A stretch of 64,000 nucleotides of DNA from an uncultured Actinomycetota bacterium (GTDB lineage Bacteria; Actinomycetota; Thermoleophilia; Gaiellales; Gaiellaceae): NCBI GenBank assembly GCA_963703255.1, contig OY969809.1:11332-75331 (forward strand), written 5' to 3'. The position numbers and the translations under genes are program-made. The notes beneath the pieces were generated by a model. It was not told the DNA's origin, made no database searches, and worked only from the letters and a program-made list of their open reading frames with translations. Positions 1-64,000 of the stretch are shown piece by piece. Positions within the stretch are counted from its first letter, which is position 1; every line of letters starts with the position of its first letter.

Positions 1-218
1 GCGGCCGCGAGGGCTCCCGTCGGCCGCACCGCGGGAGGCCGATGGTGTCCCTGGAGAGAGCAACGAGCAACGAGCGTAGGCGTCCCGCGATGAGAGCAAG
101 GTGAGCGCGGCCCTCGGGTTGCGGTGCGCAAGATCGGATCACCTCACGCTGGCACCAACCGATACCTTGAGTCGCGGAGGGATTGGGCTGTGCTGTCAAC
201 CAGGGAGGAGCGACGCAG

Positions 219-743
219 ATGAGCGAGACAACGGAGAAGGCGATCCTGGCCGGTGGCTGCTTCTGGGGCATGCAGGACCTGATCCGCCGCCGCCCCGGCG
301 TCATCTCGACCCGGGTGGGCTACAGCGGCGGCGACGTCCCGAACGCGACCTATCGCAACCACGGCGGCCACGCCGAGGCGATCGAGATCACCTTCGATCC
401 CGAGCAGACCTCGTATCGCGAGCTGCTCGAGTTCTTCTTCCAGATCCACGACCCGACGACGCCGAACCGCCAGGGCAACGATCGTGGCACGAGCTACCGC
501 TCGGCGATCTACTACCTCGACGACGAGCAGCGCCGGATCGCCGAGGACACGATCGCCGACGTCGAGGCCTCAGGCCTGTGGCCCGGCAAGGTCGTGACCG
601 AGGTCGAGCCGGCCGGGCCGTTCTGGGAGGCAGAGCCCGAGCACCAGGACTACCTCGAGCGTTACCCGAACGGGTACACCTGCCACTTCCCGCGCCCCGG
701 CTGGGTCCTGCCGCGCCGCGCAGACGCCGTGACGACCGGCTAG
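219..743 (+). CDS. msrA: peptide-methionine (S)-S-oxide reductase MsrA
   Basis: ORF 183..743. GGCFWG catalytic motif near the N-terminus and full-length MsrA-like sequence. ATG at 219 is preceded by GGGAGGAG (203-210). Confidence 0.9.
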
Positions 744-1051
744 AGGATCTCGTCGGCGAGCCGCTCGAGCGCGCTCGCGTGCGGCTCGAGCTCGCCGGAG
801 CGCAGTCCCTCGGTCACGCGGTCGGCGAGATGGCGTGCCTCGGTGACCTGGTCGGCGTTGAGGATCGTCGTCACGACGGCAAGTACGCCCCTGCCGCGGC
901 GAAGCTCGAGCACGACCGTGTTGAGCTCGCGATCGGCGATGTAGGAGTCCTCGGGGATGCCGACCCACACGACCGCCTCGCCGCCGTCGGGCAGCTGGAC
1001 CGTCTCGTGAATCGGGTTGCCGTGCAAGCTCACGGCGGCATTCTTGCTCAA
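740..1051 (-). CDS. hypothetical small protein (103 aa)
   Basis: C-terminal part of ORF 740..1213 ([30 protein letters not shown]...) has protein-like composition, unlike the Arg-rich upstream part. TTG at 1051 overlaps the stop of the upstream miniprotein (TTGA). No family recognised. Confidence 0.5.
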
Positions 1052-1245
1052 AGCGGGGGCGAGGCGCGGCGGAGACGCCACGCCCACGCCAGCAGCATGA
1101 CGCCGACGGCGAGCAGGATCGCGCCGATCACGGCCCACTCGGCGCTGCCGCTCATGAACGAGCCGTGGAGCACGTCGACTCCCTGGGCGATCCAGACCGC
1201 GCCGACGAGGCACGAGAGAAGGCCGGCGATCGCTCGGGTGAGCAT
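1048..1245 (-). CDS. small membrane protein (65 aa, two hydrophobic helices)
   Basis: Tail of ORF 1048..2139: [22 protein letters not shown]...AVIGAILLAVGVMLLAWAW. The ATG at 1245 overlaps the stop of the LLM oxidoreductase (ATGA). Confidence 0.55.
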   Translation of the reverse strand: MLTRAIAGLLSCLVGAVWIAQGVDVLHGSFMSGSAEWAVIGAILLAVGVMLLAWAWRLRRASPPL

Positions 1246-2246
1246 CAGCCGGATGGCTCTTTGTCGGCCAGGCCGGCCAGGAGCCCGTAGGAGCGCAGGC
1301 GAGCCTCGTGGTCGTGGATCGCCGCCGCGACGATCAGCTCGTCTGCCTGCGTCTCGGCCACGAACCGGTCGAGCTCCGGTCGCACCGTCGCGGGCGAGCC
1401 GACGAACGAGCAGCGCAGCATCGCCGAGGCGCGCTCCTTCTCGGCCGGCGTCCAGTAGGTCTCGATGTCGTCGATCGGGCGCGGCAGCCGGCCGCGGCGA
1501 CCGCGCTGGATGTTCGTGAACGACTGCTGCGCCGAGGTGAAGAGGTGGCGCGCCGTGTCGTCGTCGCCGGCGAGGATCGCGTTTACGCCCACCATTGCGT
1601 AGGGCTCCTCGAGCTGGGCGGAGGGCCTGAAGGTGGCGCGGTAGGTCTCGAGCGCGGGCAGGAGCGCCTCGGGCGCGAAGTGGGAGGCGAACGCGTACGG
1701 CAGGCCGAGCATCGCTGCCAGCTGCGCCCCGAAGAGGCTCGAGCCGAGGATCCAGAGCGGCACGTTGGTGCCCGCGCCCGGGGTCGCCCGCACGGACTGG
1801 CCGGGCTGAGGCTCGGCGAGGAAGTGCTGGAGCTCGATCACGTCCTGCGGAAACGTGTCGGCGGCGGCCGGGTCTCGGCGGAGCGCCCGCACCGTGAGCT
1901 GGTCGGTTCCGGGTGCCCGGCCGAGCCCCAGGTCGATCCGCCCGGGGTGGAGGGAGGCGAGCGTCCCGAACTGCTCGGCGATCACGAGGGGGGAGTGGTT
2001 CGGGAGCATGATCCCGCCCGCGCCGACGCGGATCGTCTGCGTCCCGGCGGCGACGTGCGCGATCACGACCGCGGTCGCGGCGCTCGCGATCCCGACTGCG
2101 TTGTGATGCTCGGCGAGCCAGAAGCGCTTGTAGCCCCACTGCTCGACGTGCTGGGCGAGGTCGAGCGAGTTCCGGAGCGCCTCGGCAGGCGTGGCGCCGT
2201 CGACGATCGGCGCCAGGTCGAGCACCGAGAGGGGCGGGAGCGGCAT
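1245..2246 (-). CDS. LLM-class (luciferase-like) flavin-dependent oxidoreductase
   Basis: ORF 1245..2732. Protein-like from [15 protein letters not shown] (ATG at 2246). [19 protein letters not shown] and [10 protein letters not shown] match the luciferase-like monooxygenase family. Confidence 0.85.
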
Positions 2247-2649
2247 GGGGCTACAGCCTGCCCGTCGGGGCCCGACCCGTGCGCCGTGATCTCTACCGCG
2301 CGCGCATCCGGTTGTTGCGCGGGTTGTGCTCGACCTCGGCCAGGCCGAGCGCTTCCAGGAGCTGCGGCATGTACATCCCGAGCGTCCTCGCAGGCCCTTC
2401 TCGAGGCCGTACCAGCCGCCTACGGGTTGTCGGGCGCGCGACCCCAGGCCTCCAGGTTCTCGCGCCAGCTGATGCTGCTCTTCGCGGGTGCGCAATCGCA
2501 GTCGCTCGTCCAGCGCTCCGCGGCGCCTGCCGGTGACGCGAGAGAGCTCGCGCGCGCTCGTCGCCGCGGCGCTCGACGGCTCCGAGCCCGGCGACTGACC
2601 CGGCGGATCTCTCGACGGCGGTCCGCTTGCCGTCGCTACGCTCGCTCCG

Positions 2650-3402
2650 ATGGCCGCGGGGACGATCACGATCGGGGATCTCGAGGTCGGGCGGCTCGGT
2701 TTCGGCGCCATGCGGATCACGGGCGAGGGCATCTGGGGGCCGCCGCGCGATCACGACGAGGCGATCCGCGTGCTTCGTCGGGCGGTCGAGCTCGGCGTGA
2801 CGCTGATCGACACCGCCGACTCCTACGGACCGAACGTGAGCGAGGAGCTGATCGCCGAGGCGCTCTACCCCTATCCGGCGGGCCTGGTCGTCGCGACGAA
2901 GGGCGGCAAGGTGCGGCCCGGCCCCGGCAACTGGGTCGACGACGGCCGGCCCGAGCACCTCCGGGAGGCCTGCGAGGGCTCGCTGAAGCGACTCCGGGTT
3001 GACCGGATCGACGTCTACCAGCTCCATGCGCCCGATCGGAATGTCCCGCTCGAGGAATCCGTAGGTGCGCTGAGAGATCTCCAGGTGGAGGGAAAGCTCC
3101 GCCACGTCGGGCTCTCGAACGTCTCGGTCGACGAGCTCGAGCGCGCCGAGAAGATCGTCCCGATCGTCTCGGTCCAGAACCTCTACCACGCCGACGATCG
3201 CTCCTCCGAGGACGTGCTCGACGCGTGCGAGGCCCGCGGCATCCCGTTTCTCCCGTGGTTCCCGCTCGGCGCGGGGAGAGCCTCGTCCCCGGTGGACGCG
3301 CTCGTGGAGCTGCTGCGCCGCTCGCCGGTGATGCTTCCCATCCCTGGCACCTCGTCGGCGGCGCACCTCGAAGAGAACATGCAGGCCGCGACGCTCGCCT
3401 GA
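2650..3402 (+). CDS. aldo/keto reductase
   Basis: ORF 2650..3402. [15 protein letters not shown] and [13 protein letters not shown] are AKR hallmarks. The segment before [11 protein letters not shown] looks about 15 aa shorter than typical family members. Confidence 0.85.
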
Positions 3403-3425
3403 GCGGACGCGGACCTCGAGCCCCG

Positions 3426-3980
3426 CTACGAGAAGAGCTGTAGCGCCGGCTCCTGGGAGGCCCTCGCCGTCGGTCCCGCGGTGCGGCCGGGCGAGCTGCC
3501 CTCCAGCTCGAGAAGGATCTGCTTGCGCTCCAGGCCGCCGGCGTAGCCCCTGAGCGCGCCGTCCTTGCCGAGGACGCGGTGGCAGGGAACGACGATCGAG
3601 AGCGGGTTCCGACCGACTGCCTGGCCGACCCGGCGCGCGAGGTCCCTCGTCCCGAGGGCATCCGCCAGCTCTCCGTAGGTCGTCGTCTCGCCGAACGGGA
3701 TCTCGCGGAGGAGCGCCCAGACGCGCTGCGCGAAGCCGTCTCCCGCCGCGGCGGTCGCCAGGTCGAACTCGGTGCGCTCGCCCTGCAGGTACTCCCGAAT
3801 CTGCCGGGCGGCTTCCGAGAGGACGGGGTCGGACGCGATGTCGAGGGCCGGGCCGAAGCTCGCACGGTCGGGACGTGTCCAGTGGCCGGGGAAGTAGATG
3901 CCGGCGAGCTCGTCACCGGCCGCGACCAGAGTGAGCTCGCCGAGCTCTTGCGTGCGGAGGATTGCGTGGCGCTTGTTCAT
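3426..3980 (-). CDS. ogt: methylated-DNA--protein-cysteine methyltransferase
   Basis: ORF 3426..3980. Active-site VPCHRV motif and the C-terminal DNA-binding domain pattern of Ogt/Ada. Confidence 0.9.
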   Translation of the reverse strand: MNKRHAILRTQELGELTLVAAGDELAGIYFPGHWTRPDRASFGPALDIASDPVLSEAARQIREYLQGERTEFDLATAAAGDGFAQRVWALLREIPFGETTTYGELADALGTRDLARRVGQAVGRNPLSIVVPCHRVLGKDGALRGYAGGLERKQILLELEGSSPGRTAGPTARASQEPALQLFS

Positions 3981-4205
3981 CGTTCTCTCCCCTCGGATGC
4001 GACCTTTGTCTCACATTGAACGGACGGGACGCCCGCCGTGTGAGATGTTGCATGCCCGTTCGAATAATCTCCTTGCGGAGCGCGACGACCCGAGGCCGAT
4101 CGTGGTGGGGGTGTCTTGGCCGACGGGAACGAGGAGTCGCGCGAGAGTTCGATCGAGTCGAAAGAGAGCTTTCTCTCGTCCAGCATCGACCAAAGGAGCC
4201 ATGAC

Positions 4206-4604
4206 GTGACCAGTGCCGTACCGCATCGCAGACTGCTCGCCCTTGTTGCCTTCTCGGTCGCCGTTCTCGGCATGCTGCTCGGCGCCGGCGCCGGACGGGC
4301 CGATTCGACCCCGATCGGCGCCCTTCCAGCCGGACCGGTCACGAGCACGACGACGAAGGCGGGCCAGCTCGTCGCAGTGGCGTTGCCGAAGGCCAGCGAC
4401 TCTTCCGGCCTCGTCTGGCGTGTCGCCCGCAGCTACGACCCCGCGGTGGTCAAGGAGATCTCAGAAGGCGATGTGGGCTCGAGCGTCGTGCTCGTCTTCA
4501 AGGTCGTCGGCCGTGGCGACACCTCGCTCGTCTTCGCACTGACGCGGGGAGACACGTCCTCGAAGGCGGTGAAATCGGCGACACACAAGATCCACGTGGC
4601 CTGA
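4206..4604 (+). CDS. secreted protein, possibly chagasin-like (I42) beta-sandwich
   Basis: ORF 4116..4604. GTG at 4206 follows AAGGAG (4194-4199). Signal-peptide-like RRLLALVAFSVAVLGMLLGAGAG. The resemblance to the inhibitor_I42 layout is weak (LPKASDSSGLVWRV...VLVFKVVGRGDTSLVFAL). Confidence 0.6.
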   Translation: MTSAVPHRRLLALVAFSVAVLGMLLGAGAGRADSTPIGALPAGPVTSTTTKAGQLVAVALPKASDSSGLVWRVARSYDPAVVKEISEGDVGSSVVLVFKVVGRGDTSLVFALTRGDTSSKAVKSATHKIHVA

Positions 4605-4800
4605 TCGCCCCTGCCGTGCCGGGACCGAATTCGGGCTCTGACACCGTTGCGAAGCTCAGCGACGCATCGAATTTGCAGGTGGTTTCCGCCGTTTCGACGC
4701 AACACAGGCGTTCGTCGCGGCGGGCTCTGACACCGCCGTTAGGGCACGGCTCGAGGAGACCTCGCGGAGCGACGGACGGCTCGAACGGCGAGCCCGAGGT

Positions 4801-4920
4801 CTACGGGCGGTCTGTCCGCTCGCGCTCGGCGGCGGCGGCGCGCTTGTCGACCCGTTTCTCCTTGAGCGTCTTCGCTGCGGCCTTCTTCTGGAGCTTCTTC
4901 GGCTTGGCTGAGTTCTTCAC
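4801..4920 (-). CDS. possible Lys/Arg-rich miniprotein (39 aa)
   Basis: Tail of ORF 4801..5100: VKNSAKPKKLQKKAAAKTLKEKRVDKRAAAAERERTDRP. GTG at 4920 is preceded by GAGGAA. Speculative. Confidence 0.3.
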   Translation of the reverse strand: MKNSAKPKKLQKKAAAKTLKEKRVDKRAAAAERERTDRP

Positions 4921-5145
4921 CGGGGGTTCCTCTCTTCGGATTGACGGCTCGCTCGTCGGAAGCTCCGCAGCGGGCTCGCGCTCGCCTGCGGAGGCCACGC
5001 ACCCTCGGACGACGCGTCGCCTTCTCCCGTGTTCAGGCCCAGACCCGACGCAACTCGTTACGAGTGCAGAAGCGGAAGGAGAGAGCTCGTTCGACCCCAC
5101 AGTAGCGCCCGGCCCGGGCGGCAGGGGCGCCGGGGCCCGGGGCGA

Positions 5146-5457
5146 TCAGTCTCTCTCGGGCTCCGGCAGGGGCTCCTCGGTGCTGAGCACCTCGCTCAGC
5201 ATGTACTGCAGATCGTCGAGAAGCCCGCCGGGCTCGAACCGCGATTGCACGATCCGCTGCAGCGCGCGCGTCTCGGGGCGCGAGAAGACGAGCCGGCGCC
5301 GGCGCTGCGGGGCCGAGAAGGAGATGTCCTTGAGCCGGGTCGCGAGGTCGCGTGAGCCGATCGACGACCCCGACGAGGCCTCGGCCGCCGACAGGAGGAG
5401 CTGCGCGTCGCTCTCGGTGAGCGTGATCTTCCGGCCGATGAGGTCGAGCTCGAGCAT
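5146..5457 (-). CDS. hypothetical protein (103 aa)
   Basis: ORF 5146..5457. Balanced amino-acid composition, lies downstream of the GH130 gene on the same strand. No family recognised. Confidence 0.6.
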   Translation of the reverse strand: MLELDLIGRKITLTESDAQLLLSAAEASSGSSIGSRDLATRLKDISFSAPQRRRRLVFSRPETRALQRIVQSRFEPGGLLDDLQYMLSEVLSTEEPLPEPERD

Positions 5458-5520
5458 CAGGTCGATGATGCCTTGCTCTGCAACGTCGGTCCCGGGGATC
5501 CGATCGTCGCAGCGCGAGGC

Positions 5521-6468
5521 TCAGCTTTCAAGGGGGGCGGCAAGGAGGTTGGTCATGAGCTCGTCGAGGTGTGCTGTTGCGAGGCAGATCGAGCTGTCGG
5601 CGGCACCGTAGTAGAGACGGAGCTCGTTCCGCGGGAGATCGTGGATGAGCCCGCAGGGAAAGACGACGTTCGGAACGTCGCCGGTTCGCTCGTAGGTTTC
5701 GAGCGGAGAGAGGATCCAAGCCGGGAGACGTCGCAGGACGCGCGTCGGCTCTTCGAGATCGAGCAGGGCGGCTCCGACCCGGTAGATCTCTCCTGAAACG
5801 GTCTCCTTGACTCCGTGGTAGATCAGGAGCCAGCCCTCGTCGGTGCGCAGTGGCGGCGGGCCGAGCCCGATCCGGAGGGAGTCCCACCACGCGCCTTCAC
5901 GCGGCTGGAGCACCTGCTCGGGCGAGCTCCAACTCTCGAGATCGGGTGAGCGCGAGAGGAGGATCTCGCCGCGGGCGCCTCCGAAGGCGGTCTTCGGACG
6001 ATGGAAGAGAACCCAGCGGCCGTCGATCCGGTGGGGCAGCAGCGCCGCGTTCTTGTCCTCGGGATGCCTGATCACGCCGTAGCGCTCGACTGTCGTGAAG
6101 TCCTCCGTCGTGGCGAGGAACACGGCGGGCCCGGCCGGGCCGTACGCCGTGCAGGTGATGACCCAGCGGTCGAGCTCCTCGACCCACACGGCCCGTGGAT
6201 CCTCGAACCCCCAGAGCTCGCTGGCGACGCCGGAGTCGGGTGCGAGCAGAGGCTCGGAAGCGATCGACCAGCCGTCGACGCCGTTCTTCGACCGGGCGAC
6301 CGTGAGATGCGAGATGCCCGTTCGATCCTCGACCCGGGCGACGAGGACGGTCTCGCCGTCCAGCATGGCTGCGGCGGGGTTGAAGACGGCGTTGACGGGA
6401 TACGGCCAGTCGTCGGCTGTGAGGATCGGGTTGGCGGGATGCCGTTGAAGGAGCTCGTGCGCGCTCAT
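5521..6468 (-). CDS. GH130-family glycoside hydrolase/phosphorylase (beta-mannoside phosphorylase-like)
   Basis: ORF 5521..6468. NPILT...VFNPAA...GFEDPR...EDKNAALLP...WVLFHRP...IGLGPPP pattern is typical of GH130 (DUF377). Confidence 0.85.
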   Translation of the reverse strand: MSAHELLQRHPANPILTADDWPYPVNAVFNPAAAMLDGETVLVARVEDRTGISHLTVARSKNGVDGWSIASEPLLAPDSGVASELWGFEDPRAVWVEELDRWVITCTAYGPAGPAVFLATTEDFTTVERYGVIRHPEDKNAALLPHRIDGRWVLFHRPKTAFGGARGEILLSRSPDLESWSSPEQVLQPREGAWWDSLRIGLGPPPLRTDEGWLLIYHGVKETVSGEIYRVGAALLDLEEPTRVLRRLPAWILSPLETYERTGDVPNVVFPCGLIHDLPRNELRLYYGAADSSICLATAHLDELMTNLLAAPLES

Positions 6469-8693
6469 GCTCCCGCTCGTGCAGGGGCGGGCTCCCTCAG
6501 GCTCGAGCGGACTCCGGCGGCATCGAGCAGCAGGGCCGCGCGGTGGAGCGAGAGGGTCGATTCGGCGCCTTCGTTCTGATTGAGCTCCTCGTCCCCGAGA
6601 CCGTCGCAGCAGCCGCCGGTCGCGAAGTCGTAGAGCGGCTTCTGGAGGCGGTTGCCTCCCATGAACCAGCCGAAGGCCCGGGTGGCGCGGATCCCGTGGC
6701 TCGAGTCCCCGGTGATCGCGAAGGCGGCGAGCTCGGCCTCGACGAGCGCGGCGACCTCGAGAGGCTGCTCGTCGCCCGAGCCCGGGCCGATCTCGTCGCG
6801 ATGACGGCCCCGATGGCCCGAGAGGCGAACGAGGTCGTCCAGCCCGTACTCGTCGCCGAGCCAGCGAAGCGACTCGAGCCCCGCCGCGGTGATGTCGTCG
6901 CGCTCGAGTGCGACCCCGCCGAGGATCAGGGCCTGCGGCAGGCGGGCATTGTCGTAGGTGAGCCTGTCCTCGAACCAGCGCCAGCCCTCGGAGGCCGACT
7001 GCTCGTAAGCCTCGGCGAGCTGCTCGACCAGGCGCTCGAGCAGGCGGCGGCTCTTGAGGTCGAGCCGGTCGCCGTCGAGCCGCGAGAGCCCGAGAACCGT
7101 GTAGGCGGCCGTGCGGAGGGAGACCTCGCCGCCCAGCATCCCGACCAGGCGGTCGAGGAGGTCGCGCGCGGGCCCGACGAGTGCCGGGATCCAGGCGGTG
7201 GCAAGGATCTCGCCGAGCGTCCAGACCGAGCGCCCGACATGGTCGCCCAGGTACGGCTCGTCGAGCCAGCGGCGGTCGTAGCTCATGAAGTTGCGCATCC
7301 CGCCTTCCCCGGTCGCGTCGAGCAGGAACGCGAGGGAGCGGTTGAGGATCGAGGTCCAGACCTGCTCGTCACCGCGCCTCGCAAAGGCAAGCGAGACCGT
7401 GGCGAGGCGGGCGACGTCGTCGACGCAATAGCCGCTCTCGCGGTTCGGGATGATCCCGTAGGCGTGCTGGATGATCCCGACGTCGTCGACGAGCGTGAGC
7501 AGATGGTCGTTTCGCAGGCTCGTCAGCTGGAGCCCCGCGGCGCCGATCGGCCTGCGGCGCGGCGCGATCTCGTGAGCCTCCGCGAGAACCGCCGCCGTGG
7601 CTTCCGCCACCGACGGCCACGCGAGCGATGAGCCGATGCGCGCAGCCTCGCGCCGGGCTGTCTCGAGCGTCTCCGGGCTGTCGAGGTACGACCCGACCGC
7701 CTCGGCGATGGCGCTCGGGTCGTCGAAGGGGACGAGAGCCCCCGCGCCGGAGGCGAGCATGTCCTGCGCGTACCAGTAAGGCGTCGAGACGACGGCGCAA
7801 CCGGCGGCGAGCGCGAAGGTGAGCGCGCCCGAGGCGATCTGCTCGCGGCTCCGGTACGGGGTGACGAACACATCCGTGGCGGAAAGCAGGTCGGCAAGCT
7901 CGTCGATCGAGAGAAACCGGTCGTCGAACTCGACGTGATCCTCGAGCCCCAGCTCCATGACGCGGCGACCGAGCATCAGCCGGTAGCTCTCGCCTTCGCG
8001 ACGCTCGATGTCCGGATGGGTTCGCCCGGCGATCACGTAGACCACGTCGGGGTGACGCTCCAGGAGCGCAGGGAGCGCTTCGATCGCCGTCTCGAGGCCC
8101 TTGCCGGGAGAGATCAAGCCGAACGTCGAGAGCTGGGCCCGTTCGCCCCGGCGGTACGGAGGGCGCTCGAGCGCGCGCCCCGCGATTCGCTTGGGTGCGC
8201 CGTGGGGCACGACGCGCACCTTCTCGGCCGGGCAGGCGCCGCAGCCGACGAGGAGCCGCTCTGCCGTTTCGGTCATGACGATCACGAGCTCGGCCTCGCC
8301 GCAGAGCTCGGCGAGCGTCGCGGCCTGGTGCGGGGTCGGCTCGGAGAGGACCGTGTGGAGGGTGACGACGAGCGGCTGTGCGAGCTCGCGCGCGAACGAC
8401 AGCACGTACTCGCCGTCGGGCCCGCCGAAGATCCCGTACTCGTGCTGCAGCAGCACGACGTCGACATCCATCCGGCCGAGCATCCGGGCGGTGCGCACGT
8501 AGTCGCCGCGGACGGCCTGGGCGATCGTCCCGAGCACACCTCGTCGCTGCGGGCTCGACGGCTCGTTGACGATCGCGACCAGGTCGACGCCGTCGATCTC
8601 GGGGACACCGAGGAGGGTCGTGCGCAGGTCGGCCGCGAACGTTCCGATCCCGCAGACGCGCGGTGGATACGTCGAGACGACTGCCGCGCGCAA
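6465..8693 (-). CDS. two-domain glycosyltransferase: N-terminal GT4 domain plus ~350-aa C-terminal domain of unknown function
   Basis: ORF 6465..8693 (742 aa). The N-terminus (VSTYPPRVCGIGTFAADL) and the later GT-B fold match GT4 mannosyltransferase-like enzymes. Its stop overlaps the GH130 start (ATGA). Confidence 0.85.
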   Translation of the reverse strand: MRAAVVSTYPPRVCGIGTFAADLRTTLLGVPEIDGVDLVAIVNEPSSPQRRGVLGTIAQAVRGDYVRTARMLGRMDVDVVLLQHEYGIFGGPDGEYVLSFARELAQPLVVTLHTVLSEPTPHQAATLAELCGEAELVIVMTETAERLLVGCGACPAEKVRVVPHGAPKRIAGRALERPPYRRGERAQLSTFGLISPGKGLETAIEALPALLERHPDVVYVIAGRTHPDIERREGESYRLMLGRRVMELGLEDHVEFDDRFLSIDELADLLSATDVFVTPYRSREQIASGALTFALAAGCAVVSTPYWYAQDMLASGAGALVPFDDPSAIAEAVGSYLDSPETLETARREAARIGSSLAWPSVAEATAAVLAEAHEIAPRRRPIGAAGLQLTSLRNDHLLTLVDDVGIIQHAYGIIPNRESGYCVDDVARLATVSLAFARRGDEQVWTSILNRSLAFLLDATGEGGMRNFMSYDRRWLDEPYLGDHVGRSVWTLGEILATAWIPALVGPARDLLDRLVGMLGGEVSLRTAAYTVLGLSRLDGDRLDLKSRRLLERLVEQLAEAYEQSASEGWRWFEDRLTYDNARLPQALILGGVALERDDITAAGLESLRWLGDEYGLDDLVRLSGHRGRHRDEIGPGSGDEQPLEVAALVEAELAAFAITGDSSHGIRATRAFGWFMGGNRLQKPLYDFATGGCCDGLGDEELNQNEGAESTLSLHRAALLLDAAGVRSSLREPAPARAGA

Positions 8694-8989
8694 CCGCTAC
8701 CTCCGCGGAGGTATGGGCGGCGGCACGATCGCGGTCTGAAGCCGCATTGGAGCCTGCAGCCCGTTCCGGATCGATGTCCGCTCACCAAACACGCGACCGC
8801 CGGCCGCGCGCCAACGATTCAGCGTTCGCCTCAGTGCCTTCTTCACAGTTTGTCCCCTCTTTGTGACTCCCCGAAAGGCAAGCGGCGGGCTCGTGCGGGA
8901 GTCAGAACACGGGAACGCGTGTTCCACGGTATCAGCCGGGGTCGCGGTGGCCGGCTCCGCGGCCGGTTGTCGGGCTGCGTAGCGAGCTT

Positions 8990-9211
8990 CTAAAGCGGGT
9001 AGTTCCGCCGCCAGTGGTCCTCGGCGCGCTCGAGGGCGGCTGCGAGCGTGCGGCCACGTAGCCCCTGGGCCGTGTCGATGGCGTAGCCGCCGCGGGCCAG
9101 GTGCGTCTCGGGCGAGGTCGGGCGGAACGTCGCCTCGAAGAACCCGGTGCGGAGCTCGCGAACCCGGATCGTGACGTCGCCCAGTTCGCTCGACAGTTCA
9201 GGCACGTCCAT
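8990..9211 (-). CDS. hypothetical small protein (73 aa)
   Basis: ORF 8990..9211 with non-repetitive, protein-like composition. No family recognised. Confidence 0.5.
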   Translation of the reverse strand: MDVPELSSELGDVTIRVRELRTGFFEATFRPTSPETHLARGGYAIDTAQGLRGRTLAAALERAEDHWRRNYPL

Positions 9212-9376
9212 GGAGGAGTGATATCAGCGACCGGACAGGCGGGACCGCCTCCGTGGGGCGTGGGCCGCAGCGGGGGGAGAAGGCGCGACTGCTAGCCTGG
9301 TAGTGGAAGTTCCATGCGCTTCTGTCCCCATTGACCCTTCGGCCAACGTGGCCATGAGGCGGGAGAGAGGCTGAGA

Positions 9377-9967
9377 ATGCAGGTGAGCATGAGCACGGCA
9401 AGCAGGACGAACGGGCGCCTGCCGTCCGAGTTCGAGCGGCGCGCGCTCGAGAAACGCGAGCAAAGCCCACGGCTTCGGTTCAAGGTCGGTGACCTCGTCG
9501 TGTACGGGAGCCACGGCATCGCGCGCGTCCGTGCGACGTCCAAGTCGGGCGCCGGAGGAGCTGACGTCATCGTCCTGGAGTTCGAGGATGCCCTGTCGAT
9601 GACGCTGCCGGTCGAGCGCGCCCATGCACGGCTGCGTGCCCTCGTCGGCGTGGCGGAGATCGCATCGGTGCAGCGCGCGCTGCGGTCGACGGAGGCATCG
9701 GAGCCCGCCACCTGGAGGCTGCGTCGGAAGATGATGCAGGAGAAGATCAACGCCGGCGACCCCGTCGGGCTCGCCGAGATCATCCGCGACGCAGCTCAGC
9801 GCGACACGCGGGTGATCGACCGCGGTCAGACGACCTCGCTGTCGCTGACCGAGCGCCAGCTCTACCTGCGTGCCCGGAAGCTGCTCGCAGCCGAGATCGG
9901 AGCCTTCCAGGGAGCCGATGAGGCAGCGGGCGACGAGTGGATCGAAAAGCAGCTCGTCGAGAGCTGA
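9377..9967 (+). CDS. CarD/CdnL-family transcriptional regulator-like protein
   Basis: ORF 9377..9967. FKVGDLVVYGSHGIARV matches the CarD_CdnL_TRCF N-terminal domain and is followed by a helical C-terminal domain. Confidence 0.75.
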   Translation: MQVSMSTASRTNGRLPSEFERRALEKREQSPRLRFKVGDLVVYGSHGIARVRATSKSGAGGADVIVLEFEDALSMTLPVERAHARLRALVGVAEIASVQRALRSTEASEPATWRLRRKMMQEKINAGDPVGLAEIIRDAAQRDTRVIDRGQTTSLSLTERQLYLRARKLLAAEIGAFQGADEAAGDEWIEKQLVES

Positions 9968-10166
9968 GCGCCTCGGGCCCGGCTTCCGGACCGGACGCCG
10001 GCGACCCCGGCTGCTACCGTGTTTCCTGTGTCCGCCGTTCGGCGGCCGTGAGATCTAGCTTCTCGTTCCTCCTTTGCGGGCGTTTCGAGGGTCTTTCATC
10101 TCGCCCCGTGGTCGACAGGAACCACCTGCTCTACGGGTAACACCTGTGCAACGGAAGGAGTAGAAG

Positions 10167-11354
10167 TTGTTTCAATCGTTTGAGGCGCTCGGAGTGAGCG
10201 CACCAGTGGTGAGCGCGCTCGCAAAACGGGGCATCGAGTCCCCCTACGCGATCCAGAGCCGCGTGCTCCCGGACGGGCTCGCCGGAGTCGACCTGCTCGC
10301 CGCGTCACCGACCGGCTCCGGAAAGACGCTCGCCTACGGGATCCCGCTCGTCGAGCGGATCGCAGGCACGAACGCCCATCCGGGCGGGCTCGTGCTCGTC
10401 CCGACCAGGGAGCTCGCCACGCAGGTCATGCGCGAGCTCGAGCCGATTGCGGCCGCGAGGAAGCTCCGGATCGCCGCTGTCTACGGCGGCACCTCCGTGG
10501 GCGGCCAGGCGGCGAAGGCACGTGGCGCCGAGATCCTCATCGCCACCCCGGGTCGTCTGCAGGATCTGATGGAGCGCCGGGCCGTCTCCCTCTCCGGTGT
10601 TCGCGTGCTCGTGCTGGACGAGGCCGACCGGATGCTCGACATGGGCTTCCGGCCCCAGGTCGACCGGATCCTCGCCGCGGTGCCGCGCAACCGGCAGACG
10701 CTCCTCTTCTCGGCCACCCTCGACGGGTCGGTCGCCGACCTCGCGCGGGCCTACACCACGAATGCCGTCCGGGTCCAGGCCGAAGCCGAGTCGAAGGCTG
10801 CCGACGGCGAGATCGACCACGAGTTCCACCCGGTGACCGCCGACAACAAGCTCGCGAGCCTCGCCGACCATCTGCGGCGCGAACGGGGGCTCGCCCTCGT
10901 CTTCGTCCGCACCAAGCACGGTGCCGACAAGCTCGCACGCCGGCTCTCGCGCGACCACGGGATGAACGCGGCGGTGATGCACGGGAACATGTCGCAGAAC
11001 GCGCGCGAGCGCTCGCTTGCCCAGTTCGAGTCCGGACGGGTGACGACGCTCATCGCCACGGACGTCGCGGCCCGCGGGCTCGACATCGACGACATCACCC
11101 ACGTGATCAACTTCGATCCGCCTCGCACCGAGGACGACTACGTCCACCGTGTCGGCCGTACAGGCCGCTCGGGGCGCTCCGGGACCGGGCTCACGCTCGT
11201 GCTTCCGGACGAGCGTCACGACGTCGGCCGGATCGCTGCCAAGCTCGGCCACCATGCCGCATTCGAGGGCTCTGGCATGAAGGTGACGCCGCCACCAGCG
11301 CCGGCGCGCTCGTCGCGCCGCCGCCGCCGGCCGAGAGCAGGGGGGCCGCGGTGA
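10167..11354 (+). CDS. DEAD-box ATP-dependent RNA helicase
   Basis: ORF 10167..11354. Q motif, SPTGSGKT, VLDEAD, SAT and HRVGRTGR motifs. TTG start follows GGAAGGAG. Confidence 0.9.
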   Translation: MFQSFEALGVSAPVVSALAKRGIESPYAIQSRVLPDGLAGVDLLAASPTGSGKTLAYGIPLVERIAGTNAHPGGLVLVPTRELATQVMRELEPIAAARKLRIAAVYGGTSVGGQAAKARGAEILIATPGRLQDLMERRAVSLSGVRVLVLDEADRMLDMGFRPQVDRILAAVPRNRQTLLFSATLDGSVADLARAYTTNAVRVQAEAESKAADGEIDHEFHPVTADNKLASLADHLRRERGLALVFVRTKHGADKLARRLSRDHGMNAAVMHGNMSQNARERSLAQFESGRVTTLIATDVAARGLDIDDITHVINFDPPRTEDDYVHRVGRTGRSGRSGTGLTLVLPDERHDVGRIAAKLGHHAAFEGSGMKVTPPPAPARSSRRRRRPRAGGPR

Positions 11355-11653
11355 GCTCCAAGCGAAGCCCGCAGACGGCCGCCAAGCGCGCTCGAGAGGA
11401 GGCTCTCCGCGAGAAGCGCGAGCGCAAGGCGCTGAAGAAGCAGGCGGTGGCCCTGGCCAAGCTCGAGCCGGAGAGCGTCGAGGTCGATCCCGACGCGATC
11501 TCCGAGGATGACGCGCTCGACGGGGAGCAGCGTCCCGCCGCGGAGCCGGCCGGGGAAGACGGTCTCGCAGAAGAAGACCGTGGCGCAGAAGAAGACCGTG
11601 GCGAAACCGGCGGGGGCGCTCCGGTCCAGCCCGGTGCCTCCTCTCCCGGCTGA
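11351..11653 (+). CDS. small highly charged protein (100 aa)
   Basis: ORF 11351..11653. GTG overlaps the helicase stop (GTGA). Basic N-terminal half, acidic C-terminal half containing the duplicated AEEDRG. Confidence 0.45.
   Translation: MSSKRSPQTAAKRAREEALREKRERKALKKQAVALAKLEPESVEVDPDAISEDDALDGEQRPAAEPAGEDGLAEEDRGAEEDRGETGGGAPVQPGASSPG
11567..11602 (+). repeat. perfect 18-bp tandem duplication (GCAGAAGAAGACCGTGGC x2)
   Basis: Read directly from the sequence. It encodes AEEDRG twice inside ORF 11351..11653. Confidence 0.9.
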
Positions 11654-11707
11654 GTCGAGACGCTCCCGTAGGCGCGGTGGTCTGCCGCCTTCCGCCATCC
11701 TTTCGGG

Positions 11708-12349
11708 ATGCCGCGTAGGAACCGCGTCACGCCGCTCGGGGAGCTGATCGCCGACCCGGCACGCGGCCTCGTGTACGGCAACCGAGGCTGCCTCCACGAC
11801 GCCGGCGGCGAGATCCGCCGCGCCTGGAACGGGAAGCGCTGGATCGCCTGCCGCCTCGAGTTCCGCGGGTGGCAGCGAGGGCCGCTCATGCAGCCGGGCC
11901 GGTTCACCGAGCTCTTCTTCCTCGACGAGGCGACCGCGCTTGCCGCCGGGCATCGCCCGTGCGCGCTTTGCCGGCGCGACGACTACCTCCGGCTGCTCGA
12001 GATCTGGCACATACGCGATCCCGATCAGGCCAGGGCCGATGCCGTCGATGCCCGTCTTCAGGTCGAGCGCCTCGTACCAGGGACGCGGGCGAGGCGCTAT
12101 CACGAGGCCCCATACGACGAGCTCCCGGACGGCGCGTTCGTCCTTCGCGAGGGCCTGCCGCAGCTCGTGCTCGGTGAGTGGCTTCTCGCCTGGACGCCAG
12201 GTGGGTACGGAGGCGCGGTGGCACGACCTGGAGGCGAGGGAGCCGTGGTGATCACGCCGCCCTCGCTCGTCGCCGTTCTCCGTGCCGGCTGGGAGTCGGC
12301 GCTGCCGCTCGTCCACCCGAGCGCCCAGGCCGTTCTCGACGCGGTCTAG
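11708..12349 (+). CDS. conserved hypothetical protein
   Basis: ORF 11708..12349 with protein-like composition and Cys/His-containing N-terminal half (GCLHD...CRLEF...HRPCALCRR). No family name recognised. Confidence 0.7.
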   Translation: MPRRNRVTPLGELIADPARGLVYGNRGCLHDAGGEIRRAWNGKRWIACRLEFRGWQRGPLMQPGRFTELFFLDEATALAAGHRPCALCRRDDYLRLLEIWHIRDPDQARADAVDARLQVERLVPGTRARRYHEAPYDELPDGAFVLREGLPQLVLGEWLLAWTPGGYGGAVARPGGEGAVVITPPSLVAVLRAGWESALPLVHPSAQAVLDAV

Positions 12350-12447
12350 CAGCCCCGAACGGCGGCGCTGCTCTCGCCGGAACGGCCGCCTACCTCGAAT
12401 GTTCGAGCTTGAGGACGGTGAGGCTGCCAACCGGGTTGCCTGCGACG

Positions 12448-14271
12448 ATGCGGTCGATGCCGCCGGAGCTCGAGAGACGTCACGGTCCTCGAGCGGAACT
12501 ATCGCCGCGCGGCTCGACGCTCCTGCTCGGGGGAGCGATCGGGCTGTCCGTCCTGGTCTACGGATTCGCGTCCGGCGGTTCGCACGGCATCTGGATCCTC
12601 CCGGACGAGCTGACCTCGGGCCTGCTCGCTCGAAGCTTGGCGACCACCGGCCACTTCGCGCTTCGCGGCGTGAATACGCTTGCCTATCCCATCGGGTACC
12701 CAGCGCTGATCGCGACCGCATTCGTCGGCCGCGGGCCCGTGGCCGCCTACGACGCAGGCAAGTGGCTGAACGCATTCCTGATGTCGCTGTCGGCACTTCC
12801 TGTGTTCCTGATCGGACGCCGTCTGCTTTCCCGCCGCCTAGCCCTGGCAGCCGCCGTCCTGACGCTGCTCATCCCGTCGATGGCCTACACGCGCGTCCTG
12901 ATGACCGAGAACGCGTTCTTCCCGCTCTTCCTCCTCGCAATGCTGGCGTTCATCAGGGCGCTGGAGCGGCCGACGTTCGCGCGCCAGCTCGTCGCCCTGG
13001 CCACGATCGTTCCCGCGACGGCGGTCCGCTCCGAAGGGCTCGTGCTCCTTCCGGCCTTCGTGATCGCGATGGTCCTCCAGGCACTGGGCGCCGCCGAACG
13101 GGTCCGGGGACGCTACGGCCGGGCGCTGGCCACGGAGCTATGGCGGTTCCGGACGGCGCTCGTCGTGCTTCCGGCGCTATTCCTCGCGGCGGTCCTGGCA
13201 GAGCTGGCGGTCGGGAAGAAGCCGACGGCTCTGCTCGGCCGTTATGCGAACGCCCTGAAGGGCTACCCGCTCGCGCGGACGCTGAAGTGGGCGGTCTACG
13301 AGACGGTCGATCTGGAGCTCTACCTCGCGATCGTCCCGTTCGTCCCGGCGCTCGTGATGGCGGCGGCGCTGCTGGCGGGCCGGCGAACGCCCAGGCAAGA
13401 GCGCGCCGTCGCCGCCGCGGCCGTGCCGACGACCGCGCTCCTCCTGTTGGCTGCGGCGGCCGAGTCGCAGGGTAACCAGGGAGGAGGACGCTACGACTAC
13501 ATCCTGAGCCCGCCCGAGGTGCACGACCGGTACTGCTTCTTCGTCGCTCCTCTCTTCTTCGTCCTCTTCCTGGCCTGGCTCGCTCGCCGCGGGAACTTCT
13601 CGAACCGGGTGCTGGTGCCGCTCGCTCTCGCCGCCTCGGCCCTGCCGCTCACCCTGCCGTACGCGCACGTGCACTCGAACGCAGACTTCGACGCACTCGC
13701 GCTGCTTCCGTGGAGCAACGGGCACATCGCCGGGCGGAACGTCCACTACGCGATGGCCGTGACGGCACTGATCCTCTGCGCCCTCCTCGTCCCGAGGCGA
13801 AAGTCGGTGGTGCTGCTGCAGGTCTGCCTCATGGTGCTCGGGCTGGTGATCATGGACGTCGTCGCCGAGAACGAGGTTGCGCGTGCCTCCACGCACCTGC
13901 CGAGCAGCCGGGTGCACGACCGCGGCTGGATCGATCGATCGGTGCCACCCGGCTCGCGGGTCGCCGCCGTATGGGTAGGCGAGCCGGAGTGGCCTGCCCG
14001 CAAGATCGTGGATCGGGAGGAGGCGCTCTGGCGCGCGGAATTCTTCAACCGATCGGTCAGCAGGTTCTTCTACGTCGACAGAGCCATGTACTTCGACCTA
14101 CCCGAGACGGCTGCGTCGCTCGCTCACGGGCGGCTTGTCGCGCCCGGCGAGTCGACGCGCGGCTACCGCTTTCTCCTCGTCGCCTCGCCCGTTCGGGTGG
14201 ACGGCATCGTGATCGCACGAGACCGCCGGGCCGGCTTGACGCTCTACCGTGTCGCACGCGCGTCGCCGTAA
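12448..14271 (+). CDS. polytopic membrane glycosyltransferase (PMT/ArnT, GT39/GT83-like)
   Basis: ORF 12178..14271. Protein-like from ATG 12448. About 12 hydrophobic helices followed by a soluble C-terminal domain, which is the typical PMT_2/ArnT-like architecture. Confidence 0.7.
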   Translation: MRSMPPELERRHGPRAELSPRGSTLLLGGAIGLSVLVYGFASGGSHGIWILPDELTSGLLARSLATTGHFALRGVNTLAYPIGYPALIATAFVGRGPVAAYDAGKWLNAFLMSLSALPVFLIGRRLLSRRLALAAAVLTLLIPSMAYTRVLMTENAFFPLFLLAMLAFIRALERPTFARQLVALATIVPATAVRSEGLVLLPAFVIAMVLQALGAAERVRGRYGRALATELWRFRTALVVLPALFLAAVLAELAVGKKPTALLGRYANALKGYPLARTLKWAVYETVDLELYLAIVPFVPALVMAAALLAGRRTPRQERAVAAAAVPTTALLLLAAAAESQGNQGGGRYDYILSPPEVHDRYCFFVAPLFFVLFLAWLARRGNFSNRVLVPLALAASALPLTLPYAHVHSNADFDALALLPWSNGHIAGRNVHYAMAVTALILCALLVPRRKSVVLLQVCLMVLGLVIMDVVAENEVARASTHLPSSRVHDRGWIDRSVPPGSRVAAVWVGEPEWPARKIVDREEALWRAEFFNRSVSRFFYVDRAMYFDLPETAASLAHGRLVAPGESTRGYRFLLVASPVRVDGIVIARDRRAGLTLYRVARASP

Positions 14272-14471
14272 CAGCGGGTCGCGTCTTCGAGGACGTGGAG
14301 GCGTCAAGCATCGTCCGCGCCGAAGGGCGATAGTGCTAGCCCGGGCTGACTGAGCATGTAGAAGAGATCGAGTCCCAGCTCGGGACGGTCCAGAAAGGAC
14401 CGAACCGCCTGGTGCTGAACCTGCTCTCCGTGATCTCGACCCGTAGAGTCGATGCCCGCTCGACGTCACAG

Positions 14472-15716
14472 ATGTCTGCAGAGCCCAACCACGAAGCTCC
14501 GCCTCGCCCGCTGACCGGCGGTGCGGTCATGTCGGCTGTGAGTCGAATCTGGGCCACGCTCGCCGGAGGAGTTACGACGATCGTGCTCGCCCGCGTCCTC
14601 GGGCCACGCGACTGGGGTGGCTATTCGATCGCCATGTCGCTGCTCACGATCCTGGTGGCGGCGACGTTGCTCGGTGTCGACCAGGGCATCGCGTATTTCG
14701 TCGGTGCGCGAACGTGGGAGCCAAGAGCGGCCCTCGGGTCGGCACTCCGAATGGCGGCGATCGCTGGAACGCTTGGAGGTGCGGTTGGCCTCGCAGGGCG
14801 CGCTCTTGTCCCCTCGGCGTTCGCCGGTCTCCCGCTCTACCTAACAGCCGTGGCGGTGGCCTCGGTTCCATTTTCGCTGGCTCTTGCCTTTGCCTCCCGT
14901 ATCGCTCTCGCGACCGACCGCTACGAGGCATCGATGTCGATGCTGGCGGCGCAGGCCGGGCTTCTGCTCGTTACCTCGGTCCCGGCCGCCGTCTTGTTCG
15001 GCCGTGCCGGTGCGGTGTCCGCGCTGACATTGGCGACTGCGGTGTCGGCCGTCGGCGCGGTCATCTGGGCTTTGCGGCGGCTTCCGGCAGGCGGATCAAC
15101 CCAATCAGGCCAGGTGCGGCGTGCGATCTCGTTCGGGATCAAGGGCTACGGCGCCAATGCCCTCCAGCTCGTGAACTACCAGCTCGACCTGTTCGTCCTC
15201 GCTGCGGTCGCGCCGGCGGCTGCCGTCGGTCGCTACGCTCTCGCCGTCAGCGCGACGACGCTTCTCCTCGTCCTGCCGAGAGCGTTGTCGTCCGTCCTGT
15301 ATCCACGGGTCGCGCGGCTCAGTGCCAACGGTGACGAGACGACGCGAGACATGGTCGAGACAAAAAGCCTGCGACACGTGAGCCTGATCGTCGCGGTCAC
15401 GACGGTCGCCCTGGCCGCCGCGCTCGAGCTCCTCGTGGTGCCTGTATTCGGCGCGGATTACAGGCCGGCAATCAATCTCGGCTTGATCCTGTTGCCGGGA
15501 GCCGCCGCGATCGGAATCTCGACCGTCCTCGCGGCAACCGTAGTGGGACGCGGACATCCCACGTACTCGCTCTATGGAGCGCTCATCACGACACCGCTCA
15601 CGATCGCGATGTACGCGACGATGATCCCGTGGCTGCATGCCACCGGCGCTGCGCTAGCCTCGACCCTGTCGTATCGTCGCAGGTTCGGCTCATCTGCTGG
15701 TTTTACCGGCGAGTGA
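14472..15716 (+). CDS. MOP-superfamily polysaccharide flippase (Wzx-like)
   Basis: ORF 14412..15716, ATG at 14472, multi-TM. The C-terminus may be frame-shifted near 15665: the -1 frame continues with LICWFYRRVTE, a typical flippase ending. Confidence 0.75.
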   Translation: MSAEPNHEAPPRPLTGGAVMSAVSRIWATLAGGVTTIVLARVLGPRDWGGYSIAMSLLTILVAATLLGVDQGIAYFVGARTWEPRAALGSALRMAAIAGTLGGAVGLAGRALVPSAFAGLPLYLTAVAVASVPFSLALAFASRIALATDRYEASMSMLAAQAGLLLVTSVPAAVLFGRAGAVSALTLATAVSAVGAVIWALRRLPAGGSTQSGQVRRAISFGIKGYGANALQLVNYQLDLFVLAAVAPAAAVGRYALAVSATTLLLVLPRALSSVLYPRVARLSANGDETTRDMVETKSLRHVSLIVAVTTVALAAALELLVVPVFGADYRPAINLGLILLPGAAAIGISTVLAATVVGRGHPTYSLYGALITTPLTIAMYATMIPWLHATGAALASTLSYRRRFGSSAGFTGE

Positions 15717-15847
15717 CCGAGCGAAGGTGCGCCACTGCTCGTCCCCAGCGCGTTCGGAACTGGACGACCTGCGAGCTGTTCCGGTCGGTGCTGACGCGGG
15801 CGCTCCCTCGGTGCGACATGGAGACGCTCGCTCAAGTCCTGGCGCCT

Positions 15848-17050
15848 TTCACATCCTGCTGATCCCAGCGTATTACCCGGTGCCCGAGAACCCGCGCAGG
15901 GACGAGGTAATGGCGTGGCCAAGCGGCATGAGACCCGAGGCGATCTCGCTGCGGAGGGGCCGCAGTCACGGTGCCTCGCACCACCAAGCGTCGCGTCGCC
16001 CGCTGACGAGAGTCGATCGAAGACGGGATCTCGGACGATCCGCCGTGCATCGTCGAACCGCCATTGGCGGTCAACCGGACGCGTGGAGCACGATTCATGA
16101 GGCATCTTCTCGCTCAATGCGGCCGCTGCGCCGCGCCGTCGCCGCGAAGGAACGCCCGTCGACGTCCTGCACGCGCACTACCTCTCCCGGATGACTTCGC
16201 GGCCGCTCGCTTCCTTCGAGTGAGCGTGCCTACCGGTTCGTCACTGAGTCAGTCCGAGGGAACGACGGGATCTTGCTCGCCCGGCTGGACGGCGGCGCGC
16301 CCGTTGCTCGTACAGTACGCGCGCACAAGCTGCCTGTGACGCAACATCGCCGTGTCGGAGCCGACGCCGTCGGGAACCAGGGTCGCGAAGAAGCTCGGTG
16401 CCCGACGCGGAGGACATTCGACGTCGATTCCGGGCGGCGTGCCGTATCCCAAACTCGGAGCGTCGCTCAGGCGTCAGCGCGGCGGCTTCAACGGGATTCC
16501 CGAGGAAGGCACGTGAGCTTATCTGGGTCGAAGTAGTTACGTGGCGGTGAAGCGGCCGATCGATGTCGTCCCGCGCTCTTCGGTGGCTCGACAGCGGTGC
16601 AGGTGGAGGCAGCAAACGGCTGCGTCGATGATCGGAGACGGGCCTCGGTGCGGGGCCATCGAGGAACTTGGTCCAGCGGACTGGGCCTCGACGATGCGGT
16701 GCAGCTCGTCGGCCACATCCCACGAGAGGAAGTCTGGACCTGGCACTGCGCAGCCGGCCTCCTTGTCGAGAGACCAGCCGTTCGGAAGGAAGTCCGATGG
16801 CTGTCATCGAGGCTCACGGCGCGGGAACGCCGGTAGCCGCATACCCTCTACCCGGTGTCCGCGCCGTGGTCGAGACCGTCGACGGGCGCGAACGATCGCC
16901 CCGGGATCTGTTCCGGGATGATCTCGCCGCGGCGATCGGCGCAGGAACTTTCGGTGGCTCGACGACCGGGATCCCTTAGCCGCCAGAGGCGCGTCGACGT
17001 TTCGACATCGCTCGCGCATCAGACGGCGATCGAAGATGTCGTACGCAGCC
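15848..17050 (+). pseudogene. GT4 glycosyltransferase remnant, shattered over all three frames
   Basis: GT4-like fragments lie colinear but in different frames: HILLIPAYYPVPENP (15850-15894), VDVLHAHY (16158-16181), PDDFAAARFL, IAVSEP..KKLGA..IPGGV..GIPEEGT then TGA (16346-16516), MIGDGP (16628), GLGLDDAVQLVGHIPREEVW (~16680-16740), VIEAHGAGTPVAAYPLPGVRAVVETVDG (~16803-16890). Confidence 0.7.
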
Positions 17051-17117
17051 CTGGTGTAGCCCAGCGGCCGAGCCAGCGATCGACGAGCCTCTGATGCGGG
17101 GCTAGGATCGCCCGACG

Positions 17118-17819
17118 ATGACGGGGCCGGACTTCTACGACGAGTTCGTTGACAAGGAGCTGACCTAACTGCGCCACCCGAACCGGCGGCATCGGCGGGT
17201 ACGTGAGCACCTCAAGCCTCTCCTCGAGCGAAACCCCGCGAGGGCCCTCGATGTCGGTTGCGGCATCGGCTTGCTGTCTGCATGACTTGCGACGCGCGTC
17301 CCTCACGTTGTTGGGGTCGACGTGTCGCCTCGCAGCATCGAGGTCTGCCGGCAGCTTCACCCCAACGGCGACTTCCGCGTCTGCGCCCTCCCGGACGAAT
17401 CTCTCCCCGAAGGCCCGTTCGACCTGATCACGTTCGTCGACGTCCTCGAGCATCTACCGCGGAATCAGTTGAGGCTCGTCTTCGAGCGCGTGGGTGAGGT
17501 GGCAGCGGGAGACGGCGTGGTCGCGATCAACATCCCGTCTCGGCTGTTCGCTCAGAGAGAGGATGTCGAGCGGCAGATCATCGACGAGGCCGTACCGGTC
17601 GACGAGATCGTCGCCGCCGCCGCGACGATTGGGATGGAGCCGCTAACAGTCGCTCGCTACGGCGTCGCGAATGCGAACCAGTACGTCTTCTGCGCCTTCT
17701 GGCGCTCGTACGACGTGGAGACACCGCTAAGAAACAGCGTCGGCGACTGGCTCTGCGACCACGCGTGGTACGCACAGCGACGCCTTCGTTCAAGGCTCTC
17801 CACCGCTCAGATCAGATAG
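17118..17819 (+). pseudogene. class I SAM-dependent methyltransferase with two in-frame stop codons
   Basis: A single frame from ATG 17118 reads MTGPDFYDEFVDKELT-TAA(17166)-LRHPN...ALDVGCGIGLLSA-TGA(17283)-LATRVPHVVGVDVSP... and continues into ORF 17322..17819. SAM motif I (VGCGIG) lies between the two stops. Confidence 0.75.
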
Positions 17820-17874
17820 GCGCGTCCTTCGACTCGAGGTATCCGTCGAGAGGCCGGCTCGACCGGGCGCTAGT

Positions 17875-19011
17875 GTGGCGGCTCTGGCGACCGTGTTGGT
17901 GATCTCGTTCAGCGACCTTGCGTCCGATCCCAGGGTCGACCGGCAGATCGCCGCCTTGCTCACGCGGCACCGTGTCATTGCGGCCGGGCTGGCGCCGTCT
18001 CGGCACGCCGGCGTCGAGTTCGTTGACCTCACGACCCCGCCGCTCGGGGTCATTCACGGAGGGATCGGCGTAGCCCGTCTTCTGGCGCGACGATCCGAGG
18101 CCGCGTACTGGCGGCATCCGAAGTACAGCGCTGCCTACCAACGAGTCGCCGATGTGCAGGCCGACGTTGTGGTCGCCAACGACGTCGCCGCCCTGCCGAT
18201 CGCCGCGCGCATCGGTCCGCCGGTGGTGCTCGATGCGCACGAGTACGCACCCGAGCAGTTCAGCAACCAGTGGTGGTGGCGGCAGCTCGTCGCGCCGTAC
18301 GTCCGTTGGCAATGCGGCCGCTACATCCCAGAGGTGGCGGCGATGACGACCGTCAGTCAGGGGATTGCGGACGTCTACGAACGCGAGTTCGGAGCTCGCG
18401 CGACCGTGGTGACGAACGCGCCGCCGTTCGCGGATCTCGAGCCGAGCCCGGTGGGTGATCCCGTGCGCATTCTCCATCATGGCGCTGCGACACGTGGTCG
18501 GGGACTCGAGCAGATGCTTCGCGTTGCGGAGCTGCTGGACGAGCGGTTTACGCTCGACCTGGTTCTCGTCGAGGCGACGCCCGGCTTCCGCGATCGTCTG
18601 ATTCGGCAGGCGCGCGGGAATCCGAAGGTGCGCTTTCCGTCGCCGGTACCGATGCAAGAGTTGGTATCGATGGCCAACGGCTACGACGTCGGTCTCTTCT
18701 TGCTTCCGCCGATCAGCCTCCATCGAAGGTACGCGCTGCCGAACAAGCTCTTCGAGTTCATCCAGGGCCGGCTGGCGGTCGCGATCGGGCCCTCCCCGGA
18801 GATGGCGGCGGTCGTGCGCCGGTACGGCTGCGGAGTGGTCGCGTCAAGCTTCCGGCCCGAGGCGATGGCCGAGGAGCTCAACGCATTGGATGCCGCCGCG
18901 ATCGCCGAGTTCAAGCACGCATCGCACCTCGCAGCTCGCGAGCTGTGCGCGGAGCGAAACGTCGGCCTCATCCTGGACGCCGTGGACGTCGCGCTTCGGA
19001 GCGCACGCTGA
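17875..19011 (+). CDS. glycosyltransferase (GT-B fold, GT4-like)
   Basis: ORF 17875..19011, GTG start. The C-terminal half has a GT1/GT4 pattern (ILHHGA...GLE...ALPNKLFEFIQGRLAV). Confidence 0.8.
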   Translation: MAALATVLVISFSDLASDPRVDRQIAALLTRHRVIAAGLAPSRHAGVEFVDLTTPPLGVIHGGIGVARLLARRSEAAYWRHPKYSAAYQRVADVQADVVVANDVAALPIAARIGPPVVLDAHEYAPEQFSNQWWWRQLVAPYVRWQCGRYIPEVAAMTTVSQGIADVYEREFGARATVVTNAPPFADLEPSPVGDPVRILHHGAATRGRGLEQMLRVAELLDERFTLDLVLVEATPGFRDRLIRQARGNPKVRFPSPVPMQELVSMANGYDVGLFLLPPISLHRRYALPNKLFEFIQGRLAVAIGPSPEMAAVVRRYGCGVVASSFRPEAMAEELNALDAAAIAEFKHASHLAARELCAERNVGLILDAVDVALRSAR

Positions 19012-20205
19012 TGGGCGTCAGCCGGCGGCTACTCGTCGTCGTCTACGACTATCCGCCGTCGCCGTCGATCGGAGCTGTGCGGTGGTGGACGATGACGAAG
19101 TATCTGGCCGAGCTGGGTCACTCCGCCACGGTCATCACCAGCGACTCCTTCGGAGCGCCGACGAGCCCCGATCCGGTTCGAGTCCTGCGGCCCCGGAGCC
19201 TCGCGACGTCATGGCCGTTCAGCCGCATGGCTCGTCAACCCAACCCGCGGGTCAGCTGGGCGCCTTTCGCCTTTCGTGAAGCCAGACGTCTTCTTCGCGA
19301 GGAGAGCTTCGACTGCGTGATCACGACATCACCTCCGGAGTCGGCGCATCTCGTGGGTCTCATGCTCGGCCGTCGCCGGCCATCATGGGTCGCGGACTTT
19401 CGAGACGGCTGGTGCTTCGAGCCGTACACCGTCCGCTTCCGCACGGGAGCGCAGGGCGCTCTCGACTGCTGGCTCGAGCGCAGGGTCGCTCTCGCAGCCG
19501 AGGTCGCGGTGGGTGCGACACCGCCGATCGCAGACGATCTGGCGCAGCGTCTTGGCGCACGTGCACGCTGGATACCGAACGGCTGGGACCTGGGCTGCGG
19601 CTGCGGCGGCAGGCGGACCGGCGTCGCCGATGCCGGCCGGGGTCGGTCTCACGCTCGTCTACACCGGGCGCATGTCCGGCATCAGGGGCAAGACGCCGGA
19701 GGCGCTGTTTCGGGCGTTGAAGCTGCTCGAGTCGGAGGGACCGGTCTCTCGTTTCCGATTCGTCCACGCCGGCCCCCTCACAGCCGAGGATCGGAGCCTG
19801 ATCGATAGCACCGGCGTCTCCGAGCTCGTCGAGCCGCTTGGCTTGCTCGACAGAGCGAGTGCTCTCGCGCTCCAGCGCTCAGCAGACGTTCTCGTGCTGA
19901 CCACCTCTCGACACTCCTCAGAGGCAACCGGGAAGCTCTTCGAGTATCTCGCCGCGGGTCGCCCTATCCTCGCGTTGGCGGAAGGCAACGAGGCGGAACG
20001 GATAGTCCGGGAGACGCGCACGGGGGTCGTGGTGCCTCCTGACGACGTCGACGCGATCGCCGACGCCTTGCACAGGGCAGCTGCAGGCGAGCTCGAACGC
20101 AACTTTGCTCCGTGCGGTCTCGAGCGGTATTCGTATCCGGGCCTGGCCGAGGAGGCAGCCGAGGTGATCGAGCAGGCGATCGCCGTCCGCGCGTCGAACT
20201 GGTAG
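19011..20205 (+). pseudogene. GT4 glycosyltransferase, one frame break as sequenced
   Basis: ORF 18945..19808 (ATG 19011 overlapping the upstream stop) carries the N-terminal half up to IPNGWD. ORF 19513..20205 carries LTLVYTGRMSG...KLFEYLAAGRPILA. There is a +1 shift somewhere in ~19585-19635. Confidence 0.75.
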
Positions 20206-20233
20206 CGACTGCCGTCTGGGGAGAAGCATCAGG

Positions 20234-20992
20234 GTGTGGCTCGCTCGGCTCAAGAGCTCGAATTTCAACCACCGAGATCTGAAGGATTTCGATAGGACGG
20301 TGCTTGCGCGTGCGCGCTCAGTTGTGGCAATGGTGGAGGTCTTCGAGGGCCTCGACGACCCCGAGGTGGTCGGGGTGCGTCACGACGTCGACGACGGCCG
20401 GAACGCGCTCGAGACAGCAGTCCGGCTCGCCCTCTGGGAGGCGCGGCACGGCTACCGCTCCACGTACTTCATGCTCCACACGGCGCGCTACTGGCAAGGC
20501 CGTGGGTTCCCGCACGCACTCGATCAGATTGCCGGGCTCGGCCATGAGATCGGCATCCATGCGAACGCGATCGCTGAAGCGCTTCGAGTTGGGGGCGACC
20601 CGGCAGAGATCCTGGACGGCGCGCTCGAGCAGTTGCGTGTCTGGGGCCACGAGGTCATCGGGGTCGCTCCCCACGGCGACTCCGTCTGCCGCGACAAGTC
20701 GGGCCGGCTCGTGTTCGTGAACGACGAGATGTTCAGCGAGTGCGCGCGCCCCGAGTTGGGCTCGCCCGACCGCGAGCTTCGGAGCGGGCACCGAGTGCTA
20801 CGGCTCGCGCCCCGGCCGCTCGCCGAGTTCGGGCTCGCGTACGAGACCTACCGGCTCCCGCACGGCCGCTACCTTTCGGACAGCGGCGGCCGCTGGAACG
20901 TTCCGCCGGCGTCGGTCGCGACCGGGGACGGGCAGTTGCACGTTCTGCAGCACCCGGACTGGTGGGCGAGGGCGTTCAGGTTCAGGAGGTGA
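20234..20992 (+). CDS. polysaccharide deacetylase-like (CE4-related) protein
   Basis: ORF 20234..20992. VRHDVDD and GHEIGIHAN resemble divergent polysaccharide deacetylases. The start is uncertain (internal M at ~20330). Confidence 0.6.
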   Translation: MWLARLKSSNFNHRDLKDFDRTVLARARSVVAMVEVFEGLDDPEVVGVRHDVDDGRNALETAVRLALWEARHGYRSTYFMLHTARYWQGRGFPHALDQIAGLGHEIGIHANAIAEALRVGGDPAEILDGALEQLRVWGHEVIGVAPHGDSVCRDKSGRLVFVNDEMFSECARPELGSPDRELRSGHRVLRLAPRPLAEFGLAYETYRLPHGRYLSDSGGRWNVPPASVATGDGQLHVLQHPDWWARAFRFRR

Positions 20993-21134
20993 CACCGATG
21001 AACCTGAACGGATGGCGCTCGTCACGGGCGGTTTGATGGTCATCGCATTCGGCCATCGCTGCCGCTACGCACTCTCTCCCGCGGCCGCCAACGCCGCTTC
21101 GCTCATCTAGACGCAGGATCCGGGGAGCCCAGTC

Positions 21135-22010
21135 ATGGCCGAAGACGCCGCAATCGACCTCGTCGTTCCGACCATCGGGCGGACTCTCGAGCTCGAGCGC
21201 TTCCTCGAGTCGGTCGTAGCGCAGACCTGGCAAGGGAGGACGCGGGTCATCCTCGTCGACCAGAACACCGACGACCGGCTCGGCCCGATCGTCGATGCGT
21301 ACCGCGATCGCCTCACGCTCCTCCGCGTCCGTTCCGAGCCGGGTACGAGTCACGCCTGCAACGTGGGTTTTCGGCACTGCACCGCAGAGATCGTCGGGCG
21401 CGCGGACGACGACTGCCGGTATCCGCCCTCCGTGCTCGAGCAGGTCGCAGGAGCGTTCGCGGAGCACGCCGACTGGGACGCCCTCTCCGGCATGTCCTGC
21501 GACGAGTCGGGACGACCGACCCAGCTCCCGTGGGATCGAACGGCCGGCGTCGTCACCCGCGAGAACGTGTTTCGGCGTGCGATCGCCTTCACGCTGTTCA
21601 TGCGGCGCTCGCTCATCGACTCGCTGGGCGATTGGGACGAGACGTTCGGTCCTCGGCCGGGCCCGGACGGGACGACCGGCGGGGCATCGGAGGAGAGCGA
21701 GTACCTGCTCCGGGCGATCGCGTCCGGCTTCATCGTCGGCTACGAGCCGGCCATTCGGATCTACCACGACGACTTCACGCCCTCTTTCCGTGACCGTAAA
21801 GCGATGCGCAAGGCGTACTCCTACGGCGTCGACCACAGCCGGCTCTTGAAGCAGTACGGGTTTCCCCTCTGGTACGTGACCTGGCGATCGGTCCTACTGG
21901 TCGCCGTCTCGGGCCTTTTCCTCGCCAGGGGCATACCGGGAAGGGCGCGTTTCTACGCTGCGATGGCGAGGGGCCGGCTTCGCGGCATGCTCCGCCGCCG
22001 CGAGCGCTGA
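21135..22010 (+). CDS. GT2-family glycosyltransferase
   Basis: ORF 21135..22010. LVVPTIGR...ILVDQN...ADDD pattern of GT-A/GT2 enzymes. Confidence 0.85.
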   Translation: MAEDAAIDLVVPTIGRTLELERFLESVVAQTWQGRTRVILVDQNTDDRLGPIVDAYRDRLTLLRVRSEPGTSHACNVGFRHCTAEIVGRADDDCRYPPSVLEQVAGAFAEHADWDALSGMSCDESGRPTQLPWDRTAGVVTRENVFRRAIAFTLFMRRSLIDSLGDWDETFGPRPGPDGTTGGASEESEYLLRAIASGFIVGYEPAIRIYHDDFTPSFRDRKAMRKAYSYGVDHSRLLKQYGFPLWYVTWRSVLLVAVSGLFLARGIPGRARFYAAMARGRLRGMLRRRER

Positions 22011-22090
22011 TTCGCCCGCGGTCGGTGGCGGCGGCGAGGGACGGCCTATTTCGCGATGGCTCGGGCGCGCTGGGCTGACAACGCCCGACC

Positions 22091-23227
22091 TCACGACGCG
22101 TACACGGCGAGAACGGTTGCGAGGGACCGCTCGAGTGAGAGCTCCTCGCGGTGCTCCGCGAACCACGTCACCGTCGAGGCGCGCAGAGCCGCGCCGCCCT
22201 TGTGGACCCGGAGGATCGCGGCGGCGAGGTCGGCCGGTGAGGCGGAGGCGGCGACCGTGCCGTTGACACCCTCCTCGACGAGCTCGACCGCGGCGTTATC
22301 CGGACCGGCCACGACGACGCTCGGTGTGCCGACTGCGCACGCCTCCAGGACGACGAGCCCGTAGCCCTCCCGGCGAGAGGGAAGCACGAGGCAGAGCGCT
22401 CGCCGAATCGATTCGTCCACGTGCGCGGCCGAGACGAAGCCGGGAACCGCAACGGCCTCGGCGAGGCCGAGCGCGGCGACGGCAGTGAGTACCTCACTCC
22501 GTTCGGGCCCGTCGCCGAGGATCTCGGCCCGAAGGGAGGGAAGTTGGGCTCGGGCGAGTGAGATCGCCGGCACGAGGGCAGGGACGCGCTTCTCCGGGAT
22601 GTGCCGTCCGGCATAGACGACACAGGGCGGCTCCGCAACCTCACCCACGCGGCCGGGGCTACCGTCGTAGAGCCCGCGGAGGGTGGTCACCCCGGACCGG
22701 TATCCCTCTTCACGCAGCCGTCGCTCCTGGAGCCCGGAGAAGCAGAGCGCCCGTTGCGGGACGCGCAAGCAAAGCCGCTGGACGCGCCAGCCGACGTCAC
22801 CTGCGCGTCCGAGATATTCGCGCCAGTACGAGCGTGTCCAGATCTCGAACCAGTCGACGACGATCCGGTAGCGGCGGAAGGGGCGCATGGCTCCGGCCGC
22901 GAGCAGCGAGAAGTACGGGAACGACGCGGTTTCGACAACGTCGTAGCGGCCGCCGTGCCGAGCGAGGTGCAACAGCACACCGAGGCCGAATCGCAACGGC
23001 GGCACGATCCTTCGCCGACCCCCGGTGTACAGGTCCATTCGCGGGCCCACGGCGATCACCGTCACTCCGGGCACCCCGGCATCCTCTCCGGCCGGCCATT
23101 GCCGAAGGGTCAGGTAGTCGACCTGATGTCCGGCCGCGGCCAGGCGCTCCGCAAGGTTCCGGTACCAGCGCTCGAGACCTCCGACCGTATGCGGGTATAG
23201 GCAGTCGTAGACGAGGCAGATCCGCAC
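22091..23227 (-). CDS. GT4-family glycosyltransferase
   Basis: ORF 22091..23227. MRICLVYDCLYPHTVGGLERW N-terminus and EGYGLVVLEACAVGTPSVV C-terminal motif. Confidence 0.85.
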   Translation of the reverse strand: MRICLVYDCLYPHTVGGLERWYRNLAERLAAAGHQVDYLTLRQWPAGEDAGVPGVTVIAVGPRMDLYTGGRRRIVPPLRFGLGVLLHLARHGGRYDVVETASFPYFSLLAAGAMRPFRRYRIVVDWFEIWTRSYWREYLGRAGDVGWRVQRLCLRVPQRALCFSGLQERRLREEGYRSGVTTLRGLYDGSPGRVGEVAEPPCVVYAGRHIPEKRVPALVPAISLARAQLPSLRAEILGDGPERSEVLTAVAALGLAEAVAVPGFVSAAHVDESIRRALCLVLPSRREGYGLVVLEACAVGTPSVVVAGPDNAAVELVEEGVNGTVAASASPADLAAAILRVHKGGAALRASTVTWFAEHREELSLERSLATVLAVYAS

Positions 23228-23296
23228 GTGACGATGGAGCCTAGTCTGAGGCCTCCGTCAGGAGACGCACAGAGCGGAAGCGACCCGACGAAGCCG

Positions 23297-23794
23297 TCAG
23301 GCAGCGCCGGCGCGGCGAGCCCCGCGAGCGGGGAGCCGCAGCACGACCTTGCCCGCCGGGACCCGGGCGCGCTCGTCGGCGAGCGCGAGGGCCGAGGTGG
23401 GGTCGCTCGCCTCGCCTGGAAGCGAGACACACCCGAGCGACACGCGCACCGCGAGCGCCTCGCATTCCAGGTCGAGCTCCGTGCGGATCGCGTCGAGAAG
23501 ATCGTCCGAGGGCGAGACCGTCCCGTCGATGAATGCGCAGAGCTCGGTCGACCGGGTGCGGTAGACGCTGCCGTTGTCGCCGACGAGGTCGGCGAGCCGG
23601 TCTCGCAGATGCGCGACGAGCACCTCGATCTCGGCAGTCGAGAATGTCGTCCGCTGCTCGCCCGGGTGCGGCAGGCCGAGCACGAGCAGCGCGCAGGCCG
23701 GGCTGGTCGGATCGGTCGCCTCGTCGAGGTCGATCAGGAGGCGAGCGCGGTCGAAGATCTCGGCGGAGCCTGTGGTGTCGGTGGCGTTGGTCAC
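23297..23794 (-). CDS. possible degenerate GGDEF-like domain protein (165 aa)
   Basis: Tail of ORF 23297..24133 from GTG 23794. The layout resembles a GGDEF domain (ALLVLGL...VLVAHLRDRL...VYRTRSTELCAFIDG...LALADERA) but lacks the GG[DE]EF signature. Tentative. Confidence 0.4.
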   Translation of the reverse strand: MTNATDTTGSAEIFDRARLLIDLDEATDPTSPACALLVLGLPHPGEQRTTFSTAEIEVLVAHLRDRLADLVGDNGSVYRTRSTELCAFIDGTVSPSDDLLDAIRTELDLECEALAVRVSLGCVSLPGEASDPTSALALADERARVPAGKVVLRLPARGARRAGAA

Positions 23795-23919
23795 ACACGC
23801 ACGAAAGCGCGGCCGGCATTTGTCGCCAATAACCCCAAAGGGTGAAGTCGATCCCTCGCGCGAGGGACTTGAGAAGCTTCTCCTCGATCGATGTGACCTC
23901 GAAGTCGAGTGAGCTCTAA

Positions 23920-24165
23920 AGAGCTCGAACCAACATGACCGTCGTCCCTGGTGCCCTGGGATCGTCCTCAAGCTCGGGACACCGGCGCTTCGCGCCCCTG
24001 TCCCGAGCTTTTGGCGACCTGGATCCCGCTCTCGAGCGGGATCCAGGGCTTCGCGGGTGAAACGGCCGGCTCTCGGACAGGCAACCAGCCTGGCCTGCGA
24101 GCCGGCCGTTGCACCCACTCGCTCCCAGAGCACCAGGAAGCGACGCTCGTGTTGGTTCGAGCTCT
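23920..24165. repeat. 246-bp nested inverted-repeat module folding as a cloverleaf (structured RNA or MITE-like element)
   Basis: 16-bp perfect terminal inverted repeats AGAGCTCGAACCAACA (23920-35) / TGTTGGTTCGAGCTCT (24150-65). Second helix 23947-60 / 24124-37 (13 of 14). Three internal hairpins: 23970-81/23999-24010 (12 bp), 24018-30/24035-47 (13 bp), 24061-72/24099-24110 (12 bp, extended by 24055-59/24112-16). Confidence 0.85.
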
Positions 24166-24201
24166 AAGACGATCTTCAGGCGGATCGCCTACGCTGTGGC
24201 A

Positions 24202-24723
24202 ATGCGCGCCCCAGCAATCCGGCTCGGGCTCGCCGCAAGCCTCGTGGTCGCCGGCGTCCTGCTCGGCGCCGGAGGTGTCTCGGCGGCCACGGTCCACTGG
24301 AACGAGACGGCGAAGAACGGGACCGCCCCGGTCATGGGCTTCACGGTCGGCTCGCTGACGTTCACGAGCAACGGTTGGAGCGCTCAGGTCTCGTTCAAGA
24401 ACCTCAGCACGAAGACGATCGAGATCGGCAACAACTTCGGCGCCGCGATCTTCTCCGATCACACGAGCACCGACCTCAACCGGACAGTCGGCTTCGCGCT
24501 CGCCCAGACCTTCTCGCCGGCACGGCCGACGAAGCTGGCGCCTGGCGCCTCATGGACCGGGAAGATCGGCGGGACGGGCCACCTGAATGCGAGCAGCGCG
24601 GTTCGCTATGCCCGCGTCGTCTTCGGGCCTCTGGTCGGGATGCCCGGACAGAGCAAGCCGGTCTTCTGGGTCACGGACCACTGGCTGCCGCTCGTGCCGC
24701 CGCCGAACCCGCTTTCCGCCTAG
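24202..24723 (+). CDS. secreted hypothetical protein
   Basis: ORF 24109..24723, ATG at 24202. Signal peptide MRAPAIRLGLAASLVVAGVLLGAGGVSAA, beta-rich mature part. No family recognised. Confidence 0.65.
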   Translation: MRAPAIRLGLAASLVVAGVLLGAGGVSAATVHWNETAKNGTAPVMGFTVGSLTFTSNGWSAQVSFKNLSTKTIEIGNNFGAAIFSDHTSTDLNRTVGFALAQTFSPARPTKLAPGASWTGKIGGTGHLNASSAVRYARVVFGPLVGMPGQSKPVFWVTDHWLPLVPPPNPLSA

Positions 24724-24759
24724 CTTCCGGGCGCCGCGACCGTCAGGCGGCACATAGCG

Positions 24760-26643
24760 TCACGCGGCGACCAGGGTGCGGGCGCGGGCGAGCCGTACCG
24801 CCTGCGTCAGCGACTCGACGTCGTAGGCGCCGTGATGGCGGAGCCCGTTGACGAAGAAGCTCGGCGTTCCCGAGACGCCGCTCAGATCGGCGCTGTCCAC
24901 GTCCTCGGCCACGCGGGCCGCGCCGGCATGGCGGCGGAGGTCCTCGGTGAAGCGCTCGACATCGAGCCCGAGCGCACGTGCGTGCGCGACGAGGTCGGGC
25001 GGGCGGAGTGCGTCCTGATGGGTGATCAGGCGGTCGTGCATCTCCCAGAACTTCCCCTGCTCGGCGGCGGCCTCGGTCGCCTCGGCGGCAAGCTGTGCAT
25101 GCGGGTGCACGTCATTCAGGGGCAGGTGGCGCCAGACGTAGCACAGATCGCCGAAGTCGGACAGGAGCGTGCGGATCACGCTCTCGGCCTGGCCGCAGAA
25201 CGGGCACTCGAGGTCGCCGTACTCGACGAGCGTGACCGGCGCCTCCGAAGGGCCCCGGATGTGGTCGCGCTCCGGGTCGACCGGGTCGGCGAGATCGATG
25301 ATCGCCTCGGCGGTTCCGAGCAGCGCCCTGACCTTGAGCGGGGTCGGCAGCCGCGAGGCCACGCGGAAGAGGCCCCAGGTCGCCACCGATGCGCACACGG
25401 CTGCGCTGAGGAGCCCGAGCTTCGCCTCGGCGAGCTCCTTGCCGTGGAAGGCGAGGCTTGCGATCAGGAGCGAGACCGTGAACCCGATCCCGGCGATCAG
25501 GCCGCCACCTGCGACGGCGGCCCAGCCGACGGGCGGCCGCAGCTTGCCGCGGCTCAGCTTCGTGATCAGCGCCGAGGCGCCGACGATGCCGATCGGCTTG
25601 CCCGCCAGGTAGCCGAAGAGCACGCCGAGTGTGACCGGCGAGGTGTAGGCGTCGGAGAGGAAGCTGCCGTTGATCGAGATTCCCGCGTTCGCGACCGCGA
25701 AAAGCGGCACGATCGCGTAGCTCGTCCACGGATGGAAGAGCTGCTGGAGCCGCTCGTTGGGGGAGATCGCCGCCTGCAGGCCGACCGAGGCACTGCGGGC
25801 GAGCTCGGGGGTCGGCTGCTCGCGGAAGAGGCGGAAGAGGTCGCTCGCATGCTCGAGATCGACGCGTGCGGCGGGGGAAGCGAAGATCGCGAGGCCGGTC
25901 ACGAGCCCCACGACGATCGGATCGATCCCCGACTTCATCATCGCCACCCAGGCGACGATCGCGATCGTGAGCTGCACGACACGGCCGCGAGCGCCCGCGA
26001 AAGCCGTGAGCACGGCGAGCAGCAGCAACCCGACTGCGGCGGCGAGGTACCACCACGAGAGGTCGTGCGAGTAGAAGATCGCGATCACGACGAGCGCGAC
26101 CACGTCGTCGACCACCGAGAAGGTGAGCATGAACGCGCGCAGCCGGTCCGGGAAGCGCGGCCCGACGAGCGCCAGCATGCCGAGCGCGAAGGCCGTGTCG
26201 GTGGACATGGCGGTGCCGAACCCGTGAGCGGCCGGGGTGCCGGCGTTGAAGCTCAGGAAGATCGCGATCGGGACGAGCATCCCTCCGAGCCCCGCCGCGA
26301 CCGGCAGCGCCAGCCGGCGGCGCTCCCGCAGCTCGCCCATATCGAACTCGCGGCGCGCCTCGAGCCCGACCACGAAGAAGAAGAGGCTCATCAGGCCCGA
26401 GTTGATCCAGAACTGCAGGGGCCTGGTGATTCCCCAGTGCCCGACCCGGATCGCGAGGGTCGTATGCCAGGTCCGCTCGTAGGAGCCGGCGCCGATGTTC
26501 GCCCAGAGCAGGGCGACGAGGGTGGCAGCCAGGAGGATCGTCGCGCTCGCGGTCTCGGTCCGGAGGAACATGCGAAGCGGGGTCTCGAGGTTGCGTCCCC
26601 ACGCGGTCCTGCCCGAGAACCCTCCGGTGCGCGATTCGCTCAT
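24760..26643 (-). CDS. nhaA: Na+/H+ antiporter NhaA fused to a C-terminal DsbA-like thioredoxin domain
   Basis: ORF 24760..26724, ATG at 26643. NhaA signature ([13 protein letters not shown], 11-12 TM) followed by a thioredoxin fold with CPFC ([11 protein letters not shown]). Confidence 0.85.
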
Positions 26644-26777
26644 CGGGCGATTGTGGCTGTTGGCGAATCCCGGGCGACGGCTTCCGTCGCGAGCGGGCAC
26701 ACTGCCGCCGCCTGAAGACCGCACCCGAGGTCGCCCGGACCCGACGCCGACCGGGATCCCGCGGCGACCGGCAGGCG

Positions 26778-28079
26778 TTACGGCGTGGGGAGGAGCGAGC
26801 TCTTCGGGACGATCACTGCCGCGACCGTGGGCTTGCCTCCGTCGATCTTGTAGATCGTGACGGCGCCCGAGACGATGTCTCCGTCGCCGTCGAAGGAGAC
26901 CGGCCCGACGAGGCTGTGCCGGATCTGAACCTTGAGGAGCTGCGAGGAGACTCCGGACCGCGTGCCGTCGGAGGCGGCGATCGCCTTCAGCGCCACCGTC
27001 GCCGCCTGGGCCGCATACACCAGGTACGGATCGATCGCGCTCCCGCCGTTCCCTGCGGCGAACGCCTTCAGGAACGCCTGTCCGGGCGGGGGGAGCTGCG
27101 CCGAGGGGACACCGGCGACCGAGACGTACATCCCGTTTGCCTTTCCCGCCGATTGGACGACGTCCGCGGCGACGGGCGTGAACCCGTCGGGAGCGATCAG
27201 CGTCACGGTCGGAGCTGCGGTCCTCACCGCCTCGATCAGCCTTCCGGTGTTGCCGGAAACGAGACCACCGAAGAAGACAGCCTGGGCGCCGGAGGCCTTG
27301 ATCTGGGCCGCGAGCGCATCGTAGGTGCTCGCACTCGGATCCCAGGCGGCGTTCTTGACGATCGCGATCCCGAGCTTCTTCGCCGCGAAAGCCATGTCTG
27401 CGGCGATACCCGCGCCGTAGGCCTCCTTGTCGTTCAGGACGAAGAGCTTGCCGATCTTGAGGCGGGCGGCCAGTGTGGCGTCGGCGGCCGCCTGCACGTC
27501 GTTGGCCGCAATCACGCGAGCAAAGCTCCTGGCGCCCGTCGGGTAGTACGTCCCGGGCTCGCCGGCAGCGGCGCCGGGCCCGGAGTGGGTGAGACCGACG
27601 TAGGTCGTCGCAGGGCTGACCATCGCGAGGGGGCCTCTGGCGGCCCGGTTCTCGTCCGGGAGCTCGACCTCCGCGCAGCCGGAGTTCACCGGGCCGATCA
27701 CCGCGACGACGCTCGGATCGGCTCCGTAGGCCTTGGCGTTCGACTCGCAGGTCGTCGAGTCCCAGTGCCCGGCCTTCGAGGTGGAGTCGTCACAGCTCTG
27801 GTAGGCGATCGTGTAGCCGCCCGCCTTCCACGACGTCTTCTCGAGGACGAGCGCGATCGCCGCGCTCATCTGCTGGGCTTGACCCGCCTCCGCGCCGTGG
27901 AGCGGCAGGTCGGAGGTGACGAGCAGGTCGCCGTCCGGGTTCTGGACGGGGCCGCAGCGCGCTCCGGCCACCGGCGAGGCGCCGGTCGAGGCGGCTCCGG
28001 CGTCCAGGGCCGCGAGCAGGCCGGCCAGGAGGCACAGCATCGTCCCGACGGCTGCGCCCGAGTAGAGGCGCTTCTTCAC
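26778..28079 (-). CDS. ABC transporter substrate-binding protein (branched-chain amino acid/Peripla_BP_6 type)
   Basis: ORF 26778..28163. GTG at 28079 gives the signal peptide [25 protein letters not shown] (alternative ATG 28139). LivJ-like pattern. No permease or ATPase genes are adjacent. Confidence 0.8.
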
Positions 28080-28162
28080 AGGCTTCGAGCTCCGGGAGCG
28101 ATCTCCAGAGGATACGGCCCGCGCCCCCCGGAGCTCCATGTGCCCTCGCGCAGGCGTGAGCA

Positions 28163-29419
28163 TTGCCGTTCAGTGCGTTCGCTAGGGTGGCCGAGGTGAC
28201 GCCTGAGCCCCCGGATCAGGAAGCGGCGGGCGAGCAGACGGGAGAACTGAGCGACGAGCTCGCCTCGCTCTCGGCCGCTGGGGACGAGCCTCAGGCCGAC
28301 CCCTGGCCGCAGTACGAGGGCGCGGCCGTTGCCGGCCCGGTGGGCCGGGCACCCGACAGGACGGCCCCGGGGATCCCCGGCCAGGAACTCGAGGAGGAGC
28401 CGGCCGGGCTCGGGCTCTCGCCGTTCGCGATCGTCCTGCTCCTCGCCGCCCTCGTAGTCGTGACGTTCGGCGGCATCCTGGTCGGCCGGGCCGTCCAGCC
28501 GTCGTCGACCGCCGCGACGACCGTGACGACGACCCCCGTAGCCGTCACGACCGCGCCGAAACCGAAGCCGGTCGCGCACGAGCCTCGTCCGGCGATCACA
28601 CGGTTCGGCCCGCTTCGGGTCACGGTGATCGGCCACTTCACGCCTGCCGTTCGCGCGTCCGCCGCGATCGTGGGCTCGAAGCTCGTCGTCGCGGGCGGGG
28701 TGGGGAGCGCACGCGTGCTTGCCGGGCCGGTCGCCGGCCGGCTCGCGCAGATCGGCACGCTCTCGTCCGGGCGCGCCGACCCGGCGGTCTTCGCTCTCGG
28801 CGGAAGCGTCTACATCCTGGGAGGCGAGCAGGGCAAGCTCCCGACCGACCAGGTCGTCCGGATCGACCCGCGGACGGGGAGGTCGTCGTCCGCCGGGACG
28901 TTCGAGGAGCCGCTGGCCGAGGCCGCCGCGGCGGTGAAGGCCGGCGTCGTCTACATCGTCGGCGGCTGGACAGGGCAGAAGTACGCGACCGCGGTGCTGC
29001 GTTACACGCCCGGAGCGGCGCCGACCCTGGTCGCGCGGCTCCCGCAAGGGCTCCGCGCGCCTGCGGTCGCGATCGTCGGGAACACGCTCCTCGTCGCCGG
29101 AGGGCTGACCCAGCAGGGCCTCTCGCGGCAGATCTACGGCGTCGATCTCGCCTCCGGCGGGGTGAAGGCGCTCGGAGCGCTGCCCCAGGGACTCGAGCGC
29201 GGCACCCTGCTTCACGCAGGGGCGAAGCTCTACCTCATCGGCGGCTCCACTGCGACCGGGAGCCCGCTGGCGGGTGTGGTCAGCATCGACCCCGCGACCG
29301 GCCGGGCGGAGCCCGTCGGGACGCTCCCGAAGCCGATGAGCGGAGCCGTCGCGGTGCGCGACGGCGCGGGCGCGCTGCTCGTCGACCCGGCCGACGGCCT
29401 GGTCTACCGGGTCGGCTAG
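28163..29419 (+). CDS. membrane-anchored Kelch-repeat (beta-propeller) protein
   Basis: ORF 28163..29419. Acidic N-terminus, one TM (FAIVLLLAALVVVTFGGILVG), then repeated VAGG/ILGG/IVGG/LIGG Kelch-like blades. The start is uncertain (GTG 28187 or 28196 are possible). Confidence 0.7.
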   Translation: MPFSAFARVAEVTPEPPDQEAAGEQTGELSDELASLSAAGDEPQADPWPQYEGAAVAGPVGRAPDRTAPGIPGQELEEEPAGLGLSPFAIVLLLAALVVVTFGGILVGRAVQPSSTAATTVTTTPVAVTTAPKPKPVAHEPRPAITRFGPLRVTVIGHFTPAVRASAAIVGSKLVVAGGVGSARVLAGPVAGRLAQIGTLSSGRADPAVFALGGSVYILGGEQGKLPTDQVVRIDPRTGRSSSAGTFEEPLAEAAAAVKAGVVYIVGGWTGQKYATAVLRYTPGAAPTLVARLPQGLRAPAVAIVGNTLLVAGGLTQQGLSRQIYGVDLASGGVKALGALPQGLERGTLLHAGAKLYLIGGSTATGSPLAGVVSIDPATGRAEPVGTLPKPMSGAVAVRDGAGALLVDPADGLVYRVG

Positions 29420-29482
29420 CCTGGTCAGGGGTGCGGCTTCGCGTTGGGATGACCGGCGCGTGCGCGCCGTGCAATTCCGAAC

Positions 29483-30487
29483 ATGAGTCCTGCAACCCAC
29501 AGCAGCACCGAGGTCAGTTGGCAGGTCGGTAAGGCCACGATCGACGGCACGCTCGTTCGCCCGATGGCGCAGAGCACCGGGGCGGGCGTGGTGTTCGCGG
29601 CTGGGAGCGGCCCGACCGACCGCGACTGGAACTCACCGCTGCTTCCAGGCACCGATGGCAGCGGCAAACTCCTTGCGCAGGAATTGGCGGACGCCGGAAT
29701 CGCATCGCTCCGCTACGACAAGAGCGTCACGGGGGCGCACGCGGTCGAGAACATCGAGGCGCTCGGCGGCCTGACGATGCAGCACCACACCGACGAGTTC
29801 GCAGGCGCTGTGCGTGTGCTCGCAAAGGAGCCCTCCGTTGGTCGCATCTTCGGTCTCGGCAACAGCGAAGGGACGCTCCACGTCCTCCACTACCAGCTCG
29901 GCGACCCGGCGATCCCGCTCGCGGGCATGGTGCTGATCGGCCCTCCCGGCCGCTCCGTCGGCGATGTCGGGCGTGCGCAGCTCGCAGCGCAAGCCGCGCT
30001 CGTCCCGGGCGGCGAGGCGCTGCTCGGGCTCTACGACGAAGCGGTCGCCCGCTTCGTGCGCGGCGAGCCGACCGTGCCCGACCCGGCTCTCCCGGAAGGC
30101 GTGCAGAGCTTGCTGCACGGCCTCGAAAGCCCGATGAACCTTCCGTTCGCCCGCGAGCTCTGGCTCGCCGATGCCTCCTCGCTGCTTGGGCGTGTCGACG
30201 TGCCCGTGCTGGTCGTGATCGGAAAGAAGGACATCCAGGTCAACTGGAAGGACGACGGCGAGCTCCTCCGCCGCGCAGCAGCGGGACGCGCCGACGTCAC
30301 CTTCGTCTTCCCAGAGGATGCCAACCACGTCCTCAAGCACGAGCCGCATTTGCTGGGAGAGCTGACTGCCGAGGCCCTCTTTGCCGCGTACAACGCCGCC
30401 GACGCTGTGCTCGATGCGGATGCCACCGCAACGGTCATCGACTGGCTGAGGCAGCACGGGGAACTCGATCGTCTTCAAGCGCGCTGA
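29483..30487 (+). CDS. alpha/beta hydrolase
   Basis: ORF 29483..30487. Nucleophile elbow GLGNSEG and overall alpha/beta-hydrolase layout. Confidence 0.8.
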   Translation: MSPATHSSTEVSWQVGKATIDGTLVRPMAQSTGAGVVFAAGSGPTDRDWNSPLLPGTDGSGKLLAQELADAGIASLRYDKSVTGAHAVENIEALGGLTMQHHTDEFAGAVRVLAKEPSVGRIFGLGNSEGTLHVLHYQLGDPAIPLAGMVLIGPPGRSVGDVGRAQLAAQAALVPGGEALLGLYDEAVARFVRGEPTVPDPALPEGVQSLLHGLESPMNLPFARELWLADASSLLGRVDVPVLVVIGKKDIQVNWKDDGELLRRAAAGRADVTFVFPEDANHVLKHEPHLLGELTAEALFAAYNAADAVLDADATATVIDWLRQHGELDRLQAR

Positions 30488-30607
30488 GCGATAGCCGCTT
30501 CGAGGAGGAACGCGCCGCACAGCTCGCCGCGAGTCGGGGTAGGGGTTGCGGCGGCAAGATCATCCCAACGGGAAGCCGCACCCCCGCCTGGCCGACCGGG
30601 TCGCCTA

Positions 30608-30629
30608 AGGGCCTACCGAGATAGGCCCT
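30608..30629 (-). terminator. 8-bp hairpin just downstream of the zinc-ribbon miniprotein
   Basis: AGGGCCTA-ccgaga-TAGGCCCT. The T tract is weak on both strands. Confidence 0.4.
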
Positions 30630-30635
30630 AATAAG

Positions 30636-30818
30636 TCAGCGCGAGGAGAGCGCGTGCACGTGCTGGTTGGCCGTGTACATGCAGTCCTCGTTGCTGCACA
30701 CCCACTGGCGCTTTGGGACGGCGCGGGGGGCGCTGCCTCGCACGGGGCGCGGAATTGCCATCTCGTGCAGCTTGAGCGGCGATTTGCACTGTGGACACGT
30801 GGGCTTCGAATTCGTCAT
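30636..30818 (-). CDS. zinc-ribbon miniprotein (60 aa)
   Basis: Tail of ORF 30636..30881. ATG at 30818 follows GGAGAG. CPQC...(32 aa)...CSNEDC arrangement. Lies in a locally low-GC stretch. Confidence 0.45.
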   Translation of the reverse strand: MTNSKPTCPQCKSPLKLHEMAIPRPVRGSAPRAVPKRQWVCSNEDCMYTANQHVHALSSR

Positions 30819-30857
30819 GTCTCTCTCCAGCGTCAAGAATGAGGACCCGGGCGACTG

Positions 30858-30885
30858 CTGCTTGCAACTGCCTGCTTGCACTGCC
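30858..30885. repeat. tandem direct repeat CTGCTTGCA(A)CTGCC x2
   Basis: Read directly from the sequence. It lies 40-70 bp upstream of the miniprotein start on the minus strand and is a possible operator or promoter element. Confidence 0.7.
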
Positions 30886-31015
30886 TACTTCATGCCTTGC
30901 CGACCGCTTCGGGGTCTGCGTGCGCTCTCGCTGAGCTTTCCCAAACCCGCTCCCTTGCGCGTGCCGCAAGGGCCGCCGTGCCAACCGGCGTCGGGTCGCC
31001 TTTCGAACGCCGTAC

Positions 31016-31042
31016 CCTCCAACGCCTCCAACAACCTCCAAC
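31016..31042. repeat. three direct copies of CCTCCAAC
   Basis: Copies at 31016-23, 31025-32 and 31035-42, directly abutting the terminator at 31044. Confidence 0.8.
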
Positions 31043-31043
31043 C

Positions 31044-31070
31044 AAAAAGCCCCGATTTGCGGGGCTTTTA
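31044..31070. terminator. bidirectional intrinsic terminator
   Basis: AAAAA-GCCCCG-atttg-CGGGGC-TTTT. The GC stem is flanked by an A run and a T run. Confidence 0.7.
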
Positions 31071-31157
31071 TGCGACTCTGATTCCTGCGACCGTCCCTAG
31101 CCTACCTGATCGAGGGCTCGTCCGAGCGGCTCGACGGTGCTCGGTCGTCGCGCCCAA

Positions 31158-31183
31158 CAAAAAACCCGCCTGAGCGGGTTTTT
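31158..31183. terminator. bidirectional intrinsic terminator downstream of tRNA-Gln
   Basis: AAAAAAA-CCCGC-ctga-GCGGG-TTTTT. On the minus strand the stem is followed by 7 T, about 20 nt past the tRNA 3' end. Confidence 0.8.
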
Positions 31184-31203
31184 CCTCAATGCATCTCGAA
31201 GAA

Positions 31204-31274
31204 CTGCGGGACTAGGACTCGAACCTAGACTACCTGATCCAGAGTCAGGCGTCCTACCATTAGACGATCCCGCA
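31204..31274 (-). tRNA. tRNA-Gln (anticodon CTG)
   Basis: Manual fold of the reverse complement: acceptor TGCGGGA/TCCCGCA (U1-A72 as in bacterial tRNA-Gln), D arm GTCT/GGAC, anticodon arm CCTGA-CTCTGGA-TCAGG, T arm CTAGG-TTCGAGT-CCTAG, discriminator G. No encoded CCA. Confidence 0.9.
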
Positions 31275-31351
31275 ACGGGTTCCAAGTGTAGCCAGGAGCC
31301 CGTTTCGGACTCGCGCGAGGCGGCCCGGCGCGGCTCGGATCCCGCGGATCG

Positions 31352-32248
31352 TCAGATCTCGAGGCGGTACAGCGGGACGAGCCGCTTCTCGGCCTCGGTG
31401 TCGATGTGTGCGATCACCTCGACGTAGGGCTCGAGGCCGGAGCCGCGCAGCTTGGCCTTGAGGAGGCCGTCGACCTGGTAGATGCCGGAGGAGTTGTTCA
31501 TCGTGATCTCGATCCTGATCGGCTTGGTCTCGCCGTCTGCGATCGAGACGTCCTCGATCGCCGCGGCCGAGAGCGAGTGGATGCCGACGTGGCCGCGCTC
31601 GAACGGGATCCGCGAGCGGCCCTGCTCCATGTCGAGGGCGTCGGCGACCCGGAGGATCCCGGCCTCGAGGGTCAGCGGCTCGCCGTCGGAGCGATGGCTG
31701 ATGATCCCCTGGAGGACCTCCGAGACGATCACGGTCAGGTCCGGCTCGGTGTAGATCCCCTTGAGGAGCTCACGGAGCTTGGGCTCGGCCAGGAACAGGC
31801 TGAAGTCCTCGTGCCCGTGCCGGTGGACGGACATCCCGATGCAGTGCGTCAAAGCGGTCAGGGCGACGACGACCTCGGCGTCTGCCTGCTCCATGCCGTA
31901 GTCGGCCACCATCGCCGGCTCGATCCCGTGCTTTGTGAGCTGCCGGAGCATCTTCAGCGCGATGTTCGTGACGATCTGGATGTGCACCCAGGAGTGGTCG
32001 TTGATCTGGAGCCGCGCGACCGCGTTGACATTGGCGACATGCCACCAGGCCTTGATCTGGTCGTCGTGGTTGACCCGGTCGATCACCCGCCGGAGCTTGT
32101 CGTTGCGCCTGACCGGGACGTTGATCCGCATCCGCGCGACCGCCTCGGTGGGCGTCAGCCTGACCTCGCGCTGCGCCTCCTCGGACGCGGGCTCGGCGAT
32201 TCGCTCCTGCGTCTCGGGATCCAGCTCGTTCCCGGGCTCGGGCTCCAT
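31352..32248 (-). CDS. HD-domain metal-dependent phosphohydrolase
   Basis: ORF 31352..32248. H...HD-type residues (NDHSWVHIQIV, LTHCIGMSVHRHGHEDFS). Confidence 0.8.
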   Translation of the reverse strand: MEPEPGNELDPETQERIAEPASEEAQREVRLTPTEAVARMRINVPVRRNDKLRRVIDRVNHDDQIKAWWHVANVNAVARLQINDHSWVHIQIVTNIALKMLRQLTKHGIEPAMVADYGMEQADAEVVVALTALTHCIGMSVHRHGHEDFSLFLAEPKLRELLKGIYTEPDLTVIVSEVLQGIISHRSDGEPLTLEAGILRVADALDMEQGRSRIPFERGHVGIHSLSAAAIEDVSIADGETKPIRIEITMNNSSGIYQVDGLLKAKLRGSGLEPYVEVIAHIDTEAEKRLVPLYRLEI

Positions 32249-32353
32249 CCGGCCAGCTTAGAGCGAGAAGGGCCGTTGCGGTACCCGGCCGAGACGCGGT
32301 CCGTGGGAGCAAATCGCCCTGGCGCACTCCGGCGGATGTGGCATGAATCACGT

Positions 32354-33631
32354 ATGCACGAACATCCGGTGCGGATCGTCGTCCCCGACGATCTCCGCCG
32401 AAACCGGCTCACGGTCTTCTTCCGCCTGATCCTGGCGATCCCCCTGTTCCTCTGGTTCGCGATCTGGACCGTGGTCGCGATCGTCGTCTCGTTCTTTGCC
32501 TGGCTGATCGCGCTCTTCCTCGGCCGGCTTCCCGGCAGCCTCCATCGGTTCTTCTGCGCGTACGTGCGCTTCACGGCGCATATGTACGCGTACTTCTGGC
32601 TGGTCGCCAACCCGTACCCGCCGTTTGGGGGGTACGCGGGCGACTACGCCTTCGATGTGCGGCTGCCCGCGACCCCGTCGCGGCAGGCGCGGTGGCGGAT
32701 CCTGCTGCGCCTGCTGCTCGCGCTTCCTGCGTTCCTCGTCTTCAGCACCCTGGGCGGCCTTGCGGTCGGAGGCTCGACCCGCGGCAGGTCCAAGTCGGCG
32801 GGCGCCCAGGCGTTCGGGCTCGGGGCGACCTCCGCCGTGCTCGGGTGGTTCGCGTCCCTCTTCACGGGACGGATGCCTCGCGGGCTCAGAGATGCCGGCG
32901 CCTTCTCGATCGGCTACCAGGCCCAGACGCTCGCCTACCTCTTCCTGATCACCGACGCCTATCCGAGCGCCGACCCGACCGCGATGCTCGCCGAGCTCGA
33001 ACGGCCGGCTCGCCACGACGTGCATCTCGTCGGCGACTCGACCGACCTGCGCCGCTCACGCCTCACGGTTGCCCTGCGCCTGCCGCTCGCGATCCCGCAC
33101 ATCGTGTGGCTCGCCCTCTGGGCTGTGCTGGTCGTGCCCACGGTGATCCTCCAGTGGCTCGTCACGCTCTTCCGCGGCGTCCCGGCGCGGCCGCTTCATC
33201 GCTTCCTGAGCCGGTACGTGCGCTACGCCTTCCAGGTCTACGCGTTCGTCGGACTGGTCGCGAACGCGTTTCCGGCGTTTACCGGGCGCGAGGGGATGTA
33301 CCCGCTCGAGCTCGTGCTACCGGCACCCGGCCGCCAGAACCGCTGGAAGACAGGCTTCCGCGGCGTGCTCGCGATCCCGGCTCTCGTCCTGCAGAGCGCC
33401 CTCGGCGCCACGATCGTGGTCGACGCGTTCCTGATGTGGTTCGTCTCGCTGGCGACGGGCTCGGCGCCGGAGGGGCTGCGCAACCTCTCGGCCTACGCGC
33501 TCCGCTACATGGGCCAGACGAACGCGTACTTCCTGCTGCTCACCGACGCGTACCCCAACGCAAGCCCGCTCGAGGGGGAAGAGCGGGATGACGCCGCTAC
33601 CGACATCGAGCTGGTCCGCGAAGCTGCCTGA
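32354..33631 (+). CDS. DUF4389-domain membrane protein (two tandem copies)
   Basis: Protein-like part of ORF 31406..33631 from ATG 32354 (alternative 32336). RLTVFFRLILAIPLF...NPYPPF is repeated as RLTVALRLPLAIPHI...AFPAF. Confidence 0.75.
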   Translation: MHEHPVRIVVPDDLRRNRLTVFFRLILAIPLFLWFAIWTVVAIVVSFFAWLIALFLGRLPGSLHRFFCAYVRFTAHMYAYFWLVANPYPPFGGYAGDYAFDVRLPATPSRQARWRILLRLLLALPAFLVFSTLGGLAVGGSTRGRSKSAGAQAFGLGATSAVLGWFASLFTGRMPRGLRDAGAFSIGYQAQTLAYLFLITDAYPSADPTAMLAELERPARHDVHLVGDSTDLRRSRLTVALRLPLAIPHIVWLALWAVLVVPTVILQWLVTLFRGVPARPLHRFLSRYVRYAFQVYAFVGLVANAFPAFTGREGMYPLELVLPAPGRQNRWKTGFRGVLAIPALVLQSALGATIVVDAFLMWFVSLATGSAPEGLRNLSAYALRYMGQTNAYFLLLTDAYPNASPLEGEERDDAATDIELVREAA

Positions 33632-34853
33632 CCGCACCCGCGGTAAGGCGGTTGTCGTGGTCACCCTGGCCGCCGCGTGGGCCGTCGCGGCCTGGTTTCT
33701 GTGGCGCTCGAAGGTCCCGGGGTCGCTCCGGCTGCCGCACGTCGACACCGCCTCGACGTTCCCGGCCTCCGAGCTGCACCGGGTCGACTACTTCGACCAC
33801 GTCTCGAGCCTGCTCTGGCTCGCGGGTGTCGCGATCGAGCTCGTCGTCTTCGGGATCTACGCCTGGTGGGGGCCGCGGTTCGTGCGCGAGTCGGCTGCCG
33901 GCCCGGTCGGGACGGGGATGCTGCTCGGGATGCTCGGCTTCGGCCTGCTCTGGCTGGTGGACGTGCCGGTGGAGGTCGTCGAGCTCTGGTGGGCGCGGCG
34001 CCACGGCGTCAGCCACGAGAGCTACGTCACGGCCGTGCTCGGCGGCTGGTTCGCGCTCGGGTTCGGGTTCGTGTTGCTCTGCGTCGCGCTCGGGATCGTG
34101 ATGGGGCTCGCCCGGTGGGTCGGGCACCGGTGGTGGATCCTCGCCGCGCCCGTGTTCGTGGGTCTCGTCCTTCTCGACGTCCTCGTCGCGCCCTATCTCG
34201 TGCCGACGCATCCGACCTCCGACTACCCGGGTCTCTCGGCGTCGGTGGCGAGCCTCGAGCTGAAGGCCCATGTCGGCCACGTTCCCGTGCGCATCCAGGA
34301 CGTCTCGACCGACACGACCCTTCCGAACGCAGAGACCGAGGGGGTCGGGCCGAGCCGCCGGGTCGTCGTCTGGAGCACGCTCCTCGACGGGCGCTTCTCG
34401 AACGGCGAGGTGCGGGTGGTGATCGCCCACGAGCTCGGCCACGTGGCGCGCGACCACATCTGGAAGTCGGTCGGGTGGGAGGCGCTCTTCCTCTTCCCGG
34501 AGGTGTTCCTGATCAGCCTGGTCACCCGGCGCCGGGGCGGGATGGGCGAGCCCGCGGCGGTGCCGCTCGCCGTGTTCGCCTTCGTCGTGATCGGCCTTGT
34601 CGCTCTGCCCGTCCGCAATGTGATCTCCCGGCACATGGAGTCGGAGGCCGACTGGCTCGCGCTCCAGACGACCCATGACCCGCGCGATGCGAGCGCGCTC
34701 TTCGCGTCGTTCGTCCCGACCGCGCTCAGCGACCCGGCGCCGCCGACCTGGGAGTACGTGCTCCTGGACGACCATCCGACGGTCGACCAGCGGATCGCGA
34801 TGGTTCGAGCGTGGAAGGCCCGCTACGCGGCGTCTTCGGCCCAGGAGCCGTAG
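33588..34853 (+). CDS. M48-family zinc metallopeptidase (Ste24/HtpX-like)
   Basis: ORF 33588..34853. Multi-TM N-terminal half, HELGH zinc motif (VIAHELGHVARDH). Confidence 0.85.
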   Translation: MTPLPTSSWSAKLPDRTRGKAVVVVTLAAAWAVAAWFLWRSKVPGSLRLPHVDTASTFPASELHRVDYFDHVSSLLWLAGVAIELVVFGIYAWWGPRFVRESAAGPVGTGMLLGMLGFGLLWLVDVPVEVVELWWARRHGVSHESYVTAVLGGWFALGFGFVLLCVALGIVMGLARWVGHRWWILAAPVFVGLVLLDVLVAPYLVPTHPTSDYPGLSASVASLELKAHVGHVPVRIQDVSTDTTLPNAETEGVGPSRRVVVWSTLLDGRFSNGEVRVVIAHELGHVARDHIWKSVGWEALFLFPEVFLISLVTRRRGGMGEPAAVPLAVFAFVVIGLVALPVRNVISRHMESEADWLALQTTHDPRDASALFASFVPTALSDPAPPTWEYVLLDDHPTVDQRIAMVRAWKARYAASSAQEP

Positions 34854-36616
34854 AGCTCCGAGTACCGGCCATGACGGGCAAGCAGCTCCTCGTGCGTGCC
34901 CTGCTCGACCACGCCGCCGTGCTCGAGCACCACGATGCGGTCGGCGTCGCGGATCGTCGAGAGGCGGTGAGCGATTACGAAGGCGGTGCGCCCGTGGAGC
35001 AGACGACGCAGGGCCCGTTCGATTCGGCGCTCGGTGCCGATGTCGACGGAGCTCGTCGCCTCGTCGAGGATCAGGATCCGCGGGTCGGCAAGGAGCGCGC
35101 GCGCGAAGGCGACGAGCTGGCGCTGGCCGAGCGAGAGCCGGAAGCCGCGCTCGCCGAGTTGAGTGTCGTAGCCGTCCTCGAGCTTGTCGATGAACTCGTC
35201 GGCTCCCACCGCCCGAGCCGCCGAGACGACCTCGTCGCGGCTTGCCTCCGGCCGTCCGAAGGCGATGTTGTCTGCGACCGTGCCGGCGAAGAGGAAGCCC
35301 TCCTGCGGGACGATCCCGAGCTGGCGGCGAAGCTCCTCCTGCCGGACGGTGCGGGGGTCGATCCCGTCGATCGTGATCCGGCCGCTCGTGGGGTCGTAGA
35401 AGCGCGCGATCAGCTTCGCGATCGTCGACTTGCCTGCGCCGGTGTGCCCGACGAGAGCGACGGTCGTTCCTGCCGGGATGTCCAGGTCGATCCCGTGCAG
35501 CACCTCCGGGCCCGTGACGTAGGAGAAGCGGACGTTGTCGAACGCGACGTGGCCCCTGATCAGGCCGAGGTCGGCCTCGCCGTCGACGACGTCGGGCTCT
35601 TCGACGAGGACGTCCATGATCTTGTCGAGGGCCGCGACGGCCGAGAGGAACGTCGAGTAGAGCTGCGACAGGTTCTGGACCGGGTCGAAGAAGTTCGTCA
35701 GGTAGCCGAGGAACGCCGTCAAGACGCCGATCGTCGTGTTGCCGTCGAAGACGAGGTAGCCGCCGTAGCCGAGCACCATCGCCGTCGCGAGCGAGGAGAG
35801 CAGGTCGACGTACGGGAAGTAGAGGGCGTTCTGGACGACCGTCTCCTGGTTCTTGACGCGGTAGGCCTCGCCGACCGTCTTGAAATGCCGCTTTGCCGCC
35901 TCCTCGCGCGTGAAGGCCTGGAGGACGCGCATGCCCGCGATGTCCTCGGCGAGCGTCGCCGTGACGAGCCCGAGCTTCTCGCGGACGCCCCGGTAGGAGC
36001 GGCTCGACTTCTTGCGGAAGACCGCCGTGCCCGCCGTCAGGAACGGGACGACGACCATCGTCGCGAACGCGAGGCGCCAGTCGAGGTAGAAGAGGATCGC
36101 GGCCGATCCGAGCAGCGTCAGCGTGTTCTGGACGAGTGAGGTGACGCCGTCGGTGACGAGTTGGTCGAGCGCCTCGACGTCGTTCGTGAGCCGGCTGATC
36201 AGGACGCCGGCACGGTTGCGCTCGTAGAAGCCGAGCGGGAGCCGCTGCAGGTGGCGGAAGAGGTGGTTTCGGAGGTCGGCGAGCATTCGCTCGCCCGTCC
36301 AGCCCGTGAAGTACGTCTGCGCTGCGGAGGCGGCGAAGCTGACGACCGCGGACCCGACGAAGGCCACGATCAACCAGTCGAGCCGGCCGGTGTGGCCGTT
36401 GCGGACGTCGTCCACGGCGCTGCCGATCAGGAAGGGCGGCGCGAGCGAGGCCGCGGTGGCCGCGAGCAGCGTGCCGAGCGACAGGAGCGTCCGGGCGCGG
36501 TAGGGCTTCGCCAGGCGGTAGAGGGCAGTGAACCGCCTCCTGGTCGCGGCCCACGACCAGTCCTCGACGGTGTTCCTCGCCTGGACGAGGTTCGAGCCGG
36601 GCTGCCAGACGTGCAC
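34823..36616 (-). CDS. ABC transporter ATP-binding/permease protein (exporter half-transporter)
   Basis: ORF 34823..36616. 6-TM domain plus Walker A GHTGAGKST, signature LSLGQRQ and Walker B ILILDEA. Confidence 0.9.
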   Translation of the reverse strand: MHVWQPGSNLVQARNTVEDWSWAATRRRFTALYRLAKPYRARTLLSLGTLLAATAASLAPPFLIGSAVDDVRNGHTGRLDWLIVAFVGSAVVSFAASAAQTYFTGWTGERMLADLRNHLFRHLQRLPLGFYERNRAGVLISRLTNDVEALDQLVTDGVTSLVQNTLTLLGSAAILFYLDWRLAFATMVVVPFLTAGTAVFRKKSSRSYRGVREKLGLVTATLAEDIAGMRVLQAFTREEAAKRHFKTVGEAYRVKNQETVVQNALYFPYVDLLSSLATAMVLGYGGYLVFDGNTTIGVLTAFLGYLTNFFDPVQNLSQLYSTFLSAVAALDKIMDVLVEEPDVVDGEADLGLIRGHVAFDNVRFSYVTGPEVLHGIDLDIPAGTTVALVGHTGAGKSTIAKLIARFYDPTSGRITIDGIDPRTVRQEELRRQLGIVPQEGFLFAGTVADNIAFGRPEASRDEVVSAARAVGADEFIDKLEDGYDTQLGERGFRLSLGQRQLVAFARALLADPRILILDEATSSVDIGTERRIERALRRLLHGRTAFVIAHRLSTIRDADRIVVLEHGGVVEQGTHEELLARHGRYSELYGSWAEDAA

Positions 36617-38403
36617 TAGGCGACCTCCTCGATCTGTGCTGCCGTATCAATCCGGGCTTCCGATTCCAGCCGGCCGTGCTCCCAGATCTCGCGGTAGACG
36701 GGATTGTCGATCAGCGCCTCGTGGCTGCCCCGGGCGGCGATGCCGCCGCCGTCCAGCACCACGATCTCGTCCGCAAGAGCGATCGTCGAGAGCCGATGGG
36801 CGATGATGACCGTCGTCCGGCCCGCCATCGCCTCGCGCAGGCCGAGGCGGATCTTCGCCTCCGTCGAGGCGTCGACCGAGGCGGTCGCGTCGTCGAGGAT
36901 CAGGATGCGCGGGTCGACCACGAGCGCGCGGGCGATCGCGAGCCGCTGGCGCTGGCCGCCCGAGAGCGTGATGCCCCGCTCGCCGATCACGGTGTCGTAT
37001 CCCTCCGGCAGCCGCTCGACGAACTCGTGTGCCTGAGCGAGGCGCGCCGCCTCGACGATGTCCTCCTCGGTCGCCTCGGCCCGCCCGAACGCGAGGTTCT
37101 CGCGAACGGTGGCCGAGAACAGGAACGGATCCTGGGCGATCACGCCGATCTCGCGGCGAAGCGAGTTCAGCGTCACGTCTCGCACGTCGACGCCGTCGAT
37201 CGTCACCCGGCCTTCCTGGACGTCGTAGAAGCGTGGGATCAGCGAGGCGAGCGTCGTCTTCCCCGAGCCGGTGTGGCCGATCAGCGCGACCGTGGTCCCG
37301 GCGGTGAGCTCGAGCTCGATCCCGCTCAGAACGGGGCGGGCCGGGTCGTAGCCGAACGTGACGTTCTCGAAGCGGACGAGGCCGGGGCCCGGCGGAAGCT
37401 CGCGTGCGCCTTCCGGATCGGCGATGTCCTCGATCTCGTCCATGACCTGGAAGATGCGCTCGCCCGAGGCGGTTGCCCGCTGGCCCTCGCCGATCCACAT
37501 CCCGAGCATCCGCAGCGGGAAGACGAGGAGCGCGAGGTAGAGGTTGAAGCGGATGAAGTCCTGGATCGAGAGGGTGCCGTGCGCCACCATCCGGCCGCCG
37601 ATCAGGAGCATCGCCGCCTGGCCGAGATAGGGCAGGGACGAGAGCGCCGGGACGTAGAAGGCGCGCTGCCGGTTGGCCCGTACGCTCTGGCGGAAGAGCT
37701 GCTCGGAGCGATTCTCGAACTTGTCCTGCTCGGCCTGCTCCTGGGCGAACGACTTGACGACGTGGACGCCGACGATGTTCTCCTCGGAGACGGTCGCGAC
37801 GTCGGCCATCTTCTGCTGCACGTCGCGCAGGACGGGGTGCGAGACGATGCTGTAGCGGTAGGCGATCGCGACGAGGAAGGGCGCGAAGGCGAGCGCCACG
37901 AGCGCGAGCTTCCAGGAGATCAGGAACACGATGATCCCGACCCCGACGACCGTGAACACGTGCTGGGCGAAGAAGATCAGCCCGTAGCCGAGGAAGAAGC
38001 GCACGGTCTGCAGGTCGACGGTCGCCCGCGACATCAGCTGGCCGGTCTGGTGACGATCGAAGAACCCGAACGACAGCCGGACGAGCTTCGCGTAGAGCGC
38101 GTTGCGCATGTCGAGCTCGACCCCGAGCGCCTGCGTGCCCGAGAGGAGACGCCGGGCGACGGTGGCCGCCGCCTTCACGACGCCGACCAGGAGGACGATC
38201 CCGAGCAGGAGCGGCAGCTCGTGGCGATGGCCGTTCTTGATCGCGCCCGCAACGTCGCCGGTGAGCCAGGGAAACGCGAGCGTCCCGGCCTGCGCCACGA
38301 AGGCCAGCACGACCGAGAACACGAGCGAGACCTTGTACGGGACGAGGAAACGAAGCAGCCGCACGAAGGTCGAGCGGTAGCGGGGGGCTTCCGGGCTTGT
38401 CAC
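36616..38403 (-). CDS. ABC transporter ATP-binding/permease protein (partner half-transporter)
   Basis: ORF 36616..38646. GTG at 38403 (VTSPEAPRYRSTF) avoids overlap with ftcD and gives 595 aa. GHTGSGKTT, LSGGQRQR and ILILDDA motifs. Confidence 0.85.
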   Translation of the reverse strand: MTSPEAPRYRSTFVRLLRFLVPYKVSLVFSVVLAFVAQAGTLAFPWLTGDVAGAIKNGHRHELPLLLGIVLLVGVVKAAATVARRLLSGTQALGVELDMRNALYAKLVRLSFGFFDRHQTGQLMSRATVDLQTVRFFLGYGLIFFAQHVFTVVGVGIIVFLISWKLALVALAFAPFLVAIAYRYSIVSHPVLRDVQQKMADVATVSEENIVGVHVVKSFAQEQAEQDKFENRSEQLFRQSVRANRQRAFYVPALSSLPYLGQAAMLLIGGRMVAHGTLSIQDFIRFNLYLALLVFPLRMLGMWIGEGQRATASGERIFQVMDEIEDIADPEGARELPPGPGLVRFENVTFGYDPARPVLSGIELELTAGTTVALIGHTGSGKTTLASLIPRFYDVQEGRVTIDGVDVRDVTLNSLRREIGVIAQDPFLFSATVRENLAFGRAEATEEDIVEAARLAQAHEFVERLPEGYDTVIGERGITLSGGQRQRLAIARALVVDPRILILDDATASVDASTEAKIRLGLREAMAGRTTVIIAHRLSTIALADEIVVLDGGGIAARGSHEALIDNPVYREIWEHGRLESEARIDTAAQIEEVA

Positions 38404-38476
38404 CGTCGAAGCGTACGCGGCGGCCCTGTCCACACCGCGGCCCACGATTCCGCTCCCCGGGTCATACGATGCGCCG

Positions 38477-39364
38477 GTGCTCCCCGGCGAGTCCACGCTT
38501 CCGCTCGAGTCCGTGCCCAACTTCTCCGAGGGGAGCGACCGCGCGACGATCGACGCGATCGGGGAGGCACTCGGACGGGCCGCACGGGTCCTCGACCTCC
38601 ATTCGGACGCCGACCACAACCGCTCGGTCTTCACGCTCGTCGGCACCGAGGACGAGCTCGTCGAGGCGCTCGCCGACGGGGTCGCGGTCGCCTGCGAGCG
38701 GATCGACCTCCGCTCCCACAGAGGCGCTCACCCGCGGATCGGCGCAGCGGATGTCGTCCCGATCGTCCCGATCGCGCCCGGGGACATGGAGCGCGCCAGG
38801 GTCGCCGCGGCCCGGGTGGGGGAGCGGCTGGGCGCTCTCGGCCTGCCGGTCTTCATGTACGCGCCGCCCGAGCGCGGGCCTGCCTTCTACCGTCGCGGCG
38901 GCACCGAGCTGCTCGCCAGGCGGCTCGCAGACGGCGAGGTCGTCCCCGATTTCGGCCCGAGCGAGCTGCATCCCACGGCGGGAGGCGTGATCGTCGGTGC
39001 CCGCCGGCCGCTGATCGCGTTCAACGTGAACCTCGAGGGGCCGCTCGAGGCGGCACAGGCGATCGCCTCGGTCGTGCGGGAGAAAGGCGGCGGCTTTCCG
39101 GGCGTTCGGGCCCTCGGGCTCGACCTTCCGAAGGCCGGGCTCGTTCAGGTCTCGATGAACGTGGAGGACTGGGAGGCGGCTGCCCTGCACGAGATCGTCG
39201 AGCGCATTCGCGCCGAGGCGAGCGAGCGGGGTGCGCGCGTGGCCGGGTCGGAGCTCGTCGGCCTGCTGCCGGCAGGCGCTGCCGTGCGGGCCGCAGGCGC
39301 CGCGCTCGGAATCGAAGGCTTCGAGGCCTCGCGCGTGCTGGAGCTCCGGCTGCTCGAAAGCTAA
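38477..39364 (+). CDS. ftcD: glutamate formimidoyltransferase (FtcD N-terminal type)
   Basis: ORF 38477..39364. ESVPNFSEG start motif and the two-subdomain formiminotransferase pattern. Confidence 0.8.
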   Translation: MLPGESTLPLESVPNFSEGSDRATIDAIGEALGRAARVLDLHSDADHNRSVFTLVGTEDELVEALADGVAVACERIDLRSHRGAHPRIGAADVVPIVPIAPGDMERARVAAARVGERLGALGLPVFMYAPPERGPAFYRRGGTELLARRLADGEVVPDFGPSELHPTAGGVIVGARRPLIAFNVNLEGPLEAAQAIASVVREKGGGFPGVRALGLDLPKAGLVQVSMNVEDWEAAALHEIVERIRAEASERGARVAGSELVGLLPAGAAVRAAGAALGIEGFEASRVLELRLLES

Positions 39365-40629
39365 GCGGCTGCCGGCGGCCTCGCGAGCCGCGTTGCCATA
39401 ACGGTTCCCGCGATCGCGACCACGGCGAGGGCGACCGCCGAGACGGCGAAGATCGGCCGGGGCGCCGCCAGCGCGAACACCGGTGCGATCAGCAGCAGGC
39501 CCGTGGCATGCGAGCCGCGGTGCACGAACGAGATCACGCCGAGGACGCGGCCGAGGACGGCGTCGGGGACGTCTTCCTGGGCGGCGGAGTTGAGCAGGAC
39601 GTACGACGAGCTCTCCGCCGTGCCCGAGAAGACGGCGGCGGCGAACGCGGGCGGGATCGAGGTCGCCACCGCGAGCAGCAGGTAGGCGGGCAGGTCGAAG
39701 AGCCAGGCGAGCATGCTCGCGCGGGCCTTGCGCCGGACGGGGATGCGGGCAAGCAGCGCTCCGACCGCGATCGAGCCGACCGCGAATCCGATCATCACGA
39801 TCGAGAAGCCGCCGGCTCCGTGATGCAGAGACTTCCGGATCAGCGTCGGGACGCCGGCGATCCAGCAGCCGGTCGAGATCGTCATCGTCACGCTCATCGT
39901 CACGACCGCGGAGCTCAACGCCCGCCGAGGCCGCAGCGCCGCGATGCCTTCGCGCAGGCGCGCCGCCTCCCCGTGCGCCGCCCGCCCGCGACCCGACCGC
40001 ATCCGGAGGATCAGCGCGGCAGAGACGAGGAACGTGCCTGCATCGACGGCGAAGAAGGTGCTCAGCGGCAGGAAGCTGAGGAGCAGGGCGGCGAGGGCCC
40101 AGCCTCCGATCGAGAGGCCGTCGGCAGTCGCCTGGACGAGGGCGTTTGCCCGCTGCACGTTCTCCCGGTCGACGACGGCCGGGATCGTCGCTCCGTAGGC
40201 CGGGGCGAAGTAGCTCGTCGCCGCCTCGAGCAGGAACGCAGCGATCACGAGGCTCCAGAGCGAGAGCGAGCCGGTCAGGCCGAGCACCGCGATCGGCAGG
40301 AGCGTCGCCCCTCGCGCGAGATCGGCTCCGATCATCAGCTTCCGCCGGCTCCAGCGGTCGGCCGCGATCCCGCCGTGCAGCCCGAACACGAGGGCCGGGA
40401 GGCTGTCTGCAAGCCGAACGGCGACCACTCCGAGCGGCCCGCCGCGCTGGAGGGCCACCCACATCAGGGCGATGTAGTTGAGCGAGTCGCCGAGCTCGCT
40501 GATCGACACTGCGAGAAAGAGCGTCCGGAAGTCGCGGCGGCGCAGGAGCGCGCGCGCCTGTCCGCCGGGCCCGGCGCCGCGCTCGGTGAGCTCGAGCTCG
40601 CGTGGACGGTCGAAGACGGGATCCGACAT
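39361..40629 (-). CDS. MFS transporter
   Basis: ORF 39361..40629. 12 TM, ADRWSRRK loop motif typical of MFS_3/EntS-like exporters. Confidence 0.85.
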   Translation of the reverse strand: MSDPVFDRPRELELTERGAGPGGQARALLRRRDFRTLFLAVSISELGDSLNYIALMWVALQRGGPLGVVAVRLADSLPALVFGLHGGIAADRWSRRKLMIGADLARGATLLPIAVLGLTGSLSLWSLVIAAFLLEAATSYFAPAYGATIPAVVDRENVQRANALVQATADGLSIGGWALAALLLSFLPLSTFFAVDAGTFLVSAALILRMRSGRGRAAHGEAARLREGIAALRPRRALSSAVVTMSVTMTISTGCWIAGVPTLIRKSLHHGAGGFSIVMIGFAVGSIAVGALLARIPVRRKARASMLAWLFDLPAYLLLAVATSIPPAFAAAVFSGTAESSSYVLLNSAAQEDVPDAVLGRVLGVISFVHRGSHATGLLLIAPVFALAAPRPIFAVSAVALAVVAIAGTVMATRLARPPAAA

Positions 40630-40690
40630 GCCCGCGAGTGTGCACGCTCGCCTCGGCTGGACGACGACGCACTAGAGTCCCTGTACCACC

Positions 40691-41104
40691 ATGCCGACTC
40701 GCAAGCAGCGCGCCCGGAGGGCAAAGAGCTTCCGTCACGAGTACGGCTTCGTGGTCAACGACGAGGAGGGCAACGAGGTCGAGGTCGCGGGCTCCGAGCT
40801 GCGGGGCGACAAGAAGGACACGTCGAAGAGCTCCAAGCCGGGCGCGAAGGGAAAGCCCCGGAGCAGCCGTGCGCTGCGGGAGCCCACGCCGCCCTCGTGG
40901 GACCGCGCGCTCAAGCGGGGAGGTCTCTGGGGCCTCGCGACGGTCGTGCTCTCGGTGCTCCTGCTCAAGGGCATCTCGGTACCGAGCCGAGCGGCGATCG
41001 GGCTCCTCTACGCGGTCATGTTCATCCCGCTCACCTACTGGATCGACGGAGTCGTGTATCGCCGCTTCAACAAGCGCAAGCAGGGCGGCGGCAAGGCGCG
41101 CTGA
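40691..41104 (+). CDS. small membrane protein (137 aa)
   Basis: ORF 40691..41104. Basic, disordered N-terminal half and two C-terminal TM helices. Confidence 0.65.
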   Translation: MPTRKQRARRAKSFRHEYGFVVNDEEGNEVEVAGSELRGDKKDTSKSSKPGAKGKPRSSRALREPTPPSWDRALKRGGLWGLATVVLSVLLLKGISVPSRAAIGLLYAVMFIPLTYWIDGVVYRRFNKRKQGGGKAR

Positions 41105-41157
41105 GACGACGGTCGCAGGAGCCCGAGGAATCCGGGCTCCTCTCTAGACTCGGCGGG

Positions 41158-41811
41158 ATGCTCGTTGCCGTCGATCGTGTCGTCCTGAGCCGGGACTTCG
41201 GCTCCAACTGCTACCTCGTCCGCGCATCCGACGCGGCCGGCGAGGCCGTCGCCGTCGACCCCGGCGGCCACCCGGGGCCGCTTCTCGGCCTGCTCGAGAC
41301 GCTCGGCGCGTCGCTTGCGGGCATCCTCGTCACGCATACCGACATCGACCACGTCGCAGGCCTGGCCGCGCTCGCGTCGGCGACAGGGGCCGAGGCCTGG
41401 GTTCCCGCCGGCGAGGTGGAGGCAGTTCGGCGAGGGACGACTCGCTCGGGCCCCGTTGAGCCGCACGACGCTGCCCACGAGCTCCGCGACGGCGACACGA
41501 TCCGGGTCGCGGGGCTCGAGCTCGAGGTCGTCGGCGTGCCAGGCCACTCGGTCGATCACGTCGCGTTCTGCGTCGAGGGCAAGCTCTTCTCGGGTGACCT
41601 GCTCTTCGCGGGCTCGGTCGGCCGGGTCGATTTCCCCGGCGGCGACTGGGAGACGCTGCTCGCATCCGTGGGTCGCCTCCTCGACCGGTTCGGGCCGGAG
41701 GCGGTCGTCTATCCGGGCCACGGCGACCCGACGACGCTTGGGCAGGAGCTCGCGTCGAACCCGTTTCTCGGCGAGCTTCGAGCCTCGCGCGCGGGACAAG
41801 CGGGGCTCTGA
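41158..41811 (+). CDS. MBL-fold metallo-hydrolase (glyoxalase II-like)
   Basis: Last 217 codons of ORF 36676..41811 from ATG 41158. THTDIDH (HxHxDH-type) and GHS...HGD motifs. Confidence 0.85.
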   Translation: MLVAVDRVVLSRDFGSNCYLVRASDAAGEAVAVDPGGHPGPLLGLLETLGASLAGILVTHTDIDHVAGLAALASATGAEAWVPAGEVEAVRRGTTRSGPVEPHDAAHELRDGDTIRVAGLELEVVGVPGHSVDHVAFCVEGKLFSGDLLFAGSVGRVDFPGGDWETLLASVGRLLDRFGPEAVVYPGHGDPTTLGQELASNPFLGELRASRAGQAGL

Positions 41812-43064
41812 TGGCCGAGCGCTTTCAGGCGCCGCGCGGGACTCACGACATCCTGCCGGCCGATCAGCCCGTGTGGTTCGACACGCTCGTCGCGACGATC
41901 GAGCGACTGGCGCGGCTCTACGGCTACCGCCGGATCCAGACGCCGACGTTCGAGGACACCGATCTCTTCCAGCGCACCTCCGGGAGCGGGTCGGACGTCG
42001 TCCAGAAGGAGATGTACACCTTCACCGACAGGAGCGACCGCTCGCTCACGCTCCGCCCGGAGGGCACGGCGCCCGTCTGTCGCGCCTACGTCGAGCACGG
42101 CATGCACCGGGACCCCCAGCCCGTGAAGCTCTACACGCTCGCGCCAATGTTCCGGTACGCCGCCCCGCAGAAGGGCCGGTACCGGGAGCACTGGCAGCTC
42201 TCGCTCGAGGCGATCGGATCGGCCGATCCGGCGATCGACGCCGAGGTGATTCAGATCTACCGCCGCCTCCTGGGCGAGCTCGGGATCGGCGACTTCCGGC
42301 TCGAGCTCAACTCGATCGGCGACCAGGCCTGCCGCCCGGCCTACATCGAGCGCCTGAACGCCTGGCTCGACGCCAACGTGGACGTGCTCGACGCCGAGGC
42401 GCGCGAGAAGCGGGTGACGAGTCCCCTGCGTGTGTTCGATGTCAAGACGCCGTCGGTGCGCGAGGCGCTGCGGGAGGCGCCGAAGATCGGCGACTCGCTC
42501 TGCCCGGAGTGCCGGGCCCACTTCGACGAGGTGCGCTCGTTTCTCGATGCCTACGGGGTTGAGTACGTGCTCGAGCCGACGCTCGTACGCGGGCTCGACT
42601 ACTACACACGCACCACCTGGGAGTTCGTCGGGCTCGAGGGCGGCGCGCAGTCGACGCTCTCGGGAGGCGGGCGCTACGACGGCCTCGTCGAGCAGATCGG
42701 CGGCCCTCCGACGCCGGGAATCGGGTTCGGAGCCGGCCTCGAGCGGCTTCAGGACGCCTACCGCGAGGCGCACGACCCGGGCGAGGGCTTCGATCCGGCG
42801 CAGCGCGACGCGCAGGTGTTCTTCGTCGTCGACGGCGCTCCGAGGGAGCAGGTCCTCACCGAGATGATGGCGCTGCGTGCCCGCGGCGTCGTCTGCGACG
42901 CCGACTACGCCGGACGGTCGTTCAAGGGGCAGATGACGCAGGCGGGCAGGAGTGGGGCGCGCGTGCTCGTGATCGCGCGCGCCGACGGCACCGTGGTTCG
43001 CAGGCAGGGCCGTGAGGATGAGCCGGCGGCGCTCGCTGGTCTCGGGGATACGCTCAGCCCATGA
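41811..43064 (+). CDS. hisS: histidine--tRNA ligase
   Basis: ORF 41811..43064. Class II motifs (RGTHD, LRPEGT, FRYAAPQKGRYREH, GGGRYDGL). ATGA overlap with the upstream gene. Confidence 0.95.
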   Translation: MAERFQAPRGTHDILPADQPVWFDTLVATIERLARLYGYRRIQTPTFEDTDLFQRTSGSGSDVVQKEMYTFTDRSDRSLTLRPEGTAPVCRAYVEHGMHRDPQPVKLYTLAPMFRYAAPQKGRYREHWQLSLEAIGSADPAIDAEVIQIYRRLLGELGIGDFRLELNSIGDQACRPAYIERLNAWLDANVDVLDAEAREKRVTSPLRVFDVKTPSVREALREAPKIGDSLCPECRAHFDEVRSFLDAYGVEYVLEPTLVRGLDYYTRTTWEFVGLEGGAQSTLSGGGRYDGLVEQIGGPPTPGIGFGAGLERLQDAYREAHDPGEGFDPAQRDAQVFFVVDGAPREQVLTEMMALRARGVVCDADYAGRSFKGQMTQAGRSGARVLVIARADGTVVRRQGREDEPAALAGLGDTLSP

Positions 43065-44803
43065 GTGCCTGGCGCGACCAGCGTGGCAGCTCCCTGCGGG
43101 CAGCCGACGAGGGAAGGACGGTCACGCTGGCCGGGTGGGTCGCCACGCGGCGCGACCACGGCGGGCTCGTGTTCGTCGACCTCCGCGACGAGGAGGGCCT
43201 CGTGCAGGTCGTCGTCAACCCCGAGAACGCACCGGCGGCGGCACAGGTCGCGCACGGGCTCCGCAACGAGTTCGTGATCAAGGTACGGGGAACCGTCGTC
43301 CATCGCGCCACCGGGACGGTGAACCCCGCGATGCAGACGGGCGAGATCGAGATCCAGGCCGGCGAGGTCGAGATCGTCTCGCGCTCCTCGCCGCTTCCGT
43401 TCCAGCTCGACGAGGAGGGCGTCGACGAGACGCTCAGGATCCGGTATCGCTGGCTCGACCTGCGCCGCTCGAAGATGCAGCGCAACATCAGGACGCGAGC
43501 GAAGCTCGTCTCGATCATCCGCAGCGAGATGGACGCCGAGGGCTTCGTCGACATCGAGACGCCGATCATGGGCAAGCCGACCCCGGAGGGCGCCCGCGAC
43601 TTCCTCGTGCCGACGCGTCTCCAGCCCGGTCGCTTCTTCGCACTGCCGCAGAGCCCGCAGATCTACAAGCAGCTGCTCGTCATCTCCGGGTTCGAGCGCT
43701 ACTACCAGGTCGCGAGGTGCTTCCGGGACGAGGATCTGCGCGCCGACCGGCTCCAGGAGCTCACCCAGCTCGACGTCGAGATGGCGTTTCCGGACCAGGA
43801 CTTCCTCTTCGCGCTCATCGAGCGGATCGTGGTCCGGATCTGGCGGGAGTGCCGCGGCGTCGAGCTCGAGCAGCCGTTCCCGCGGATGACCTGGGAGGAG
43901 GCCGACAGGCGGTACGGCTCCGACAAGCCCGACCTGCGCTTCGACCTCGAGATCGAGGAGGCAACCGAGGCGACCCGGGGCTCGGGCTTCAGGGTGTTCG
44001 CCGAGGCGCCGGCGGTGCGCTTCCTGCGGGTGCCGCGGGAGCTCTCGCGCGGCGATCTCGCGAAGCTCGAGGAGATCGCGAAGCAGTGGGGTGCGAAGGG
44101 GCTCGCCTACCTCGTCGTCGGCGACGACGGCGACCTGCGCTCGCCGATCGCGAAGTTCCTCGGTGAAGCCGAGCTCGAAGCGCTGCGCGCCGCCCCGGGA
44201 GAGACGCTGCTCTTCGCCGCCGACGAGCCGGCGATGGTCTCGAGGGTGCTCGGGGCGCTCCGGCTCCATCTCGGCCGGGAGCTCGACCTGATCGACCGCG
44301 ACGCCTGGCGCTTCCTGTGGGTGACCGACTTCCCGATGTTCGAGTGGGACGCGGAGCTCGAGCGCTGGGATGCCGTGCACCACCCGTTCACGCGACCGAA
44401 CGCGGAAGGCGCGGCCCTGCTCGACACCGACCCTGGCGCCGCGAAGGCAGTCGCCTACGACCTGATCGGCAACGGGGTCGAGCTCGCCGGGGGCTCGTTC
44501 CGGATCCACGAGGCAGAGCTCCAGGAGAAGGTGTTCGGGCTCCTACGGATCTCGCCGGAGGAGCAGCGCTCGAAGTTCGGGTTCCTGCTCGACGCGCTCG
44601 CGATGGGAGCGCCGCCGCACGGCGGGATCGCCTCGGGCATCGACCGCCTGTCGATGACCTTGCTGGACGAGCCGTTCATCCGCGACACGCTTGCCTTCCC
44701 GAAGAACCAGGCGGGGGTCGACCCGATGTCCGGCGCGCCCACCTCGGTCGAGCCGGCGCAGCTGAACGAGCTCGGGATCGCCGTCACCGTCGAGGAGCCA
44801 TGA
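43061..44803 (+). CDS. aspS: aspartate--tRNA ligase
   Basis: ORF 43061..44803. OB-fold N-terminus, FRDEDLRADRQ-like motif, GGSFRIH, intact 580 aa. ATGA overlap with hisS. Confidence 0.95.
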   Translation: MSAWRDQRGSSLRAADEGRTVTLAGWVATRRDHGGLVFVDLRDEEGLVQVVVNPENAPAAAQVAHGLRNEFVIKVRGTVVHRATGTVNPAMQTGEIEIQAGEVEIVSRSSPLPFQLDEEGVDETLRIRYRWLDLRRSKMQRNIRTRAKLVSIIRSEMDAEGFVDIETPIMGKPTPEGARDFLVPTRLQPGRFFALPQSPQIYKQLLVISGFERYYQVARCFRDEDLRADRLQELTQLDVEMAFPDQDFLFALIERIVVRIWRECRGVELEQPFPRMTWEEADRRYGSDKPDLRFDLEIEEATEATRGSGFRVFAEAPAVRFLRVPRELSRGDLAKLEEIAKQWGAKGLAYLVVGDDGDLRSPIAKFLGEAELEALRAAPGETLLFAADEPAMVSRVLGALRLHLGRELDLIDRDAWRFLWVTDFPMFEWDAELERWDAVHHPFTRPNAEGAALLDTDPGAAKAVAYDLIGNGVELAGGSFRIHEAELQEKVFGLLRISPEEQRSKFGFLLDALAMGAPPHGGIASGIDRLSMTLLDEPFIRDTLAFPKNQAGVDPMSGAPTSVEPAQLNELGIAVTVEEP

Positions 44804-44832
44804 TTCGAGAAGGTAGGGAGCGGCGCGCCTAA

Positions 44833-45714
44833 ATGACGAGGCGGCGCGGTCGGAGATTCCTGCTGGAGGTGGCGTTCCTTGCCGGAATCGCCGCGGGCGT
44901 CACCGTTGCGCGCCTTCATGCCCCGGCCGTGATCGCGCTGATGGCGGCGGCCTGGATCCTTGTCGCCCTGCTCGAGTGGGCGGCCTGGCGCGATGTCCCC
45001 CACTACGGGCGAGGGCTTCCGCCCCGCTACTACGTGCCGCAAGTGGCGCTTCCGCCACCTCGGGCGGTCGAGCAGCGCCCGGTGGCCTATCCGGCCGTGG
45101 CGGTGCCGGCGGAAGAGCCGACCTGGATCGCTCCGGCGGGCGAGTGGGGGGAGACGCTCGTCGACTGGCCCGTCTTCGGGTCCCAGGTCGTCGAGGAGAC
45201 ACAGATTGGCAATCAGACCCAGGTTGGCGATGAGACCCGGGTTGGCGATGAGACCCGGGTTGGCGACCGAGCCCAGCTCGGCGACGAGACCGAGATCATC
45301 GACGCGGAAGAGCTCGACGAGGAGCCGGTCGCGAGCGCTCACGGCGAGCTGGCGGCGATCGGGCTTCCCCCGGTGGTCGATGACGCAGACGAGCCGGTGA
45401 CAGCCGAGGACGCGCTCGAGCACGAGCTCGAGGAGCCGGTGCCTGCGCAAGCCGCAAGGGTCGATCCCGGTCTCGCCGCGGCCGTGCCCGTGCTCGAGTA
45501 CGAAGCGGTCGAGCTCCGGATGCCCGAGCGAATCGAGCGGCCCGCGTTCCACCACGTCGACCCGCTGGAGGCCCAGGCACGCAGGCGCTGGTTTCGCCGG
45601 ACAGTGGCGGAGACGGCGATCGAGATCCGCGACGGCGCTCCTCCCGGGCGCGCGCTTCCCGCAGCGTTGAGCGGCTCGGCGCCGGGCAGCGGACGGAGCC
45701 CGCAGGAGCCGTGA
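44833..45714 (+). CDS. membrane protein with acidic repeat region
   Basis: ORF 44833..45714. Two N-terminal TM helices, then an acidic region containing five xGDETR-type hexapeptide repeats. Confidence 0.6.
   Translation: MTRRRGRRFLLEVAFLAGIAAGVTVARLHAPAVIALMAAAWILVALLEWAAWRDVPHYGRGLPPRYYVPQVALPPPRAVEQRPVAYPAVAVPAEEPTWIAPAGEWGETLVDWPVFGSQVVEETQIGNQTQVGDETRVGDETRVGDRAQLGDETEIIDAEELDEEPVASAHGELAAIGLPPVVDDADEPVTAEDALEHELEEPVPAQAARVDPGLAAAVPVLEYEAVELRMPERIERPAFHHVDPLEAQARRRWFRRTVAETAIEIRDGAPPGRALPAALSGSAPGSGRSPQEP
45205..45294 (+). repeat. five tandem 18-bp units (two identical: GTTGGCGATGAGACCCGG)
   Basis: Read directly from the sequence. In-frame coding repeat IGNQTQ-VGDETR-VGDETR-VGDRAQ-LGDETE. 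Confidence 0.9.
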
Positions 45715-46118
45715 GGCGCCCGCTGGCCGAACGGCAGGCGATGCTCGCCGGGGCGGCGCTCCTTGCGATCGTGGCCTCGCTTGCGATCACCTCGCGGCAC
45801 GGGTCGCGCTCGGCGGATCTGCCGGCGCCGAGCGGGTCGTACAGTGCCCTCGTCAGCTCCACGGGGCCGGGCTCCTTCGGCAAGACGACCTCCTGTGCCG
45901 TCCGCCTCGGCCCGGCGACGCTCGGGATCTCGAGCCCGGTGCTGCCGTGCGGGGTGCGCCTCTACCTCTCCTACCGGGGAACGACGGTCCTCGCCTCGGT
46001 GATCGGACGAACGCCGGCCGCTCCCGGGGGCGAGTTCGGCTTGACGCAGGCGCTCGCGCGGCGACTCGGCGTCACAGGCGTCCGGCGCGTGCGCTGGAGC
46101 TACGCGGCCGCGAGTTGA
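45711..46118 (+). CDS. secreted RlpA-like (double-psi beta-barrel) protein
   Basis: ORF 45711..46118. GTG overlaps the upstream stop. TM/signal anchor, then a pattern resembling the RlpA/DPBB fold (SSPVLPCGVRLYLSYRGTTVLASVIGRTP...FGLTQALARRLG). Confidence 0.55.
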   Translation: MRRPLAERQAMLAGAALLAIVASLAITSRHGSRSADLPAPSGSYSALVSSTGPGSFGKTTSCAVRLGPATLGISSPVLPCGVRLYLSYRGTTVLASVIGRTPAAPGGEFGLTQALARRLGVTGVRRVRWSYAAAS

Positions 46119-46136
46119 GCTCAGCTACAGTGGCCC

Positions 46137-46317
46137 GCTCGGAGTGCCCGATCCCGTGCGCAACGTCGCGCACCATGTAGAACCAACGCTACGTGAAAGG
46201 GAGCTCGTGTCGGGCCAGGCGCAGTTGCGCCCCCGGGCCGCGCGGCACCCACCTGGCTTGCCAGGTTCACACGGACGCGGCGAGCCGGCGGGGTCGGGGC
46301 ACTCCGAGCTTTTCTTA
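46137..46317 (+). ncRNA. candidate structured sRNA with 6S-like architecture
   Basis: 20-bp closing helix 46137-56 / 46289-46309 (one bulge, one G-U valid only on the plus strand) followed by TTTTCTT. A 16 x 14 nt internal loop, then helix 46173-84 / 46264-74. No protein-like ORF in any frame across 46119-46623. Confidence 0.3.
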
Positions 46318-46623
46318 CGGTGGCCGCCCGAGCCGCCGATGGCGCGAGCCGACTCCAGCGCTCGCCTGGCCGTTTGTGACGGCATCGAGTGGCCCAGAGC
46401 CGTCGGATCCGGCCGGCTGTGGAGAAAGCTCTTCACTTTCGACACGAGGTCGAGGCACGGGCGTCACCATTCGCCCCCTACGATCCTTACCCCGTGGGTG
46501 GGTGGGGGTTTGGGATGGGGACTTGGCGAGTTGCCGACCGACTCCCGTGAGGGGCCGAGGAGGCGAGACGGCGGAGCCCGACCGCACCGGTTCGCCTCCA
46601 GGGGCGGAAGCTACGCTGGCCGC

Positions 46624-47884
46624 ATGAGAGAGCTTCTCGGCGACTCCGCGCGCGGCGAGGAGTGGGCTGCAGTGCGGCTCGAGGTCGACGGGCAGCGCAT
46701 CGTCGCCGCCGACGCGCCGGGGCTCCAGCGCGACCTCGTCGGGCTCACGCTGCTCGAGGCGGCCGCGGTCGGCGGCGAGACCCTCGCCGCCGATGCGCTC
46801 GCAAACGCGATCGGCCCGGCGATCCGGGCGGAGCCCGACCCAGGGCGCACGGCGGTCGCGATGAGCGGCGGCGTCGACAGCGCGGTCGCGCTCCTCGCCG
46901 CCGGCCCGGCCGCCGTCGGCGTCACGCTCAGGCTCTGGATCGATCCACACGCGTCCGCCTCGCGAGCGGGTCTGCTGCTCGCCGGCCGCCGTCGTCGCCG
47001 CCCGCGAGACATGCCACCGGCTCGGGTTGCCGCACGTGACGCTCGATCTCCGCGAGGAGTTCAGAGCGGCGGTCGTCGCGCCGTTCCAGCGCGGCTACGA
47101 GCGCGGCGAGACGCCGAACCCCTGCATCCGCTGCAACGGCAACTTCCGCTTCGACGAGCTCCTCCGCTTCGCGACACGAATCGGGGCGAGCCGGCTCGCG
47201 ACCGGTCACTACGCCCGGATCGTCACGCGTCACGGGCGTCTCGCGGTCGGCCGGGCGGTCGACCGCGACAAGGACCAGAGCTACATGCTCGCGACGCTCG
47301 CCCCGGAGACCCTCGAGCGGGTCTGGTTCCCGCTCGGCGGCCAGACGAAGGCGGAGACGCGGGCGCAGGCCGAAGCGGCGGGGCTCGCTGTCGCCCAGCG
47401 TGCCGAGAGCCAGGAGGCGTGCTTCCTCGGCGGCGACGACTACCGCGCCTTTCTCGAGCGCGCGGGCCTCGAGCCGCGAGCCGGTGCCGTGGTCGACGAA
47501 GGCGGCCGCGAGCTCGGCACACACGACGGCCATTGGCGCTTCACGACGGGTCAGCGCCGCGGGCTGGGCGTCGCCTCTGCCGATCCGTTGTACGTCGTCT
47601 CGACCGACGCGCAGGCGAACACGGTCGTCGTCGGGCCGCGCGCCTCGCTTGCCCGCTCGCGGGTGCAGGTGCGCGGCCGCCTGGTCGGCGTCGAGGGCCG
47701 CGTCGAGGTGAAGCTCCGCCATCGCTCACCGGCAGTCGGGGCGACGGTGGTCGAGGCCCCGCGCGGTTTCGAGCTCGTGCTCGACGAGCCTGCCTACGGC
47801 GTTGCGCCCGGTCAGACCGCGGTGCTCTACGAGCGCGACGCGGTCGTCGGCTCGGGCGTGATCGTCGGCGCGACCGCCGACTGA
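46624..47884 (+). pseudogene. mnmA: tRNA 2-thiouridine(34) synthase MnmA, one frame break as sequenced, with an extra ~75-aa N-terminal extension
   Basis: Frame of ORF 46144..47943 from ATG 46624 gives ...AVAMSGGVDSAV (PP-loop)...GVTLRLWIDPHAS. A +1 shift near 46957 leads into RVCCSPAAVVAARETCHRLGLPHVTLDL...TPNPCIRCN...ATGHYAR (ORF 47027..47884). Confidence 0.85.
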
Positions 47885-47952
47885 CCGCCCGCCGCCCCAC
47901 GATCGGGCTCATCTCGCCCGCGCTCCCGCTCCGCCATCTCTAACATCGGCCG

Positions 47953-48424
47953 ATGCTCGCCTTCTCGTCCGGGGATGCCGCCCGCTACCTGCTCGCGTTC
48001 TTCCTGCTCGCGGTCGGGCTCGCGCTCGGCTGGGCGCTGCTCAAGCTCGCAACGCGTGTTCGCCCGGCTGGCGTCGCTCATCCGGGGCACCGAGCGGGAG
48101 ATCCTGCCGGTGATCAACAAGGTGGGCGGATCGGTCGACCGCGTCAACTCGCAGCTCGACAAGCTCGACACGGTCACCGACAGCGCCGTCGACGCGGTCG
48201 ACGCCGTCGACCAGGCGATCCGAACGGTGAGCTTCGGCGTCCGCCGGCCCGTGGAGAAGCTCGCGGGCATCTCGAGCGGCCTCTCGCACGGCTGGGCGGC
48301 GCTGCGCGCTCAGCGCGACTGGCGTGGCGCGGTGGCGACCGCCAAGGAGGCCTCGGCGAGGCGCGAGGCCGACCTCGAGGAAGAGCTCCACGGCGGCACG
48401 CCCGGCGCGCCGAGCGCCGGCTGA
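47953..48424 (+). pseudogene. DUF948-domain membrane protein, one frame break as sequenced
   Basis: ORF 47953.. gives the TM N-terminus to ALLKLA. A +1 shift at ~48052 (AA run) leads into RVFARLASLIRGTEREILPVINKVGGSVDRV... (ORF 47975..48424). Confidence 0.75.
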
Positions 48425-48454
48425 CCGGGCCGAGACCCGGCCTACACTATTTCT

Positions 48455-51023
48455 GTGCGCACGACGGCGGAGCTGCGCGAAGGGTTCCTGCGCTTCTACG
48501 AGGAGCGCGGGCATCTGCGCGTGCCCTCGCACTCGCTGATCCCGCCGGCCGACGACCCCTCGACGCTCTTCATCGTCGCCGGCATGCAGCAGTTCAAGCC
48601 GTACTTCCTCGGGCTGCGCGAGCCGCCGTCGCACCGCGTGGTGAGCGTCCAGAAGGTGCTGCGCGCAGGCGGGAAGGACACCGACCTCGAGGACGTCGGG
48701 CGCACCGACCGGCATTGCTCGTTCTTCGAGATGCTCGGCAACTTCTCGTTCGGCGACTACTTCAAGGACGAGGCCGTCGACGAACGCTTGGGAGTTCGTG
48801 ACCGAGCACATGGGCCTGCCCGCCGAGCACCTGTGGGCGACCGTCCACGAGGGCGATCCCGAGCTCGGGCTCGACGAGGACACGGTCGCGATCGAGGCCT
48901 GGAAGCGCGTCGGCATGCCTGCCGACCGGATCGTGCGGCTCGGGAAGGACAACTTCTGGCAGGCGGCCGAGACCGGGCCGTGCGGGCCGTGCTCGGAGAT
49001 CTTCCTCGACCGCGGGCCCGAGCACGGCTGCGGCCGTGACGGCGTGCCGGCCCGGCTGCGAGTGCGACCGCTACATGGAGTTCTACAACCTCGTCTTCAT
49101 GGAGTACGACCTGCGGCCGGAGTCGAAGCTCGTGCCCCTGCCGAACCAGAACGTCGACACGGGGCTCGGCGTCGAGCGCGGCGCGTGCCTCCTGCAGGGC
49201 GTCGACTCGGTCTTCGACACCGACGGCTTCCAGCTGATCATGGGCTGGGTCGAGCAGGAGTCCGGGGTCGCCTACGGCGAGAACGACGTCGCCACGAAGG
49301 CGCACCGCGTGCTCGCCGACCACGGGCGCGCGATGTCGTTCCTGATCGCCGACGGGGTCACGCCGTCGAACGAGGGACGCGGGTACATCTGCCGCCGGAT
49401 CATCCGCCGGGCGGTGCAGCACGGTCAGCGCATCGGGCTCGACCGGGTCTACCGGCTCGGCGGCGTCGTCTGCGAGCAGATGGGCGACGCCTATCCGGAG
49501 CTGCGGGAGCACGCGGCCGAGATCGAGCGCGTCGTGCGGCTCGAGGAGGAGCGGTTCCGGGAGACGCTCGCGCGCGGGCAGAAGGAGTTCGACGAGCTCG
49601 CCGGCAGGGACGCGATCTCCGGTGAGGAGGCGTTCGACCTCGCGACCACCTACGGCTTCCCGATCGAGCTCACCCAGGAGCTCGCCGAGGAGCGCGGGCA
49701 GCCGGTCGACGTCGACCGGTTCCGCACGCTGATGGAGGGGCATCGCGAGATCTCCCGTGCCGGCGGGGAGAGCACGACCGAGCAGCTTGCCGCCGAGATC
49801 GTCGGCGCGGCGTTCCGGCCGGCGGAGTTCGTGGGCTACGAGAGGACCGACGTGCTCACGGCGGTGATCGCCGTGGGGCCCAACGTCGGCACGCGCCAGC
49901 TCGTCAAGCTCGAGCAGTCGCCGTTCTACGCCTCGAGCGGCGGCCAGGTGAGCGACGCCGGCCACCTCGTGCTCGAGGGGGACGGCCGCAGGCTTCAGGT
50001 CGCCGAGGTGCTGAAGTTCGGCGACGACCAGGTGCTCGCCGTCGAGACCGGCGGCGAGAGCGTCCTCGCGCCGGGCACGCGAGTCAGGGCCGTGGTCGAC
50101 TGGTCGGCGCGCTTCCCGACGATGGCGAACCACACGGCGACGCACCTGCTCCACGCCGCGCTTCGAGAGGTTCTCGGCGATCACGTCAAGCAGGCCGGCT
50201 CGGCGGTGCGGCCCGACAAGCTGCGGTTCGACTTCAGCCACTCCCAGCCGCTCTCGGCGGAGGAGCGGGAACGGGTCGAGCGCCTCGTCAACGAGAAGGT
50301 CTTCGAGGCGATCCCGGTGCGGACGTTCGTGACGCCGATCGAGGAGGCGCGGAAGCTCGGCGCGATGATGCTCTTCGGCGAGAAGTACGGCGCCGAGGTG
50401 CGGGTGGTCGAGATCGACGGCTTCTCCCGGGAGCTCTGTGGCGGGACGCACGTGCGCTCGACGGCCGAGATCGGCCCGTTCGTGATCCTGACCGAGGCCT
50501 CCGTCGGCTCGGGTGCCCGGCGGATCGAGGCGGTCACGGCCGGGGAGGCCTGGTCGGTGCTGCACGGCCGCTCGCGCGAGCTCGACGCTGTGCGCGACGA
50601 GCTCGAGCAGGCTCGCCGCGAGGCGAAGAAGCGGCCGAAGGCAGAGGCGGCCGAGCCTAAGGCGGACGAGGCCGCAGTCGCCCCGAGCTCGTCGGGGGCG
50701 TGAACATGATCGTGGCCCTGATCGACGGTGAGCTCGATGCGGACTCGCTGCTCGATCTCTCCGACCGCTTCAAGCAGCGCCATGCCCCGGCAGCGGTGTT
50801 CCTCGGTGCGCGCGAGGACGGCACCGTGCACCTCGTCGCGAACTTCGACGATGCGGTCGCAGCCAAGATCTCCGCGGGCGAGGTCGTGAAGGAGATCGCC
50901 CCCATCGTCGGCGGCGGCGGCGGCGGCCGCCCAACGATGGCCCGCGCCGGCGGCAAGCAACCCGAGAACCTCCCAGAAGCAGTAGCCAAAGCCCGAGAGC
51001 TGATCTCCGTAGCCCTGGCCTGA
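48455..51023 (+). pseudogene. alaS: alanine--tRNA ligase, three frame breaks as sequenced
   Basis: Pieces are ORF 48455..49039, 48798..49625, 49036..50703 and 50700..51023. Junctions: [11 protein letters not shown]|AWEFVTEH (~48785, +1), EHGCGRDG|[13 protein letters not shown] (~49044, +1), EAAVA|PELVGGVNMIVAL (~50682, C4 run, -1). The C-terminal DHHA1 domain (GGGGGGRPTMARAGG) is present. Confidence 0.9.
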
Positions 51024-51154
51024 CGCGATGAGCTCGAAAACGGCATCCATGAGCCACGGCTTCTCGACCGTGTTGGACAGAAACCCGTTGCGGCCGAAGC
51101 CGGGCTCCGCCCGGCGAGAGGCCAGGCGCGCTGCTGTTCTGGAGGAGGGGGCCC

Positions 51155-51230
51155 GTGGGGGAACCTCGTCGGTTCCGCCACGGTCTCTGGAGGATGGGGT
51201 TCATGGGGAAACCTCGTTGGTTTCCCCATG
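51155..51230. repeat. two related palindromic hairpin units (REP-like)
   Basis: Unit A 51155-81 GTGGGGGAACC-tcgtc-GGTTCCGCCAC. Unit B 51202-30 CATGGGGAAACC-tcgtt-GGTTTCCCCATG (12-bp perfect stem). Unit B contains the best ruvX start codon. Confidence 0.85.
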
Positions 51231-51602
51231 AGATTCTTGCTCTGGACTACGGCTCGGCTCGGACGGGGATCGCGGTCACCGATCCGAGCGGGACGGTTGC
51301 CCGTCCGGTCGGGGTGGCGGAGCGTGTGAGGACGCCGAAAGGGCTGGAGGGGCTTCTGCGGACGATCCGAGAGGAGGAGCCGGAGCGGGTCGTGGTGGGG
51401 CTGCCGCTGACGTTGCGTGGCGCGGAGGGGGAGCAGGCGAGGGAGACGCTCGAGTTCGTCGAGACGCTCCGCGTCGCGTGTCGCGGTCCCGGTGGAGACC
51501 TATGACGAGCGGTTCACCTCGTCGCTTGCCGACGGCGATGACGCGCGGGCTGCCGCCTATCTGCTCTCGAGCTACCTGGAATGGCTCGGCGCGAGGACCT
51601 GA
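51203..51602 (+). pseudogene. ruvX: Holliday junction resolvase-like RuvX (YqgF), one frame break as sequenced
   Basis: ILALDYGSARTGIAVTD...VVVGLPLTLRGAEGEQA (frame of ORF 51155..51505), then a +1 shift at ~51475 into RVAVPVETYDERFTS (ORF 51417..51602). Confidence 0.8.
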
Positions 51603-52453
51603 GCCGCGAGATCCGTCGGCGGCGTGCCGTCGCGATCGGGCTCTTCGTGCTGGTCGCCGCGGTCGCGGCGGGTGTGTCGCTGGCGGCCGTCCATCGGCAT
51701 TCGAGCCCGCCGCCGCCTCCGCCGCCCAAGCCGCCGAAGCCGTTCCGCATCGTGTTTCCCGAGGGGTTCACGCGGGCGCAGATGGCGGTGCGCGTTCGCG
51801 ACGTCGCCCGGATCGCCGACGGCGAGCATCGTGGGCACGTGCGGCTCTCGTCGGCTGCGTACCTCGCTGCTTCGAGGCAGGCGGTCGTTCCGTGCTTCGG
51901 CAAGAAGGTGCAGCGGAACCTCGAGGGCTTCCTGTTCCCGGCCACGTACGACTTCCTGACGAAGACGACGGCCAGGCAGCTCGTTCATGCGCAGATCGAG
52001 GCGTTCTGCCGCAACTGGGCGAAGCTGGGGCTCGGTTACGCGCGCTCGAAGAACCTGACCTCGTACGACGTGCTCAAGATCGGCTCGATGATCGAGGGCG
52101 AGGCCGCGGTTGCGAAGGAGCGGCCGCTGATCGCGGCGGTGATCTACAACCGCCTGCACGACCGGATGCAGCTCGGCATCGACGCGACGCTCCGCTACGG
52201 CCTGCACATCCCGCCGACCCAGTCGATCACGAATGCCGAGCTCGCGAGCTCGAGCCCGTTCAACACGCGCAGGTTCTACGGGCTGCCGCCGACCCCGATC
52301 TCGAACCCGGGCCTGGCGTCGCTGCAGGCGGCCGCGCATCCGGCGCACGTCGACTACCTCTACTTCGTTCGCAAGCCCGACAAGCGCCACAACTTCTTCA
52401 CGGCGAGCCAGTCGGCGTTCGACGAGTACCTCGCCACGCACGGCTACAAGTGA
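51581..52453 (+). CDS. mltG: endolytic murein transglycosylase MltG (YceG family)
   Basis: ORF 51581..52453, intact. TM anchor, LEGFLFPATY, ASMIEGEA-like and YNRL motifs. Confidence 0.9.
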   Translation: MARREDLSREIRRRRAVAIGLFVLVAAVAAGVSLAAVHRHSSPPPPPPPKPPKPFRIVFPEGFTRAQMAVRVRDVARIADGEHRGHVRLSSAAYLAASRQAVVPCFGKKVQRNLEGFLFPATYDFLTKTTARQLVHAQIEAFCRNWAKLGLGYARSKNLTSYDVLKIGSMIEGEAAVAKERPLIAAVIYNRLHDRMQLGIDATLRYGLHIPPTQSITNAELASSSPFNTRRFYGLPPTPISNPGLASLQAAAHPAHVDYLYFVRKPDKRHNFFTASQSAFDEYLATHGYK

Positions 52454-53134
52454 CGACCCATGTCGCCCTGATCGGCCATCCGGTGAGCGCACTCGCTCTC
52501 GCCGCGGATGCAGAACGCCGCGTTCGCCGCGGCCGGCCTCGACTGGCACTACTCGGCCTTCGACGTCGCCGATCCGCTCGCGGCGGTGGCCGCGCTCCGT
52601 GAGCTCGGCTTCGCCGGGCGCCAACGTGACGATCCCGCACAAGCACGCCGTCGTGGCGGCGTGCGACGAGTCGGACGGGGATGCCGTCAACACGCTGATC
52701 TTCCGTGACCGCGTGATCGGGGTCAACACCGATCGCGAGATCCTGGCGGGAGTGAACGCGACCCGCGCGTGCGTGATCGGTGCGGGTGGCGCCGCGGCGA
52801 CGCTCGCGCCCGCGCTTCCCGCCGACACCCGGACGTTCAGCCGCCGGGGCGAGTGGCCGCCCGACGCCTCGGGCTGCGACCTGATCGTGAACGCGACGCC
52901 GGTGCGCGACGAGCTGCTCGTCGAGCCGGTCCGCGGGCAGACGGTCGTCGAGCTCGCCTATTCGGCGCGACGGGCTCGACACGGCCCTTGTCAGCCGCTG
53001 CGCGCGCCGCCGGCTGCGAGGTGATCGACGGGCTGGAGGCGCTCGTCCGGCAGGGGGCCCGGAGCTTCGAGCTCTGGACGGGCGTCCCGGCTCCGGTCGA
53101 GGTTATGCGCACCGCGGTACGAAGCGGTCCGTAG
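52450..53134 (+). pseudogene. aroE: shikimate dehydrogenase, about four frame breaks as sequenced
   Basis: GTG 52450 overlaps the mltG stop. IGHPV|AHSLSPRMQNAAF (~52486), GFAG|ANVTIPHK (G run ~52617), LAYSA|DGLDTALVS (~52968), |AARAAGCEVIDGLEALVRQ (~52995). All apparent +1 shifts. Confidence 0.85.
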
Positions 53135-53143
53135 GCTCTAAGG

Positions 53144-54248
53144 GTGAGTTTCCGTCTTGCCACTGCGGGTGAGTCGCACGGGCCGGCGCTGGTCGCGATC
53201 CTGACCGGCCTTCCTGCCGGGCTCGCCCTCGACCGGGATGCCGATCGACGCCGACCTGAAGCGGCGCCAGGAGGGGTACGGCCGCTCGCCCCGGCAGCAG
53301 ATCGAGCAGGACCGGGTCGAGGTGCTCTCCGGGCTGCGTCACGGGAGGACGCTCGGGACGCCGCTCACGCTCGTCGTCCGCAACGTCGACCACAAGAACT
53401 GGACGTGGGGGATGAGCCCGTGGCCGCCCGAGGGCGAGCCGCACGGGAAGGGCACGAAGCCGGTGACGCTTCCGCGGCCCGGCCACGCGGATCTCGCCGG
53501 GGTGCTCAAGTACGACCTGGACGACGTGCGCAACGCACTCGAGCGCGCCTCGGCGCGGCATACCGCCGTCCACGTCGCGGCCGGCGTCGGTCGCAAAGGC
53601 GCTGCTCGGCGACGATCGGGATCGAGGTCGCCGGCTCGACCGTCGACGAGGAGACGCTGCGCGAGTCGCATCGACGCCGCGCGGGCCGAGCGCGACACGG
53701 TCGGCGGGATCGTCGAGGTGCGCGCCCGGGACGTTCCGCCCGGGCTCGGCAGCTACGCCTCGAAGGAGGACCGGCTCGACGCGCGCCTCGCCGCGGCCGT
53801 GATGGGGATCCAGGCCGTCAAGGGCGTCGAGATCGGCGACGGCTTCGCGCTCGCCGGCAGGTTCGGCTCCGAGGCGCACGACGAGATCGGCACCGACCGT
53901 CGACGCTCGACGAACCGGGCCGGCGGGCTCGAGGCGGGCGTCTCGAACGGCGAGGAGATCGTCGTCCGGGCAGCGATGAAGCCGCTGCCGACGCTGATGA
54001 AGCCGCTCGCGTCGGTCGACCTCGCCACCGGAGAGGCCGCGCCAGGCGCTCGTCGAGCGCTCCGACGTGGCCGCGGTCGAGGCGCTCGCCGTCGTCGCGG
54101 AGGCGGCGGTCGCGTGGGAGCTCGCGCAGTGCCGCGCACGAGAAGTTCGGCGGGGACGCGATCGGCGACTTCGTCGCTTCCTGGCGCGCTACTACCTCGA
54201 CGTCGCGATCGCTCGTGGGCCTCGCCCTCAGAGCCTCTTGCACAATGA
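53144..54248 (+). pseudogene. aroC: chorismate synthase, six or more frame breaks as sequenced
   Basis: GTG 53144: FRLATAGESHGPA. Junctions: LDRDA|IDADLKRRQEGYGRS (~53243), AAGV|VAKALLGD (~53589), |IGIEVAGSTVDE (~53614), RES|IDAARAERDTVGG (~53669), GEAA|QALVERSDVAAVEA (~54042), ELAQ|AAHEKFGGD (~54130). The exact C-terminus is unresolved. Confidence 0.85.
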
Positions 54249-54760
54249 GCACGGCCGTCTGGACGCGCTGGCACGCGCTCGGGCCGTCACCTCGGCGCTT
54301 GTCGGGCTTCATGGGCGCCGGCAAGACGACGTTCGGACGGGAGGTCGGCCGGGAGGCTCGCGCGGCCGTTCCTCGATCTCGACCGGATGATCGAGGAGCG
54401 GGCCGGCGGAAGACGATCCCGCGAGCTCTTCGCGGGCGCGGCGAGGCCGGGTTCCGGATCGAGGCGCGCACGCGGAGCAGGAGGCGCGCCTCGCGCTCGC
54501 CTCGAGCGAGCCGTCCGTGATCGCCCTCGGCGGCGGCGCGGTCACGATTCCCGAGACGTGCGGCAGCTCCTCGAAGGGGCGTTCGTCGTCGCTCGTCGAA
54601 GCCGACCTCGACGCCTGCCTGGGAGCGGGTGAGACGCTCGCGCCGGCCGCTTGCCGCCGACGAGGCGCAGTTCCGCCAGCTCTACGAGACCCGGGCTCCG
54701 ATCTACCGCGAGGTCGCAGACGCGGTCGTGCTCGACGCGGCCGACATCGTCCTGGCGGCC
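54245..54760 (+). pseudogene. aroK: shikimate kinase, several frame breaks; boundary with aroB unresolved (possibly fused)
   Basis: P-loop GFMGAGKTT (54305-54331), RPFLDLDRMIEERAG, GEAGFRIEA, VIALGGGAV, RPLAADEAQFRQLYETRAPIYREVAD. These lie in alternating frames, with shifts at ~54353, ~54437-54469, ~54555, ~54590 and ~54630. ATG 54245 overlaps a TGA (ATGA). Confidence 0.75.
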
Positions 54761-55683
54761 GGCGGCGTGCACTACGAGCGCGGCGGGCTCGACCGTCTCG
54801 ACGAGCTCGTTCCCGGCGACGGGCCGGTCGCGCTCGTCGCCGACAGCACCGTGATGGGCATCTACGGCGCCCGAGCACAGGAGGCTCTCGGCGAGCGGCT
54901 TCTCGAGCGAGCACGAGGTGCCGCCCGGCGAGGGGGCGAAGACCGTCGGCCGTCCTCGGCAGGCTCTGGAGCGAGCTTCGACTCGACCGCGGCGGGACGA
55001 TCGTCGCCCTCGGCGGCGGCTGCACCACGGATCTCGCGGGATTCGCGGCCGCCACCTACCTCCGCGGCGTCCCCTGGGTGTCGGTGCCGACGAGCCTCGT
55101 CGGCCAGGTCGACGCTGCGATCGGCGGCAAGACCGGGATCGACATGCCGGAGGGCAAGAACCTCGTCGGCGCCTTCCACTGGCCGGCGCGCGTCGTCCTC
55201 GACGAGACGCTGCTCGAGACGCTCCCGGAGCGCGAGCGGCGGCAGGGCCTCGCCGAGCTCGTCAAGACGCAGCTGCTCGCGGGGCGGCAGCTCGACGTGC
55301 GCGGCGGCCGCCGCCTACAAGGTCGGCCTCTGCCTGCAGGACCCGCACGACCGCGGGCCCGCGGCAGTGGCTGAACCTCGGCCACACCTTCGCCCACGGC
55401 CTCGAGGCGGCGGCCGACTTCGACCTCCCGCACGGCGAGGCGGTCGCGCTCGGGCTGCTGGCTGCGCTCCGGCTCTCGGATCGCGACACGTCCGAGGTCG
55501 AGGCCGCTCTCGACCCGAAGCCCGTCGCGGTGGATCCCGAGCGCGCATGGAAGGCTCTCCTGCGCGACAAGAAGCGCACGCGGCGATGCGATCAATCTCG
55601 TCCTGCTCGGCCCGGACGGGCCCTACGTCGAGCCGCGCCCGGCGGCGGAGGTCCGGCGCGAGCTCGAACGGCTGATCGCGTAG
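54761..55683 (+). pseudogene. aroB: 3-dehydroquinate synthase, about five frame breaks as sequenced
   Basis: VPPGEGAKTV (~54918), IVALGGGCTTDLAGFAAATYLRGVPWVSVPTSLVGQVDAAIGGKTGI, NLGHTFAHGLE...LPHGEAVALG, DAINLVLLGPDG...LIA-TAG(55681). +1 shifts at ~54912, ~54945, ~55300, ~55360 and ~55582. Confidence 0.85.
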
Positions 55684-56130
55684 TGTCCGGTCGGTGCAGA
55701 GTCGTGGTGCTGAACGGCGTCAATCTCGACATGATCGGGCAGCGCGACCCGGCGCTCTACGGCGGGATCTCGATCGACGAGCTCGAGACGCAGATCTACG
55801 CCTGGGCGCAGGAGCTGGGCGTCACCGCCCGCTGCCTGCACACGAACAGCGAGGGCGAGTACATCGACTGGATCCACAACGCCCACAAGCGACGCCGACG
55901 GCGTCGTCGTCAATCCCGGCGCGTGGTCGCACTACAGCTATGCGATCCACGACGCGCTCGACATCCTCGTCGTGCCGATCGTCGAGGTGCACCTGTCGAA
56001 CATCGAGGAGCGCGAGGAGTGGCGCCGTCACTCGGTCGTCGCCGAGCTCGCCGCCCACCGCGTGATCGGGAAGGGCCCGACGGGATACCGCGAGGCGCTC
56101 GAGTTCCTGGTCGAGAGGAACGCCGCATGA
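55683..56130 (+). pseudogene. aroQ: type II 3-dehydroquinate dehydratase, one frame break as sequenced
   Basis: VVVLNGVNLDMIGQRDPALYGG...IHNAHKR|ADGVVVNPGAWSHYSYAIHDAL...VEVHLSNIEERE. +1 shift at ~55893. Start is GTG 55683 or 55704. The stop overlaps the next ATG. Confidence 0.85.
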
Positions 56131-57166
56131 CCCGCCTCGAGCGGCTGATCGGGACGCTCGAGCGGCGCCTGCTCGTGACGAGCCTCGTCAACATCCGTTA
56201 CCTGACGGGGTTCGAGACCTCGAACGCGGCGCTGCTCGTCGATCCGGACGGATCGGCGACGCTCTTCACGGACTTCCGCTACATCGAGACGGCGCAGGCG
56301 ATCGACGGAGTCGAGGCCGTCCTCGCGAATCGCTCGCTGATGGTCGATCTCTCGACCCGTCTCACCGGGTCGGTGGCGTTCGAGGCGGACGAGCTGCCGT
56401 ACTCGCAGGCAGGGGTGCTCGGCTCGGGCGGTCTCGAGCTCGTCCCGGCGACCGGGATCGTCGAGGCGCTGCGGGCCGTCAAGGACGAGGCGGAGATCGA
56501 GTCGATCCGGCATGCGGCCCTCGCCGCGGAGCGAGCGTTCGAGGCGCTGACCGCGGAGACGTGGATCGGCCGCAGCGAGCGGGAGCTCGCCTGGCGCCTG
56601 CGGCAGCTGCTGCACGCCCACGGCGTCGACCACCTCGGATTCGACACGGCGATCGCCTCCGGCCTGAACGGCTCGAAGCCTCATGGCGAGCCGGGCGAGG
56701 ACCATCGTCGAGACGCGGATGCTCGTCACCGCCGACTGGGGCGCGCGGCTCGAGGGGTACTGCTCGGACTGCACGCGCACTCTCTCGACTGGCGGCATCT
56801 CCGCGCAGCTGAAGGAGATCTACGAGGTCTGCCTCGCCGCGCAGCTCGCGGCCGTGGACGGCATCAAGCCCGGGATGACCGGCGTCGAGGCCGACCGCAT
56901 CTCGCGGGCCGTGATCGAGGAGGCCGGCTACGGCGACAACTTCGGCCACGGGCTCGGCCACGGGGTCGGCATGCTCATCCACGAGGCGCCGCGGCTCTCG
57001 CGCGAGTCGGCGGACACGCTCGAGGTGGGGCACGTGATCACGATCGAGCCGGGGATCTACCTGCCCGGGCGTCGGCGGCGTTCGGATCGAGGATCTCGCC
57101 GTGGTGCGCGAGGGCGGCGTCGAGCTGCTCACCTCGTTCCGGAAAGACCTGATCGAAGTCAGCTGA
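56127..57166 (+). pseudogene. M24-family Xaa-Pro aminopeptidase/dipeptidase, two frame breaks as sequenced
   Basis: Creatinase-like N-terminal domain, then PHGEPGE|TIVETRMLVTADWGARLEGYCSDCTRT (~56700), HGLGHGVGMLIHEAP, ITIEPGIYLPG|VGGVRIEDLAVV (~57070). Both are +1 shifts. Confidence 0.85.
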
Positions 57167-57214
57167 CCGCCCCGGACGGGCCCCGCTCGGACAGGTCGTC
57201 CGCCCGCGACAACC

Positions 57215-57261
57215 CTGGGGACAGTCCCCAGATGAGAACTGTTCCCGTTTGGGGACAGTTT
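57215..57261 (+). repeat. two adjacent hairpins sharing a GGGGACAGT core, upstream of efp
   Basis: H1 57215-31 CTGGGGA-cag-TCCCCAG. H2 57236-61 GAACTGTTCCC-gttt-GGGGACAGTTT (about 10 bp including wobbles). Confidence 0.7.
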
Positions 57262-57342
57262 CCAGCAATCGCCCCGGGGAGGCATGGCTCGGAAGGCCAG
57301 GTGCGTCGCGAGCCGGCCGCTCGGAGCTAGACTGCCGCGCCG

Positions 57343-57910
57343 ATGGCCGAGGTCGTCTCAACGAACCAGTTCAAGAACGGGATGCACATCGAGTTCGACG
57401 GGCAGACGTGGCGGATCGTCGAGTTCCAGCACGTCAAGCCCGGCAAGGGCGGCGCGTTCGTGCGCACGAAGCTGAAGGCCTACGACTCGGGCGCGGTGGT
57501 CGACCGGACGTTCCGCGCCGGCGAGAAGTTCGAGCGGGTCCGCACCGAGCAGAAGAACATGCAGTACCTCTACGACTCGGGCGACGAGGTCGTCTTCATG
57601 GACGAGGAGACCTACGAGCAGCTCTCGCTGCCGCGCTCGGCCGTCGAGGACGAGCTGCGCGTTCATGCAGCCCTCCTCGTCGGTTCAGGTGATGTTCGTC
57701 GGGGGAGCCCCTCGGGCGTCGACCTGCCCGCCTCGGTTGTCCTCGAGGTGACGCGACACCGAGCCGGGGATCAAGGGCGACACGGTCTCGAACGTCACGA
57801 AGCCCGCGACGCTCGAGACCGGCGGCGTCGTCCAGGTGCCGCTGTTCGTCAACATCGGCGACAAGATCAAGGTCGACCCGCGCGAGAAGCGCTACATCAG
57901 CCGGGCCTAA
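57343..57910 (+). pseudogene. efp: elongation factor P, three frame breaks as sequenced
   Basis: MAEVVSTNQFKNGMHIEFDG...VKPGKGGAFVRTKLK, then ELR|FMQPSSSVQVMFVGG (~57661, +1), G5 run ~57705 (-1) into [16 protein letters not shown], then |[23 protein letters not shown]...[12 protein letters not shown] (~57754, +1). Confidence 0.9.
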
Positions 57911-57969
57911 GAAGCTCTATCGGGTGAGCCCGGGTTCGTTGGGCCCTCACGCTAAGGTCCGCTGCACGG

Positions 57970-59754
57970 ATGCCGAAGCTCGTCGACACCTCGATTCGCG
58001 TTCTCTCGCAGGAGCCGCTTGCGGGCGGAATGCCAACGGCAGAGCTCCTGCGCCTGGCCGAGATCCTCGATCGGGCGGGCTACGCCTACCTCGAGGTCTC
58101 CGGCGGCGGCGCCTTCGACACAGCGGTTCGACGCGGGATCGAGAGCCCCTGGGAGCGGATCCGGGCGATCAAGAGCCGCACGGCGACTCCGCTGATGCTC
58201 GCGGTCAGGGGCCGCTTCCTCGTCGGCCCGCGGCCCGTGGGCGACGATCTCGTTCGCCGCTTCATGGCGAGCGCCGCCGAGAGCGGCATCGACGTCTTCC
58301 GCCTCCACGACCCCCTGAACGACGCCGGGAACCTGAAGGTCGCAGCCGAGGCCGTGATCGCGGCCGGCCGCGAGTTCGACGCGGGGCTCCTCTACGGCAG
58401 CAGCCGGCGGGAGGCGCTGATCGAGACGGCACGGCGCCTGCCCGAGATCGGCGCCGCCCGGATCGTCCTGGACGACCCGGCCGGCCTCCTGCAGCCGCAT
58501 CGCGCCGGCGAGCTCGTCGCCGAGCTGCACGAGCTGACGGGGCTCCCGGTCGGGCTCTACTGCCAGGGCGCCGGCCGGAACGGCCTGGCGCTCGCCCTCG
58601 AGGCTGCGCGTGCGGGAGTCGACCTGATCGGCTGCGCCGTCTACCCGGTCGCCCTTGCGACCCACCGGATCTCGGCCGAGTCGCTCGCGCAGGCCCTGGC
58701 TGGGATCGGCCACGACCCGGGTGTCGACATCGACGTGATCTGGAGCGCCGCGGACCTGATCGACGAGCACCTCGGCGACCTGCCGATCAGCCCGCTCCTG
58801 CCGCGCGTCTCGGTGCGTGCCGCTCGCAGGAAGCTGCCTGTGTGGCTCGTCTCGGTCGTCGACGCCCAGCTCCGGGCGAGCGGTCACGCCGACCGGCTGG
58901 ACGAGGTGCTCGACGAGGTCGAGCGCGTCCGCGTCGAGGTCGGCTCGCCGCCGCTCGCAGCTCCGCTCGGGCAGGTCGTCGCCTCGCAGGCGCTCGTGAA
59001 CGTGCTCGGGGCGAACAGGTACCGGACGATCATCGACGAGGTGCGCGACCTCGCCCTCGGCCGCTTCGGCAAGACGCCGGGGCCGATCGACCCGGCGCTC
59101 GAGCGGGCGGTTGCCCTGCACGACGCGGAGCCGGAGCCGGCTCCCGTCGACATGGAGGAGCTCCGCGACCAGGGGCAGGGGCTGGCCGCGAGCGAGGAGG
59201 AGCTGCTTCTCCTGGGGCTCTTCGGCGCGGAGGCCGAGCCGCTGCTGCAGTCGATCCGCCGCCGCTCGGCAGGCGACGAGCCGCTCGATGCCGAGAGCGG
59301 GAAAGATCGCGACGAGCAGATCCGCTCGGTCGTGCGCATCGTGCAGGAGACCGGGATCGGCGAGATCACGGTGGAGGAGGAGGGGGTGCGAGTCAGCGTC
59401 CGGCGCTCGGTCGCCGCCCCTGTCGCCGAGGTGAGCCGCGAAAGCGAGCACGAGCCCGGCTTCGAGCCTGCTTCGGCGACCCCCGCCGCCGGGATCGTCA
59501 CCGTCGAGAGCCCGATGGTCGGCACCTTCTACCGGGCGCCGCGGCCTGATGCGCCGCCCTTCGTCGAGGAAGGCGATCCCGTCTCGCCCGGGCAGGTCTT
59601 GTGCATCCTCGAGGCGATGAAGCTCATGAACGAGGTGAAGGCGGAGATCGAGGCGGTCGTCCGGCGCATCCATGTCTCCGACGCCCAGCCGGTGGAGTAC
59701 GGCCAGCTGCTCTTCGAGCTCGAGCCAGTCAACGGCCGCCCGGTCGGCATCTAG
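57970..59754 (+). CDS. biotin carboxyl carrier protein fused to an N-terminal carboxyltransferase-like (PycB/OadA 5S-type) domain lacking catalytic motifs
   Basis: Intact ORF 57970..59754 (594 aa). The N-terminal ~430 aa are colinear with pyruvate carboxylase subunit B, but the motifs are altered: DTSIRVLSQE, LDDPAG, YCQGAGRNG. The C-terminal ~75 aa form a canonical BCCP with EAMKLMNEV. accC follows immediately. Confidence 0.8.
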   Translation: MPKLVDTSIRVLSQEPLAGGMPTAELLRLAEILDRAGYAYLEVSGGGAFDTAVRRGIESPWERIRAIKSRTATPLMLAVRGRFLVGPRPVGDDLVRRFMASAAESGIDVFRLHDPLNDAGNLKVAAEAVIAAGREFDAGLLYGSSRREALIETARRLPEIGAARIVLDDPAGLLQPHRAGELVAELHELTGLPVGLYCQGAGRNGLALALEAARAGVDLIGCAVYPVALATHRISAESLAQALAGIGHDPGVDIDVIWSAADLIDEHLGDLPISPLLPRVSVRAARRKLPVWLVSVVDAQLRASGHADRLDEVLDEVERVRVEVGSPPLAAPLGQVVASQALVNVLGANRYRTIIDEVRDLALGRFGKTPGPIDPALERAVALHDAEPEPAPVDMEELRDQGQGLAASEEELLLLGLFGAEAEPLLQSIRRRSAGDEPLDAESGKDRDEQIRSVVRIVQETGIGEITVEEEGVRVSVRRSVAAPVAEVSRESEHEPGFEPASATPAAGIVTVESPMVGTFYRAPRPDAPPFVEEGDPVSPGQVLCILEAMKLMNEVKAEIEAVVRRIHVSDAQPVEYGQLLFELEPVNGRPVGI

Positions 59755-59769
59755 GAGGGTCTGGCGAAC

Positions 59770-61113
59770 GTGTTCCGCCGCGTCCTTGTCGCGAATCGTG
59801 GCGAGATCGCCGTCCGCGTGATCCGCGCGCTTCACGAGCTCGGTGCCGAGGCTGTCGCCGTGTACTCGACGGCGGATGCCGGCTCCCTCCACGTGCAGCT
59901 CGCGGACGATGCCGTGTGCATCGGGCCGCCTTCGGCAACGGAGAGCTACCTGCGGATCCCCTCGATCGTCGCCGCCGCGAACACGACCGGGTGCGAGGCC
60001 GTTCATCCCGGCTACGGCTTCCTCTCCGAGAACCCGGCCTTCGTGGATGCGTGCGTCGAGAACGACCTCGTCTTCGTCGGCCCGTCGAGCTCCGTGATGC
60101 GCACGATGGGGGACAAGATCGCCGCCCGTGTGGCGATGCGCGAGGCCAACGTACCGACCGTTCCCGGCACGGACGGCGCGACGACGGTCGTCGAGGCGAA
60201 GAGCGCCGCGGCCGAGATCGGCTACCCGGTGATGCTCAAGGCCTCTGCGGGAGGCGGTGGTCGAGGGATGCGGCTCGTCGACGATCCCGAGGATCTCGAG
60301 GATGCGTTCGAGGCCGCCTCCGCCGAAGCGGCGGCGGCGTTCGGCGACGGCACGCTCTACGTCGAGAAGGTCCTCGTCCCGGCACGACATGTCGAGATTC
60401 AGGTGCTCTGTGACAGCCTGGGCGGCATCCTCACGCTCGGCGAGCGCGAGTGCTCGATCCAGCGCCGCCACCAGAAGCTGATCGAGGAGACGCCGTCCCC
60501 GGCGCTCACGCCCGAGCTGCGCGAGGAGATGGAGGCGGCCGCCGAACGTGCCTGCCGCGCCGTTGGCTACCTGAACGCCGGCACGTTCGAGTTCCTGGTC
60601 GGCCCGGACGGGCGGTTCTCGTTCATCGAGCTGAATGCGCGGCTCCAGGTCGAGCATCCGATCACCGAGCTCTGCACCGGCATCGACCTCGTGCGGGCCC
60701 AGTTCGAGATCGCCGCCGGCGGCCGCGTCCCGGTCGAGGGTCGCGCTCCGCGCCGGGGCCACGCGATCGAGATCAGGGTCAACGCCGAGGACACGGCGCG
60801 GGACTTCATGCCGGCTCCCGGGTTGGTTACGAGCTTCGAGCCTCCGCTCGGCCCGGGTGTCCGGGTGGACACGTTCGTCGAGAGCGGCGTGACGATCTCG
60901 CCGTACTACGACTCGATGATCGCGAAGCTCGTCGTCTGGGACTCCGACCGCCCCTCCGCGATCGCGCGAGCCGAGCGGGCGCTCGCCGAGCTCAAGGTCG
61001 AGGGAGTGCCGACGACGCGTGAGGCAGCGATCGCGATCCTGGGCACCATCGAGTTCACGAGCGGGAACTACTCGACGTCGACCCTTGCCGAGCTCGGAGC
61101 GCTGGTCGCGTGA
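59770..61113 (+). CDS. accC: acetyl-CoA carboxylase biotin carboxylase subunit
   Basis: ORF 59770..61113, intact 447 aa. VANRGEIAVR, ATP-grasp GGGGRGMR, ECSIQRRHQKLIEE. Confidence 0.95.
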   Translation: MFRRVLVANRGEIAVRVIRALHELGAEAVAVYSTADAGSLHVQLADDAVCIGPPSATESYLRIPSIVAAANTTGCEAVHPGYGFLSENPAFVDACVENDLVFVGPSSSVMRTMGDKIAARVAMREANVPTVPGTDGATTVVEAKSAAAEIGYPVMLKASAGGGGRGMRLVDDPEDLEDAFEAASAEAAAAFGDGTLYVEKVLVPARHVEIQVLCDSLGGILTLGERECSIQRRHQKLIEETPSPALTPELREEMEAAAERACRAVGYLNAGTFEFLVGPDGRFSFIELNARLQVEHPITELCTGIDLVRAQFEIAAGGRVPVEGRAPRRGHAIEIRVNAEDTARDFMPAPGLVTSFEPPLGPGVRVDTFVESGVTISPYYDSMIAKLVVWDSDRPSAIARAERALAELKVEGVPTTREAAIAILGTIEFTSGNYSTSTLAELGALVA

Positions 61114-61391
61114 GCCTGGTCGTCACCAACAGCCACGGCACGATCACCGTGCCCGAAGGCGTGCTCGTCGGCCTCGCCGTTCGAGCCGCCGAGCGCGTCG
61201 AAGGCGTGAAGGTGCGTCGAAAGCGCGCGGTCGACATCGAGAACCGGGTCGTGCGGCTCTCGGTCTCGGCCCGCCGCGGCGAGCCGCTCGTGGAGCTTGC
61301 CCAGCGGGCCCAGGACGAGGTCGCCTCGGCGTTCCTGGCCATCTGCGGGATCGAGGCGACAGTGGACATCGCGATCGGGGAGCTCGAGTGA
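61110..61391 (+). CDS. Asp23/Gls24-family envelope stress protein
   Basis: ORF 61110..61391. GTG overlaps the accC stop. Asp23-like pattern, and position between accC and nusB as in Firmicutes yqhY. Confidence 0.75.
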   Translation: MSLVVTNSHGTITVPEGVLVGLAVRAAERVEGVKVRRKRAVDIENRVVRLSVSARRGEPLVELAQRAQDEVASAFLAICGIEATVDIAIGELE

Positions 61392-61771
61392 TCTCGCGCA
61401 GAAGCGCCCGGCGCCAGGCGCTCTTCCTCGTCTACCAGTGGGATCTCTCGGCGAGCGAGATCGGCTCGCAGTACGGCGGCGAGATCGATCCGTGGGCGCT
61501 CGAGCTCGCCGAGCAGACCGTTGCCCGGGCCGCCGAGCTCGACAGCCGCATCACCGCGGCGTCGCAGGGATGGACCGCGGACAGGCTGGGAGTCGTCGAG
61601 CGGAGCGCCCTTCGGGTGGCGATCGAGGAGCTCGACCGCGGCGATGTGCCCTACGAGGTCGCGATCGACGAAGCGGTGGGCTTCACGAAGCGGTATGCAT
61701 CCGATGAAGGGGCGAGACTCGTGAACGGGATTCTCGGCCGGATCCAGCGGGAGGAGGCGGTGACCGAATGA
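61388..61771 (+). CDS. nusB: transcription antitermination factor NusB
   Basis: Tail of ORF 61019..61771 from GTG 61388. RRSARRQALFLVYQ...ERSALRVAIEEL...VAIDEAVGFTKRY...RLVNGILGRI. Confidence 0.85.
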   Translation: MISRRSARRQALFLVYQWDLSASEIGSQYGGEIDPWALELAEQTVARAAELDSRITAASQGWTADRLGVVERSALRVAIEELDRGDVPYEVAIDEAVGFTKRYASDEGARLVNGILGRIQREEAVTE

Positions 61772-61965
61772 CGGCGAGCGAATCGCTCGAACGGGCTGAA
61801 GAGCTGCTTGCGAGGCTCGAGGCGGCCCGGGCGCGGCTCGAGGCGACCGAGGACCCGGAGCAGGCGATCGAGGTGCTCCAGGAGCTGGCGGAGCTTGCGA
61901 AGCAGATCGAGGCGGAGCTGCAACAGGCCCGGCAGGCGGCCGACACGGATGCCGCAGACGCCTGA
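61768..61965 (+). CDS. xseB: probable exodeoxyribonuclease VII small subunit
   Basis: ORF 61768..61965 (65 aa). Helical, acidic, ATGA overlap with nusB. The size and position before the polyprenyl synthase match xseB. Sequence similarity judged by eye is only moderate. Confidence 0.5.
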   Translation: MTASESLERAEELLARLEAARARLEATEDPEQAIEVLQELAELAKQIEAELQQARQAADTDAADA

Positions 61966-62709
61966 GGAGCTCCGCGAGCTCGTCGAGCGGTACCTCGCAG
62001 AGCTGCCGCTGAGCAAGGACCTGGGGACGCTCGCCGAGCCGGTTCGGTACTCGCTCGGCGGCAAGCGCGTGCGACCCGTGCTGTGTCTCGCAGCCGGGGA
62101 GGCGGCGGGGAGCGAGCTCGAGCCGATCCTGCCCGCCGCCGCCGCCGTCGAGCTCGTGCACTCGTTCTCGCTCGTCCACGACGACCTGCCGGCGCTCGAT
62201 GACGACGGGAGCGCCGCGGCCAGCCGAGCGTCTGGGCCGCCTACGGCGAGGCGACGGCGATCCTGGCCGGCGACGCGCTCGTCGCAGAGGCTTTCAGGCT
62301 GGCGCTGGAGTGCGGTACCGACGTCGCTCGCGAGCTCGTCGAAGCGACGCTGGCGATGATCGGGGGCCAGCAGCAGGATCTCGAGGGTGGGCACGACCTC
62401 GCCGAGCTGCATCGCCTGAAGACCGGCGCGCTCTTCTCGGCCTCGATCATGTGCGGCGTGCGGGCGGCCGGTGTGCCCGACGCCGAGCATCCGCCCTGGC
62501 GTGCCTTTGCCGCCGAGCTCGGGCTGCTCTTCCAGGTCGTCGACGACATCCTTGACGGCGACGGCTACGTGACGCAAGTCGGGGCCGACGCCGCGCGCTC
62601 CCTCGCCGACGATGCAGCCGCACGGGCGGAGGCGCGCCTCGCCGAGATCCCTGCGGACACCTCGGTGCTCTCGGAGATCGTCGCCGGGCTCGCTTCGCGC
62701 ACGACGTGA
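61949..62709 (+). pseudogene. polyprenyl (farnesyl/geranylgeranyl) diphosphate synthase, one frame break as sequenced
   Basis: ORF 61808..62359 from ATG 61949 gives ...GKRVRP...LVHDDLPALDDDG. A -1 shift at ~62210 leads into RRGQPSVWAAYGEATAILAGDAL...FQVVDDILD (ORF 62356..62709). Confidence 0.85.
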
Positions 62710-62719
62710 CCGCCGGGCC

Positions 62720-63484
62720 GTGAGCAAGAAACGGCTGGATGTGCTGCTCGTCGAGCGCGGGCTCGCCGAGAGCAGGGCACAGGCGCAAGCGCTCGTGATG
62801 GCCGGACGGGTGCGCGGGCACGCGAAGCCGGGCGAGCAGGTCGACGAGCAGGCGACGCTCGAGGTCGAGCAGCCGCTGCGGTACGTCTCGCGCGCCGGCC
62901 TCAAGCTCGCGCACGCCCTCGACGTCTTCGGCGTCGATCCGTCCGGGCTCGAGTGCCTCGACCTCGGCGCTTCGACGGGGGGCTTCACCGACGTGCTGCT
63001 GCAACGAGGGGCAAAGCGCGTGGTCGCGCTCGACGTCGGGCACGGGCAGCTCCACCAGCGGATCCGCGAGGACCCGAGAGTGATCGTGCTCGAGCGGGTG
63101 AACGCGCGGAACCTGACCGAGCTGCCATTCGCGCCGGAGCTCGTGACCTGCGACGTCTCGTTCATCTCGGTTCGACTCGCGCTCCCTCCGGCGCTCGGTC
63201 TCGCTCGGCCCGGCTGGCAAGCCCTCGTGCTGGTGAAGCCGCAGTTCGAGTCGCGCCGGGCCGAGGCGCCGAAAGGCGTCGTGCGGGACACGGAGGTGCG
63301 CAGGCGAGTCCTGCGCGAGGTCACGGCGGCGACGGTCGGCTGGCAGGCTCGGGTGGCCGGGATCGTAGACTCGGGGCTCCCGGGCCCGAAGGGAAACCAC
63401 GAGTTCGTCATGCACCTCGTTCACGACACACGACCGGAGCTGCCGCGTGAGCTCGAGCACTGGATCGCCGATGCCACCGGTTGA
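62720..63484 (+). CDS. tlyA: TlyA-family rRNA (cytidine-2'-O)-methyltransferase
   Basis: ORF 62612..63484 from GTG 62720. S4 domain (KKRLDVLLVERGLAESRAQAQALVMAGRV) plus FtsJ-type MTase (LDLGASTGGFTDVLLQRGA, DVSFIS). Confidence 0.85.
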   Translation: MSKKRLDVLLVERGLAESRAQAQALVMAGRVRGHAKPGEQVDEQATLEVEQPLRYVSRAGLKLAHALDVFGVDPSGLECLDLGASTGGFTDVLLQRGAKRVVALDVGHGQLHQRIREDPRVIVLERVNARNLTELPFAPELVTCDVSFISVRLALPPALGLARPGWQALVLVKPQFESRRAEAPKGVVRDTEVRRRVLREVTAATVGWQARVAGIVDSGLPGPKGNHEFVMHLVHDTRPELPRELEHWIADATG

Positions 63485-64000
63485 GCGCGCGACCGTCGTC
63501 ACGCGCGTCACGCGCAGCGTCGAGGACGCGATCGGCCGGCTGCGAGCCGTCGCCGAGGCGAGCGGGGTCGAGCTCACGTTCGACGGCGACGCCGAGGGGA
63601 TCGGCACGCCGGATCTCGCCGTCGTGCTGGGCGGCGACGGGACGATCCTGCGGGCGCTCGGTCGCTTCCTCGACAGCGGCGTCCCCGTCATCGGCGTCAA
63701 CTTCGGCCGGGTGGGGTTCCTCACGGCGATCACCTCCGACGAGCTCGAGTCCGGCCTCGCGCGGGTCTTCGCCGGCGACTTCACGGTTCAGTCGCTCCCG
63801 ACGCTCGAGGTCGTGGTCGACGGCGTGTCGCACCTCGCCGTGAACGACGTCGCGGTCGTGAGCGCCACTCCGGGCCGGATCGTCGAGCTCGACTATGCGC
63901 TCGGCGGGGAGGACCTCGGGTCGCAGCCGTGCGACGGGGTGCTGTGCGCGACGCCTCAGGGCTCGACCGCCTACAACCTCTCGAACGGGGGGCCGGTGCT
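63471..64000 (+). CDS. nadK: NAD kinase (3' end outside the window)
   Basis: Open frame from ATG 63471 to the window end. VVLGGDGTILRA, GVNFGRVGFL, ATPQGSTAYNLSNGGP motifs. Confidence 0.85.
   Translation, partial: MPPVERATVVTRVTRSVEDAIGRLRAVAEASGVELTFDGDAEGIGTPDLAVVLGGDGTILRALGRFLDSGVPVIGVNFGRVGFLTAITSDELESGLARVFAGDFTVQSLPTLEVVVDGVSHLAVNDVAVVSATPGRIVELDYALGGEDLGSQPCDGVLCATPQGSTAYNLSNGGPV

Follow-up and report, generated by a model that had tools for sequence, protein, structure and literature searches.

A probable MITE-like insertion with a four-way-junction fold at a C-TAA-G site between divergent genes of an uncultured actinobacterium

What is a 246-nt array of nested, near-perfect inverted repeats doing between two divergent genes of an uncultured actinobacterium, and is it the template of a structured RNA or the DNA of a mobile element? 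The sequence-only reading of the window (the whole 64,000-nt stretch of DNA analysed here) leaned weakly toward an RNA leader on the minus strand, with a non-autonomous mobile element (MITE) as the alternative. It had placed the array in a divergent intergenic region, and the gene starts agree, delimiting a region of 407 bp between the following two genes.

23297-23794, minus strand: orphan gene, 165 aa, start at 23794
24202-24723, plus strand: orphan gene, ATG at 24202, 173 aa, signal-peptide-like N-terminus

Profile search returned no significant protein family for either flanking orphan protein. The label "GGDEF-like" given earlier to the product of 23297-23794 has behind it only a non-significant match to TIGR00254 (GGDEF; E = 0.17), and no Pfam domain was found. 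Homologues of both proteins are rare: among 5.8 billion proteins, they form 17 clusters for the plus-strand protein and 11 for the minus-strand protein, and the named homologues of both are from Gaiellaceae. The 165-aa minus-strand protein also has a paralogue (P0027, 42% identity) located outside the window on the same 3.3-Mb contig. The neighbours further out encode GT4 and GT2 glycosyltransferases and an NhaA-DsbA fusion.

Inspection of positions 23920-24165 confirmed every helix, the three hairpins and the four-way junction that had been described there, and the minimum-energy fold of the element is itself a four-way junction. The parts are as follows.

23920-24164, no strand: inserted element, 245 bp, non-coding, a four-way-junction palindrome, missing at four syntenic orthologous loci
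23920-23944, plus strand: left terminal inverted repeat, (A)GAGCTCGAACCAACATGACCGTCG, 25 nt, 92% complementary to 24141-24165
24141-24164, minus strand: right terminal inverted repeat, recognised by its complementarity to the left arm and by the shared end motif
23947-23964, no strand: left arm of the inner closing helix, 18 nt, 89% complementary to 24120-24137, with a C23955/A24129 mismatch
24120-24137, no strand: right arm of the inner closing helix, pairing with 23947-23964
23970-24010, no strand: internal hairpin 1, 12 + 5 bp, with TTTT next to it on the plus strand
24018-24047, no strand: internal hairpin 2, a perfect 14-bp palindrome (100% complementary)
24055-24116, no strand: internal hairpin 3, an 18-nt stem (94%) and a 5-bp apical stem

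The outermost 16 bp of the terminal arms (23920-23944 and 24141-24165) pair perfectly. That stems of this kind exceed chance, as had been proposed, was borne out by folding: the predicted energies were -188.5 kcal/mol for RNA of the plus strand (z = -18.6), -199.8 kcal/mol for RNA of the minus strand (z = -17.4) and -112.1 for DNA (z = -15.5), so that z is about -18 for RNA on both strands, and none of 200 shuffled controls was as stable. In a survey of all 250-nt stretches of the window, whose 50-nt sampling step clipped part of the right arm, the element was joint most stable, and it tied for this rank although, at 66% GC, it is among the least GC-rich of these stretches. Taken as separately nested mini-elements, the three hairpins were rejected, because they have no flanking duplications and no copies elsewhere.

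An extremely stable predicted fold invites the explanation that the element specifies a structured non-coding RNA, either the 5' leader of the minus-strand open reading frame 23297-23794 or an independent small RNA, in which the cloverleaf would be functional. The TTTT that follows hairpin 1 on the plus strand is also compatible with this explanation, and it is known that transcripts of MITEs can adopt stable structures and in some cases give rise to small RNAs (PMC10969869). The earlier preference for the minus strand relied on the C23955/A24129 mismatch, which becomes a G-U pair there. Counting all pairs removes this argument. Watson-Crick pairs account for 99 of the 102 base pairs in the fold; three pairs, G-U on the plus strand, turn into A-C on the minus strand, whereas a single mismatch becomes G-U on the minus strand and three others pair on neither strand. 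This pattern contains no strand signal and resembles a DNA palindrome that has picked up a small number of random substitutions, which argues against a structured RNA. So does the lack of an Rfam family: as had been surmised from inspection, the element matches no named RNA family at the gathering threshold, the sole passing match in the whole window being a tRNA, and a permissive Rfam scan of the region returned only microRNA-hairpin noise (best 28.4 bits against a threshold of 100). Neither a sigma-70-like promoter nor an intrinsic terminator was detected in 23600-24400. The position of the element is also unfavorable to a leader, since it lies 125 nt upstream of the start of the minus-strand gene, past the conserved promoter-proximal block, and upstream of the probable -35 of the plus-strand gene. 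A retron msr-msd RNA was likewise looked for, and no adjacent reverse-transcriptase gene was found among the neighbours (GT4/GT2, two orphans and NhaA-DsbA).

A separate region of the window resembles a known RNA family. Positions 46143-46304 (plus strand), in the gap after open reading frame 45711-46118, gave a full-length match to RF00013 (model 1-187; 27.3 bits versus a gathering threshold of 46.4, E = 5e-4). This region folds with -116 kcal/mol (z = -5.8), is closed by a 15-bp stem (GCTCGGAGTGCCCGA / TCGGGGCACTCCGAGC) followed by TTTTCTT, and is probably a divergent 6S RNA.

The element had also been described as covered by no protein-like open reading frame. This holds in substance only, since three frames are mechanically open across it, none of which has relatives in protein collections. 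The concatenated six-frame translation gave no matches among 5.8 billion proteins, and for the +0 frame, searched against 1.84 billion representative proteins, the single hit was P0029, an artefact of tandem repeats.

Orthologous loci bear directly on the choice between a conserved RNA and an insertion. The window was compared with five loci that keep the same divergent gene pair (L010, L011, L016, L017 and L018); L012-L015 and L019, which are more distant orthologues in other gene contexts, are uninformative and were left out. Four of the five syntenic loci lack the element, with intergenic regions of 257 bp (L011), 139 bp (L016), 139 bp (L017) and 163 bp (L018). Subtracting the element and one TAA from the intergenic region of the window leaves 159 bp, to be compared with 139 to 257 bp in these relatives, each of which has one T(C/T)TAAG exactly where the window has TAA-[245 bp]-TAA. 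In alignment A2, all six loci share the arrangement T(C/T)TAAG..TCAGG..GATCGCCTACnCT, followed by 6 to 8 nt and the start codon, with T(C/T)TAAG about 35 nt upstream of that codon. This alignment suggests that the transposon target is located at about -37 to -35 of the plus-strand gene. The intergenic region of L011 folds no better than shuffled sequences (z = -1.1). A conserved cis-regulatory leader is expected to keep its structure at the orthologous position, and four relatives have no element there; the proposed minus-strand leader, with no Rfam family and no strand bias either, is thus not upheld. The fifth relative contains elements that are unrelated to the window element apart from their ends. 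We regard a functional structured RNA as very unlikely.

The flanks of the element were next to consider, and they proved to be a direct repeat of three nucleotides.

23917-23919, no strand: left copy of the duplicated target TAA, a direct repeat of 24165-24167
24165-24167, no strand: right copy of the duplicated target TAA, within the conserved host site CTAAG

The junctions read ...gtgagctc TAA [A GAGCTCGAACC...GGTTCGAGCTC] TAA gacgatc..., from which it follows that T24165, counted earlier in the 16-bp terminus, already belongs to the duplicated TAA as its first base and that the element proper spans 23920-24164. Thus, the MITE alternative stood as far as inverted repeats, a target-site duplication and empty orthologous sites are concerned, with the correction that the flanks are TAA/TAA and not AA/AA. 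The left end has one extra A relative to the right end, and the exact boundary and duplication (TAA, AA or CTAA) are slightly ambiguous. In the window element and in the two elements of L010 described below, the flanking triplet is repeated directly (TAA...TAA and not TAA...TTA), which marks it as a duplicated target site and not as further inverted repeat, and all three elements lie in the context C-TAA-G.

The fifth syntenic locus, L010 (ena:ERZ25039595:contig_76777), is occupied at 5482-5832 by two hairpin elements in tandem, arranged as TAA-A-TAA-B-TAA with the middle TAA in common. L010-A (164 bp) has the form TAA [GAAGCTC...GAGCTTC] TAA and L010-B (178 bp) the form [GAGCTC...GAGCTC] TAA; both are located at the same TAA, upstream of the same gene, as the window element. 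Unlike the latter, which folds as a four-way junction, both form imperfect rods (z = -9.0 and -4.7). Homology between L010-A and L010-B extends over their whole length (z = 16.9), whereas neither core is similar to that of the window element (z about 0). Over the terminal 25 nt, the window element and L010-A/B are weakly but consistently alike (z = 2.7 to 2.8). The motif GAGCTC-N4-CA-NN-ATGA is present on all six arms of the three elements, which start with GAGCTC (window), GAAGCTC (L010-A) and GAGCTC (L010-B) and whose ends are all GA(A)GCTC...ATGA inverted repeats. Conservation of the termini with freedom of the cores is the pattern of a transposase substrate; a functional RNA would show the opposite. 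L010-A and L010-B represent another MITE-like family, separate from the window element, whose ends are of the GA(A)GCTC type and which resides in a related genome.

The signature of these elements proved specific. A blind scan of 279 kb looked for their architecture, namely a TNA, then an inverted repeat that begins with GA and is at least 14 nt long, then that TNA again. Exactly three elements were found, namely the window element, L010-A and L010-B, and shuffled controls gave 0 to 1. In the 64-kb window, where host DNA is 70% GC, TAA occurs 29 times and TTA 28 times, and CTAAG/CTTAG (CTWAG) was observed 10 times in the whole window against about 52 expected from base composition, an approximately fivefold under-representation. 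A transposase specific for TNA would therefore meet few targets in this genome. The reconstructed, element-free intergenic region of the window contains a single CTNAG, and with targets this rare, re-use of the site in two lineages needs no special (homing) mechanism. A bolder version of the insertion hypothesis would make the GAGCTC-ended elements a family that homes to C-TAA-G at the -35 of this promoter and stacks there in tandem, as in L010, with a four-way-junction core that is functional, be it as a mobile gene for a structured RNA or, between the divergent promoters, as an insulator or cruciform; we consider this version highly improbable.

Another CTAAG of the window has a neighbourhood of some resemblance to an element end. 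At 57908-57960, CTAAG-AAGCTCTATC directly follows the TAA stop of a gene ending in ...KRYISRA and precedes a short GC hairpin and GCTAAGG. This segment resembles one GAAGCTC-type end beside a second CTAAG and could be a chance match or a decayed fragment. As further elements with the end signature, both this position and 8984 were rejected, the former being a stop codon plus a short hairpin and the latter a lone match.

The element is present in one copy in the 64-kb window, and searches for other copies or for a parent insertion sequence gave negative results. The 18-nt terminus AGAGCTCGAACCAACAYG had no match in viral contigs, 9 matches in GTDB representative genomes and 18 in JGI metagenomes; in the last two collections, all were single-arm chance matches of at most 23 nt, with no double-arm match. 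BLAST searches of the element against plasmids and phages and of L010-A/B against plasmids returned nothing, and the 279 kb scanned contain no locus in which such ends enclose a segment of up to 1.8 kb. Being a singleton in all accessible data, the element could be an in situ remnant, that is, the residue of a full-length insertion sequence whose transposase gene was removed by an internal deletion, solo and never mobilised in this short form. The same inverted repeats, duplication and empty sites fit this scenario. However, the core has no trace of a transposase frame and no protein match in any frame, it consists of three tidy palindromes and not of a truncated coding sequence, and the short elements of L010, which have the same type of ends, exist as separate units and stack. 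An in situ remnant is unlikely on these grounds, although it is still a serious rival.

A further possibility is that the palindrome acts through DNA structure, as a cruciform or as single-stranded DNA (REP/BIME-like, attC-like, origin-like or a recombination site), and is not the substrate of a DDE transposase. Both strands do fold equally well as DNA (z = -15.5), the architecture is that of a four-way junction, and hairpin elements are stacked at one site in L010. Nevertheless, REP/REPIN and IS200/IS605-type elements lack the combination of terminal inverted repeats and direct duplication that is present in all three elements considered here, no integrase, RAYT or replication gene occurs among the neighbours tested, and the palindrome is not repeated within the window. 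This explanation is very unlikely.

Together, terminal inverted repeats, the TAA duplication, empty orthologous sites and the absence of coding capacity are the features of a MITE-like non-autonomous transposon, and a lineage-specific insertion of such an element at C-TAA-G between the divergent genes is the probable origin of the structure. The element agrees with the definition of prokaryotic MITEs in size, inverted-repeat length and duplication length (PMC11602168, PMC10969869). Its 245 bp fall within the range of about 50 to 800 bp in prokaryotes; its inverted repeats (16 bp perfect, 25 nt at 92%) compare with a minimum length of at least 10 to 15 bp; its TAA duplication falls within 2 to 10 bp, with a single intact target at the empty sites of L011, L016, L017 and L018; and no relatives exist for its open frames in the protein collections. 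With three long, near-perfect internal hairpins, the element is more structured in its core than MITEs typically are.

Transposition would involve a DDE transposase provided in trans that binds the terminal inverted repeats over roughly 20 to 25 bp (GAGCTC...ATGA). This transposase probably belongs to the IS5 family and would be IS1031/IS427-like, within the PIF/Harbinger-IS5 superfamily. A 3-bp staggered cut at TNA, followed by gap repair, would leave TAA duplicated on both sides of the element. In agreement with such an enzyme, the duplication is a 3-bp TNA in the context C|TNA|G for three of three elements, and the starts GAGCTC, GAAGCTC and GAGCTC correspond to the GAG / GA start of the IS5 (IS1031/IS427)/PHIS groups. 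The assignment to an IS5/PHIS-type transposase, based on analogy, deserves less confidence than the insertion itself. The three-hairpin "cloverleaf" would be palindromic DNA cargo for which no function is required. Mobilisation in trans is a step that we infer, as is any effect of the insertion on the promoters.

The consequences of the insertion in cis depend on the promoter of the plus-strand gene, for which one candidate element was located.

24190-24195, plus strand: host -10-like hexamer TACGCT, 6 nt before ATG 24202, with TACnCT kept in six of six orthologous loci

TACGCT may be assigned as a putative promoter element of the plus-strand gene, and its conservation 6 nt before the ATG suggests a leaderless mRNA for a small secreted orphan protein. 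The element, being upstream of about -37, would then lie outside the plus-strand transcript if the mRNA is leaderless. The only likely effect of the element is one in cis, namely to shift the sequence upstream of about -37 of the secreted-protein gene 248 bp further away. The same intergenic region contains a 16-bp palindrome, TCCCTCG-NN-CGAGGGA, at 23852-23867 of the window, at 5429-5444 of L010 and at about 1497-1512 of L011. Its centre is CG in the window and AT in L010 and L011, and it is still palindromic; at this position, another palindrome is found in L016 and L017. The conserved 16-bp palindrome is a putative operator for a dimeric regulator of the divergent gene pair.

If the insertion is as we propose, the element is probably the first small non-autonomous transposon to be described in an uncultured actinobacterial lineage that has hardly been studied, and it would show the IS5/Harbinger-type C|TNA|G targeting signature operating in this lineage. 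It lies exactly where a probable leaderless promoter has its upstream boundary, so that expression of the secreted protein may be altered. The locus also teaches caution: a "cloverleaf" that looks like a tRNA and is spectacularly stable can be nothing more than palindromic DNA of a transposon. It leaves current understanding of mobile elements and of RNA unchanged.

Among related elements, L010-A and L010-B share with the window element the target TAA, the gene, the end motif and the TAA duplication, and differ from it in length, fold and core. Correia elements of Neisseria and ERIC are small, have inverted repeats and are located in intergenic regions near promoters. Transcripts of another bacterial MITE, QMITE2 of Coxiella, are predicted to fold very stably (PMC10969869). 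The window element resembles these three in small size, inverted repeats, intergenic location near promoters and a very stable predicted fold. They are set apart from it by their copy number (tens to hundreds per genome), their mostly AT-rich composition and their fold into a single rod, the window element having 66% GC, a four-way junction and one copy in the searched data. In the PHIS superfamily, some groups target C|TNA|G, where the duplication can be read as either 3 bp or 5 bp long (PMC4482050). The Tourist-type MITEs, mPing among them, duplicate TTA/TAA (PMC2836001). With PHIS NuwaII and with Tourist-type MITEs (mPing), the window element has in common the C-TNA-G context, the 3-/5-bp ambiguity and a short, non-coding, inverted-repeat-bounded structure. 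NuwaII and mPing are eukaryotic families, and any relationship of the window element to them would run via the bacterial IS5 branch. In that branch, the IS5-family element IS1237 (IS427/IS1031 groups), known from the actinobacterium Leifsonia xyli, starts with GAGGTGG... at its ends and duplicates TTA/TAA (PMC2516522). The inverted repeat of the window element, GAGCTCGAACCAACATGA, differs from that of IS1237, GAGGTGGTTTCAGTAGTCG, and, unlike members of the IS1031/IS427 groups, the window element has no transposase gene and has a core made of three long palindromes. What it shares with IS1237 and these IS5 groups is GAG ends, a 3-bp TNA (TAA/TTA) duplication and an actinobacterial host.
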